From the NCBI GenBank assembly GCA_000182565.2, contig KQ257451.1: 64,000 nucleotides of DNA, one strand, 5' to 3'. Both the position numbers and the translations under genes were made by a program. The notes under the pieces were generated by a model. It did not search any database. It was not told the origin of the DNA and saw only the letters and a list, made by a program, of their open reading frames with translations. The stretch is from Spizellomyces punctatus DAOM BR117. Its lineage: Eukaryota. This document shows positions 1-64,000 of the stretch, in pieces; the first letter of the stretch is position 1, and each line of letters begins with the position of its first letter.

Positions 1-2816
1 TACGATGGAAGCAAAATTATCGTCCAACAGAATCATCGAAGCTGCTTCCTTTGAAACATCCGATCCAGAAATATTCATAGCAATCCCCAGATCAGCCTTC
101 TTCAATGCTGGGGAATCGTTCACACCATCTCCGGTAACGCCAACAATGTGTCCCAGATTTTGGGCACGAGAAACGATTTCCAGCTTATGTTTCGGACTCG
201 TTCGGGCAAAGATAATCTACCAAAATGTTGTGAATGGAAGCCCGTGGTATTGAGCAGGATGAACCAACTTACTTCCTCCTTCATAAGGATTTTGTCCCAA
301 TCACTATCAGTTAAATCATCGATTGTTTCACCATGAATGACGATGGAAGAGTACTCGTGTTCTTGGATAGTCTCAATTGGACGACCAGTCTTTTTGGCCA
401 AAGTTTCTTTCGTATGGCCCAACATTAGGTTAATCTTACGTCCGATAGCCTGGTTTGCATATATGAGAATGATTATAATGTTGCAAAAGATCGTTGGTCT
501 AAAGTGGCAAACGATGTACCTCGGCTGTCAAAGGGTGATCACCAGTAACCATCATGACTTTTATACCGGCTTCTCGGCATCGACCAATGGCTTCGCGAAC
601 ACCATGCTTGGGTGGGTCTTCCAAGCTGATAAGTCCCATAAAGCATAGATCTCGCTGTAAAGAGAATAGCGCATTAACCCTGATGGCAGCTGGTCCAGAG
701 CAAAATTTCGTGATAACACTACCGTTGGATAATTCTCCTTCTCCTTTGAAAACTCTATATTTTCTGGATATTTTTCCGCAGGCATTTGTAATTGTGCAAA
801 AGCCAGCACTCGACGTCCTTTGCCAGCCATCCACTGGTAGGTCTTTAAAAATGCCTGTTCATGCTCAGAGGTCAGCGGCACGTCTTTGCCGTTTACCAGA
901 ATAACAGAGCACATCTTTAAAACTCTTTCGGGGGCTCCCTTTAGGTACAGCGTAAAGACACCGTTTGCATGTTGTTTCCGGTGGATGGTTAGAGCCCATT
1001 TATTGTCAGAATTGAACGGGACTTCAAAAACTTTGGGATACTTTGCGCTCAACTATTTGTCCATCAAATAAGTAGGAGGAAGGTGTTTGAAAAAATCAAA
1101 AGATAGTCCTTACTTGGTCAATGTCGCTCAATTGCTGTGCTGACCAACGCAAAAGACCACTTTCGGTCGCATCCCCATTGATGTTCCTGTGCCCCATGTA
1201 GCAATTAATGTCAAGATTCATGCATAACCAAAATGGCTTAGCATTCTTACCTCTCGGGAACCGGAACGTCGGCTCGGTCAAAGCGCGCCCTGTGGTATGA
1301 ATAGTGAGCAGCCATAGTAACATGCATGAAACAAGAGATTAACGATTCCTACCTAGTGCACATGGCAGAAAGATGTAGCATTTCATTGACCCCACTGATA
1401 GATTGATCAAAAGCGCCTTCTTCGGCCTCCAAATTGGTTGCATGTGGATCCGCTGAAAGGATTCGTAGACTTGTCCAAATGCTCGCGACTGTCATTCGAT
1501 TCTTTGTAAGTGTTCCGGTTTTGTCAGTGGCCAAAAGGGTTATTGCGCCCAAGGTTTCGACTCCACGAAGATCTTTCACCAAGACGTTACGTGCGGCCAT
1601 GCGCTTTGCAGCAATGGTCAATAGCATCGTCATTGTCGCCGGAAGTCCCTGCGGTACCCAAGCGGTGAGAACTCCAATTGCAAAGTTGAAGGCAGTGTTT
1701 ATCTTTTTGTCTTTGATCATGATTACAATAAAGAATATAAGGGCAGAAATGAAAGCTATCGTGGCGATGATGGAGACAAAGTCATCGATTTCGCGTGATA
1801 GCGGGCTGGGCCTCTTCTTTTCATTTTGCGTGAGTCCGGCAATCTGTCCTAGAACCGTTTTATCGCCAATCCGAATAACGACTCCATAACACTCTCCAGA
1901 TATAGCCAGAGTGCCGCTAAATGCCAGATTGGTTGCTTCGAGAGGGTTTTTATGGGTATTGTGAGCAGTACGTTCTTGCGGATCAGATTCGCCAGTTAGG
2001 GACGAATTATCGACCTTGAGTTCGCTCGAGTGGAATACATAAATATCGGCCGGAATTTTATCGCCTTGTCGAACAAAAACAATGTCTCCCACAACGAGTT
2101 CAGCTGCAGGTAGGTCAACCAGAGCACTCCCGCGAATGGCATGTCCTTTCATGGGGACCATGTTCTGCACCCAACATAGTAAGTAGCGAAATACTTTAAT
2201 AACCTATACTGAGGCATGACTGACCATGAAGGAACGAAGAATGGCAGCACTCTTTTGCAGCTGGTAGAACTCAATGAACGCGTTGAGCAAAGCCACGCCC
2301 AACAGAATAGCTCCCACATAAAGCTACCAAAAAAAAAAAAAAAGTATTGAAATTAAGGTTATTTTGGCAGACTGATTTTTAGCTGTAAAAAAAAGATAAC
2401 TTTTTGCGACCCTACATACGTTAAGATAATTCCCGACTGGATCAATCCCGTAGAGGATATAGGTAAAGACACCAGCGATTAGGAGCAGGAGATTAAATAG
2501 ATTGGCAAGACATTCCAAGTAAAGCAATAAAAGAGACTTTTGCTTGGGGGGCGTCAAAATGTTGGGGCCATGTTCAGCCTGTCTTTGGGTCACCTCGGTG
2601 GGTGTGAGACCAGCCGATGCAACCGGTTTGCGAGCATCGAAGGAGGTTTTGTGAAGCTTTTGAATTTCTTCAAACGAAAGAAGATGTTCATTCTATAGAT
2701 GTATATAATCAGAGTCAATTCAACTAGCCCAAGCTACCTTGGGAATTAGAATGACAAACAGAACTTACCAAGTCCACTTTTTTTGTTTTCTTGTCGGTTG
2801 CTCCAGTAGACTCCAT
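1..2816 (-). CDS. P-type ATPase, P2C (Na+/K+- or H+/K+-ATPase alpha-like), multi-exon, 3' end runs off the window
   Basis: Spliced ORFs contain [14 protein letters not shown] (phosphorylation site), KGAPE, MVTGDHP and [19 protein letters not shown]. The N-terminus has the GLT...[10 protein letters not shown] motif typical of P2C. ATG inferred at 2816 ([16 protein letters not shown], then GTAAGT). Confidence 0.93.
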
Positions 2817-3566
2817 CTTTTTTTTCGCGCAAAAAGCACCGAGTGCTTTTGCAACAGGTTAAAGAAAAAGTAGAAACCAAATTGGAGCAAGAAAAACAAA
2901 ACTCATATTCCATTATATCCCTTTTATACCCAACCGCCTAATCGCTGGTAAATTCAATATGTTCCTAGATTGGAGGAAACGCCAAGTCAGGGTTTAAGGG
3001 AAACGCGCCTTGCCAGAGTTGATGATATTTCCATTTGTTTGAACTCCCATCTAGATTTCGATGCACTGGGAGATAACGAGGACCAACCCAGCACAGGTTG
3101 GATATCCCCCATATGGCGTTCAAGATCACGTAAAGGTACTTGTGTTTTTGCCAATGTGTTGACAATCAATATTGATCAATTGCCAAGTCATGGCGGGAGA
3201 AACTTGGTCGCGAGATTACAGGAACTAAGCCTTTTTAATTTCCCATTTGTTCTATTCCCTTGTTGTAGAATTTCTTTTGGAGATTTTCCAGGCATGAACC
3301 AGCCTTTTAGGTGCGCGAACACGCGAACAAACTTGTAAACAAACAAACTCGTTCCAACGACTCTTGTTTCTTTTTCGAATCGCATGGTATCGCCCAATGT
3401 TTATCATTCCTAAAATATACCAAAGAATTAGTTTCGTCCCTCCAAAGTCTTCCTAGTGCATGAATATGTGTTTTATTGGTGGGATTCAACTTTTCCACAA
3501 ATGTTGAGCAAGTTGACCTATACCAGAATGTAAGCGTTTGTACCTCACTGGAATCCACCAAATATT

Positions 3567-4321
3567 TAGTGTAGAGGTGACAGAAACTGGCACTAGCTAC
3601 TACACCAGGGAATAAACCGGCGACAACCGGTTTGGAAAAGCTAACTAAGCTACTACTAGGCAATTATACACGCAATATGTAACGGTTGGTTCTAACCGGA
3701 TAATTGCCCACCACCACACGCGGTCCCTACTAGGCCTTGATCTGGAACTCTTGATGGCATTGAAGCCAGACTCTTGCATCCAGGAGCGAATCGACTGGGC
3801 AGCGTCACAAGCCAGAGGATGTTCAGTGACAAGGCTTGGAGACTACAAAAAATGCATGTCAGAAGATGACCCGATGACAAGAAATAAAATGATGCAAATC
3901 AGTACATACCAACCAAGCTCAACTAATGTGGCAGCATAATAGTAGGTTTTGTTATCAGATCCGATTGGTTGCCGCTGGTTCTGATCACGGTTGCTGTCGG
4001 GCGGTCGAGGTCCTCGGCACCAGAGCAGTATTCTCATGATTGGACTGAGACTTGTTGGGTGGATGCTTTGAGTCAAGGATGGGTAAAGAGGAAAGAGGGA
4101 AGAGGGAGCAGGTCCCCCTTTTATAGACCTTTGGCATGCGCCTCACCGCAGTTTAAAAAAAAAGCTACATTAGCATGCCACACCGCAGTTTGGAGAACAT
4201 TAGCATCCATGCCTCCTCACCGCTTTGAGCAATGATGGGGGTTCTGATTATGCGATATGACTAACCGGATTAATCCGGATAATAATGGGTCCTAGTGCCA
4301 TTTTCAATCACCTCCACACTA
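3567..4321. mobile_element. Non-autonomous TIR element (MITE-like, 755 bp), copy 1
   Basis: 30-bp imperfect TIRs: TAGTGTAGAGGTGACAGAAACTGGCACTAG vs reverse complement of the right end TAGTGTGGAGGTGATTGAAAATGGCACTAG (26/30). Homologous over its full length to 36887-37647, with unrelated flanks. Subterminal AACCGG motifs and a CCGGATTAATCCGG palindrome. Confidence 0.88.
3692..4037 (-). CDS. Putative two-exon 92-aa ORF carried inside the TIR element (copy 1); function unknown
   Basis: Exons 4037-3910 and 3842-3692. Intron has GTATGT...CTGAC...TTTTTTGTAG. TATAAAAG at 4125-4118 is followed by a pyrimidine-rich tract. The same architecture and frame occur in copy 2. Confidence 0.5.
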
Positions 4322-4479
4322 TGGACCCTGTACCACGGCTCCGATAGGCTCCGACTCGGCACGTGACACTTGTCCGAACGCGTTGGACAACACAGAACGA
4401 TGATAGATGTCAGCAGCCTCACTACCCAAGAAATCCCAGTGTACAATCTCGCATCACACCACTACACATCACACACCAC

Positions 4480-5175
4480 ATGCCAAAACAAACAGGAACC
4501 TGGATCCAAACCACCAAAACCCCCAAACCAATCCAAACCCTCTTGGTCCCACCCACATTCTCTTCACGATCACGACATCAATTGAAAATGTCTAGAGTCT
4601 CCAGAGCGGGGATGGAAGGTACACGGGAAAAGAGTCAATGTACGCTCGTGGATATTAAATGGTCGACCGTGGGGGATGGGAAGGTGCTGAGTGGGGAGAG
4701 GAATTCAGTTATTGGGAATGAACATGTATTTCTGGATGGTGCCCGACATTCTTTGGAGGTACAAGAGAAAACAACGACACACCCAACATCTTTTCACCAA
4801 AAAGAATCCAACACACCATTCATTCCACCATCAATCCCCTCACCAACCCCCAAGAAGCCATCCGTATTCCAATTGGACACTCTCCCTCCACCAAACGATA
4901 CATCGACAAAAAGTCTACCTACCATGACCACACACCCATCCCTCCCCACTCTGGAACAAAAGAACCCAACAACACATTCACCATCTTGTCACCAAAAAGA
5001 ATCCGTATCACTCTCAAATACAGCATCAATCCCCTCACCAACCCCCAAAAACCCATCCGCGGATCTCACATTCCCACTAAACAATGTGTTTACGGAGAGT
5101 TTACTTACCATGCCTTCACCCCCGTCCCTCCCATCCACGAACGAGTCCCTACCAGATATGTATATCCCCATCTAG
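4480..5175 (+). CDS. Orphan Pro/Thr/Ser-rich ORF with a two-copy internal repeat (195-nt period); possibly a pseudogene
   Basis: Open frame 4363-5175 with first ATG at 4480. HQKES...SIPSPTPKxPS occurs twice, 195 nt apart. No recognisable domain. Confidence 0.35.
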   Translation: MPKQTGTWIQTTKTPKPIQTLLVPPTFSSRSRHQLKMSRVSRAGMEGTREKSQCTLVDIKWSTVGDGKVLSGERNSVIGNEHVFLDGARHSLEVQEKTTTHPTSFHQKESNTPFIPPSIPSPTPKKPSVFQLDTLPPPNDTSTKSLPTMTTHPSLPTLEQKNPTTHSPSCHQKESVSLSNTASIPSPTPKNPSADLTFPLNNVFTESLLTMPSPPSLPSTNESLPDMYIPI

Positions 5176-5651
5176 TTGATATGATATTAGGGAATGCTGT
5201 GTGTGTGGTTGGATTACACGCGGATTGGTACTCTATCACAAAACAAAACTTTTGCATCTGTATTGACAAAATGCTGGTACGGCCCCTGTATATTATGGTC
5301 GACCCTTCTCTTCTCACGCACTTGCGATTTGATTCTACCGTTAATGGTACATTGTTTGGTAGTAAACGTACATCCAAGACACAGGAATTACTAAAAGAGA
5401 GAGTAGATCCATCGTAGTTACCATAAACAGAGTCATGATAAACACAAAAGTCTTATAAAGGGCATAAAATGGTTTTTTTTTTTTTTGCGTGTGCATATCA
5501 TTCAATTTCCAAACAATACGACAAAAAAATGCTAACTAAAAACTACACAGCAGAGCGAGTAATGTTTTATTTTTTTGAATTTTTTTTTTTTTTCATTATA
5601 TATATACATTCCAATCACAAACCCCGTCTGTTACAACAACACACACACAGA

Positions 5652-8600
5652 TTATTCCATAATCTCTCCATCCTCCAAATTCTCTCCAGCAGGAGCACCC
5701 TCATCAAGCACCCGGGGGGGAAGCTTCATTTTAATTTTAGGTAATTGACCATATTTGGACGGAATCCCCGGAACACCACTCTCCCGTTTTCGTTTTTTCG
5801 GTTTAAAATTATCAACACTATCATCATCATCCGACCACCGTTTACGTTTCTCATCGTCCGAAAAATGAGAGGAAGCTTCAGAGCGTTTTCTTTTGAGTGA
5901 TTCAACAACGGGTTCGGCTTCATCAATGGGTAAAATGGGTACATCGCCTCCAGGTGCCAATTCAGCAATCTTGGAATCAAATACGTGTTTCATTTGAACG
6001 GCGTCATCGTAGACTTCGGAACCATCTACATTGTATTGCATGGCATTGGCAAACATGAGGTGAAAATCGTCAATGAATTGTTGGAGGGATTTGTAGTAGA
6101 CGTGGATGAGACGGTGCCAGATCATGTCGAGTGCGATGGGGCTTCGGATCAGTTTGTAGTAGTCTGGGTATTGGGCTCGGGGTGGGATGGATTGGAATAG
6201 GCCGGACCGTAATCGGCGAGCTCTGTTTCATTCAAAAAAAAATGTGTGAGAAAAGTGGGGCTTCTGTGTAGACTACCAAGACAAAAAGAGGGTGCACTTA
6301 CCCATTCTCATATACAACCTCGGACGCATCTACTGCCTTGTAGCACGCCTCAAAGACCCGTCGAAGGGCTCTACGTTTAGCAGGCGGGAGAGGATCTACT
6401 TCATCCGCATCGACACCCGCAAACTTTTTACGTCGTCGCTTGGCCAAAAGAGCTTCCTCATGTTCTTCTTTCGGTTTCGGTTTTCTGCCGCGTTTTTTAG
6501 GGAGTTGGGGTGTTGTCATATCTTGACTCGGTTCACCGGTGGTCGTCGTACCACCCCCAGTGGTATCTTCGACTTCTTCAACAACAGGTGGTCGCTTCTT
6601 TGGTGGACGACCCCGTTTTCTACCGGGTACTTTGGGCGTTTCAACAACAGGGGGTTTATAAACGACTTGCTCAATTTCTTCCTGTCCGTCTTCATCGTCT
6701 TGATCATCATCATCATCACCCGCATGTCGATTTTTTTTGCGTTCCTCACGTTTAGCGCGCTGTTGCCACCGTTTCTCGATATATCCATCCAAATCCCCGG
6801 AATCCAATCCAGCAAGGAACTGATCTTCATTTAATCCATCATCGTAGCGTACTTCCTTGCGTGCCCGTGCACCGCGTCCCAATTCAATTTCCTGTTCTGT
6901 TGGGAGTTCCTCTTCTTGGACGTAGACGGAGGGGAGTTCACTGTCTTGCATGAGTCGCGGTGGAGGATCACCGCGGTTCCCAGCCGCCCGCCATAAAGAT
7001 AATTCACGCGCATTACGCTCCGCATCCATCTTGTTAAATAACTCCAATTCTTCTTCGTTCCTAGCTATAATCTCATTCAAATCGTTATCATCCAATTGCC
7101 CTTCATTATCTCCTTTATCATCCTCATCTTCCTCAGACCCAAACAAGGACCGTAAAAGCTCATCACGTTCACGATCCGTGGTTTTGTTATCAAATTTTCC
7201 GGCTTGGATGACTTTACCATCGATATCCAGTTTGTATTGTGCACGAGCCAAGATGGTTTCTTCTACTGAACGAGCAGTGATGAGCCGGAGGATACGGACC
7301 TCTTTGGTTTGACCAATACGATGGGCACGATCCTGTGCCTGTAAATCCTGATGCGGATTCCTACAAAACAAAAAATCATTGTCTCAACATAAAGTCCCAA
7401 AAAAAAACAACACAAACAAAATCAAACGCACCAATCCGAATCAAAAATCACAACCGTATCCGCAGTTTGCAAATTCAATCCCAACCCTCCAGCCCTCGTA
7501 CTCAACAAGAAAATAAACGGGGGATTCACAGGGTTATTAAACACCTTCAACATGGTCGTCCGATCCTCTGCTTTGGTATGTCCATCCAACCGCAAATACG
7601 TATGAGCCTTTAAACGTAGATAATCCTCCATAATATCCATGACTTGGGTCATTTGGAAAAACATTAAAACACGATGTCCACTAGTTTTGAATTTCGGGAG
7701 GATGCGATCGAGTAATTCAAATTTTCCGGCGACCCGCCATAAATTGTCGTCGGTCATGCGGGTGGGGTTCATAACGTGTTCGACTTCTTCAAAGACGTAA
7801 GGGTGATTACAAACTTTTCGGAATTGCATAACAAGGTTATTCAATGCCTTTCTCCTAAAATTGCCAAGGTCAACGAACCATAACAAAAAAATCGAAAATT
7901 GAAAAAAAGCAAAAAAAAAACGTACCGGGTAGCACCATCCACCCCAAAACTACTCTTCTTACTCCGAATCTGTTCATACAAACGCAACTGTAACGCCGAC
8001 ATGGGACACTTGACAACCGTCTCAACTTTATCCGGTAACTCAGACTCGACATCCTTTTTCAATCGACGCAACAAAAAGGGTCGAAGGACTTTATGCAATC
8101 CCCGAATAATCAAGAGCGATTCTTCTTCATTGAGTTTCATGTCCGTTTCTTTACCGCCTTCTTTGGAAAATGGGTGGTTGAACCAATCATCAAATGTTTC
8201 CACAGAGTTGAAAATTTTTGGAAGGATAAAGTTGAGGAGGGCCCATAATTCCGGGAGATTATTCTACAAAAAAATGGGCAAGTATATTTTAATATATACA
8301 TGTCTGATCTTACACATGTTGAGTAAACATTACCTGCAACGGCGTCCCCGTCAAAATCAACCGATACCGCGTCGAATAATACTGCATAAGCGTAATCGAC
8401 AATTTGGATTGCGTATTCTTCATGCGATGCCCTTCATCAATAATCATATAGACCCATTTGGTCTTTGCCAGCAAGCTCTTTTCACGAATAATGTATTCGT
8501 AGGTGGTGATGAGTACATTATAGTACCCAGCCTTTATTTCGTTTCGAAGACGAGCACGTTCGGGTGCGGTGCCTTTGAATACAATGCGATTGACAGTAGG

Positions 8601-10625
8601 TGCCCATCGCTCGAATTCAAGGTCCCAGTTGGTAATGGTCGAAAGAGGGACAATCACCAAGAATGGGCCGTTTTGCTTCTTTTTTTCCATAAGGTATGTG
8701 ATGAGTGAGATGGTTTGGATCGTTTTGCCAAGTCCCATTTCGTCAGCTAGGATCCCGTTCAATCGGTTATTGTACAAGGACACCATCCACTGGAGCCCTT
8801 TGATTTGATACTCTTTCAAACGTCCACCAACAAGGATACTGGGTTGCTCCGTGACGTGTTCGGTAATCTTGTGCGCAGTGGCATAGTAATCCGCACCGTC
8901 GTCATCAACGTTTCCGTCGCGTGGTTCATGCTCGGGTACTTCGTACTCAACGACACTGGCTTTTTGATCTTGCATGGCTTTTGTCAGACTGTTTAGATAC
9001 GACTCAGTTTGGTTAAGCAGATGCATGATACGGTTATCCTTGGCCTTGTCGACGAGTTTGAGGTAAGCGGCTTCATCGTTGGCTTTCAAAGCGTTTAGAC
9101 GTTCCTGGGAGATACGCTGCTGCCTCTTTTCTTCCTCCTTTTGAGCAGCAACATGGAAGCGCGCAACAGCTTGACCGAGCCGCGTCGCCTTATTCTGCTG
9201 CTGTTTATGAAACCCAAGCATCTCACGCCCGTGATGGAGGATAGATAAGAGGTAATCAACATGTTTCTGCCGCTCCCGTTTCTCCCGCTCCAAACGTTGG
9301 TTCTTTTCCAATTTTTCAGTCTGTTTAGCTTCCCTCAACGACTGCTTTTTCATTCTTCGGAACGATCCCCGATCAGGAGCGGTAGCAAGCGTCGTTGCTT
9401 TACTCAAACACTGTACAATATCACTTCGAAGCCTCTTTTGCTTATCCAAGAGTTTGAGGGATTTAAGCTCAATCAACGCTTTGAGTTTCGCCCCCGTATC
9501 ATTGGATAAATTACTAGGAAGGTTCTCTAGCTCGCTAATACGGTACTGAATACGCGCTTGAATCTGTTTTTCTCGCTCTTGCATCAAGGCATAGGCATCA
9601 ATTCCACTTGGTGTTCCACTGGGTATAACGACCCGCTGCTGGAGGTCCGCCACTGAAATCTTTTTAGGGAGCAATGAATAAGGGTTGGAGAGCGGTCCCA
9701 TGTCAAAGCGGGCCGTTGTGGCTTTGAGGACGGGTGAAGGGTCTTGATTTGGTTTAGGTGGCGTAGGATGCTGAAAGACAGATTCAACAATTTTCTGCGG
9801 GATAGGATGCGTCTCGGATTCGTTTGGCGTCTGCGACTGTCGTAATTGGTCAGCATCAAACACGCGTTGACGTAAATGCTCAGGAACGGGTTTGTTGCCA
9901 GATATGAGTTTGAAAACGTAGATTTGACATCGGAGGGCCGTTAATTGTTCTGGGGTGAAGGGTCCGACTCCTGCTGCTGTTCCAGATGGTTGCGAAGTCG
10001 GTGGTGGTGGTGGTATACCATCTTTTGGTTGCGAATGTTGCTGCGGATGCACTGCTTGTACCTGTCCAACCGGTACCTGTCCAGAGGTCAACTGTCCAGC
10101 GGGCAAGTGCCCAACGGGTACCTGTCCAACAGCTCCCTGTCCAACCGGTCCCTGCCCAGCGGATACCTGCCCACCAGGTAGCCCAGAACCCACAATCTGC
10201 CCATGCCCCCACTGCGCTCCAGGCCCTCGCTGCTGCTGCTGCTGCCCAACAACACCATGTTGCTGAACTTGCTGAACTTGCTGCTGTTGTTGCTGTTGCT
10301 GTTGCTGCTGAGCCAAATTCTTCCCCAAAGAACTATACTGCCTCAAAATCGCAATCTTTTGCGCAAACTCTGGATCATTCGCCTCTGTCGACCCCTTTTC
10401 CTTCAACGCCTGAGCACTCTACAAAAAAAAAACCATCAACCAACGATCCCCTTTTCAAACATACTTCATTATACGTACTGCAATAATCCCCTTCAACTGT
10501 TCCTGCGTTAAAGCCTGCATATGCTGCGGAATAGGTCTCACATTTCTTTGTATAGGTCTTTGTTGCGGGTACGTATTCGCCTGTTGCTGTTGAGGCGGGG
10601 GGTAGACTTGTCCATTCGTGTACAT
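5652..10625 (-). CDS. SNF2: SWI/SNF or RSC catalytic ATPase (SNF2/STH1/Snf21 type) with QLQ, HSA, SNF2 ATPase, SnAC, AT-hook and bromodomain
   Basis: QLQ ([13 protein letters not shown]), [63 protein letters not shown], bromodomain ([12 protein letters not shown]). ATG inferred at 10625 ([11 protein letters not shown]). Confidence 0.96.
10040..10310 (-). repeat. Coding low-complexity tract in SNF2: polyQ plus about eight GQxxx pentapeptide (15-nt) repeats
   Basis: [17 protein letters not shown] and [40 protein letters not shown] read directly from ORF 8310-10406. Confidence 0.85.
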
Positions 10626-11291
10626 TGCGTACGAAAGGGGTCGTTGGGGTGTTTTGTTCCCCGACGAAACAATCGAGTGCGCGCTCTCAAGTAAAGAAAG
10701 GAGAGAGGTAGATTGTTGAAAATCAAGTGTTGATCACAGTGTTTTTTGTGTGTGGAGAGCGATGACACGACTCACAGGCGAGCCTACCCTGTTGGCTTTC
10801 CCTCCCCCCTCCGTTGCTGGGTGGTTTAGTTAACAGATACCCGTGACTGTGTGTCATGTGACTGATTGACGCGTTCGAAAATGAATATATTACTAATCTG
10901 ATGATGTAAGCATATTCCCGTTGATCGTCACAATGTCCTATCGAGAATGGTTGACAAAGGTCACAATTCCATACTCAACAAAACGCACACCCCAGACAAA
11001 TATAGAGATTCAACTACGTCAACAAACTTTTTAAAAAGCCTTTGGGTGCAAGACCCATACATTTTTATACAATTAAAAAAAACCCATTATAAACATTCAC
11101 ACACTCCAAAACAAGCATTCTACAACCATAACCCACTAGACTGTCTCCGCACAAGCCCATCCCCACCATCCAACTCTACAGCAACTAATAAACAATATCT
11201 CAACCTAATGACACAGTATCAAAATCCATGCATAAGCACTCAATATACAATAAAAAAAACCCATAAAAATCCTCACCCCCAAAAACGGATG

Positions 11292-14200
11292 CTACAACCA
11301 TAACCCACTAGACGGACCCCTCCGAACACCAGCCCGTCCCCGTCCCCTCCGACTCTGCACAGTCTCAAGTGTCCCATTCTCAACCTGATGCCGCAAAGCG
11401 GATAAAAGGGCTTGAGCGTCTTCATCCCATTGTATGGGCATATCGTCATCCGATTCTCCAGTTTCAACTTGGACTTGACCTTGTTGCTCAGAACCTGTTT
11501 CCTCAGATACAACTGTATTTTCACCAAACAAACACCACCCAACATCCTCCATATGGACAACTTCCCCCGCTTTTCGGACCTTACATGCACCACGTGGGCG
11601 ATAGCGTAACCCATAGACACGCTCTTCAAGTGTGCCTTGCATGAGGTATCGCCAGACGGTTGTGGGACGTGTTTGGCCGATTCGATGGATACGGTTAATC
11701 GCTAAAAACAAACAAAAGTTACATGACTGAAAATTTATCAAAAGTATAATGTATGATTGCCATACCTTGGGCTTCTAATTCAGGATACACGACAGGCTCA
11801 ACCAAAAACACATGGGCAGCACACGTCAGTGATAACCCCGCACTCTGACTCCTAGCATTCAATAACAAGACCTGAACGTTCGTTTCCCGGAAGCGTTGGA
11901 TGGCGTTCGGGGATTTTCCGAGGATCACGTAGGAGATGTTGTTGCGGGTTAGTCCTTGGGCAAGGATATCCAGGACTTGGTCCCATTGGGAAAAGACGAG
12001 GGAGGGGGTAGAGAGGTGTTTGAGGTGTCGGATGAGGGTGTCAAGTTTAGTGCCAAAGGAGCCTTTGAGGGGGATATTGGAGAGATGGGATAAGAGGGTG
12101 GTTGTTGCCTCGTCTGTCGTGTCGGAGAGGGTGTCGGTGGTTGTGGTGGTGGAAGAGGTGGGTGGAAGCGGTTGAAGGGAGACTGGGGTGGTTGTACCAG
12201 GCATAACGGGTTGATTACACATGGGACATTTCCGATGTCGGTGAATCCATCCTCGTACGCACTCTAGTAGTTTCCCAAAAAATTATTAACCACAATAAAA
12301 TGAAATAACCAAATATTTTCATACTTGCCTGCACAATAAATATGCCCACAAGGCGTCAAAACCCCTTCCCGAACACCCATTTTACAAATCGCACATTCCT
12401 GTTCACCCGTGTCACGTTGTAAATGCTCCAAATAGCGTTTTCGTCCTGCGAGCTGCGTGATTTGGGATGTAAGGTCTGCTTCCTCTGTTATGGTTTGATG
12501 GAGGGAGGCTTGTATGGACGGGGGTTCAGGAGGGGGGATGACGCCGTCAGAGATTTTTTGGAGTTGGCGGTAGTATGTGATGCGGAGGTTGAAGAGTTTG
12601 GCAAAGGCAGTGGATTCCCTAATGCGAAAAATTAAACGGCAAATGATCAATATATGGGTTTACGCAAGTGTGATTCCATCAGTGTGTGGATATGGGTTAA
12701 CACTTACTTTTGTAAGATACCAAGTTTGGCTACTTGGTCATCATACACGTTCGAGACGATATTGTGTGCCTCCTGGACCAACTGGACCTCAACCTCCGAC
12801 ACAATCCTCTGCCTCATACGACGCAGCTCGTTCACCAAATCCTTGAGCGAAACACACGAGGCCGGTAACAAGAACGGATCCAATTCGCTTCTTAAAGCTT
12901 TTTCTTGAGGGTTTTGGGACTCTCGGCCGCGCATGCCACCCATGGTTCGATGGCCCGTCAAGAGTTGGCGACGATCTTCAAGGGCGACCGTGTACCAGTT
13001 TTGGTAAACGTCAGCCGTAGATTGGAGGTCGATACCTTTTTGGTATTCGTCACCAGTGGGTGGGTCGATACGTTGAGACGGTTGACCCTGTTCCGTACTC
13101 CCATCGGATGCATCCTCAAGGGGAGCCGTGACGGCACCCCGAATCCAATCCCTCCATCCCCTCATCACCCCCCACTGCCCATCCAACCGCCTTACAATCT
13201 CTTGCACGCGCTCCATTACGTCCGCAGTGCAGATCCCACTGATGGGTACAGTCCCAACGACCATTCCCCCGCCTTCCTCCAACTTGCCCCACGTATTAGA
13301 CACGAACCGCTCCAACCGCGCGGTCATGACACGCACATCCTGTTCAACAGGCCCTAAAATGCATCGACGGATCTGTTCAGCGCGTTTATAGTACTCGGCT
13401 TCGCGGGGTTCGTCTTTAATGGAATGGTAAACAGAAGCGATAAAGTAGAGGATACGATGCTCGAGTTCTTGCCAGAGGTGTAGACGGGATGTAAGAGTAG
13501 ATTGCTCATCGATGAGGTCGTCGTGGAGGTCAGATGATCCGGTCAGGGAAGGGCTATCCTCGTCTGGCAGGTCAAACCCGTCATCGGCGTCGTGGGTCGT
13601 ATACCCCAATTCTTTCCGTCGGGCATCCACGGCGGCCAGTTCTTGTTGGATAGAGTTTATGGTGTGTTGGACATTGCCCAATACTGAATGGTAAATCTCG
13701 AGGGAAGTATCCGCTCCTTTTTCCCATCTACGAAAACACACAAGCCAGTTATGAACACTTTCTGAGCAAGACTTGTTCCTCATTCATTCGCAAACATACC
13801 CGGACTGCTTGGCAATAAACTCGTGCAATTGGGCCCTATAGATTCTCGTTACATAAAGCTGTCGTTCACACGTCAATAAATTCGATACGGCTTGTTTGAG
13901 CATGTGCTCAAGGACTTGTCCAATGGTCCGGAGCGTGCCGCCCAGCGCACGCCGATTCTGGGTGCCCACCTGTGGATGACAACTATGGATACAGTTTAAA
14001 CATCCCAGTTGTTTAAGTGTGTCAATTTCAACAATGTCTTTACTCACCACGCCTGTCTCAATTGAAGTAACCAACCCGTCAACCGAGTCTGCCTCATTTC
14101 TTCGGCCCGCTTCCCCGTGCCAAACCCAGGTGCCCGCACCTCCTCCATCATTCGCTCAACCAATTGATCATACCACGCCCGCTCAACCCGCGAAAACTCT

Positions 14201-16477
14201 AGCCGCACAATCCGCTCCGTCTGCGGCGGGATGGTGAGTTCAGACTTTACAAGGGATTTTAAATTTCGATGCATAAAGCGTTCCAGCGTCGCGTGGAAGA
14301 GGGGGTGGTTTTGGAGCTGCCACCACATGTGTGGGTAAGATGAAAGGGGTTGAATGTTGAGGAATTTGACAAGGCCGTAGAGGTCGGATGTACCGTTCTT
14401 GCCCATAGGTGTTCCTGTGACGGCCCATGGGTGGATGCACGTGAGGAGGCGGGCCATTTCTTTAGGAATATGCAAGTTTAGCGATACTGTTGGTAATTCA
14501 TTTTTCACATTTGCGTACCAGCTGCTTGCGAGACGGATGTTTTGACCATTTGAGCTTCATCCAGAACGACTATCAAGAACCTCAATTTTAGCGTTACAAA
14601 AAAAAAACAAAAACTCGTCACAAAAACGCTACCTCTCCACCAAATAAGCCGCACGAGGGGCGACAAGCGCCGCTTGTACTTTTTCGCATACCGTCTGGAC
14701 CGTCCAGGTTCGGGTTTTGCTGCATGTACTTCCCGCCTCAGCGAATCATATGATGTCAGCACGATATCGTACCTACTCAGTTCAGTGGGAGTGATGGGTT
14801 TGGCTGGGTCCGCTTCGTACACGAGACAAGTGAGCGAAGGGGCATGGCGGTGCGTTTCCGACATCCATTGTTCAATGATGACGGATGGCGCAATGATGAG
14901 TGTCCCAGAGGTTGGGATTGGATTAGAGATTTGATCCCGTTCCATTGCCTCCTCTGTCGGGGAATCATGAATACAGGAGCATTGTAACCGTAAGGTGGGG
15001 TAAGGGACTCACCGCAGGAAGGACACACATAGCGATCCAGTCGTCTTGCCCTCTTTTGCGTCAATCCGACGCATCGCCCGTGGTACCATTTATCGCACTC
15101 GTCACATCTGTGTACAAAAAAACAGAGCTGTTCAACCAGCAGTATGACTAAAAACGTGCAGACAAGAGGCGAATTACGCACGCTATCCAGAATTCAATTT
15201 TATCGCTCGGTGGTGCTTTGCACCATGTGCAGTAGTCATGGTCATTTGTGTCCGGTACAATTTGGCCGTTCTTACTAGTTTTGCCATTCCTGCGATTCCC
15301 GCCGTCTATGATGGTCCTATTCCTAGCTTGCTCCTTTACACCCTGCATGTCACTGCTCGAGACACGGTCCGCCAAGGCCCGTGCACGTTCGTGAAGAAGA
15401 ATCAAGGCCAGAACCATGACCGTCTTTCCCAGACCCATCTAATCACACGCAGTATGAGCATTCTCCTATTAAAAGAAGATGAACGAGTCGGATGAAACGC
15501 ACCTCGTCCGCTAAAATGCCACCCAAGACTTGTTGTTCATTTTCCAGCATGAACGGTTGATCCAGCGACACGGCACCCGTCAACCGATGCACAAAGAGCG
15601 TGTGTCCATGCTCTGTGGGGACGGTATAGGTCAAGAGCGGTGGATCGCGGATGGTGCGGGGTACGACACATCCATGAGCGTCCAATGTGACATGTTCTCT
15701 TGCTAGCATCCACCCAACGGCCCGTTTCTGGAATGGGAGGAGAGTTGGGACAAGAGTGGAAGGTTGGAGATGTGGAGTATCTGGAATGGGATAGACGGAC
15801 GGCACAATGGGTGCGTTCTGAATGTCCCCCTTGGGGACTGTGAGATATTGTGAATCACTCGAGTGATTTGGGTGCAGAAAAGAAAAGAGATGAATGAGCT
15901 CCACACATTGATTCCGCTTTTGCGAATCGAGTGCGTCTGCTTGGGACTGCAACAAGGCAGCATGGGTCAAATACACGCGGACAGTCAATATCCATTGCAA
16001 TTGTGGGTGTGGCGACTCTAGAGCATGCAGTGTCACGTTTCCTGCCAGCGTGCACAGGCGGCGTTGGTAGGCGGTGGAGAGGGCTCCCAACAGCGTTGGT
16101 CGGTCATGATCATGTGGTATGCGTTTATGCAATAGGATCGAGTCTTGATGATGAACTAGGAATGCGGTACCGTCCATGGACACTGTCACGTTGCATTGTG
16201 ATGAGGTTCCCTGTTGCTGGCGAGAGAGAGTGTCTTGAAAGAGTTGCCATGCACCTTGTGGTGAGCCTGGTGTCAGTGTGTGTGTGCAGTCAATGCGCAG
16301 TGATGCGCAATCCCAACCAGACTCGACGACCGAAAGACCCGACTGCGTATCCTTGTCGAGTGGCGGTGTGCTAACCACGTTTGCTTGCCAGACCAAACAC
16401 ACATGAGGAGGAGGAGGAGATGCTGAATAAGGAGTATAATTCCAATGCAAGAGATGAATGCTGCAATCCTCTTGCAT
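11292..16477 (-). CDS. SHPRH/Irc20-like SNF2-family helicase and E3 ligase with PHD and RING fingers
   Basis: [28 protein letters not shown] (CTWC...WIA/CDECDKWYHGRC...CPSC), VLDEAQMV, WAVTGTP, SHPRH helical region, RING (CAIC...PCGHIYC...CPMC), HRIGQTRPTTVWRY. Confidence 0.93.
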
Positions 16478-16656
16478 GAGTGTGCGTGTGAGTGTGAGAA
16501 AATAAAAAAAGAGTCATAATGCTGATCATGTAAGAAATGAAATGAAAATGCAGATCATGAGATCATAATGACATCATGTGTATCCCAATGGGTGGATGAT
16601 CTTGTCACTTTTGATGATGAAATAATCACAATTTTTTTACTTTTTGTTTCAGAAGC

Positions 16657-16659
<3 letters not shown>

Positions 16660-16693
<34 letters not shown>

Positions 16694-16950
16694 TTGACAA
16701 GGGAACAAAGAGAGGTAGGAGAAGAAGAGAAGAAGAAGAGAGAGCAACTAGTTTTCTCTCTCTCTCTCTTTCTATTCAAACACTCGAAAGAGTCTTTCCA
16801 CACACACACACACATTGTACTATTCTTCTTCTTCTTCTCTCTCTCTCTCTCTCTCTTATTGACACTCTCCAATCAACAGAGAGAGAGTTGATTTTATTCA
16901 TTTCTTCTTTCTTTCTCACACACACACACACACATACATACATACATATA
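16660..16950. repeat. Compound microsatellite block: (GA)n, (GAA)n, (CT)n, (CA)n in the divergent SHPRH/histidine kinase intergenic region
   Basis: Direct reading: GA run 16662-16690, CT runs near 16755-16768 and 16834-16856, CA runs near 16799-16814 and 16917-16934. Confidence 0.9.
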
Positions 16951-16992
16951 TACGGATTCTTTCTTTACTCCCTCCCTTACTCCCTCCCTCGC

Positions 16993-19900
16993 ATGGACGC
17001 ACGCTCTCTTTTGTATATTATCGTCTCTCGTGAGGGTCATTTACTCTCAGTATCAGACGGTTTCTCTTTTTCAATTGATTGGGAATACACGGGGGAAGAA
17101 TTGGAGCATCTCTCTACTTTGGATTTGCCTCTCTGCGTATTCAAGACATTGGGGAATAGAAACTGTTACTTTTTGCAAAAGGTCTCTAGAGTATCTCTTG
17201 CACAACAGACGTCTGGTTACTGTATTCAGTATCAGGTAAAGAGTTGGAGGGAATTGGCAAGTTTCCCAGGAAAATATAAACAAACGCGTCTTCTGATTTT
17301 GGTTTGTTAGGACGTGACGGATCTCGTTTCCCAAATGAATCTTTCTCTCGTCGGCAATGTCGACAATGCCATCAAGGACATTGGAGAGAGTGTGGACAAG
17401 AGCCTGGTTAATGACATTAACGTCGCAGTCAGCATGAACCACGATCCAGGCGGCCCAGTCCAAACCCTGTCACTTTCAGGCCTCTCTCCCGGTGCATTGC
17501 CTATCGACAGAGACAACTTGACCCATCCATCCCTCTCAAAGCGATTGTTTTCGGAAAACCTCAGCAAAGGAGCGACAGAGATAAACAATGTCCAGAAGGC
17601 GAGAGAAGCTAACAGTGTCCATGGAGCAAAGGAGGCGCGAAAGGCCAACACGCCCAACACGTCCATTGAGGCAATGGAAATGATTTACAAGAGCACACAC
17701 TCTATCACCGGGGAACAGTATCTGGAACAGCTCGCCCGCCTCCTCACTCACCTCTTGCATGTGCGCCTTGCATTTGTCGGTTATTGCATCCCAAGCCAGC
17801 TGGTTCCCTCGTCCGCCATCGACTTGATGTCCGCCCTCACTCCCCCAGGAGACTTTCAGTCCGTTATGACAGGCTTGTCAAAGCAGGAGCAGCGTGGAGA
17901 AGACAAGCGGTTTCGCCTCATTACCCTTGTTAATAACAATGGGTCCGTGTGTGTAAACATTTTGTGAATTTGTTTATTTCTCATAACACTCAACAGCCCC
18001 CGCTCGCTTTCATAGTCAAGAGACTCTGGCTCCCAAAAATGTCGTGTCGGCGGAATTGGCCTCCCTCTTGCAAGCTCACGACACATTTACCCTGGACTCA
18101 TCCCGCCAATGGATCATCTCCGACCTCTTTGACTCCTTGGGTCCTGACCATGACAAGGACATGTACTTGATTGTTGCAAGTCTGCGCAACGCAGAGGGTG
18201 CACCCAGTGGATGCGTCGGTGTCATGTTGCCGGCTGCTTTGGACCCGTCTCAGAAAGACCTTGTGCAGGCCGTATTGGAAAGCGTTCGACCGCGTGCAGC
18301 GAGAGAGGTGGCTCAACTGGAAGAATTGGAGCAATTGAAAAAGGACAAGATGGCAGCAGAATTGGCCACAAAGAGCAAGTCCAACTTTTTGGCCAACATG
18401 AGGTAAAGGGAGACTTGGTTTCGAGATGCATAGTACCCATTCATTCATTCATGACTCTTGAATGTTGCATCAATAAACAGTCACGAAATCCGCACCCCCG
18501 TCTCTGCCATCATTGGCCTTACAGACATGATCCTTTGGGACAGCCGCGCCCTCTCGGACGAGAACAAGTCCCGCCTCGATCTCATCAACTCGTCCGGTGA
18601 ACACCTCTTGGCCGTCATCAACGGCGTCCTCGACCTTAGCAAAATTGGAGACCAAGACGTTAAATTCTGTTTCCAAAAGAATCCATTAAAGCTTCGGAAA
18701 TGCATTAAAGAAGCTGGTAAGTATCTTCAAGCCCTTCCCCCCTTTGCACAGGTATGGTTGTTTGGAGGGACACAAAACACACTACAAAATATGGATATCT
18801 GGATATTACGGTACTTTTGGTAGAACGCTTTTCTTTTGTGATTTGCAAAAAAAACCATGTTCACTGCGATGTGGTTTTTTTTTTACGTATTTGGTGGATT
18901 TTTACCAATGCGTCGATACAATGGATACTCACACGATTTATTTGATTACACATTAGTTCACCTCGCGGCCCTCTCCCCGGCAGCAGCAAAGAAAAAGATT
19001 CTCATCCTCGACGGTCAAAAGACGGATAACCCTGTCACTGTGGATGCAGGCGCACTCTTACCGGAAGGAGCGAAAATGGCGGATCTCGTTCGAGTAGGAA
19101 CACGGGAAAATTCATTGCCTTTTTACTTTAAAGTCGATAGTAATGTTCCCGAATGGATTTTGGGGGATGTGACGAGGATCCGACAGATTGTACTCAATCT
19201 GTTGACAAATGCGCTCAAGGTAAGGTTGTGAGCATCCTGTACGGTGCTTTATCGATTCTCACCACAATTTTGTTTTTTCTAGTTTACCGATCAAGGCAGT
19301 ATCACATTTACCGTCACACGCCTTGATGCCTCCGACACTGCAGAGCTCCCCGTCCCGCTCTTTGAAGGACAACACCATCCCCTGAAAAACGGGACCGCAT
19401 CCGTTAGTGGCGGTGTGGAAATCTCTCCCGTGCGCACGACCGACAACGCAGGCTCTACTGACACGAGTGTCACTCGTGCTGACGACGTTCCAACCGCGGG
19501 ACTGGGCAAGGCTGTCATTTTGTTTACGGTCGTTGACACGGGTATGTCCTTAACCCTTTGATTTACCATGGTCAGTGGAGGGAGCCTCGTGCTTACCATA
19601 TCCATTATCAGGATGCGGTATTCCTCGCGAAAAAATCAACAGGCTGTTTATGCCCTACTCGCAAATCGATAACCCAAACAACCGAGACTCGGCGGTTGGT
19701 ACTGGTCTAGGTAAGAAAAATAGTTCCTTACACTGGCCGATTTTATTTTGCAAAATCCCTCATCTCTGTTTCTATTTGAAAACAGGACTAGCCATCTCAT
19801 CACGCCTCGTCCAAATGATGGGCGGTCAAATATGGGTAGAATCCTCTGAATCCGTCGGTTCCAAATTCTCATTCTGCGTTCCCTTCCCGATTGTCGAACC

Positions 19901-20877
19901 TGCCGAAACCTCTGGCGGCTCAACATCTTCTTCTTCCCTTTCTGATACGGACCAAGACGCAACGACAACATCTTCCTCGTCAGAATCACCACGAACAAAA
20001 TCACCTGGACGACGCGCCGGTGCATCTCGACGGGCTCCAAGTCGAGAATCGCGGCATGCCCAACGCAATGCTAATCGGAGTGCCCAGGGGGATACCCATA
20101 GCGATGGCAACACTACGCAAAGAGGGACACAACATCACCGCTCGTCTAACCGCCGAGCCGGTCGTACCCCACGCGGAACAAACACTACCCGCAAATCGGC
20201 AAAATACACGAGCAGCATCGCCGAAATGTACCCTCTCTCCATCTTGGTTGCCGAGGACAATCCAAGTGAGTAAATGTACATACATGCGGTTACAAATAGA
20301 GCATAAAAGGCTCACCAAACTATTAAAGTAAATCAACAAATCGCTCTGAGCCTACTCCAAAAAATGGGATACGACGCCGACCTAGCGATTGACGGCGTTG
20401 ACGTGTTGGAAAAAGTGGATAACGGGAAACAATATGATCTTATCCTGTACGTTTGTTATTCCTATTTCTCTTTTTGCCTTTTTCTTCTCATTCATTATTT
20501 TTATATTTTTTTGTAGAATGGATCTCAGCATGCCACGCATGGGGGGCCTGGAAACCATGAACCAACTCGTCAAACGCTCCCATTCTGGATATTCACTCCC
20601 GATCGTGATTGCCTTGACTGCATCCGGAACGGAAGATGATTACGAAGCGTGTCAACAAGGTAAAAACTCTAAACATTTCCTATTTCAATATCATTACAAT
20701 GAAATTAATTTTGATTTTTTAGCGGGGATGCACGATTGGTTAAATAAACCATTTAAAGCCCTAGACCTCGAAACCAAAATCTCGACACATTTTTCCCATC
20801 TTTTGCATTCTTCTGCCAAGGCTGCTGAACCTACCCATCAACAACATCATTGTACCACCAAAAATTTGAAAAATTAA
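16993..20877 (+). CDS. Hybrid two-component histidine kinase (GAF-like sensor region, HisKA, HATPase_c, receiver)
   Basis: KSNFLANM/SHEIRTP (H box), GDVTRIRQIVLNLLTNALK (N box), DTG/GIP, GTGLG/LAISS (G boxes), ILVAEDN, IL/MDLSMPRMGG, ALTA, KPF. Confidence 0.95.
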
Positions 20878-21064
20878 AAAGTGTTTTATATTCTAGTTTT
20901 TTTAATATACATTTCTTTTTTTGGAGGAATGATTCGTATGTCAACGTATGCATCGAGTTTTGTTTTTTGTTTATTCATTGATTCACATTACATACTCGAT
21001 CCACCATACCACAATAACTTATAAAAACACACACAACTCTCCAAAAAACCATTATACTACCACC

Positions 21065-23188
21065 CTAAACCACTTGATCCATCTTTTGCATTCGTAATCT
21101 ATGACCCCTCGTTTGAACATGTACATCCCACTCCAACGACCCATTCAAAACCCGCGGCTTTCCATCCCGGTCGACACAAACTGGACATGTTTGTTTTTTC
21201 CATTGTGGGGTTTTGGAGTGGGTTGGGAGGAGGGTTGATGCGAGGGGTGTTAGGGTGTGTGGGGAGGGTGTCGGTTTGTTTTCGAGGAAATCTAATGGGG
21301 ATGTTTTAGTTGTATGAATGAATGTTTGTTTTTTGGGGTGTGGTTTTTTTTTCTTACCTTTAGCGATTTGGATTGCCGGATCTCGAATGGTTTGATTCCA
21401 CCCATCAAGACCTACCAAAACACAAATCAACACCCCACAAAAAAAGAAAAAAACGATTACCAAAAAAAAACTCACTTGACGCATCCAACAAAAAAAACTC
21501 AACACCCTCTACACCAAAACACCTTGTCGCAAGTTTATTTTTAATCCACGTTACTTGTCGACGAGCGTATTGCCTTGTTGCTCTTTTCATATTCTCTATA
21601 CCCTGCGCGCAAAGACTATCTACATCCGTATCCGCGCCAGGGGATTCAAGATGGGAAAAGTATGTGTCGAATTCCTTGAAACCTATGGAAAATTTCAATA
21701 TTAATGATAAATGTAAGAACAATCAAGGGGTGTTTACCAATGGCTTGTAATATCCCTCGTGTGTAATTATAAGGGGTGTGGTCTTGCGTGGGTGTACCAA
21801 TGACTTGGCCGGTAACGAGTTTTTTTCGCATGTCGAGTAATTCTGGGAATAAACCCAACTATAAACAAAAGGTTTTGAGAATTTTTTTGTTTCGGTAGAG
21901 ATATAAACTCCCAAGTTTGAAAATACTTTGATCATTTCGTCAACTCGTTTGTCGAGGCGGGGGTACAAGGCGGGTGGATCGGCGTAAAGCCAGAATATAC
22001 ATGTTTTGAATCTAGTAAGTTTTTGGTGGGTATGAATATAACCCTTCTTCTGTGTTGGTTCGTATGATTGGGACTGTACCTCAATGTATCCTTTGTTGAA
22101 GCTTGTTGTTCTGCGATCCATTCACTGTGGGGTTTTCCAGTGGTATAAAAAATCTAGTGTCGTGCAGTGTGAATTTCATTTCTCATCACTTGGGTATCGT
22201 GTGGATATGCGGGGGTACCTGAAGACTTCGTCGAAGTTTTCGGTCCTCATTAGGATGCCATCGCTCCGCCATAACTAAAACCCCATTAAAAACAATACCC
22301 CCAAAAAAAAGCACAACAGCAGAAAACCATACCAGGATCTACACAAGAAACCAACTCCGCCAATTCATTCGTCCCCACAAACTCTGCAATCTCTTTCATG
22401 GACCGCCGTTTAGGATCCGTAGCATCCAATGCCCGCGCCATCCGATCTGCCAATGGATGACTAGCAAGACTCTCATGTCGTATATCCGGTGCACTCAAAT
22501 CGGGTTCAGATGCAGAGGCAATGATACTTTCTCGCCATAAGAGGGATTGGATGTAGTAGTTTGTTCCACCGACGAGAATGGGTGTATGGCCTCTAGAATG
22601 GATTTGGGAAATCTTTTTGAAAAAAAGTGGGTAATAGAGTAAAAAGTGGAGTGAAAGTGTTTTTGTTTTTTTTTGTTACCACTTGCAGTGCGTCTCGTTG
22701 GAATTCGGAAACAGAGTACTCTCGACTGGGATCCACGAAATCCATTAAATGATGTGGAATACCATCTCGTTCTTCTGTTGTTGCTTTGTTGGTAGCGATA
22801 TCCAACCCTTTGTAAACCTTGAAAAAATAAACAAAAAACAAACATATATGCCAAAAAGGAAAAAAAGAAAATATATTTGAAAAGTGACGAGTATATGCAA
22901 AAACAGAAAAGCACACAATCTATGAATGCTCCCAACTATCAACATGTTTGGCTTTTTTTCATCCTCTAATAGAAAAGCCATTCCTTCCACTTCTTTGGGG
23001 GCGAGCGTCTTATCGGTTCAACATGAACATACCTGCATTGAATCCGCATTCACAACCTCTCCATTCAACGCTTTGGCCAACTCAATCCCCAACTGCGACT
23101 TTCCGACGCCCGTGGTACCCACCACGACCAGTAGCGGGTGGGTCATGCTGCGTAATGTATGAAAAGCATGTCGAGTGAAAGAGAGCAT
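21065..23188 (-). CDS. MOD5: tRNA dimethylallyltransferase (MiaA/Mod5/TRIT1) with C-terminal zinc finger
   Basis: [59 protein letters not shown]-terminal CPVC...H...H. In-frame ATGs at 23188 and 23146. Confidence 0.95.
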
Positions 23189-23412
23189 GCCCCCACCAAC
23201 AAAAAGCTGGATTTGCGATGGATGATCAAGTAAACAAATGTGGTTTGACAAATGCATTTGAATATGGGTGTGACGGATTGTGACGTGTCCTTTGAATGCG
23301 ATAAAGGTTCGTGGTGATCTGGAGTGTGCCTTTATTGGAATGTATGTGGTGTGTCCACTGCAGGGAGACGAACAACAAAAAGCAGAGACACATTAGCGAA
23401 TGCTACTAGAAA

Positions 23413-26394
23413 ATGGTCCAAACACCCACATTCCAAAACCGCAAACCCCCCACCAAACCCAAACTCCCAAGTGAATCCATCCAAAGCCGGACCCGACGAC
23501 GACGGACATATCTGAGTGATTCCGATGTATCCAGTCTAAGTGATATTGACGTTTTTTGGGGTGACAGTGATGAGAGTGATGATGATACCCGTATATCGAA
23601 AGGAGAGGTACCAAAGAGCATTATACGGCCCTCAAAGCAGACTCATAAAAGGGATACCACTACATCGATACATACTCGTACACCCAAACGACGGAAATTA
23701 GGTTCAAATCCTACCCGCCCATCACTCAACAGCTCACCTCTAAAACAAGCGCCTGTACCGCACCCGCATGCACACAATGACACGCATCCGCCCGTGCCGG
23801 TAGTACCTTCCACACCCATCCCTACCATTATCCCAAATGGGATCCCACCCGCCCCTTCAACTTCCAACACTTGCGACACACCCAACACCGCCCATGTCAC
23901 GCAGAGTAAACCCAAACGTGTAAGATTAGGGCAAAAACCCGTTCCTGCTCTCCGAAATGCTGAAAATACGGTAGAACGCGACGTCAAGCGAGATGATATT
24001 ATCGGGCATTTGAAGGGCCGTGTTGGATCTGAAGCGACGTTGGGGAAGCAAAAGAAGATGGGTCGTGAGAAACTCAAGGTGGGATCAGATGGTGGTAGCC
24101 ACGGCGCGAATGGATCCAATAAGGGTGTTCTTGGGGATGATAAAGAGGGAGTAGTCAAGAATGTGGTGGATGAAGCGGCAGGGACTGCCAAGGATGACAA
24201 GGACGCATCGGTCAAATCTGGTCTGTCAAAGCGTGCCAAGGTGGTCGCGGTGGGTAATGAGAGCACAAGCGCGAAATCAGACGGTGTGATCCCCCCAAAG
24301 CGATCGAGGCGGAGTTTGGGCGTCAAGGAGGTTGAGCACGCCGCGCAGAATGGTACCAGCGTCACTTTGAATGGATGGCCCCTGTTGGTCCATGATAAAA
24401 CAGACCTGGATCTTCAAGTACAAGCATTTCCATGCAAGTCAGGCAAATACGGTCATTACGACCGCTGTCGACCCTGCCTCGCCAAAAAAGGGGAACCATG
24501 CCGTTTTCAAGGTATGCGGGCTTTTCGCATGAAAGACAAGACTCCCATCGAAGACCCGTACTTTTTCTCAGACAAGCCGATGGAAGATGTCAACGTTCCC
24601 TCCATACCCCACTCTGGAAACTTTCCACCATTGAGTGATGCAACAGCCTATAAACTGTGCTTGAGCTATACGGCATTTCGCGAATGCATTGACAGAGAGC
24701 TGGCCCACATCACAGCCTATGCGTCAGGCAACCGGACAACCGCGTCCCTTCACTGTATCAAACGCCCCATTCCGTTGACGAGGCAAACTTGTGATATCTG
24801 CGAGCAAGGAATATACAATACGTATTACATGTGCACTATCTGTGGGAGGGATATGTGCCTTTTATGCGTTGAAGAAGGGTGGGGTGTACCGAATGGGCAT
24901 GCATCCGAAGCGGTAACGAGCACGGTAGTCAAATCTTTCAAAGACACAGACAACAAACCGACAAGCGTCAAAAATCCAATAATGGTTTGCTCATTCAGAC
25001 GAACGCACGATATGCGTAATTTTCTGGTAATTAGTCGATGGGATATCGACCAGATGACTCGATCAAGGGATTGGGTCAAAGGATGGATGAATCAGCATGC
25101 GAATCGCAAATTGGGCATCAACGGGACAGCAGCACCCTCGAATGGAATTGACGCGCATTCGGATGAACACCTCAATGGGAAAGACAACCAGATGCCGAAC
25201 GGTACCACCCATATCCACTCGGCTGAAACTGCCAATATAAAGATGGACGACTCGTTTGACGTTGACAGCCTCATCAATGCACCCCACCCAGATCTAGTCA
25301 TTATCCCCTACGAACAGCTTACGGTCCCTCTCTTCCAACACTATTGGCGGCAGAGGAAAGCCATTTTTGTAACAGATATGGCAAATAGTGTAACGGACCA
25401 CTGGAAACCGCAAGTATTTGAGGATCTTGCTGGCGAGGAAATTGCTAGTCTTATTGACTGCAAGTCTGGTAAAATACACTCTGAGTCGCCGTTAGCTTCC
25501 TTTTTTAAAGGTTTTGGAAAGAGAGAAGGAGACGGAACCATTGTTAAGCTAAAGGTGTGACCATTTCGACTTGGGGTAGTGGAACCGAACACTTATTACT
25601 ATTGGAAACTGTTGTAGGACTGGCCAAGCGACATGCACTTTCGAGCAAAATTACCAAAACACTCTACCGATTTCCTTGATTTGATCCCTATACCAGAGTA
25701 CACTCACCCCGATGGAAAATTCAACCTTGTTTCCCATATTTCGGAAAACGATGTCCCACCGGATCTTGGTCCTAAAATGTATGCTGCCTATGGCTATAAT
25801 CCGGATCAGACGGGGGGTACCACGAATTTGCACCTTGATGTTGCGGATGCTGCCAATGTTTTGGTGTCGAGTCAACGACATTGGGTTCCGCCCAGTACCG
25901 AGCCCCCTACCACTGCTTGTACTTCCTCACCAGAAAACATTCCACCCCACAAACTCGAAGGCGCCATTTGGGATCTCTTCCCACCATCCACGCTTACCAA
26001 TCTCCGATCCTACCTCCGACACCACTACCGTCACCCCACCCACCCACACCCCCTCATGATCGACGACCCAATACACGATCAAACCTTTTATCTCCACCCC
26101 CCACATCTCCACGACCTAATCACCTCCCACTCTGTTCGACCCATCCGTCTGCACCAACGTCTAGGCGATACAGTATTCGTACCAGCAGGATTCGCCCACC
26201 AAGTCAGCAATTACGGTGATTGTATTAAATGTGCCTTGGATTTTGTCTCGGCGGAGGGTGTAGCTGTTTGTGAGGATTTGTGTAGAGAGTTTCGAAGACT
26301 TGGAAAAGGACATGGACGCAAAGGGGATACTGTTTCGGTTGGGAAAGTTGTTTGGGGGGTTGTGAGGAGTGCGTTGGGTGAAGCTGGTGGTTAG
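23413..26394 (+). CDS. JmjC histone demethylase, KDM3/JHDM2-like
   Basis: Zn finger CDICEQG...CTICGRDMCLLC, LKLK/DWP, PDLGPKMYAAYG, TTNLHLDVADA (HxD), GAIWDLF, DPIHDQ, PAGFAHQV (third Fe ligand). One intron near 25555-25617. Confidence 0.94.
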
Positions 26395-28137
26395 GAAATG
26401 GTTGTTTTGTGAGTGATTGTTGTAATGATGGGTTTGGGGGGACTTACGGAATTTTGAATTTCTGGGGTGTATATAGCGTCTTTTTGAAAGACTGCAAGAT
26501 TTTTATTATTTTTTTTTACGTGTGTTTTTGGGTACGGTGTTGAATGCTACTGTGCTAGAGTATCATCTTATTTTCAGGTTGAATAACTTTGTGGTAGATT
26601 TTCCATCTTATTGTCAGTACATGGATTTCGTTGAGATAATACTTGGGTTTTTTGACATGCCTATAATCATATGTATTTGACAGTAACAAAGATTTTGGGC
26701 AATTGACAAACATCTGATACATCTCATTCGAGCAGATCAACCGACAAGTGCCCCAAGGACACAGATTCATCGTAATTATACATCGCCGCAATTGACTGAC
26801 TTATTTGCATTGGACAGCTCCCCCAATTCACTCCGTGGCCTTTACAGATATGGCCCTCCTTCCTTTGTATGTTTCGGCTCACTTTTTACCGATACTCCGA
26901 CATGAGCAGCCAATCATTTCATATCTTAACACCCTCGACGAAGTTACAAAAAAAACAATACAATATCAACAAGGCCATGATCGAACTCATCCATGGCCAA
27001 AGAAAAAAAAAAAACAATTTCAATATGAATCTGAACACTCGCCGATCACTCCGACATTGCCTTCAGCCAATCAAAATGTTTGTTCATTAGGTGTGATCGG
27101 ATCCCCTTTCTTGATTATTCAATGGAACACTTTTTTTTTTTTTTTGCTCAATGTCTGCGGGCCTTAAGGGCTTGTGTTGTTTTTTTTGGCCCGAGGACGT
27201 CCCATTTTTTTTTAAAAAAAAAACCCTGAACAGCCGGTTTATATACCAAAGGCATTAGGTTTTGAGTACCGTGGCCGGAAAACGTGATGCCTTGTGAGTA
27301 AAGATTGGGACATTTGCCAAACTTTTTTGTCCATCATTTGGTACATGCACTAACTTTTTTGTAGGTTTCGTTGATGTGGTTTTGCATTGACGTTATGACA
27401 AATTGTTTTAGCACTTTTCTCTAATAATCTTATAAAGCACCTTGAAGAGACTTCTTATGCATGCCCTGGCTACTGACCCTCAAGATATAAGTGTCTCTCT
27501 TTTTACCTGACTCGCGGACTGATGACCTTTTGAATGCCATGGTCAACGTATTCAAACCTGTTGGTGCCTCTATCTTTCAACCCTCTGTATTTCAAAGTAA
27601 TGATTGCTAAGGCTACCCTCAAAAAAAGCCAACGATGAACAATACCAAAGGTACATGTTCGACCAACCATCCGTGCCAGGCCCGGGACTAGCTACGTAGA
27701 AAGCTTGTACATTCTTGCAACTACTGGGTGTCCCCCTTTCTATCATTGGCGCAATGAGCAAACTGTTTGGCCATGATCCTCAAAAAAGCGAGAAAGGCGG
27801 GTCTAACTGATCCTCAAAAATCAGAAATCACAGAACGTAGGCCCGGGCGTGCAGGTAATAATCCATGTCGAAAAAAAAGTCAGCTCTCCACCCCCACTCA
27901 TTCCTATGATGAATTCCCGTTTTTTTACATACAGTACATCTATAGAGCTATATTCATATTGAAACCCCGACGTCTAATAGGAAGTTTTTTTTATAAAGGC
28001 CAGCCTGTAAGTCATTTCCCTTTTTCCTCCTTGTCCTGGGACGTTCACCTATTTTCAACACACAACTAATTAACCAACTTATTCTCCATCACCTATTTTT
28101 TTGCTTCGACCGCCGTCGCTATTATTATTTGACATCC

Positions 28138-31100
28138 ATGGAATTCTTTCCGATTCTCCCTCCTCTTCCTTTCTTCATGCCCATTTCTTGGGATTTCACC
28201 AGCATGCGCACTCCGACGCTCCCGCATGCTGTTCGCAGCGCTACCGTCGTTCCGGCTGCCACCATTGCATCTCTCGATCACCAATTCAGAGGTCAGATGG
28301 ATCTTCAAGCCAAGGGAACCGTCCCCGGTCAGCTCCGCGACAAAGGGAAAACGCCCGTTCATGTCTCAAAGGTGAGTATCTGTGTCGGGGTGTCATATCT
28401 TACTGGCTTTTGATATGCTATTGGCTGTCGCCGATCTAACATGGGCCCAGAGGGCTATATGAGCGGAGTCTACTGACAAATTTGTTATCGAGATGTGAGC
28501 GCTGGCAGAGTTTGTTTGGCATTTCTAGTCCTACTGTCGTAGGCAGGGTACTCTACAATGGCATGGCTGTCGCCGGTTAGTGCATATGAGAGTTGGTCCT
28601 GATATCAGACATGAGCTTGTGTGCCTGTCGGCGATTTGAGATCCCACCGAGCTCGGGTTGTGACATTGAGACCATGATGGGCTGTCGCCGATATACTACT
28701 ACAGCTGGGACTTTGCTTCAAATGTCTCCTGTCGGAGCTTTAAAAAGTTTGATGTTCTGATCTGCCGGTCAGCTTTTGAGTACTCAGGCTGGCGGGGGCC
28801 GGGCTGGTACTATGATGTTCATCACTGCCGTGATGGCGGTATTGATAGCCGAGCACGGGATGCCGAGCATCTACTGCTATAATGTCTGTTCTTCTGTGAG
28901 TTTTTTTCTAGTCATCTCGTTGTGCATTAGTCTGATCTGAGATTGGGAGCTGTCGCTCTAACAACTCTCATGGGACTGGCTTCTTGATGTGTTCGAGACT
29001 GACGGGAGGGCCACTTTGGTGGTTGTCGCAAACAACTCATTCTTGTTCTTCCGTTTGTGTCAAGCAGTCTACCGAAAGTCTCGCCTCACGGGTTAGTGTC
29101 AGGGAAGAGATCTCACGGATGAACGCTGCAATGCAGAACAAGCAAGAAGAAGTTGCTCGCAGCCGCAAGTCTAGTACTGAGGTTTGTATGAACGCCAAGC
29201 GTCTTCCTACTTTCATAGATACTAAACTTGTTCTCCCTTCCCTCCTATGTACAGAGCACCACAAGCGCCTCAGGGATTCGTCGAGCGGCGACGGTGGCAA
29301 GAGCCCCTTTGGCTCCTCAGACGGCTACCCTCTTGGCGAGTATCGACACCGCAGCCGACGCCGAGCGAGTTCTTCGGACGGCAATTGCAAACCATGACGC
29401 TGTCCAAGCCGCCATCAGGGACGCCACTGTATCGGTCGATGCCGAACGCCGCGCTGAGGTCCGGCGACGCAAGGAACAAGACGAGCGATGGGAACGCATG
29501 CGGGCAGCTCTCGCAAGAGGCGAGATGGGTCCCGCTCCACCTGGAGAAAGAGACATCCGCATGATCATGGCGGATCGAAAAAAGATCGATGCCCTCCATG
29601 CCAAGAGGAGGCGGACAGCAATGTCCAAAGTTAGACAAGACAACGAGATGAGGTTGTCCAACATTAAGGCTAGTCTCCAAGGCCTGGAGCCCCTCCTAGC
29701 TGGGTCAAACCAGGAGTGGGCCGACTTGACGCAGCGTTTCCATCGGGTAAGTTGACATGGAACCTTCCCTCTCGGATTCGACGGACCACAGCTTCTCATT
29801 ACCAACTTCTCCTCTTAGACGATGGAACTTTTGAACGAGGTGGACGATGTTCCCCTCGGCACGGAGGGCTCAATGTCCAGCCTTTCATCGGGAGATGAAA
29901 GCGTTGAAGAGAGGGACGAGCAGCACAGGCCCCCAAGTCCACAGAGCCCTCCACTTGCACCCACCACAGCGGACTCGGTCGAGACCCTCCAGATCGAAGT
30001 CGTCCAGCCCGCTCCCCCTTCGCCCCCCACCAAGCCAACCATCCCGGACCTCCCCACCCTTCCAGCAGAGCCGTTCGAGCCTTTCGGGCCGTTCGAGCCC
30101 GCTCAAGCGGCAGAGCCGTCCCAACTGTCGCTCTCCTCGGAGGTGTTCCTTGCTCCGGAGGTTCCCCCGTCTCCGCCCTCCATCCCCGCGGAACCGGCCG
30201 CTACCTTAGGGACGCCCCTCGAATTCCAACCGTCCCTCCCCTCCGACCTATCCCTGTCCCTCCCCGCGGTGCAGTCGGAGACCCTCTCAGAGGACGCCTC
30301 CACATCCTTCCCCACCCTCCCCTCCCTCAACTCCCAGGCCTCCCAACCCTCCCTCTCTGGCCAACCCATCCACACCAGCCCTCAACCTCCCACTGACGTC
30401 CACACGGATGTAGTCAAGAAGGAGCTGATGTCGCTCATTGAGGACCATCCATACGTCATGAGCGCGTCGGTCCTCTACTCCAAGCTGCATCCGTCGCAGT
30501 CGAGGTTGAAGCGCATCTGGCGAGATATCAAGCCTCGCCCATCCCCGCCGGACATTTACGGGGATCAAAAGAAAAGGGCCGCCAACAAGAGTATGTACAA
30601 TGCTTGCAACTGTTGTGGTCCATGTGAATATCATGCTGACGTTGATTGCTCTCTTCTTCCCTTCCCTTATCATATCTTGCAATGCCATGTTCCATCACTC
30701 TAGACCCGCCGCGGTACTACGGCGCCTCCCTTGAGGAAATGATGGGCGGGCCAGACCCCGGATCCTCCATGCAGACCATCACCAGGGATCGGATGCCAGC
30801 TATCATGGTGCAGCTCATTGAGTGGTTGCGCGCCGGAGGTCTGTATCTGCATCCCGGTTAACCAATCAATCACATATGCTTACTTCCGGTTTTCTTCCTC
30901 TTTATAGAGCCGCCAGGAATTGCCTCTGACGGCATTTTCCGAATGGGCATCGGCAAGCTCAAGGTCGAGGGGTACCGCGACATTATTGAGAGTGGTGGCC
31001 AGCTCCCTTACATCCCCACTCCGGACCCCAGAAAGGAGCCGCTCACTGCGCTCCATATCGGAGGACTGCTCAAGATGTTCTTCCGAGATCTCAAAGAGCC

Positions 31101-31694
31101 GCTCTTGACCCACCGGCTCTACAAACCGTTCATCAAGGCCGCTGGTAGGTATCAGCAATATTGTCTCGTCTCTTTGTTACAGTCACCTAATGGGTGCGTT
31201 ATTTACAAAGGCTTCACCGATCATGAGAAGCGGCTTCGGATGCTGCAGCTCCTTGTGCAGCTCCTTCCCGCAGAACACCAAGCCGTGCTACAATACTTGC
31301 TCGGCTTCCTCGCGGATGTCGTCGCACTGTCCGGGGTCAACAGGATGACCTCAAAGAATGTAGCCACATGCTTCGGCCCCAACATTCTCCGGGAAAAATA
31401 CTACCGGAAGCCAACGGAGGAGGATGTCAAGGAGCACTACGACCTGGTCGAAGTGGTGTCCTTCATGATAGACAACCATGCGGACCTGTGGCAGGTAAAT
31501 ATCGTGTGCGGGTTTTGAAACCCAGTTGCGAATTGCCTCGGCTGACAAATTCCTTCTCATTCTACCAGGTGCCCGAGGACGTTCAGGCCAAGTTGCAGGT
31601 CGCGGCCACCGTGGCGCCATCCCAGCCCACCTCAGAGAAGACCAAGACCAACCTCATGTCGAGGTTCATACCCCGCCGCCGGAGGTCGGCTTGA
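28138..31694 (+). CDS. RhoGAP with a long N-terminal coiled-coil and Pro-rich region
   Basis: YYGASLEE, GIFR (arginine finger), GLLKMFFRDLKEPLL, NRMTSKNVATCFGPNIL. In-phase GT-AG joins link exon 28138-28371 across a ~700-nt intron to 29068 and onward. The 5' exon assignment is less certain than the GAP domain. Confidence 0.85.
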
Positions 31695-31865
31695 ACTCTC
31701 TCCAAGCCCAAGTTTCTTTTAATTGTTTTATATTATTTTTATATTGTTTTAATAGAGCGGGATGTATTAAGCTTGAAGTGTGAACCCTGACCTGCATTCA
31801 AACTGCCCACCGGGGTATGTTTTCTATATTTACAGGTGCATCTACAATACCTGATGGTCCGTCCG

Positions 31866-32828
31866 TCAGTCACAGTTGTTCATCACAATCCTCGGGAATA
31901 ATCGTCGGGCATTGTATGTTGTCACTTCTTGTACCATGTCCACTGTGACCTCCTTTATATTTGCCTGGCATATGCAGGTAGAAGGAAACAAGAAATAAGA
32001 TGCCGCCCGGACAAGGGAAGCTTATCCTACCGAGTACTGAGGAGCTTACCAATGTCTCGCAAGCTATCGTTATGTTGGCAGGGACATTCTGCATTCCTGG
32101 CTCAGGTGCGAGAGCTGGTGCGTCCGTCTCCAGGACGAGAGCATCGAGAGGCAGTGCCTAGACGCCCATCAGCCATCCTAGATCGGCCATCAATATGGCA
32201 AACATAACGCTACCTTGACCAACTTTTGCAAGTGCGGGTTACGTCCTATGTGAGCAGCTACTGATAGCATGCATCCATTCTGCACTGCTTTAAGCGCACT
32301 CCCAACTTTTCCATCAAAAGCATGTAACAAGCCTGTCACTCCAGCCTCGACCATCATATCCACAGCATAGTGCCCGGCTTGTCGTGAATGGACATTTAAT
32401 GGAATATTCAGCTCTTTAGCCAGTCTTATCTGGGCTGCAAAAACCTGCTTTTGCGCATCCCGCTGGGCAGGAATGTCTCCCGACGGTATGGTTCGGAAGA
32501 CATGGGGCGAAAAATCGAGACCACATTCGCCAATAGCGACGATACGATCTGAGTACCGCTGTATCAGATCAAGCACAGGTTGTACTTCATCTGCCCGCAC
32601 CGACCGAGGGTTACCATTCGCTGACGGTTGAACGGGATGCAACCCAACGCACGGCTGGAGAATCTTGTGCGTCGCTGCTAACTCGAGCACGATCTTGGCA
32701 TCCTCAAGTGTCTCTGGCACATTGATAATAGAGGTAACGCCAGCTGTTTCAGCTCTTTGCAGCACAGAATGAAGCGTGTCGGATGGAAACTGTGGAGGGT
32801 AGAGATGTGCATGGCAATCAATGAGCAT
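31866..32828 (-). CDS. TatD-family DNase (TATDN3-like)
   Basis: MLIDCHAH, GLHP, AIGECGLD, NVHSR, LHAF, LETDAP, NARRLF across three exons. Confidence 0.93.
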
Positions 32829-32984
32829 CTTGAACTCAGGATTTGTCACGAGATTTCACACCTTAGAGTCAAATCAAATAAATATTCGAATACAATACTC
32901 CAAAAATCTTCTACCTAACTAAATGCCTGTCATGACGCAGATCTAATGAATCCTATACAGCTTATCGTATTACATGCTCAAGTT

Positions 32985-34123
32985 TCATCTATTCCGCCAT
33001 TCACCACGGAAACCACGGGAATGATGCCGTCCCCGCGAACCATCGTATTGCGGGAACACATTCCTATCATCTGAATAACTTGTAAAGCTTGATGTCCCAG
33101 AGTCATCCCGTCGATGATGGGTCCAAAAGGTATCGCCTCGCCCACCACGTGAGTAAAACCGGTCAGAGTACCGCCCGCGCGTCCCCTGTTCCGTCCTACT
33201 CCAAGATGCAGTCGAATAAGGTGACCCTCGTGATGGGCGACCTCTGGATGTGAATTGGGGTTGCGCATAATATCGCTCTATATGTACGCTAAGAGTCGTC
33301 ACTTCAATGATCTGCTCTTCAGTGAGGATCGCCAGAACACGAAGTCTTTCAGCAATCTCGAGACTGGCCTGCTGGCGTCCTTCTTCTCTTGCCTGAGCCA
33401 TAGCCATGTCTCGAGGAGAGTCTCTGCGACTACCCGGTCGCTCTGAGGCCAAGATGGCATCTACGGTAAAGTCATCTTCCCAACGCTCCACCATGCGCTG
33501 AATGGCTTCTGCTGAAACCCCATGCGTATTCCGTTGGGCAAGTTCTGTCACATTCTTCTCCTTCCACCACGGCGTTTCGGGCTCAACCACAACAATAGAG
33601 TATCCCTGCTTGAGTCCCATCTCAACATATGGTTTGGCCTCCCATTTTTGCGTGTGCGTATTGTCAATGATGATTGGCGACATTCTGGAAGAAATAGCAT
33701 CTCGTGCTCGTTCCTGATTCCATTCGTGTGCCTCGGCCAGTTTGGCCGCATTGAACTCGTAGTTACCCGTGTCAATACAGAAAAAGTCGTCCGTACTCAG
33801 GATACAGCCTTTGTTGCCGTGCTTGACGAGAAGGTCCCGGGCCACTGTTGACTTACCGGAACCCGGAGCACCTTTTCAATTCCAGACTGGTGTGAGAAAA
33901 AGCAGGCAACATATATATTGTTTGTTTCGTGCGTACCTCGCATTATGTACATCAACTTTTCTTTCGGCTCAGCGTCAACTGGTGTCCCTCCAACAGGCGC
34001 AGACTGAGGATCCGAGAATGGTGGTAATGGACCGTCGGACGCAACACTGTTTTCCTCCCGAAGCACTTGTTTCCCTTCCCATATTGGTCGCTCTGTGTCT
34101 GTTGTATGCATACATTGATTCAT
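32985..34123 (-). CDS. NEDD4-binding protein 2-like P-loop (AAA_33) kinase with RGG-rich tail; start codon uncertain
   Basis: LMYIMRG/APGSGKST across an intron, LSTDDFF, AHEWNQ, IIIDNT, WEAKPYV, RNTHGV. Confidence 0.88.
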
Positions 34124-34856
34124 TTGAGCAAGATCTCTCGTTTGCTGGAACGGGAGCAGAGGACGACAAGGCTTGAGCAAGTTAACCAGTTCATGTGTTG
34201 GAATGCAATCCAAGCCCTGTCGATCCTAGCTTTGCCATCCAGCTGCTTCTGCAATCAATCACTAGAAGAAGTTCTATTGGTTTTGATATTACCATCTTTC
34301 GCAACTGGATTCTTATCAACACGGCGAAATAATCGTCATTTTTTAAAGGAGTTTTTTGATACTCAAGAAATGCATCTGCCGCTATTGTATGGCATCCTTG
34401 GATTGGGGGATCGCATCCTCTCGTCGGCGAGTCGCCTCACGACAACTTCAAGGGACGCAACGAATGCACCCGCAATGGGCACTTTCGCCTGCGAGTACGT
34501 CACCTTTCCACCCACTGGGACCTTTTGGAAATTAGAAATCTGATGAAAAACCAGATGTGTTCCTTCGTCAAGCTCAAGGAAACCTCAAGCCATAATGTGC
34601 TTTATCTATTTCAATGCCGTGACTCTCACATCCAGGAGGAAATCGGATAAAACAGAGGTGGTTGGAACCTGGTTTATTATCAACGCGGCGCGCCGCGGCG
34701 ACATTAACCTTGACATCTCGGCGTCGACGATAGTCATCCGTTGTCTGCTCTCAATGTATGGCCCTCTAGCCGACTTTCAAAATTTGTAGATACTCTATCT
34801 CGCGCTTTGTTTGACGTGGTTGGCTTGTTGCGAGCTTAGAGCCGCGCTGGACACAA

Positions 34857-36669
34857 ATGTTTTCCGGGCTCACATCTTCGCCTGGTCCGCAATTGGATGA
34901 CAACGCACTCCGAGAGTTGGTACAAAACCAAATTATCAGAGAAGCGGGTATGTATATCTGGCTAGACAAGTTCGCTTTTTGTGCATGACTCATTCTTGTG
35001 TTTTATGCACAAGGTGTGGACTTTGAAAGCCGACCGATCCTTGTCGTTTACTCTTGCTATCTACCGAATCCCAAAAATGCAAACTATGATACGTTGCTTA
35101 GGTGAGGGACCATCTGGTGCTCATTGTGATGCGAAAAGTTTTTCATGTGAGCCACGCCTTTATTCCTTAGCCTCCTCCTTCAACGCCTGGACCAGTTTGT
35201 AGAGAACGATTATGTAATAGTCCTATTCTCTGCTGGGACTCAGTATCAACCATCCTGGACATGGATGTTTAAGGCTTATGCAAGTCTTGGAAGAAAGTAA
35301 GTGCATAATGGATCTCAATCAATAGTAGATCTCGCTATGTTGGTATTGACCATTTCTGGCGACTGGTCTAATGTCTTGGATCTTTGGCAGGTATCGAAAG
35401 AATTTGAAGAACCTGTACATAGTTCACCCTTCTCTTTGGCCAAAACTCATCATGCAAACAATGGGAGCTGTGGTGAGGTCATTATCATAACCTGGCGAAG
35501 ATCTGTGTGATACGCACAATGGTCGGAGAGCAATATAAGGCTAACTCTTGAATGGTCACTTTTCAGCCCTAAATTTTCACGAAAGGTCGTTTGGGTATAC
35601 AATCTATCCAAGCTGGGAATGGTTCTCCCTCTAAAGCAGCTCTTTATCCCGGATGTTGTATATCAGTATGTGTTGTCATCAAAGCCTTGCGGTAAACGTA
35701 TTTCGGTTTAACCAGTCCGCATCATAGAGTCGATATCAAGTATTCCGGTGGTTTCAGCAATTCACCGACGGCAACGATACCTAGCCCAACGTCAGAGTCT
35801 AAAAGCAAAGTTTTTGGAGCGAGGTTGGAGGATATCATGGGTGAGAACGGCGAAAAAGGGGTGCCCCGCGTAATACGGGATTGCATCAGATTCATTTTGG
35901 TAAACGGTGAGTGACATGCGTAGTGTATTCCTAGCGTATTGAAATTGACACTGCTGAGGGTACCCAGGTATTCATGTCGAAGGAATCTTCCGACGGTCAC
36001 CGTCTTCCAAATTGCTGCAAGATGCCAAGGCAGCGTACGATAGAAATGACGAACACATAGATTTGGAAGCGTTCGGAGGGGTACATCTTGCCTGTGTCCT
36101 TTTGAAAACTTTTTTCCGCGACCTTCCGGAACCGGTGTTTCCAAGTAGCATTTACGATGTCATCCGAGGTATCACAGGTGAGTCAGTCCAATGCGCAAAC
36201 CTGCAGCTAGTTCATGCACAGTAACCGGATACCCACAGCCTGTCAATCCGAGAAGGAACAACTCGAATACATCAAGAATGCGATCCTCCCGCTACTACCT
36301 TACCCCACCTATATGATTCTGCGAGCTACCCTCCGTCTTCTGCATCAGGTGCAGCTTCACGCATCTGAAAACCTCATGACAGCGAGCAACCTTACCATCG
36401 TTTGGTCTCCAAACCTTGTTAAAAGCGATAACCCCCTTGCGGACTTTAATATCTGCGGAATGGGAGCTCAGGGGGGTGGAGGGGGAACCATGCTGAAGCT
36501 GTGCATTGAGCGTTTTGTAGAGGTATTCGAGGGGGAGGAGCCTTGGGAGGTCGTTACGGGTACACAATCGGAGGGGACTGAGGATGATGGTGTGGCATCA
36601 GTCGTAAACACGCTGCAGAATTCACAGGTGTCAATTAGTGGTGACGGAGGTGAGAAGAGGTCGGAATAG
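34857..36669 (+). CDS. BCH (CRAL-TRIO-like) plus RhoGAP protein, p50RhoGAP/ARHGAP1-like
   Basis: Spliced reading gives GVDFESRPILVVYSC, LDQFVENDYVIVLF, YRKNLKNLYIVHP, SPKFSRK (BCH), then VFGARLE, EGIFRRS, LKTFFRDLPEP, NLMTASNLTIVWSPNL (GAP). Confidence 0.92.
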
Positions 36670-36886
36670 CGTTTTGGGGTAGGCGTAAGCGCGGAGTTTT
36701 GCCGTTATATTGTACAGTATTACTTGCATGTCACTTATTTTGAAGGTTCTAGCCAAATTACACAGACATTTTCTGTCCACCTGCACGAATGCTCTCATGA
36801 ATGTCTGGGGACATGCTGCAATATCACTTTGAACCTAGAGAACATTTTCACGAAGCCTTGGATTTGGAGATCTGATATCGTGTTTA

Positions 36887-37647
36887 TAGTGTAGAGGTGA
36901 CAGAAACTGGCACTAGCTACTACACCAGGGAATAAACCGGCGACAACCGGTTCGGAAAAGCTAACTAAGCTACTACTAGGCAATTATACATGCAATATGT
37001 AACGGTTGGTTCTAACTGGATAATTGCCCACCACCACACACGGTCCCTACTAGGCCTTGATCTGGAACTCTTGATGGCATTGAAGCCAGACTCTTGCATC
37101 CAGGAGCAAATTGACTGGGCAGCGTCACAAGCCAGAGGATGTTCAGTGACAAGGCTTGGAGACTAAAAAAAACTGCATGTCAGCAAGATGAATGACAGAA
37201 TGAAAAGAAAAATGCCATTGGTACATACCAACCAAGCTCAACAAATGTAGCAGTATAATAGCAGCTTTGTTGGTTCCGAGTGGTTGCTGCTGGTTCCAGT
37301 TGGTTGTAGTCAGGAGGGCGAGTTCCTCGGCACCACCACATCTGCATTCTCATGATTGACCAAGTCGTGATGAGAGTTGCAATGTGGGTCGCGATGAGCG
37401 TTGCGCAGATGGTTTGAGAGTCAGGGAACTGGTGAGGAAGGGGAGAGAGAGCAAAGGCTCCCCTTTTATAGACCTTTGGCAGGCGCCTCACCGCAGTTTT
37501 CTTAAAAAAAAAACATTACATGCATGCCACACCGCTGCATGCCACACCAATCTGAGCGATAGAGGGGGTTCTGATATGCGATATGATTAACCGGATTAAT
37601 CCGGATAATAATGGGTCCTAGTGCCATTTTCAATCACCTCCACACTA
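36887..37647. mobile_element. Non-autonomous TIR element (MITE-like, 761 bp), copy 2
   Basis: Same TIRs and orientation as 3567-4321. First 279 bp differ at 6 positions, the middle is clearly diverged, and the last ~85 bp are near-identical. Confidence 0.88.
37012..37353 (-). CDS. Putative two-exon 91-aa ORF carried inside the TIR element (copy 2)
   Basis: Exons 37353-37229 and 37162-37012. Intron has GTATGT...CTGAC...TTTTTTTTAG. TATAAAAG at 37470-37463. Confidence 0.5.
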
Positions 37648-38151
37648 TGTCTTTTGGTGTTCGCCTCGCTAGTCGTTGGCTGGGAAGAAACTGAATTCAT
37701 TTTTCGATGGAATATATGCCATCAACACCTCAATACACCAGAAAAGAGGATAAAACGGGTAAGATAGAGGGAAATCTGGAGCGGGCGACTACTAGAGTAC
37801 AGATAACAGGACCAACGAACTCTCCCAGAACTGGTAGATGTCATTATTCTTCCTTTTCTACTAGTGCGCCAGGGAGGAAACCGACAAAAATAATGTGCCT
37901 TGTGTGATTGGGAACGGCCGCCTGTGCATATTCTTGAGAAAGGAGGCCTTCCACCTATTGGAGATACGAAAGCTGTCACCATACACAGACGTATTGTCTC
38001 GCACCTCACTTAAACCAGTCCGATCTATCCTGAAGGATTGGTCGTCCGCGTAATTTGTGGCTTGGGGCAGGCTTAGAGTGGCTGATGCCCGTTTTCGGAC
38101 GACCTGCTGCGGGATACTGAATTGAATTGCAATTTATCACACCATTCAGTT

Positions 38152-39844
38152 ATGACAACGGTGGATTGGAACTCCCTCACGGTGGTTAAGCTCAAAGAGG
38201 AGCTAAAGAAACGGAATCTATCCACGAATGGACTCAAAAAGGATCTCGTCCAGCGGCTGGAGGAGTATGATGAGGCCGGTGGATCTGGTTCAGCTGAGGG
38301 TGATGGTGATAACGAAGCCGCTGCTGCTGCTGACTTACCTGAGACACCTGCAAAGGGCGGGAAGGAGCGTCGGAAGTCAACTCGTGTGGGACGGAAAGGA
38401 AGTGAAGTCCAAGAGGACAAGGACAACGGGGAGAATGGGGAACAGAATAATGGAGAGTTGTCATCCTCGGAGGATCGCACTAGACACGATGCTCCAGATG
38501 TAGAAAGCGAAGTGAAGGAGAATGAGAATGCAAATGACATAGCTATGGACGACGCTAAGAATGAGACAAAAGCAGAGCAGGACCCCTCACTTTCGAGCGC
38601 CAAGCGCAAGAGTCCTTCGGACTCAGAAGAGCCCAAAGTAGCAAAGAAAACCAAGACGGAGGAGGTCAATTTGACGGATGGGCTTGAGAACAAGGCGCCA
38701 GAGAATGAGGCGTCTCATGTGAACCAGAAGAGTGATATCAAAAGCGAACAGAAAAGAGATGTTGAAATCCAAGGTGAAGAAAAGCTAGTTGGGGAGAAAC
38801 CGTCATCACCGACCAAGAAAAGAAATGATGCGGTCAAGGACCAACAATCAGATCCTTCCACATCATCTCCGCAATCCGGTGCGTGTTAAGATTACAAGGA
38901 TGGCTACCCGTACTAGTAGTTATATCATTGACCCTGTATGCTATGTTCAGAAGCAAAGGAAATGACTTCTGCTGATAAAGCGGCGGCTCCTGTGTCCACT
39001 GCCAATGGTGTTAACGAGAAGCATGCCGATCCTGAGAGTGGAACAACTGAGAATGGTAAGGCGTCACACAATGACATATCCGTCTTTCGCTGCCGTTGAA
39101 AATCTGAATGCAGATGAATCATCTACCGAGAAAGAATCGTTGCAGCCCTCTTCTACTTTGGTGATTCGGAACTTTATCAGGCCACTCACTGTCCAGCAGG
39201 TGAAGGAGCTATTGGCCAGTTATGGGAAAGTTGAAAACTTTTGGATGGATAAAATCAAAACTCATTGTTATGTTACGGTACGTTACGTCAACAGTGAGCA
39301 GCTGTCATTGCTGCATAAATCGCTCACCTTGTCCATATGGTAGTACGAAAATACAAATCAAGCCGCGGAGGCCTTTGCCGGTTGCGATAATTTAAAATTC
39401 CCTCCTGACACCGGGAAGAACCTGACGGTCGAGTACATGACAGAGGAAGCTGCCACCGCCGCCATTGCAGAAGAGGAGAACGCCCAACGACGAAACAGTG
39501 ATACCAACAATCCTCCTGGTCGGTTTGCTGCAGCCCACAACCCCCTCCACCGTTTGGCGCCACCGCCGGCTCGCATTGAGCGACCGCCTTTCAATCCGCC
39601 GCCGCCACCCCCGGCCTATAACCCCCCGCCTTTGCGCCGCGATGCACGTCCTAACGACGCCATGTTCAGGAAAACCAAAACGCAGCCTTCCATCTATTAC
39701 CGTCCTCATTCCGAGGACGAAGTACGTGCCAAAAGGCGAAGACTGGAGGATGATGTCTCACGGGATAGACGTGAGCCTCGAAGGAGGAGCAGAGAGCGCA
39801 GTAGGAGCCGAGAAAGGAGGAGTTACGGTCGCGGACGGTATTGA
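38152..39844 (+). CDS. ACIN1: Acinus-like protein (SAP domain, RRM, RSB motif, RS tail)
   Basis: SAP (LTVVKLKEELKKRNLSTNGLKKDLVQRL), RRM (IRNFIRPLT...FWMDKIKTHCYVT), RSB motif (FRKTKTQPSIYYRP), RSRERSRSR. Confidence 0.9.
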
Positions 39845-40308
39845 GGACATAGGGCAGATGATCCGCAATCACAGCTCTATCGGCCTCTCATGGTGTTAAA
39901 CCCGCTGGTCTGGCCGGCTTGTATATATCATGATCTTAGGATTGTCTAGGGTGTAGTTCACGCTAAGAGATACCAGAAGAGTATCATTAACGTTCTGGTT
40001 GGGTCGCAATGGACAATAGATGTTCTGAAACTCTGCATTGTCTTTACTTTGGACAAGATAGTTCTCCGTCTTTCAAGGTGCCGCTTTACATGGGCGCCTT
40101 TCTGCATAAAACGGCAATTTTAGATCCAATAGCTTGTCAGAATTTCAATATATGCACAAATTTTCCAGAAAGCAATAAAGCCAATAATAATATACAAACG
40201 AAGAAGACAGCCATTTCTCCCAACCCATAGATATACATGTCAAAAAAAGGAAAAATAATATAAACTAAAGAAAGAGCAAGGAAAGACAAACTCCAACCAA
40301 TAGAGGCC

Positions 40309-41950
40309 TCATTCGGCAAACTCCCACAGCTCACAGTCCATGCAGTCTGGTTCAGGAACGCATTCTGGAACATCTTCCGCATCCTCCAAGAACAGTCGTA
40401 TCACATTGTTGATCTTGATTGTAATACAAATGTGAGTGAATATATTCATATCTGATCCGGATTTTGGCGAACAAAAATACCTGATGATATCTGATATTTT
40501 TCACCGCCGATGCATTCACGACGTTGGAGGATATCTCCAACGACATCCCACCGTCGGTTGCGTAAGGGAATAAGGCGTTCGTCCTCCCATGCTGATTATC
40601 CACATTTGTCACCCATTTTCCAAACGTCTTCAAATCCATTCCTTTTTTTAGGCGAACTTCATCGGGATCATATACGCAGCTCTTGCCGAGATGGCATTTA
40701 GTTTCCATCGCAAACCGGGCAATCCAGCAAGACGTAAAGGGTCCGTGACATGTTCCCGTAAAGACTGGGTCGCCGAGATTACCAAAATGGTAGATGGGTG
40801 TGTCCGGCACTGGATTGGGAGCCGGTGGAACTAGCCCTAAACGACGGGCAAATGAGAGATCACCGGGGGATTCATACGAGAACGCTGGCACGTTATTAGT
40901 GAGCGCGACGAGAGACGCAAGGGCACCTCCCAAAGAATGCCCTGTTAGGTAAATAGTGTGATCAGGATATAGTTCACGGACTGTCAGGTACATTTCTTGA
41001 GCGAGGAGGTAATATGAATCGGGATAATGGGAGGCTTTGCTCAGACATTTTTGCGAACACGTCCGGCCCGCTTCACCGCAACAGTCACATATAGGCCTCC
41101 AGGTCGGGCCGGCTTTGCCGCAGCAGCATGAAAACATCATGTTATCCTAAACAAGTGTCTAGATGAGACATGGATGGCCGGCGACGAATATGTCCAATTG
41201 TCCTTACATTGTACTTGTCCTTGGCAGATGTTTCGCCGCCAATGCCAAAAAGACTGGCGGACGTGCCTTTATAGGCCAGAACCAAATGATCTTGATCATC
41301 TGTGAAGACATATGCTCGTATGCCATCGTTCTCCCATCCATAACCGACCGTCTAACCAAGAAGACTTAACAAATGCCATTATCGGTAATGGCAGATCACT
41401 CTGTACGTACGGCGTTCCAATGACCAACATCTTTCCATTGCTCGTCGTCAGGAGTTAAATATGCATTCGAACACATTTTCGCAAAACTCAGCACCGTTGC
41501 CGGATCGGTGTAATCAGGGACCTTGACGACAGTGCTCCGTTTCGCTTCCATTGTAATCTGGAAGTAGGCAGCGTGGGAAGAACACCCAACAACAGAGAAA
41601 AACTACTAGTTGCGCTCAATTACCTGGGCTCCCGCCCTAGCGCCCTGTACAGCCAAGGAATCTTTCCTGTCATTGGCACGTTTATCCCGGGTCTCCAAAA
41701 TAGTTTCTCGATGCTGAACTTGGTGTACAAAGGTCTGTCCAGTCAACAGCTCCTGCAGCCATAGATCGGCCTCATTATCAATATCCAGCCGCTTGAAGAG
41801 ATCTGGGTAGCGACTAGTCCCCCGGTGGAAGATATGCGATAGTTTCAAGCGGGTGGCCTTTGAATTTGTGGCAAACGTGGTTTCAAAGAGAGCACAGACG
41901 AGGAGAGCTAGGACGAAAATAAAAAGTACAGCAGGTCGACGTGGTAGCAT
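40309..41950 (-). CDS. ATG15: Atg15-like vacuolar lipase
   Basis: N-terminal hydrophobic anchor, LSHIFHRG, AKMCSNAY, IKGTS, DNMMFSCCC, TGHSLGG (GxSxG), DPVFTGTC, METKCHLG, C-terminal VPEC...C..C..W. Confidence 0.92.
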
Positions 41951-42273
41951 GAGGGTCTCGCTGATTCAACTTGCAAAGTAGAAGTGCATAATCGAGAAAA
42001 ACTCAGTTCCGCAGTCGGCGATAAGAATTGCGAGCACGTTTTGCAAAACAACGACCTTCCTGCTGACATGTTCGCATGACGTCCGATTGTGGCGTGAGTG
42101 TGGCGAGGACAGCGCGTGGCTGACCATGGCGCAGCTTCACGCGTTCTGACAGTTTTCACAAAATTATACGTTTGCTGTGGACTTTTCCCCCCGTTTCCTT
42201 CCGCACACCCATCCCCTTTCTCCTTCTGAACCTGGTCAACGATCGCAACCTACTCTAAAGATATATCACAATA

Positions 42274-43633
42274 ATGAAGCCTTTGGCGCTATCGCTCTTC
42301 CATCCTCTCTTCACCAACACCTCTCTCGACTTGCTCGGACTTCATCCGGACGAGTTCAAGTTTGAGAACGCGCCATTGTCAACGCGTTCTGAAGTGGGTA
42401 TGTTGTCGCCGTCAGATCTGCTCTTTCTGATCGTGTCCACCGTCTCACGAACAGTTGCGCAGCAAAATGGTTTCTCGTGTACTTGACAGTGGTGCTGGGC
42501 GGCCAAGCCTTTATGCGCAGATTCGTAAAGGAGCCGATTGCCGTTAAGCCCCTTTTCTTCCTCCATAACGCCTTCCTGTCTGCGTCATCCCTGGCATTGC
42601 TCGTTCTTTTCCTCGAGATTATTGTCCCTAACATTTGGAATCACGGTTTGCTCTGGGCTGTCTGCCATGAGAAGGTTAGTTTATCAACGGCAAGTCTCAC
42701 TGTTGGTCTCTCCCTAACCATCATGATTAATAGTCATACAGTCCGCGCATGGAGCTCTTATACTATATCAATTACTTGATCAAGTACTATGAGTTCATTG
42801 ATACTATATTCCTTGTGGTGAAGAAGAAAAAGCTGGGTAGGTGAATCAGATTAGCGATGAATGCCTGTGTATACTGCATGCTCATCAACGATGTAGAATT
42901 TCTACACGTATATCATCACTCAATGGTAAGCATGCACGCTTTGATCACCCTTTGATCAAAGCAATATGATGTAATCATGCCTATGTGTCCACAGACAATG
43001 GCTCTGTGCTTCTTCGAATTGGAAGGTCGGCCATCCGTAGCTTGGGTTCCTGTTACATTGAACTTGTTTGTACACGTTATCATGTACTACGTAGGTTACC
43101 TTGCTGCGCTGCACCTGTGCTTACGTGTCCGGCTGACTGAGAGTTGATTTTCAGTATTACGCGCGAACTGCCGTCTCCTCAAAACCCATCTGGTGGAAAA
43201 AGTACCTGACTACGTAAGTTGATGACCGCGCCGCGCATGTGGGATTGCCAAGTACACATTTAGTGACTTCATCCAAATTAGCCTTCAAATTGTTCAATTT
43301 ATCATTGACCTATTTGCTATCTACACGGCCACCTATATCTACCTCTCATCGGACCCACTTGCTGGTGTTCTTCCGAACTTTGGTCTCGGCAAATGCTCCG
43401 GAACTCCCGTGGCCGCTGGTGTTGGCTGCTTTATCTTGACCAGCTACCTTGGCTTGTTCATCCAATTCTTTTTCAAGACATACAGTGGACGAAAGGGTGG
43501 CAAAGGCGGAAAGGTCGGCAAGGTTGCAGATGACACCGTTGAGCGGTTCGAAAAGGAGATTGGCCAGGAAAAGGTGCTGAGTGCTGTAAGGAAAGAGGGA
43601 TCTACGCGAAGACGGTTGAAGAGAGTGGATTAG
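42274..43633 (+). CDS. ELO-family fatty acid elongase
   Basis: FLHNAFLS, YYINYLIKYYEFIDT, FLHVYHH (HxxHH), VHVIMYY/YY, WWKKYLT/LQIVQF, SYLGLFIQFF across many short exons. Confidence 0.93.
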
Positions 43634-44081
43634 ACGGCGAAATGTGCATAAATAGTCTTAGTCTTGATCAGGATTGTTGCGGACGATTGAATTAATGGTC
43701 GTACCAAGGTTTGGTGATGAGATATAATAGCTCCGTAGTAGATTATAAACGTCGTTTGGCTGGTAACCCCTGACTTTGCTGCGGAAGGCATTAGCATACT
43801 GGACAGGTGATTCTTCATTTCGAAGAACTTACGAGGTCAGTTTTTATAAGACATTGCAACTCGATGCGAGGTAAGCTAGCAGCAAGCCCCCATTCGCCGT
43901 TTCAGGCGTCATTAGGATTTTTATCCCCCAAAAAAACTATAACAGTTTTAACCAGTCGAAGTTGTTCGTAAATGAGCCCTGACAGTGATTCCTAACCACG
44001 TTCAAAATTCATAATATTATTCTCCCACGAGTTTGATAGAAGGTAAAGCTACAAAATAAGCGATGTCCACAGACTGTAAAT

Positions 44082-45071
44082 CTATTGTGGAATTTGTTCA
44101 TTGGTAGCTCCATCCTCGATAACCAAGTCCACTGCTACCCCGAAATGATCGCTCAAGAAACTGAACGGTTGATCCTTGACCTCAAATTTCTCCACTCTTA
44201 CATTCTCAAAGTTAATATCTTTTTGAGAGTCCGTCAGTAGCGTTCCATCCTCTCCCGCCGGTCGGAACGTGAGAACAAAGTCAATACACTTCCGGTCAGG
44301 CTCGGGTCTTCCAGGGCCGACCCTTAGCCTACTCGTAGTGATCGGATGCTCCTTCAGGATCTCATAGCAAACATTGCCAACATCATATCGCACGCATTTA
44401 GCTCCGGAGGTACTATCAGGATCGGCGGTGGCACCTGAATAGATACCCAACATTTTCAGATACTCCGCACCATGTCCAATGCCATCCTCAGGTCCAGCCC
44501 TCGCATCAACGTTCATATCACCCACAAACAGGACAGGCTCAGAAGGCTTCCGCTGGTTCTTCTCCAGCATGTTGTCTATGAAGCGTTTGGCTTCAATGTA
44601 TTGTCGGTGACGGAGTTCGATGGCGCGCGGCGAGTCGGTAGATTGAAAATGCGTCGCAAAAAGATGTAGGTGCCTATCAGGTGCCGCTTGTATCTTTGCA
44701 TACAATACGCCCTTAGCCGCCAACCAATCCCCAATTTCTGTTCCGCGTACGAAGGTCCATTCATCGACACTGACAATTGGTATACGGCTCAGAATAATTA
44801 ACCCAGCATCGACGCGGAGCTTCCAAATACTCTGTTTCTTGCCCGCTGCAACGTATTTAAGACCGTGCTTTTGGGCGAGGGATATAAGCTCATTACGCCG
44901 GCTGGAAAGGGATGCGAAAGTTTCCTGAAGCGCGATGATGTCATAATTCTGGAATTGGGTTTCAGCAAACAGACGTAAACGCTCAAACTTCCAGTCGCCT
45001 TTCGAGCCCTTCTCAGATACACCGGGAGGGCGCAGAAAGAAGTTTAATGTTAACAAGCGGAGACGGGTCAT
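44082..45071 (-). CDS. Endonuclease/exonuclease/phosphatase-fold protein, sphingomyelinase-like; intronless
   Basis: LLTLN, DIIALQE, GLIILSR, AAKGVLY, THFQS, GDMN, IDFVL, SDHFGV. Confidence 0.9.
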   Translation of the reverse strand: MTRLRLLTLNFFLRPPGVSEKGSKGDWKFERLRLFAETQFQNYDIIALQETFASLSSRRNELISLAQKHGLKYVAAGKKQSIWKLRVDAGLIILSRIPIVSVDEWTFVRGTEIGDWLAAKGVLYAKIQAAPDRHLHLFATHFQSTDSPRAIELRHRQYIEAKRFIDNMLEKNQRKPSEPVLFVGDMNVDARAGPEDGIGHGAEYLKMLGIYSGATADPDSTSGAKCVRYDVGNVCYEILKEHPITTSRLRVGPGRPEPDRKCIDFVLTFRPAGEDGTLLTDSQKDINFENVRVEKFEVKDQPFSFLSDHFGVAVDLVIEDGATNEQIPQ

Positions 45072-45200
45072 TATAGTTGCTGTACTGGAAAGATCACGGC
45101 GAACGAACGCGAAGGCTGCTGAGACGACATCATGATCACGTGAAACCAGTGCAGGAGCTGCTGTGCCGATGAACGATGATTATGGAAAATACTGTAAATA

Positions 45201-45918
45201 TTACGGATCTCCGAACTTTTTTATTATCGGTGTCCAGTCAATAAACTCTCTTTTGTACTCTGTAGTCCAGGCATTTCGAGACATTTTCAGTTTTGCCAGG
45301 TAGCGCCTGAGCGCTAGGAGTGTTTGCTCGTCTGGAATACTGCTGCGAGGATGCACTGAAGTGTTGTATGTTGCTGGCGTTGATGACAGGGTCTGCTGAA
45401 GAAAGACCTTCTTGATGTATTAGAATTAACTCCAACTGAACAAATCACTTCATTCGAGCTACATACCTTCCCAGGGGCTTCTTCACTTATTCTTCCATCC
45501 ACATGTCCAGTTGCAGCTCCATTTTGACCTACAACAGTTTCAGGAGCATGGTTGTTCTTGCTTCCTGAACCATCCGTCAATCGTTCAATCCCTTCTCCTC
45601 CAGTTTTCGGAGGGCTTTCGACTCTGACATTTTCCTGGATGGCAACAGTCTTCTGGATAGGCTTTGTAGCATTCAGATTAATTGGAACAATGTCTGGATC
45701 CGGAACTTGAACTGCGTCGTCATGTGTGAGAGGTAGCAGAGGAAGCTTCCAAGTGAATTGCCGCTGTTCATTCCACCGCCAGAACCGCGTCAGCCGGGCC
45801 CGACAAGAGGAACGAGGTGCTATCCGCGTACCTGATACTCTGTTGTCCACGGGTCTGCTGCTTTCCTCAGTATCCCATGTACATATCTTGTACGGGCGTC
45901 CACCTCGTAGGGGGGCAT
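45201..45918 (-). CDS. 197-aa three-exon protein with two WTTEYxRxF motifs (MDM1/SAXO-like microtubule-binding repeats)
   Basis: Exons 45918-45832, 45763-45467 and 45410-45201 join in phase with GT-AG. Product MPPYEVDARTRYVHGILRKAADPWTTEYQ/RQFTWK...RNAWTTEYKREFIDWTPIIKKFGDP*. Confidence 0.72.
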
Positions 45919-46119
45919 CTGGATGAATTATCGTGAGCAAAGCTTGACACAGCAGAGCAAGCAGGTTCAGGTAAGCAGCTGACCGCGACTAAGCCACTTC
46001 CTCGGTACTTGCCACGTCGGTTGTTTGAGCCAGTTTTGGAGTGTCATTGATGGTGTTTTGCCCCTTGTCAAACCCTTGAAGGCCGCCAGCCCTTTTCTGA
46101 GAACAAGTCCCAGGTCGAG

Positions 46120-48477
46120 ATGAGGTTCGCCATTTTTGGCTGCCTGAGCACAGCTCTTACGATCGCCGTTGTTGCAAACGCCTGGGCGCAACGAGGACAA
46201 TTCTTCACAGCATGTATTCATCTGACTCGCTCTAGCGCGAGTCTCATGGTATGTTATCAGCAGGGAAGATATGCCAAACTATTGCTAGAATCCTTTTCTC
46301 TCTAGATTCTGCTCAATATGGGCTTATACATCACCATACTCTTGGGACGGGCCTTGCAAAGACTATTTTTTGGTCAACTGCGGGCATTAGAAGTGGAGGT
46401 AGCGTCTCTGGACCGTTTGAGTATCCCGATGACACATTTGCCGACATCCTGGCCATTTCTAGCATTTGTACGAACGATCGTGGTTTGCTGTAACAGAAAC
46501 GTGTCTGGCCATGACCATTTTTCGCGATGAATTCGATATTCGATTCATAATCCTATTTGGCCTCCTGCTTCTTGTGAAAATATTTCATTGGATTGTACAG
46601 GATCGAGTCGAGTTTGTATGTTTTGAAAGGTCAAGCTCGTCACGATGCAACTGCTGACCTTCACTATGGGTGGCAGATGGAGCAAGCGCCGAATCCGTCC
46701 GTTGGCTGGCACGTTCGAATGCAAACAATTACTGCCATACTTGCTGCAATCGATTTGGCGATGATCGTGTATGCTGTACAATATACGAGGACCAGAGGGC
46801 CAAGTATGATGATTATTTTTGGATTTGAAGTAAGTTGAAATCCACAGGGCCTTGTGAACGGCCTGTCCAAGTGCATACGGAGCTGACATCCTTCTGGTGT
46901 TCTAGTATACGATTCTCCTGTCGCTAGTTTTGTCAACGTTTGTAAAGTATTTACTGCATTCTTATGACCTGCGAAGAGATCGACCTTGGGAAGAAAAATC
47001 TATGTACATCTTTTATGTGGATCTTATGCATGGTGCGCTCGAACTCGGTGTTTTTCGCAAATTTCACGTAATTGATATCAGTATGTTCCTCAAGATTTCG
47101 AGAAACTTGTCACCTACTTCTGCTTTTTCGGCATCGTCGTATATTACTATAGCCTGCCACTCCACATTGTCCGAGATCTCTATATGACCCTCCGAAGTTT
47201 CATCCATCGATGTCGAGATCTCATTCAATACCGACGAGCAACTGCAAACATGAATGAACGATATCCAGATGCGACTCCGGAAGAGCTATCAGCAACGGAT
47301 AGAGTTTGTATTATATGCAGAGAGGAAATGGATATCGCTGGGAATAATGTCGTACCGGCGGCCCCTGTAAATAATGGGCAACCTCGTGCTGGGGCCGGGG
47401 GGAGGGTTCCCGCTGCCGGCGGTCCCAGACCGATAGCACACCCGGACACTCCCAAGAAGCTTTATTGCGGACATATCTTCCACTTTCATTGTTTGCGGAG
47501 CTGGCTAGAGAGACAGCAAAGTTGCCCTACATGGTATGTGTCCTGTCCGCTTTGATGACCGTTAGAGTGACATCACGATTCTCACTCTTCGAACAACATA
47601 ATCCTTTCAACAGCCGACGATCTGTCCTTGAGCAACGTAAGTTTTATTGCGGTTCGGGCAGCAGAGAACGTCATCAATACCGCGTTGCTCACCCTGTTCC
47701 TATTCAGCGTCAGCAGCGGCAGCTCAACAGGCAGCTGGACGTCCGCCAGCGGGTGGTGCACCGGGTAATGCTGTCAATGATTTCCAAGCATTCTGGCAGC
47801 AACATCAGCAACTTTTTGCGGGTGGGGTATTGCATGCGGCCCCAGGGGTGAATACACCGGGCCCGTCAGTACAGCCCCAGGCGAATGGAGGAGCAACAGC
47901 AGCTAATCCAATTCGCACATTAATGGGAGAACCAGTGAGTAATCGTTCAAGTATTGCTAATGGATGGATTGCTAATGTCTTCCTGCAGCAAAATCTCCCA
48001 ACATCGAGTATACCGGACGGCATGATGTTCCCTATCACTCTCACACCACTTATACCATTGACAGGTGCTCATAGTGGCCAACCTCAAAGTACGTTGTCAA
48101 GTGTCGACCAAACCTTTGGACCGTCGTTAATGTCTTCATCTACAGCTATTCCGCCAGTCTTGGACCATCTTTCCGACGAACAGCTTCAATCCATGGAGGG
48201 ACGATCACGAGAGGCAATGATGGAGCGAATCCGGGCCTTGCAGAACATACAGCATCAGCTAACTGGTGTAATAACCCAGTTGATGCAAATTTCACAGATA
48301 ATCCCACCGCCATCTGCCACCCCTGGCGCGGAATCTGGTAGTGGAATTGGTACATCTAGATCTGGTGATAGTGATGGAGCCGGCGTCAATGCGGGTGCCG
48401 GGTCGTCATCATCTTCGTCGGCGGCAAGAGACGAAACGGTTGATAAGAAAGGAAAGGGTGTCGCACAAGAAAGTTAA
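46120..48477 (+). CDS. HRD1: ERAD E3 ubiquitin ligase Hrd1/synoviolin
   Basis: FFGQLRALEVE/HLYERSWFAVTETCLAMTIFRDEF, RING-H2 CIICREEM...CGHIFHFHCLRSWLERQQSCPT, C-terminal LQSMEGRSREAMMERIRAL. Confidence 0.96.
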
Positions 48478-48665
48478 CCGATCGCCATCCCCTCACTCCA
48501 GCAGAAGCAAAAATCTATTGCGATGAAGGAAAGTGCGTTCACAAGGGCCAAATGGCGTGAATGTGAATATGCCAAGATAGCACGTCTATTATCAAAATGT
48601 GACTGTACATCTCTGACCGTGCCTTTTGCAATGTAAACTGTATCAATAGGAACAGCCCTTCGACA

Positions 48666-49253
48666 TCATCGGCCGTATCCGATCCAAACTTTGATACCTG
48701 TAACACCCTTCTTGTGAACATAAAGCGATCTTGCAAAATCCACATAGGCTCCACCAACATTCCCAGTTCCCAACTTTCCATACGCAAATCTCTGCGTGGA
48801 GGACCGTGTCCCTCTACGGCCTGTCACTTCAATCCTAAAACCCGTTATTTTTCCAATAGGAGATTGAGCATCGAGAGTTGGTGACGGGAGGTGAATGTGG
48901 CGGGTAATAATGTTGGGCAGGGGGATATCGGTACGGAATGTTTGCTGTTGCTCCTGTGGTGTCTGGTTTCCTGTCACCGAAGTAGATTTTGGTGGCAAGC
49001 CCGAGGCTGCATATTCCGCTGATTTGTTAGCGAGAGGAATGTGGTGCAACTGGGTCGAAGAAGGATCTTGGAAAGGGCTCTTGACGTATCTGTGGTAATT
49101 GTAAAGTTTCGGTGCTCGCCCCTGAGATCCACAGAGTGTTTAACCTTTGGTTGAGAGCATTTGGAGTAAAGACCTTTCACATACCTTTGGAGCGTGTGCA
49201 CTCACTTTTGCAAACTCTTGCATGACGTCCTTGTACACTCGTGTTGTTGTCAT
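48666..49253 (-). CDS. Nuclear-encoded mitochondrial-type ribosomal protein S3 (uS3m/Rps3/Var1-like, C-terminal domain only, ~174 aa)
   Basis: GFRIEVTGR...RS...YGKL...VDFARS...KKGVTGIKVWI resembles the bacterial/organellar S3 C-terminal domain. Exon 49253-49185 splices in phase to 49121-48666. Confidence 0.75.
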
Positions 49254-49423
49254 TGCGAAAGTTGAGGTGGACGAAAAGGATTGGAATCGTCTGAACTTTG
49301 GAAGACGGCAAAGCACAACAACCAAAAATTCCCAATAAAACTGTGCCGCAGGAACAGGTCCCAGTGGTTACTATCCCGCGCCCCCGCGTCCAAGATCACC
49401 ATTCATCGGCCAGCAGAATAAAG

Positions 49424-51063
49424 ATGCGGGCACTCTTCTGCTACCTTACAGCACTGGTAGCACTAGTAGCTGGATCAGGAGCATGGGGAAAGCCAGTGGG
49501 AGGTGCGCGAACCTTGGTAGTCTTGGAAAAACTTGAGGACAAGACTGAGTATGGGACTTTTTTGAAGAGCTTGGAGGGTGAGGGAGTTGATGTTGTCCAA
49601 TCAAGCCAACAGAGGCACTAACTGCAAAGCCGATCTCTTTACAGAGAGGGGTCACAACTTGAGCTTCAAGACTGCGTCTGAAGATGATTTCGGGCTGGTA
49701 GCGTACGAGGAGAGGAAATTTGATCACTTCCTTGTTCTTGCACCTGCTATTGCAAGTAAGTCAAGCTCTTCCCAAAACTGCATTCTAATATCCTGGTGAG
49801 CTCATAATGTCATACAGCGTTTGGAGGCCAGCAGGGAGTTGGAAACGTGCTTGATTTTATCGACAAAGGGGGAAACGTCCTTGTTGCAACGTCTTCAGAC
49901 ATATCGGATGCCATCCGAGACTTGACATACGAGTTCTCCGCCGATTTTGATGAAGCGGGATCAGCGGTCATTGACCACTTTCATGCCGTCAATGACGATC
50001 ACACACTCATCGCAGCGTCAGATTTCATCGGGAACGACGTTGCAGTGCCACCTGCTGTAAAGCAGGGACCACCAGTCTTGTTCCGAGGCGTTGCGCATCG
50101 ACTGACGGGAAAGAATCCTCTTGCGGAACCTCTCTTGATCGGTGCACCTACCGCTTATTCGTACGAAGCAAATGATCAAAATCCAGTCGAAGTAAACTTG
50201 ATTGTTGGAAAGGAAGTTGTACTCGTGTCATCGTTGCAGGCCAGAAATAACGCTAGGGTCGTGTTTGCGGGAAGTGTAGATATGTTTTCTGACAAGTAGG
50301 TCACCATGAAAAGGCAGTTGGTCAACATATGTGCTGACGCAACCTATTTTACAGACTGATTGATGCTCCAGTGAAATCCGGCGACAAACAGTATGTCTTT
50401 TTTCGCTAAAAGCACGGTTGTAAGGAATGCGCTAAAATGATTTGATGTCCTAAGGCATCAGAAATCTGGCAATCTGCCGTTTATTACTGCGTTGAGCAAA
50501 TGGGTTTTCCAGGAAAGTGGTGTTCTGAACGTCAACAGTAAGAAGCACCATCGTGAAAACGAAACCGCCCAACATGGCATCTACCGCATCAAGGATGACA
50601 TGGTATGTCACTCTTCACGTTCTCGATATATGACGAATTCGCTCATATTGGCTTGCCCTTGGTCCAGGTTTTCGAAATTAGTATTTCCGAATGGCGGGAC
50701 GATAAATGGCATCCGTTTACTCCTACGGACATGCAATTTGAAGCTGTAATGCTGGATCCCTACATTCGGACAAACTTGGTCCCACAACAATCGGGAACAC
50801 TTACAGCGCATTTCAAGCTCCCCGATCACTATGGCGTTTTTACTTTCAAAGTGGACTATAAGCGTCATGGGTACTCGTTCATTCACGAGGCGGAGACGGT
50901 GCAGATCCGGCCTTTTAGACATGATCAGTATCCGCGATTTTTGAGTCCGGCGTGGCCGTATTACGTGAATGTATTTAGTTTGATGGTGGCGTTTGTTCTA
51001 TTCTCTGGGGTCTTCTTGTGGAATAGGGATGTTGGGAGTAAGGTGAAAGTAAAGACAACCTAA
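49424..51063 (+). CDS. WBP1: Oligosaccharyltransferase subunit Wbp1/OST48
   Basis: Signal peptide, LDFIDKGGNVLV, LQARNNARVVFAGSVDMFSD, WVFQESGVL, MLDPYIR, FKLPDHYGVFTFKVDY, RPFRHDQYPRF, C-terminal TM with KVKTT. Confidence 0.96.
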
Positions 51064-51148
51064 GGCATGCGTGATGGCGGGTTGCTGTGGGAATTATCCG
51101 TTGTGAATAGATGTTTGTCGCCTTTGGATACAGCAATTACTTTTCTTA

Positions 51149-52755
51149 TCATTTTTTTGGGGAAACAGTAAATCCAAACTTTTCCAAGCTATTGCTGGCC
51201 CGTTTACTACCCTTCTCCTGATCCTGTGTTGTCTTCCCCTGATCAAACCCCATGCATTGGAGTAACTCGTCAAATTCCATCTCCCCGACGCTTCCCCCTG
51301 TCGCCTGCGCATGCCCTCTAGCAAATTCATCGCCCATTCTCTTTCTCAGCCCAGATTTAAGAGAAGAAAATTCTTCAAGGGTGGAGATGAGATCTATATG
51401 CTTGGCGCTAGAGGATCTGGATGCAATGCGGCATGCGAAATTTACGCGACCCGGAATGTAGCCTGCATTTGCGACCATGACGAATAGAAGTTTTGATGAT
51501 TTGAGGCTATTTGACTAAATAAAAAGCGTTTGTGAGAGGTATATGGAAAGGCAGAAGCACTTGGCCCGTACCCATCTGGAAGCGATCACTGGATGAACTT
51601 GAGCAGCTGAAGTGATACGGATAAGAGCAATTTTCCCTGTTTGTAAAGCGCAAATTGAGGTTAGCGAAGCACTCAGTTAATATGAACAGGAGTCCGTATA
51701 TACCGTCTGGTGAGAATTTTGGTGGAATTCGGGCGCATCTTTGAATCTCAGCATTGATTTCAGCCCGACATGCGGTCAGCGTCTCCAGTTCGGAACTCTG
51801 CCCAGACGTAATATCCGATGGAACTTGAGCCTTTATCAGTGCATTCCAAGATGGTCTAGGGTCACTTGATGACGTCCGTCGTGCTAGAATGAGAGAACTT
51901 AGGGGGACTCGATGACGATAATAAGACTCTCAGTTCCCACGCACGAGCATTGAGGAGAGCAACCAGCTCCCCTATTGTTTTCGATGTCAATTGGCTCCGT
52001 ACGACTGAGGGTAGATCTGGAAAAGGTGGAACCCATTTATGTGACCGGCCGAGATCTCCTGCCGTGCCCAAGACTGCCAGCCAGGCGAGTGTGCTTTGAA
52101 CCGAAGGATGAAGAGGTTCACAACAAATGTACGCAAGAAGACTAGCAGTTGCAACCGGCTCATGCCCGTAAGCGCTCAGAATCTAATATTTATGAATCAT
52201 GACGCCTTGGAATTCAACAGACATTTATTCGTTGCCTTTTTTACCTGTGCATGTTCAGGAAACTCCACACTTTGATGGTGGTCTATTATAAGCGTATTCG
52301 TGTCCTTGTCGACAATCGGCCCAGCCTTTCGACTTCCCTGATCAACCACTACAATAGCCCTAGCATGAACGGATTGCATGTTTTCCCGCTCATCATCTCT
52401 GTGAATGTTGGAGCCTTTGCCAACGAAATGAACTTTGATATCAGACTCTGGTACGCCCAAGAGCAAGAGTGTACGGTATATGATGGCCCCTCCGCAAAGC
52501 CCGTCGACATCTTTATCTGGAACGATGAGAATGGGTTTGGATTGTGGATCTGGTTGGGTGAGGGACTGGAGAAAGGTGCGTGCACTGCGTAGAGATGCAG
52601 GATCCGCTGGCCAATTTCGGTTATGAGGAGTGCGTACATCCTCATCTATAGTTTCACTTATGTTAGAAGTACAATGCGGTGAAGAATTGGGGTACTCATG
52701 CAAGAGTTATACCAGATTCGTGTAAGGCTGTATTACGTTTTCGTTTACCTCCCAT
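51149..52755 (-). CDS. DHH-family phosphoesterase (RecJ-like DHH plus DHHA1)
   Basis: PDKDVDGL (motif I), VVDQG (II), IIDHHQ (III), LGTAGDL (IV), LNARAW, FARGHAQATGG (variant of GGGH). ATG at 52755 (MGGKRKR). Confidence 0.88.
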
Positions 52756-53358
52756 TTTAAGTGAGTGCAACGTGTTAAGAAATTAATTGGCAGGATATGA
52801 CGGTTATCCAGAACACAGGGGAGTAAACTCAATATTATGTTTGTAAATGGGACTGCTCTTTTATGGGTTTATGGTGAGGTTCAAAGTCAATGCGGATGAA
52901 CAAGTCGATCGGGAGCGATCGCTGACGTGATTGTAAATACACGTGACCCAAGCGAAAGATAATGCTTTTGAAGTAAACTGTTCAGCAACAAGCCTACATG
53001 TGGTATGAGCAACAATAACGATGAGGAATTGGTGCACAGAGACTCATAGCCTCCATCTGCGTAGAGTTGTAATTGTCTCGCATATGGGAGCTGTATATGA
53101 TATCCTGCATACCTCATGCCTGATTCAGATGAGATATGGCAGAATATGAGGACTAAAAGCAGCGTGTAAAAAGTCTGTAACGGCACATATGGCGACAGGT
53201 GAACTTTTTGAGCTTGGGTAACTGAGTTGAGCCCAACGCCAAACCAACACTCTGCTCAAATACTCCAATGCCCGTCCTCAATCCATTGGTCACGTGGGAG
53301 TCAGGGCAATTGATCGTCGAGCTCTCAGCAGGTCCCTCACGATCAGAGTAATTCTGCA

Positions 53359-55443
53359 ATGGCTGCTCCAAAACGCAAGCGGGATGATGACGCTTCCAGA
53401 AGGGAGGATCGTCTTCCTCATATTCAGGCCATAACGAGCGTCTGCAAGCAAATCCGCGAAGAGGTCGGACAAGATGCCAAACGCCGTCGGACTCCCACAA
53501 CGGTGGACAAGGTCTGTGGAGCATGTCCCTCGTGTCCATCCATATCTTGCCTTCGAATAACGATTTTATTGTTGACAGCCTATCACGGAGCATCCTTCTC
53601 TATCTATACGAACGTCTGTGCAGTTCATGGAGTTGCTTCAGCTCCAAAGGGCTGCTTACAGTCACACAATAGCAAGGAAGCAAGCAACACAGGAAGCAAA
53701 ACATAGCATGGACCGGGTGCATTTGGATTTACAGAATATCAACTACGAAATACGTCACTTGGAAAAAGAGATTGCAGAGTGCGAAGAGCTTGAGTGAGTA
53801 TCCACAATTTCACGAGGTTGATTGGCTGGGGGAAGCGCTGACTCAAAACCTCCTTCAGGACCGAATATCAAAAGATCAAGCTTATTCCTGAACCTGAGTA
53901 TTACGCAATTGCCATGGAGAAAGGAGTAAATGTTGAAGACCCACATGAGTTAATGCTAAGTCGGCTCAATCACGAATTGGACGAGCGTACGAGACTGGTA
54001 CAAGAGGAGAAGGAATTGGCCAAGGAGTTGGAGGAGGTACTGGAGGAAAACCAAAAGGAATTGATAGATTTGGAGAAATTGGACAAGGAGCTGAGCGACA
54101 GTTTGAAGGTGCCAGGACACTGTTTGCGAGAAATGATTTGGGTAGGAGCAGGTGCTAATGCTAGGGTGCCAATTCTCAGGCTACTCTTCCTCTGCAAACT
54201 CGCTTGGGCATCACGAACAGTGAGAGACGAGAGGCAGCCGAGTTGGCAAAATTGCTTCCAACTGCCCTCTATGTGCTATATAAACACGCCGTAGGCTATT
54301 CGGAGACTTTCGGTATGTTAACTTAACTCATGAGCGCAGAATTTCGCAACTGCGAACGACTCATCTGCCATTTCTTAGAAAATAATCTTACTGTTGAGAT
54401 CTCCGGAGACACAGAACTGGCTGCGGTCCTCATAGGGGAACCCGCTGAGTCTGATCGGTCTCTGCAGCCGGAATCAGCTCATCAACGGTCACCGTCAGAA
54501 GAAGAAATGGAAGGGGAACAGGAGCCAAGTGGTGAACAGAAGGAGAGTGTAGGCCACCTCGACCGTTCAAAAACGTACTATAGGCGACATCCGTTGAGCG
54601 TATGTCTGACTGTCACTGAAACAGGTATGTGAAGCTCACCTGGTCTATCGCCGCGAGTGAAGCCTCATCTGGTTTCTTTCCTCAGACACTGCCGGGGCAC
54701 CGCAGATTGTAAAGCTTTCCTTTTCCTACCTTACCACCCTCAAGATTGTCGTCGTTTCTTCGGAATTCGTTCAACCCGTTGACTATATCCCGGCGGGGCT
54801 CATATGTACCAACCTGTTTCCCGGTGACGTAGGCAATGAATCACCCAATCCCGCCAATGCCTTTTTGGGGAGCGAGTAAGTAGTCTTGTGAACCACATGC
54901 GTTGTTTCAAGTGTGCTAATCGACCCCGTCTATCAATGCCAGCTCAAGCCCATTCCGCTTTGATACAACCGCCGCAAATGGCAACGCCTACACATGGGCC
55001 CAGTCCATCTGTGGCATAGAGTTTCCGTCGCATTTAGGAAACTATAGGCTGTATCTGACCAAATTGCCAAGTCTGCTACGCAATCGCGTAAGGTCTTTGA
55101 AAGGACTGGCCAAGCAGGTGGCCGATGTTGCTGCAGCAAAGAAGGGGACAGTATCAGGGTGGAAGCTGATCGAGGTAAAGTTTTGCGCAACTGTATCATT
55201 GTTGCGCTTTCAATGATAACCAACGACGTTTGCTGAATATAGATGGATGCATATGGTTGCGTCTACGAGGTGACAATCCAGAGTGCAGGTATGAATTGAC
55301 TTGTGGATCGGGCTGGGAGCTCATTTCTGATTGCATCCTGATATCTATCAGATCTCCTCAGCAAGGCGGAGTTTACACTGCCCCCTGCTACCAATGAAGC
55401 GGACATTGGGCTGACGATCAAGCAAGAAGGAAAGCCCGAATAG
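53359..55443 (+). CDS. THOC5: THO complex subunit 5 (FMIP/THOC5)
   Basis: MDRVHLDLQNINYEIRHLEKEIAEC, HELMLSRLNHELDER, LLPTAPLY-like segment, HPLSV, FSYLTTLKIV, NLFPGDVGNESPNP, AYTWAQSICG. Confidence 0.9.
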
Positions 55444-55549
55444 ATCTAATACCGTTATTTTCCTTGGTAATTGGGCTTTCAGATTTCTCTTTCAAAAAAA
55501 ATTATTCAAGAAGCTTCATTTATGATGGACATGAAATGTATTTGCAAAT

Positions 55550-56118
<569 letters not shown>

Positions 56119-56374
56119 TCACACTGAATGCTCTTTCACGCCCGTGACGAACGACAAGCACACCTGGCGTCTCTTGTTCTTTCAGTACAGATTAGCTTAT
56201 TTGCAAGGAAAAAGCGTCATCACCTGTCGCCTGAAAGTGCGCAGGAAGAGCAACCGATCGCCTTACGTCGAGGAACTCCCATATAATAGCAAGCGGGAGA
56301 GAAAAAAAATACTATCACGTGATATCAAAATTGGAATGTGGGTGAAGTGTATTTAGGTCAGATCCGATATTTCA

Positions 56375-57107
56375 ATGATCGTCATGCCGCCGTCAAGTTC
56401 AAACGCATTTGAGGTTCTGCAAGAAGAGCAAAGCTCAATAGAGGATACAGAGCAGGGTGATGAGGATGCAAAGATAGTAAGAGCCCGGGGTGACAACATA
56501 AGGGCAGCAACTGAGTTGCCAACGTCGGACGATGGCGTCAAGGTGACAAAGAAAAAAAAGAAAAAAAAGAAGCAATCAAAGGACAACGCTGATGACGAAG
56601 AGCAAGTCGCAGAACTTGTTGAAAGAATTGAAAGGTGCTGTTTGTATCTGGTATGCGCTGTTGTCACTGTATAAACATTGTACCTTGTCTTTTGCAGTGC
56701 GATCCCCGCTGCACCAACAAATCAGTGCGCCCTGCCAAAGTGCCAGGCAAAGACAGGTGTACTTGGAGTAGTTTGCGACTTTTGCAAGCGCAAGTTTTGC
56801 ATGGGTAAGAAGATAAAGGAACCATCAAAGGGATTTGCTATCCTATATCTAATGGCCATTACGCACGTCAGCACATCGGCATCCAGAGAGCCATTCGTCT
56901 CGTTGTGCAGAACTCAAACAGAATGCAGAGCGTGTTACTCATCGGCGAGATGCATCACTCATCATTGAAGCCAACAAGCGCGATCCTGGTGTTGCGAACA
57001 GGGTGGGTGGCATCCAAAAGGAACGTCAGGATGCAAAAAGGAGACTGCAGGAGAGAATTGAGCGTGCAACGTTAGATAGGAAAGCAAAGGACAAAGGGAA
57101 GAAATAA
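56375..57107 (+). CDS. Small AN1-type zinc-finger protein
   Basis: CALPKC...CDFCKRKFCM/AHRHPESH..C across exons; Lys-rich N-terminus; C-terminal helix ending KGKK*. Confidence 0.8.
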
Positions 57108-57369
57108 GGACGCTGAACGCTTTCAGAGTAGCCTTCTTTTATCCTACGAAACTGTAGATATGATATTACGTAAGCACAATGTAGTGAGCAATCTTCCATG
57201 TTCTCGGGTCCATCTCGTTTGTCTCTTTAAACACTTGCCCCACGTGAGCGACTAGTCGGCTTTCCAACCCCCTACCCGCGATCATCGTTTTGCTGAAATT
57301 CATGTTTTAATATCGGAGAGTAATAAAACCCAACGTTACCAATAAGCACCCCCGGCGCCCTTTAATTGT

Positions 57370-57935
57370 ATGATAGTATATGGAGATATGCCCTCTCATA
57401 CATCACATCTGTACCCTCACGTGCATCCCTTTTGCATGTGCAAACGTCCCAATCCATCGGATGTGGGGTGTAGGGGGACAGAATGAAAAAGCAACAAACG
57501 GCGGGGGCGTCACGCTTCTCTCAATCCTGTTATCACTTATCTCAATAGGCAATGATAAACGCTATCTGGTTTCATTGCGGGATAGAACGGATGGAACAGC
57601 AACAAACCTCGAAAAGATAAGGATGTGATTCCAACCATATTCGAATGTACATTCCAGATAGTGCTATCTAATGGTTGGACAATCGCAGAGTCACCAGGCG
57701 GAGTTTGTCTCCCTCCATACTCGCTTCCTTGAACCTACTGCCAGCTCAACAACAAGGTTTTTCCTTGAGCTACTCTTCCAAATATGTGCGCAACACTCAA
57801 ACAAGGGAGACAAGATAGGGAAATACAACAATGGTTATCTCTTTTCTAGATGGACGATGCGGCTAGGGGAGATGGTCTCACATGGGTTGAGGAAACCCAA
57901 ACGAATTTGCCCGACAGGCTGAGGGTTATAAAAGG
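57370..57935 (+). promoter_or_regulatory. Ammonium transporter promoter: GATA cluster plus TATA box
   Basis: At least ten GATA/TATC cores (e.g. 57531, 57538, 57554, 57563, 57581, 57616, 57657, 57665, 57814, 57836) and TATAAAA at 57927. Confidence 0.7.
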
Positions 57936-58063
57936 ATGTAAAGGATCAACCTTCCTCAACTCCCACAGTTCAGCGACTCCTCTTGTTCTCAACACTCCCA
58001 AAATAAAAACAACTCGGCGCGGAATATTGCGAAACACACATTTTCCTTGGGCTTCATCTTACA

Positions 58064-59634
58064 ATGTCAGCCGTGGCCGTTAAGAACGTTGATGGCGGAG
58101 ACGTCTACGTCGCCGGGTCAGCCATCATCAACAATGCTACCAACTCTGGGCCTGTTCAATTCACGGAAACCGGTTACGCATCCACCGGATTTCTTCTCTG
58201 GGGTGCCGCGATGGTCTTCTTGATGACCCCCGGTTTGGGATTATTCTACTCTGGAATGTCACGGACCAAAAACTCCCTATCATTGATCATGATCAGTATG
58301 TTGGCTATGTCAGTCATCACCATTCAGGTAAGATGAAATATGCGATAGATGCATTTTCACGCGTGAGCAATCCTCTAACAGGCTGGTGATTACAGTGGTT
58401 CCTCTTTGGCTTTTCACTCGCCTTTTCAGAAACTGGTGGATCATTCATTGGAAACTTCAAGCACGGCGGATTCACAGGACTCGGTGCTGCCGCCCTCCCA
58501 ATGACTGCTCCCCAAGTTCCCGGTATCCTCTTCGCTCTTTACCAGATGCAATTCGCCACAATCACCGCCGCCATCATTTTTGGCTCCATTGCCGAACGTA
58601 TTCGTATGGTACCCGCTATGATCTTCATTTTCCTATGGAGTACTATCGTCTACGACCCCGCAGCCTACTGGACATGGTCTGCTCGCGGATGGATAAAGTC
58701 TGTCTCCTGCGTTAACACCATCCTTTCTGAACTTCCCTGTGGAATTGGCGGTCTTGACTTTGCTGGAGGAGGCCCTGTTCACATTGCCTCTGGATTCGCT
58801 GGCCTCGCTTACTGTCTCGTGTTGGGCAAGCGTCGTCGCGTTGGGGAGGAAGAATTCAAGGCGCATAACCTAACCAACGTCTTCCTGGGTACTGGCCTCC
58901 TCTGGTTCGGTTGGTTCGCCTTCAACGGTGGTTCTGCTGTCGCTGCCACTCCTCGCGCCGCTATGGCTGGCCTTGTGACAACCCTTGCTGCTGCCTCTGG
59001 ATCCATGGCGTGGGTGTTTTACGATTACTTGCACAAAAGCAAAATGTCTGGTCTCGGATTCTGCTCAGGCGCCGTTGCTGGATTGGTCGGTATCACACCT
59101 GCTGCCGGTTACGTTGCACCCTGGGCAGCCTTCATTATCGGCGCAGTTGCTGCTGTCGTTTGCAACATGGCCTGTAGGCTCAAGGGACGTCTCGGCTTTG
59201 ATGACACCCTTGACGCGTGGGGTGTTCACGGTATTGGTGGTCTTGCGGGCGACTTTATGACGGGTCTCTTTGCGCAAAAGTGGATAGCCCAACTTGACGG
59301 CGGTGTTATCGACGGTGGATGGGTCGACGGAAACTTCAAGCAGCTCGGATACCAGCTCGCTGGATCTGTTACCATTGCGGCCTGGTCGTTCACAATCAGC
59401 TACATCATTCTGTTCATCATGAACAAAATCCCCGGTTTGCATCTCCGCCCAACAGAAGCAGATGAATTGATCGGAAACGATCTTACCGAGCTCGGCGAGC
59501 ACGCGTACGAAATCGTACCCGCAAGTGCACCCCACCAGAACATTGCGGTAATGGCCGAGCGGCCAAAGCCCGAACCCGAGAAGCCTGCACGACAGGATTC
59601 CCACACATGGAATGAGAAGGTCGAGGTCCAATAA
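58064..59634 (+). CDS. Ammonium transporter (Mep/Amt family)
   Basis: MTPGLGLFYSGM, YQMQFATIT, DFAGGGPVHIASG, LLWFGWFAFNGGS, GLVGITP, DDTLDAWGVHG (twin His intact). One intron. Confidence 0.97.
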
Positions 59635-60605
59635 ACTCCAACTCCTTTCAAGTTACCCCCAGTCATCCGCACAATCGCTCGCACCTACCTCAGAACCTCG
59701 TCTCTTCTTGTCCGAAAATCCCTTTTGAGACTTTTTACCCACCGTGAAAAGACATGTAACTCTTCTGTATCTCTGAAAGCGTGCTTCAGAGATGTTTCAT
59801 ATATAATAGTTTATTTGTACATTTGTCGGAATAAATCATAATTGACCAAAAAGTCTGTGCACTTTGTGAACTTGGTTTTCTGCGGTATTTGCAATGTCTC
59901 CAGACAGGTTTCCACAAACTTGAAGACATGCCCCCTGGCTTGATACTGTGTATTTCAAATGTTGGGCCGTCGTTCTTCCAGCGTCAGGAAGGACCATTAA
60001 CGAGGAGGAACTGACACGTCCCGGCAAACAGCTAGCTCAGAGCACGGATAACTGGAAAATCCCAGCCGCCAAAATTCTCTGAGCCCAGGTCCGCATTTTG
60101 GTTTGATGTTGCTCTGATGTCTGGACTTGGTCGGCCATCACTGCTAAAGCACAGGACCGACAAGCAATTGGCAAAGCGTCAAGATCTCCGGTCAGTACAG
60201 AATTGATCAAGGATCGCACAGAGTATATGAGGCGGCTGTCAGTCGTCTTCAGACTAGTGCTCGGCTCTAGACCCGGATGCCTTCCTTCCAGCAACCAACA
60301 TTGGAGAATCACTTGGTTGTTTAACCCTTCTGGACGTCGAATGCCGAGCAGCCTGCCGAGCAGAAAATTCAAGTTGCTATAACCAAAACGGGATTAATGG
60401 TGAGTTTTTCACGTGATACGCAATATAGCCATATCGGGACTAATGATATTACATCTACTAATATAAAAGCAGGTCGTTCCCGCGCACCCCGCCAACATCT
60501 ATACTCATCTCTTTCACACTTCAACTCGAAATTCAAAGCAGCACTTGAGTGCAAACACTTTGTACATCTTCTCATCACCCGTTTACCTATCCGTAACCGT
60601 TCAAC

Positions 60606-61194
60606 ATGCCCAAGGCAAAGTCTGACAAGGTGTCATCCCCCAAGAAGGCTGGTGAGTGTCGGACACGCCTGGACATTCTCCCTGTGAGAACCTAGCTTGG
60701 CAGAGTGCAGGCAGGCTGCAGGTTCTCACACACCCTTTGCAAGCCACTTGGCGCATTGCGTAGTCCTGAATTCGGCTTGCGAGGTCGTGCCCCGCCTAAT
60801 AATACATGGTTCTCACCTTCATTTTTCCCACAGCTGCTGGATCCAAGCGTGGTGCCTCTCCCTACAACCTCTTCATGAAGGTGAGTCAAAGGGACCTCGC
60901 TGCTGCTGTTGCAGTGTTACGGTCTGCAGTAGTGAAGGGACTTGGTCCCAAGCTGCACTTATGATGTCAATAATCTCATCATTGTATATGAACCTTCACA
61001 GTCTGAGCTCGCAAAAGTGAAGGCCGAAACACCTACAATTGGGCACAAGGAGGCTTTCAAAGTTGCTGCATGTACGTAATGAGAGCATTTTGAAGCGTTT
61101 GCTGCTGCTGTACTTGACGGCACCGTTGACATATGAATTACTCTTTACAGCGCGGTGGAAGGATGCACCAGAGAACCCCAAGAACAAGAAATGA
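60606..61194 (+). CDS. 68-aa four-exon YABBY/HMG-box-like DNA-binding microprotein
   Basis: Exons 60606-60651, 60834-60880, 61002-61071 and 61151-61194 join in phase to MPKAKSDKVSSPKKAAAGSKRGASPYNLFMKSELAKVKAETPTIGHKEAFKVAASRWKDAPENPKNKK*. Confidence 0.88.
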
Positions 61195-61479
61195 AGTGGA
61201 GGAGGAGGAATCGTTGAGGACGCTTTGGTTTAGCAGTCGCTAACACCCGTGGCCGTCGCCACGCTTTTGTATATATCGTTCTTTTAATCCGAATTTGTAT
61301 CACCTTGTGTGACCTGTCGTCTTCATGTTCGTTGCAAATGTCAGATTCTGCCACCCATCCTACGTTTTCTTCATGCCTCATACCATGGCTACTCTATGAT
61401 TGCCAAATTGCTGTAACTGAACGGATACGATATCTAATACCGTCTGTCGCCTCGTTTGCCCCTTTCCACTGTCTTTGAA

Positions 61480-63600
61480 ATGAGCGCTTCATTGGACGAG
61501 CCTCACCCACGACGCTGGGTGATGCTTGCATTCACTTCGGCCATACTCATTGGGAATTATTATGTGCGTCTGTCCGCTGATCCATCAACCAATATGCAAC
61601 TACTTAGTCCGCAATTCTAGGTCTACGACACACCAGCCGCACTCAACCGCTTCCTGCGACAAACCTTCTCAATACCATACGCGGAATGGCAACATCATCT
61701 CGGAATCCTGTATGCAAGTTACTCACTGCCAAATGTGGTGATGCCCTTCGTCGCTGGAGGCTTGGTTGAAAGATATGGTATGCTAAAGACGAGGCTTTAG
61801 GCTTGGAAGGTTGGACTTATAGCGGTTTCTACTCTTCAGGTCCACACAAGGTTTTGACGACATTGTCCCTACTCGTGGTTCTTGGAGCGGGCCTGTTTGC
61901 AGTTGGTGTTCAGGAGCGGGCTTTTGGAATTATGGCTTTGGGAAGGGGCCTTTTGGGAATTGCAGGTATATGATCGATCCAGGGGTCATGATGAGGGGTT
62001 ATTCAGGCTCATTCAGCTGATATTTTAATGATCTAGGAGAATCTCTGGGTGTCGCTCAAGCGCGGATAACATGTCGATATTTTACCGGGCAGGAGTTGGC
62101 GCTTGCACTGGGGATCAACCTTTCCATTGCCCGATTAGGCTCCGTTCTGAATGACGTGGTGTCGCCTCTTATCAGTACATCCTCATATTTTGGCACTATT
62201 GAAGAGGGGACGGTGGCCGCCGTGTGGATAGGTTTTGCCCTGTGCGTGTTTTCAATGCTTTCGGGGATATATGTGGTGTTGTCAGATTTCTGGTGTTGGG
62301 AGGACCACGTGGATTTTGGAAGTGTAGGTGGAGTGCGGAGAAAGGATTCTATCTCGATTGTTGGACATAGGACAAGCTACCAGAGCTTGACGGATGCGGT
62401 GGCGAGTGAGGCATGGAAAGGCCGAGAGTCGAAGGCGAGCGGAGGATTAGGTGGAATAATTGAAGAAGAAGATGGGAACGGAGAGCGACGACCAATCTCA
62501 TTCTGGCGGAAACAGGGCGGCTATGGAGCAATTGCCGGGGTAGAGCCCTCAAATAACGAGAACATTCGAAATAGCCAATATTCGATACAATCCCGTCAAA
62601 CAATCTATTCTTCTGACACGTCCTTGGACGAGCCGTCAATATCCTTACATCGATCGAGTAAATACCGCTCATCAATCATGTATATCGAAATTTTACCCGA
62701 CGTACCTGAAAACTCGTCTTTTTCCCATCCCGCCGAAACTGAGCAACAGGGTTATATAGATTCCATTGATGACCAAACGGCTTCACCACCATTTCTGCAA
62801 ACCCTTCCGGCTCTCCCTCTTCCATTTTGGATTCTGACTACCGCGATGATATGCTTCTACGGAGCGACCATTGGACTCATCAACGTTTCTTCCGATTTTA
62901 TACATGGACAAATTCGTGTAGCACCAGGCTTTGTCGGACTCATTATGTGTCTGCCAGATTTGGTGTCCACCCTTCTGGTCCCCGTTGTTGGCGGATGGTT
63001 TGGAGACTTTGGTTTGAAAAGGAGGTGGGCAGTCGTCAGCGGTGTTGGGATTGTGTTTGTTGGGGTTTTCATGGCGTGGAGCGAAACGATCGGGGAGGGT
63101 GTGGGTGTTGTGCTTGGATTGACGGTTGTTGGTATTTGTTATGCGGTTTATTCAAGTGTAAGTGCTTGCGATGAGCTCCTTTGTTGTCAAAGCATTTTCT
63201 TACTCGCTCCTCCAAATGTACGCAGCTCTTTTGGCCGACCATTGCACTGCTTTTGCCAACGCCTCATCTTCCAACAGCTTACAGCCTTGCCACCTCTCTC
63301 CTCAACACAGGTCTAACCATATTCCCCCTCATCATTGGTGAATTTGTCGGAGCAGACCCGAGTTACACCTCAACAGTGATCTTTTTAGCTTTGGTAACGG
63401 GGCTAGGCGGACTGGTTGGTGCAATTGGATTCTGCTTTGTAGGTGAGGAGGAAGTCAATGAGGAGTTTATATGGGAAAGTAAAGGTCCTTCTTCGAGGGA
63501 AAGTGGGACTGCGCGGTGGGTGGAGAGTGGAAGGATGTTTGGGTCAGGTCCTGACCAGGTTGGAGAAGAGGTGGTGGGCGAAAAAGTAATTATTTCGTAG
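61480..63600 (+). CDS. MFS transporter, MFSD1-like, with an expanded central loop
   Basis: RWVMLAF...GNYY/VYDTPAAL, LYASYSLPNVVMP, GRGLLGIAG/ESL, ALALGINLSIARLGSVLN, LPFWIL, FWPTIALL, TAYSLATSLLNTG. Confidence 0.9.
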
Positions 63601-64000
63601 ACTATTTCGTAGAGAGTGATTTTTGATAGAAAGTGTAGTGTACAGTAAGTAATGCGTAGTGGTTATTAGTTGGCATAGGGAGACATACTTGTAGGCTGTT
63701 GCAAATGGCATCATTCAACCTGTTACAAATAGAATTCTTTGTCCATCAAGTCTGATCGCCAAGTGCGGACTTCCTGCTTTTTGGTAAGCATATACAAATG
63801 CAACAAAAGTCGAGATAGATCTGCAGCTTTGCTGCCAAGGCCAGACTCCTCGCTTTGTAAATATATTTGCAAAAAAATACTCAATATACACATGATTGCT
63901 CTCCGCATCTGAAAATACGCACATGCACAGACAGAGTTGCTGTAGCACAAATAAGGTTCTCACGCCATAATATTGGAACTCAACGATTCCTCTTCCGTAA

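Follow-up and report, generated by a model that had tools for sequence, protein, structure and literature searches.

Why should a transposable element that encodes no enzyme keep a promoter and a spliced mini-gene of its own? The question is raised by two copies of such an element in a 64,000-nt stretch of the genome of the soil chytrid Spizellomyces punctatus DAOM BR117 (hereafter the window), copy A at 3567-4321 (755 bp) and copy B at 36887-37647 (761 bp), both read on the minus strand. A preliminary description, made from the sequence alone, had seen in them a transposase-less element with terminal inverted repeats (TIRs) that carries a promoter and a gene for a small peptide. We consider it fairly probable that the element is a ghost Spu-1 whose mini-gene is a Pol II transcription unit carrying the omegaRNA in its 3′ UTR.

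Element ends and the ghost Spu-1 family

Both copies are bounded by 30-nt inverted repeats (IRs), which are identical between A and B. In copy A, the right-end IR (3567-3596, plus strand) and the left-end IR (4292-4321, minus strand, starting with TA) are 87% complementary and lie 695 nt apart; in copy B, 701 nt separate the left IR (37618-37647) from the right IR (36887-36916). TA is found at the start and at the end of both copies. The dinucleotide immediately outside the left IR is CA in A (4322-4323, minus strand) as well as in B (37648-37649), and the dinucleotides outside the right IRs are TT and TA. Together with the first TA of the IR, the CA spells CATA, which is the published TAM of SpuFz1.

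Within the window, the 30-mer of the left arm occurs twice with 0 mismatches (4292-4321 and 37618-37647) against 0 occurrences expected, and a 14-nt core of the IR occurs four times against 0.03 expected. A relaxed scan of the 64 kb (up to 10 mismatches in 30) returned no further convincing element ends, no Fanzor locus was found in the window, and the IR pattern matched 0 stretches in metagenomes. The conserved left subterminal arm contains a 14-bp perfect palindrome (4265-4278), and a related motif, TTATCCGG, is present again at the end of exon 2 of the mini-gene. A P-type ATPase gene lies nearby in the window; its protein matches itself at 100%, and the next-closest proteins among the matches listed (at least 120, none of them under the name S. 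punctatus) come from the Spizellomycetales Geranomyces (71%) and Thoreauomyces (69%).

No Fanzor ORF lies between the IRs, where the longest frames have about 100 aa. With a TA duplication, TIRs, no transposase and a length below 1 kb, the element has these properties in common with a Tc1/mariner-type MITE. Stowaway-like or Tc1-mariner MITEs of fungi and plants are short, have a TA duplication and TIRs, lack a transposase and are present in many copies; to our knowledge, they have been described as non-coding and carrying no guide RNA. Unlike them, the element studied here holds a promoter, gives a spliced transcript and ends in an omegaRNA scaffold. The first part of the preliminary description, a transposase-less TIR element, is thus borne out. 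Its view of an ordinary MITE with novel cargo gives way to an assignment to the published ghost Spu-1 family with its omegaRNA scaffold.

The S. punctatus genome contains 42 loci with the Fanzor gene SpuFz1 and 134 ghost Spu-1 loci, in which the inverted repeats are kept and the Fanzor ORF is absent (Saito et al. 2023, PMC10432273). The ghosts are described as having IRs of 30 nt, of which the 5′ one is preceded by a conserved CA, and the TAM CATA. A 75-nt region, inclusive of the 3′ IR, is similar to the omegaRNA scaffold of Fanzor and has a 3-nt bulge in its stem 2, and in human cells SpuFz1 is guided by ghost omegaRNAs (PMC10432273). The ghost IR differs from the IR of the Fanzor loci at seven positions, and the conserved region between the ghost IRs is given as 'around 550 nt' (PMC10432273). 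Saito et al. found no transposase within the Spu-1 IRs, no transposase partner is known for Spu-1, and the fungus is described as transformable (PMC10432273).

Copies A and B share with this description the organism, the 30-nt IRs, the CA before the left IR, the lack of a Fanzor ORF, a high copy number and a 75-nt scaffold whose two stems are separated by a 6-nt linker and whose stem 2 is interrupted by a 3-nt bulge. They depart from it in the distance between the IRs, which is 695 nt in A and 701 nt in B, a region conserved only in parts between the two copies, against the published figure of about 550 nt. Set against the published loci by description only, A and B fit ghost Spu-1 elements, which are non-autonomous relatives of the SPu-1 transposon with its Fanzor gene, and they are probably among the 134 loci. 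The element family, its omegaRNA and the use of that RNA by SpuFz1 are already published, and the element itself is no discovery.

We aligned four public sequencing runs (X1, X12, X14 and X17) to positions 2200-5200 of the window. In X1, 265 contig pieces fall on the element, with a summed depth of 175-380 compared to 3.7 on the unique flank. Such a summed depth is no copy number, and it fits a family of the order of the published ghost size (134 loci). Of the metagenome runs X13-X20, which share small fractions of words with the query, those other than X14 and X17 are not drawn on here. Positions 2200-3512 and 4826-5200 have zero cover in every run and are uninformative.

Promoter, spliced RNA and scaffold

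Read from the left end, copy A contains two 15-nt direct repeats (4140-4191, minus strand), which are candidate upstream promoter elements and have similar counterparts at 37485-37548 in copy B. They are followed on the same strand by a TATA box, TATAAAAG, at 4125-4118 (37470-37463 in B), which lies in a conserved promoter core (4110-4149 in A). The leader is CT-rich and free of ATG in both copies, in A up to the ATG at 4037-4035. This ATG opens the coding part of exon 1 (3910-4037, minus strand), which is covered by RNA contigs and measures 128 nt, that is 42 codons plus 2 nt. The 67-nt intron (3843-3909) is of the spliceosomal type, with a GTATGT donor, a CTGAC branch point, a T-tract and a TAG acceptor. 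The coding part of exon 2 (3692-3842) consists of 1 nt, 49 codons and the stop codon TAG (3694-3692).

Copy B has the same layout on the minus strand. Its exon 1 (37229-37353) begins with an ATG at 37353-37351 and runs for 125 nt to the donor, its intron (37163-37228) is 66 nt long, and its exon 2 (37012-37162) ends with a stop codon at 37014-37012. The TATA box, leader, ATG, intron and second exon named in the preliminary description were all found in both copies, and recomputation of the spliced ORFs returned the lengths that it had given, 92 aa for A and 91 aa for B, each with one stop only, at its end. The omegaRNA scaffold follows on the same strand, 50 nt after the stop codon of the mini-gene.

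The RNA data contain the predicted junction. A contig of 232 nt from the RNA-seq run X14 connects 3842 to 3910 and skips 67 nt; the skipped segment ends with CT..AC on the plus strand, which is GT..AG on the minus strand. The exon-1 side of this contig has 50 letters with 0 differences and the exon-2 side 182 letters with 1 difference. In X12, which comes from the same study, loose ends at 3843 and 3910 each spell the other exon. The same joint is found in X17 (a run from a different study, which is RNA by guess only) with 11 realigned letters. The 3910/3842 junction that the preliminary description had put forward is therefore present in RNA contigs, and the intron is real: spliced RNA exists. 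Contigs that contain the intron are also present (X1 and X12). The contigs of these runs are short; they prove the joined form, and strand, start, end and level are not readable from them.

Short ORFs and TATA-like strings are common, and one might ask whether the gene-like signals are mere accidents in a non-coding MITE. We consider this extremely improbable, because the exact predicted junction occurs in RNA contigs of three runs and because the signals are conserved between diverged copies.

RNA contigs tile positions 3567-3843 with overlaps of at least 30 nt. At the other end, cover in X14 and X17 falls to a depth of 0 beyond 4119, upstream of the TATA box. In X12, the left arm before the TATA box is covered as well, at a depth of 3-10, possibly through read-through transcripts or DNA in the library. 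One 88-nt contig of X17 consists of the 75-nt scaffold and 13 letters of another flank. The contigs fit a transcript that runs from the TATA box to the right end of the element, although contigs of this length do not prove one continuous molecule.

The last 75 nt of the element, which include the right IR, lie at 3567-3641 in copy A and at 36887-36961 in copy B (minus strand). They are predicted to fold into 8 unpaired nt, an 8-bp stem-loop, exactly 6 unpaired nt (29-34) and a long stem 2 interrupted by a 3-nt bulge, and the same fold was obtained in four of four folds of A and B. The predicted structure is more stable than that of any of 200 shuffles (z of -4.2 for A, more exactly -4.21, and -3.8 for B; 0/200 shuffles as stable).

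For the canonical omegaRNA, 18 nucleotides are named, together with a '6-nt linker, A29 to C34' and a stem 2 that begins at U35 (PMC10432273). The element matches 15 of these 18 nucleotides compared to about 4.5 expected by chance. From A29 onward, 7 of 9 match in register, and the two misses are C40 and G70, which bound the distal part of stem 2 that is described as differing in ghosts (PMC10432273). Before A29, 8 of 9 match with a shift of one nucleotide that was chosen post hoc. On the predicted fold and on these named nucleotides, through which alone the published sequences were compared, we take the last 75 nt to be the omegaRNA scaffold. Two Rfam candidates, CRISPR-DR61 (22.6 vs 38 bits) and ES036 (19.5 vs 37.6 bits), score below threshold and are taken as chance.

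The published omegaRNA extends 14-15 nt into the flank (PMC10432273). By analogy, a putative 15-nt guide would be read from 3552-3566 in copy A and a corresponding one from 36872-36886 in copy B, both on the minus strand. Elsewhere in the window, no site with CATA followed by the guide was found at up to 4 mismatches.

Conservation and the short reading frame

Other copies of the element are visible in the annotated proteins of this organism. The unspliced exon-1 ORF matches two of two candidates, SPPG_09412 and SPPG_08830 (80% and 75% identity), both from S. punctatus DAOM BR117, and a third paralogue, SPPG_09407, falls into the same cluster. SPPG_09412 and SPPG_08830 are annotated as 'uncharacterized'. 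All three share the same exon-1/exon-2 junction, and the three SPPG proteins are accordingly gene models on other copies of the element.

The alignment of A and B is a mosaic. Near-identical blocks comprise the left 85 nt or so, the promoter core (37 of 40 columns identical), the ATG context, and the last 30 nt of exon 1 together with the donor (again 37 of 40). The 296 nt that reach from the branch point to the right end (3862-3567) differ at 8 positions, of which six are CpG-to-TpG/CpA transitions and two fall in the T-tract. Identity drops to 11-29 columns in 40, with many indels, upstream of the promoter core, in the leader, over most of exon 1 and inside the intron, and is about 50-70% outside the conserved blocks. 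The blocks directly next to the promoter core have 11-29 identical columns in 40, whereas leader, most of exon 1 and intron interior have 14-29; the intron interior itself reaches 15 of 40 while donor, branch point and acceptor are kept. As far as an alignment of two copies can tell, a promoter core and splice signals that are kept around a freely varying intron interior have the look of selection acting on expression and on splicing. Uniform neutral decay would not yield such a mosaic. An alternative source is exchange between copies: SPPG_09407 has a B-like leader joined to an A-like exon 1, and this chimera indicates that shuffling between copies occurs.

These data bear on the possibility that promoter, intron and ORF are what is left of a decaying gene, once carried or captured by an ancestor of the element, that they are expressed and spliced by inertia with no present role, and that the omegaRNA comes from read-through or from other transcripts. 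Frame shifts in individual copies, the strong divergence of exon 1 and leader, and the X12 cover upstream of the TATA box would all agree with a remnant, and the composition of SPPG_09407 points to shuffling rather than selection. However, decay should be even, whereas the TATA core, the donor, the branch point and the acceptor are kept and the intervening blocks have 15-29 identical columns in 40. Nor do the exons resemble solved transposase or nuclease chains. In a PDB search (limit E<=10), the exon-1 ORF, the alternative exon-2 frame and the 144-aa paralogue gave 0, 1 and 2 rows, respectively, all at E>=0.13, among chains that may not include SpuFz1. Exons that map to the remnants of an ordinary transposase would have spoken against the preliminary description; the search returned only chance-level rows for the exons and matched them to no known transposase or nuclease. 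On balance, we regard a remnant as unlikely.

The segment that runs from exon 2 to the guide (291 nt) has no unusual overall fold (z of -1.06). The lack of predicted structure in this segment leaves the strong conservation of exon 2 unexplained by structure.

Could the conserved product be the peptide itself? The mini-gene would then be protein-coding cargo, with a microprotein of about 90 aa under selection, for example acting with or against Fanzor or the transposase, and the omegaRNA would merely lie downstream. Spliced RNA exists, the ATG context is a conserved island, and the ORF that starts at the first ATG continues across the intron and is unbroken in A and B. A first-ATG ORF of at least the observed length arose in 58 of 5000 mononucleotide shuffles for A and in 90 of 5000 for B, where the shuffled sequence was the spliced transcript with a guessed start and the two results are not independent, since A and B share exon 2.

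Substitutions in exon 1 give further support to a coding role. The N-terminal block W-C-R-G-x-R-P-P-D is kept between the diverged subfamilies represented by A and B, with 3 synonymous changes and 1 non-synonymous change. The R-P-P codons differ between A and B only synonymously, as the preliminary description had stated, and across copies and contigs the R codon and the first P codon occur with three different third-position letters. Among the exon-1 variants listed, 7 of 14 are synonymous compared to 3.7 expected (P of about 0.05), and the same 14 variants give 2 and 4 synonymous changes in the other two frames; variants were counted at 10% of depth or more, number at least 14 and are linked on contigs. 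Such hints of coding constraint (an ORF longer than in 98-99% of shuffles and the 7 of 14 synonymous variants) are not predicted by a pure role as RNA precursor.

Nonetheless, the rest of the reading frame behaves differently. The indels in exon 1 between A and B are +3, -2 and -4, so that the phase at the donor is kept, while A and B are in different frames between the -2 and the -4 and this part of the peptide is not conserved. Of the statement that the phase survives and the indels compensate each other, the former half therefore holds at the donor, and the latter does not extend to the middle of exon 1. Three of three annotated paralogues leave the exon-2 frame of A and B, at three different places. 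With 4 differences in 148 nt, exon 2 is conserved no better than the non-coding 3′ part, which has 2 in 128 nt, and three of the four exon-2 differences are non-synonymous, one being synonymous. An expressed contig of X12 has a 1-nt deletion at 3947 (depth 13.8 of 34). Codon-usage scores of -0.05 to 0.05 per codon are at or below the 5th percentile (-0.024) of the real genes of the window; they correspond to about the top 5% of wrong frames and thus lie between real genes and wrong frames.

Searches brought up no relative outside the element family. An exhaustive search of representative proteins with exon 2 gave five rows at E<=0.001, of which only SPPG_09412 belongs to the family. The other four (proteins of 278-2193 aa, 36-45% identity over 22-35 residues) are taken as low-complexity chance matches, and three of them are split into 3-8 stretches. 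The protein search with the exon-1 ORF of copy B returned no candidate, and Pfam gave nothing above its curated cut-offs (best NinE, 15.5 bits vs 25). In metagenomes, patterns of the exon-2 peptide matched 593 stretches, of which 0 were confirmed by tblastn. The AlphaFold model of SPPG_09407 (144 aa, made without an alignment) has a mean pLDDT of 39.5 and is uninformative.

The peptide-coding cassette of the preliminary description thus stands as far as it is transcribed, spliced and provided with an ORF longer than chance; the searches gave no homologue outside the element family and no confident fold, and exon 2 is frame-shifted in the three annotated paralogues. A functional microprotein is possible, and we judge a mini-gene that serves mainly as protein-coding cargo to be rather unlikely.

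A proposed role in guide RNA transcription

We return to the Pol II transcription unit with the omegaRNA in its 3′ UTR. Without a nuclease gene, a ghost lacks an mRNA of that kind in which the omegaRNA could be carried, and it therefore needs a promoter of its own. The position of the mini-gene upstream of the scaffold, together with the lack of a nuclease gene, leads us to read it as the Pol II unit of the ghost omegaRNA. The mini-gene more likely serves the transcription of the guide RNA than a protein.

The pathway that we propose would run as follows. The TATA promoter inside the element would start a Pol II transcript about 30 nt downstream. This transcript would be spliced at 3910|3842 and extend beyond exon 2 over the 75-nt scaffold as far as 14-15 nt into the flank. 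A Fanzor protein supplied by other loci would bind the 3′ part and trim it to the omegaRNA. The guide would then be the element's own right flank, and its target would be preceded by CA and TA, that is by CATA, which is the configuration of the empty site. Cleavage of the empty site would favour the element being copied back in. The short ORF may be incidental, or may be kept since it keeps the spliced RNA stable or translated. The identity features of the element, its fold, its splicing and the conservation mosaic are shown by the data above, and we infer from there the transcript start, the co-transcription with the scaffold, the processing and the role in homing.

The last step resembles proposals for related systems. 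For TnpB, Meers et al. 2023 reportedly proposed that cleavage of the empty site favours the copying back of the element. Re-copying after cleavage of the empty site is discussed for Fanzor too (PMC10432273).

A further possibility combines both roles. The element may be a dual-role cassette in the place of the nuclease gene, which would produce a spliced mRNA with an omegaRNA-precursor 3′ UTR and, from the same mRNA, a peptide of about 90 aa that modulates Fanzor or the transposase. We hold this to be quite unlikely. If true, it would represent a transposon-borne accessory or anti-nuclease microprotein with a W-C-R-G-x-R-P-P-D block.

Non-autonomous elements with a guide RNA have a parallel in bacteria. 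Non-autonomous derivatives of IS200/IS605 keep the ends and the omegaRNA region and lack tnpA and tnpB. Like them, the guide RNA unit proposed here would depend on nuclease and transposase in trans and has at its right end a guide RNA that reads into the flank. In contrast to this element, the IS200/IS605 derivatives are prokaryotic and are not known to have TIRs or a target-site duplication, a Pol II promoter or an intron.

The closest comparison is with the autonomous locus of the same organism. SPu-1 is about 2.1 kb long and is flanked by TA duplications (Bao and Jurka 2013, PMC3627910). The SPu-1/SpuFz1 locus, as far as the two articles describe it, shares with our element the TA flanks, terminal IRs of about 30 nt, the TAM CATA made up of CA and TA and, at its right end, an omegaRNA (PMC3627910, PMC10432273). 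It also has the same order of left end, gene, omegaRNA and right end, so that the mini-gene stands in the place of the Fanzor ORF. The genes themselves differ: SPu-1 has a single intron-less Fanzor1 ORF of 633-638 aa, whereas the element has a spliced ORF of 91-92 aa without detectable similarity to it.

For native expression, the parts of Saito et al. at hand give small-RNA evidence for four Fanzor loci, and expression of ghost omegaRNAs in the fungus is not stated there (PMC10432273). The ghost interior, with promoter, intron and ORF, was not found described in the portions of the literature at hand, and the supplements of Saito et al. may show part of it.

The part for which no description was found is accordingly the ghost interior, with its conserved TATA promoter and ATG, the small intron whose splicing is seen in RNA, and the short ORF, all of them upstream of the omegaRNA and on its strand. 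It is a modest but useful addition to Fanzor biology. If the proposed role is true, the ghosts show how a stand-alone eukaryotic guide RNA can be transcribed as part of the 3′ UTR of a gene-like Pol II unit. This would account for a promoter that is kept under selection by an element without an enzyme gene. It would also provide a natural promoter and leader for the expression of omegaRNAs in fungi, and the small ORF would be of interest for the Fanzor system.

CpG transitions and mosaic structure of the ghost copies

Over the 296-nt block that aligns 3567-3862 of copy A with 36887-37182 of copy B, all six substitutions between the two ghost Spu-1 copies are CpG-to-TpG or CpG-to-CpA transitions. 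At position 3633, copy A also carries a letter unlike that of every contig aligned there, from four sequencing runs. Together, the CpG transitions and position 3633 suggest that the ghost repeats decay through cytosine methylation.

In the annotated paralogue SPPG_09407, a gene model on another ghost copy, the leader resembles that of copy B but exon 1 resembles that of copy A; the ghost copies are thus mosaics. In this model, residues 1-36 begin at an ATG within the conserved promoter core and translation runs over the TATA box. This N-terminal start is most likely an annotation artefact.

Scaffold pieces in RNA-library contigs

For some RNA-library contigs, the sole part in common with copy A is a piece of about 47 nt (3601-3647), which covers the first stem-loop of the omegaRNA scaffold and its linker, and both sides then diverge. 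Such contigs are record 17 of the RNA-seq run X14, together with loose ends at 3601, 3641, 3647 and 3648 in X12 (same study) and X17 (another study, presumed to be RNA). These contigs may originate from Fanzor loci or from a different family of elements whose omegaRNA is related. One 88-nt contig (X17 record 22) consists of exactly the 75-nt scaffold (3567-3641) and 13 further letters that come from another flank. Its size equals that of the published 88-90-nt omegaRNA species, although a contig may also end where the assembly graph branches.

Surroundings of copy A

Elsewhere in the window, seven overlapping 43-nt copies spaced by 15 nt form a 15-nt tandem repeat (10046-10178) within the long minus-strand open frame of an SNF2-type gene (8310-10418). 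Adjoining the left end of copy A is the start of a plus-strand open frame (4348-5175), rich in proline, threonine and serine, which contains a 107-nt direct repeat (4758-4864 and 4953-5059; 79% identical, spacing 195).

On the other side lies a minus-strand P-type cation ATPase gene (open reading frames at 2324-2692 and 1349-2203), in the same orientation as the element. Its first long exon is found about 870 nt downstream of copy A, the interval falling within 2324-3566. Transcripts exiting copy A would head toward this gene.
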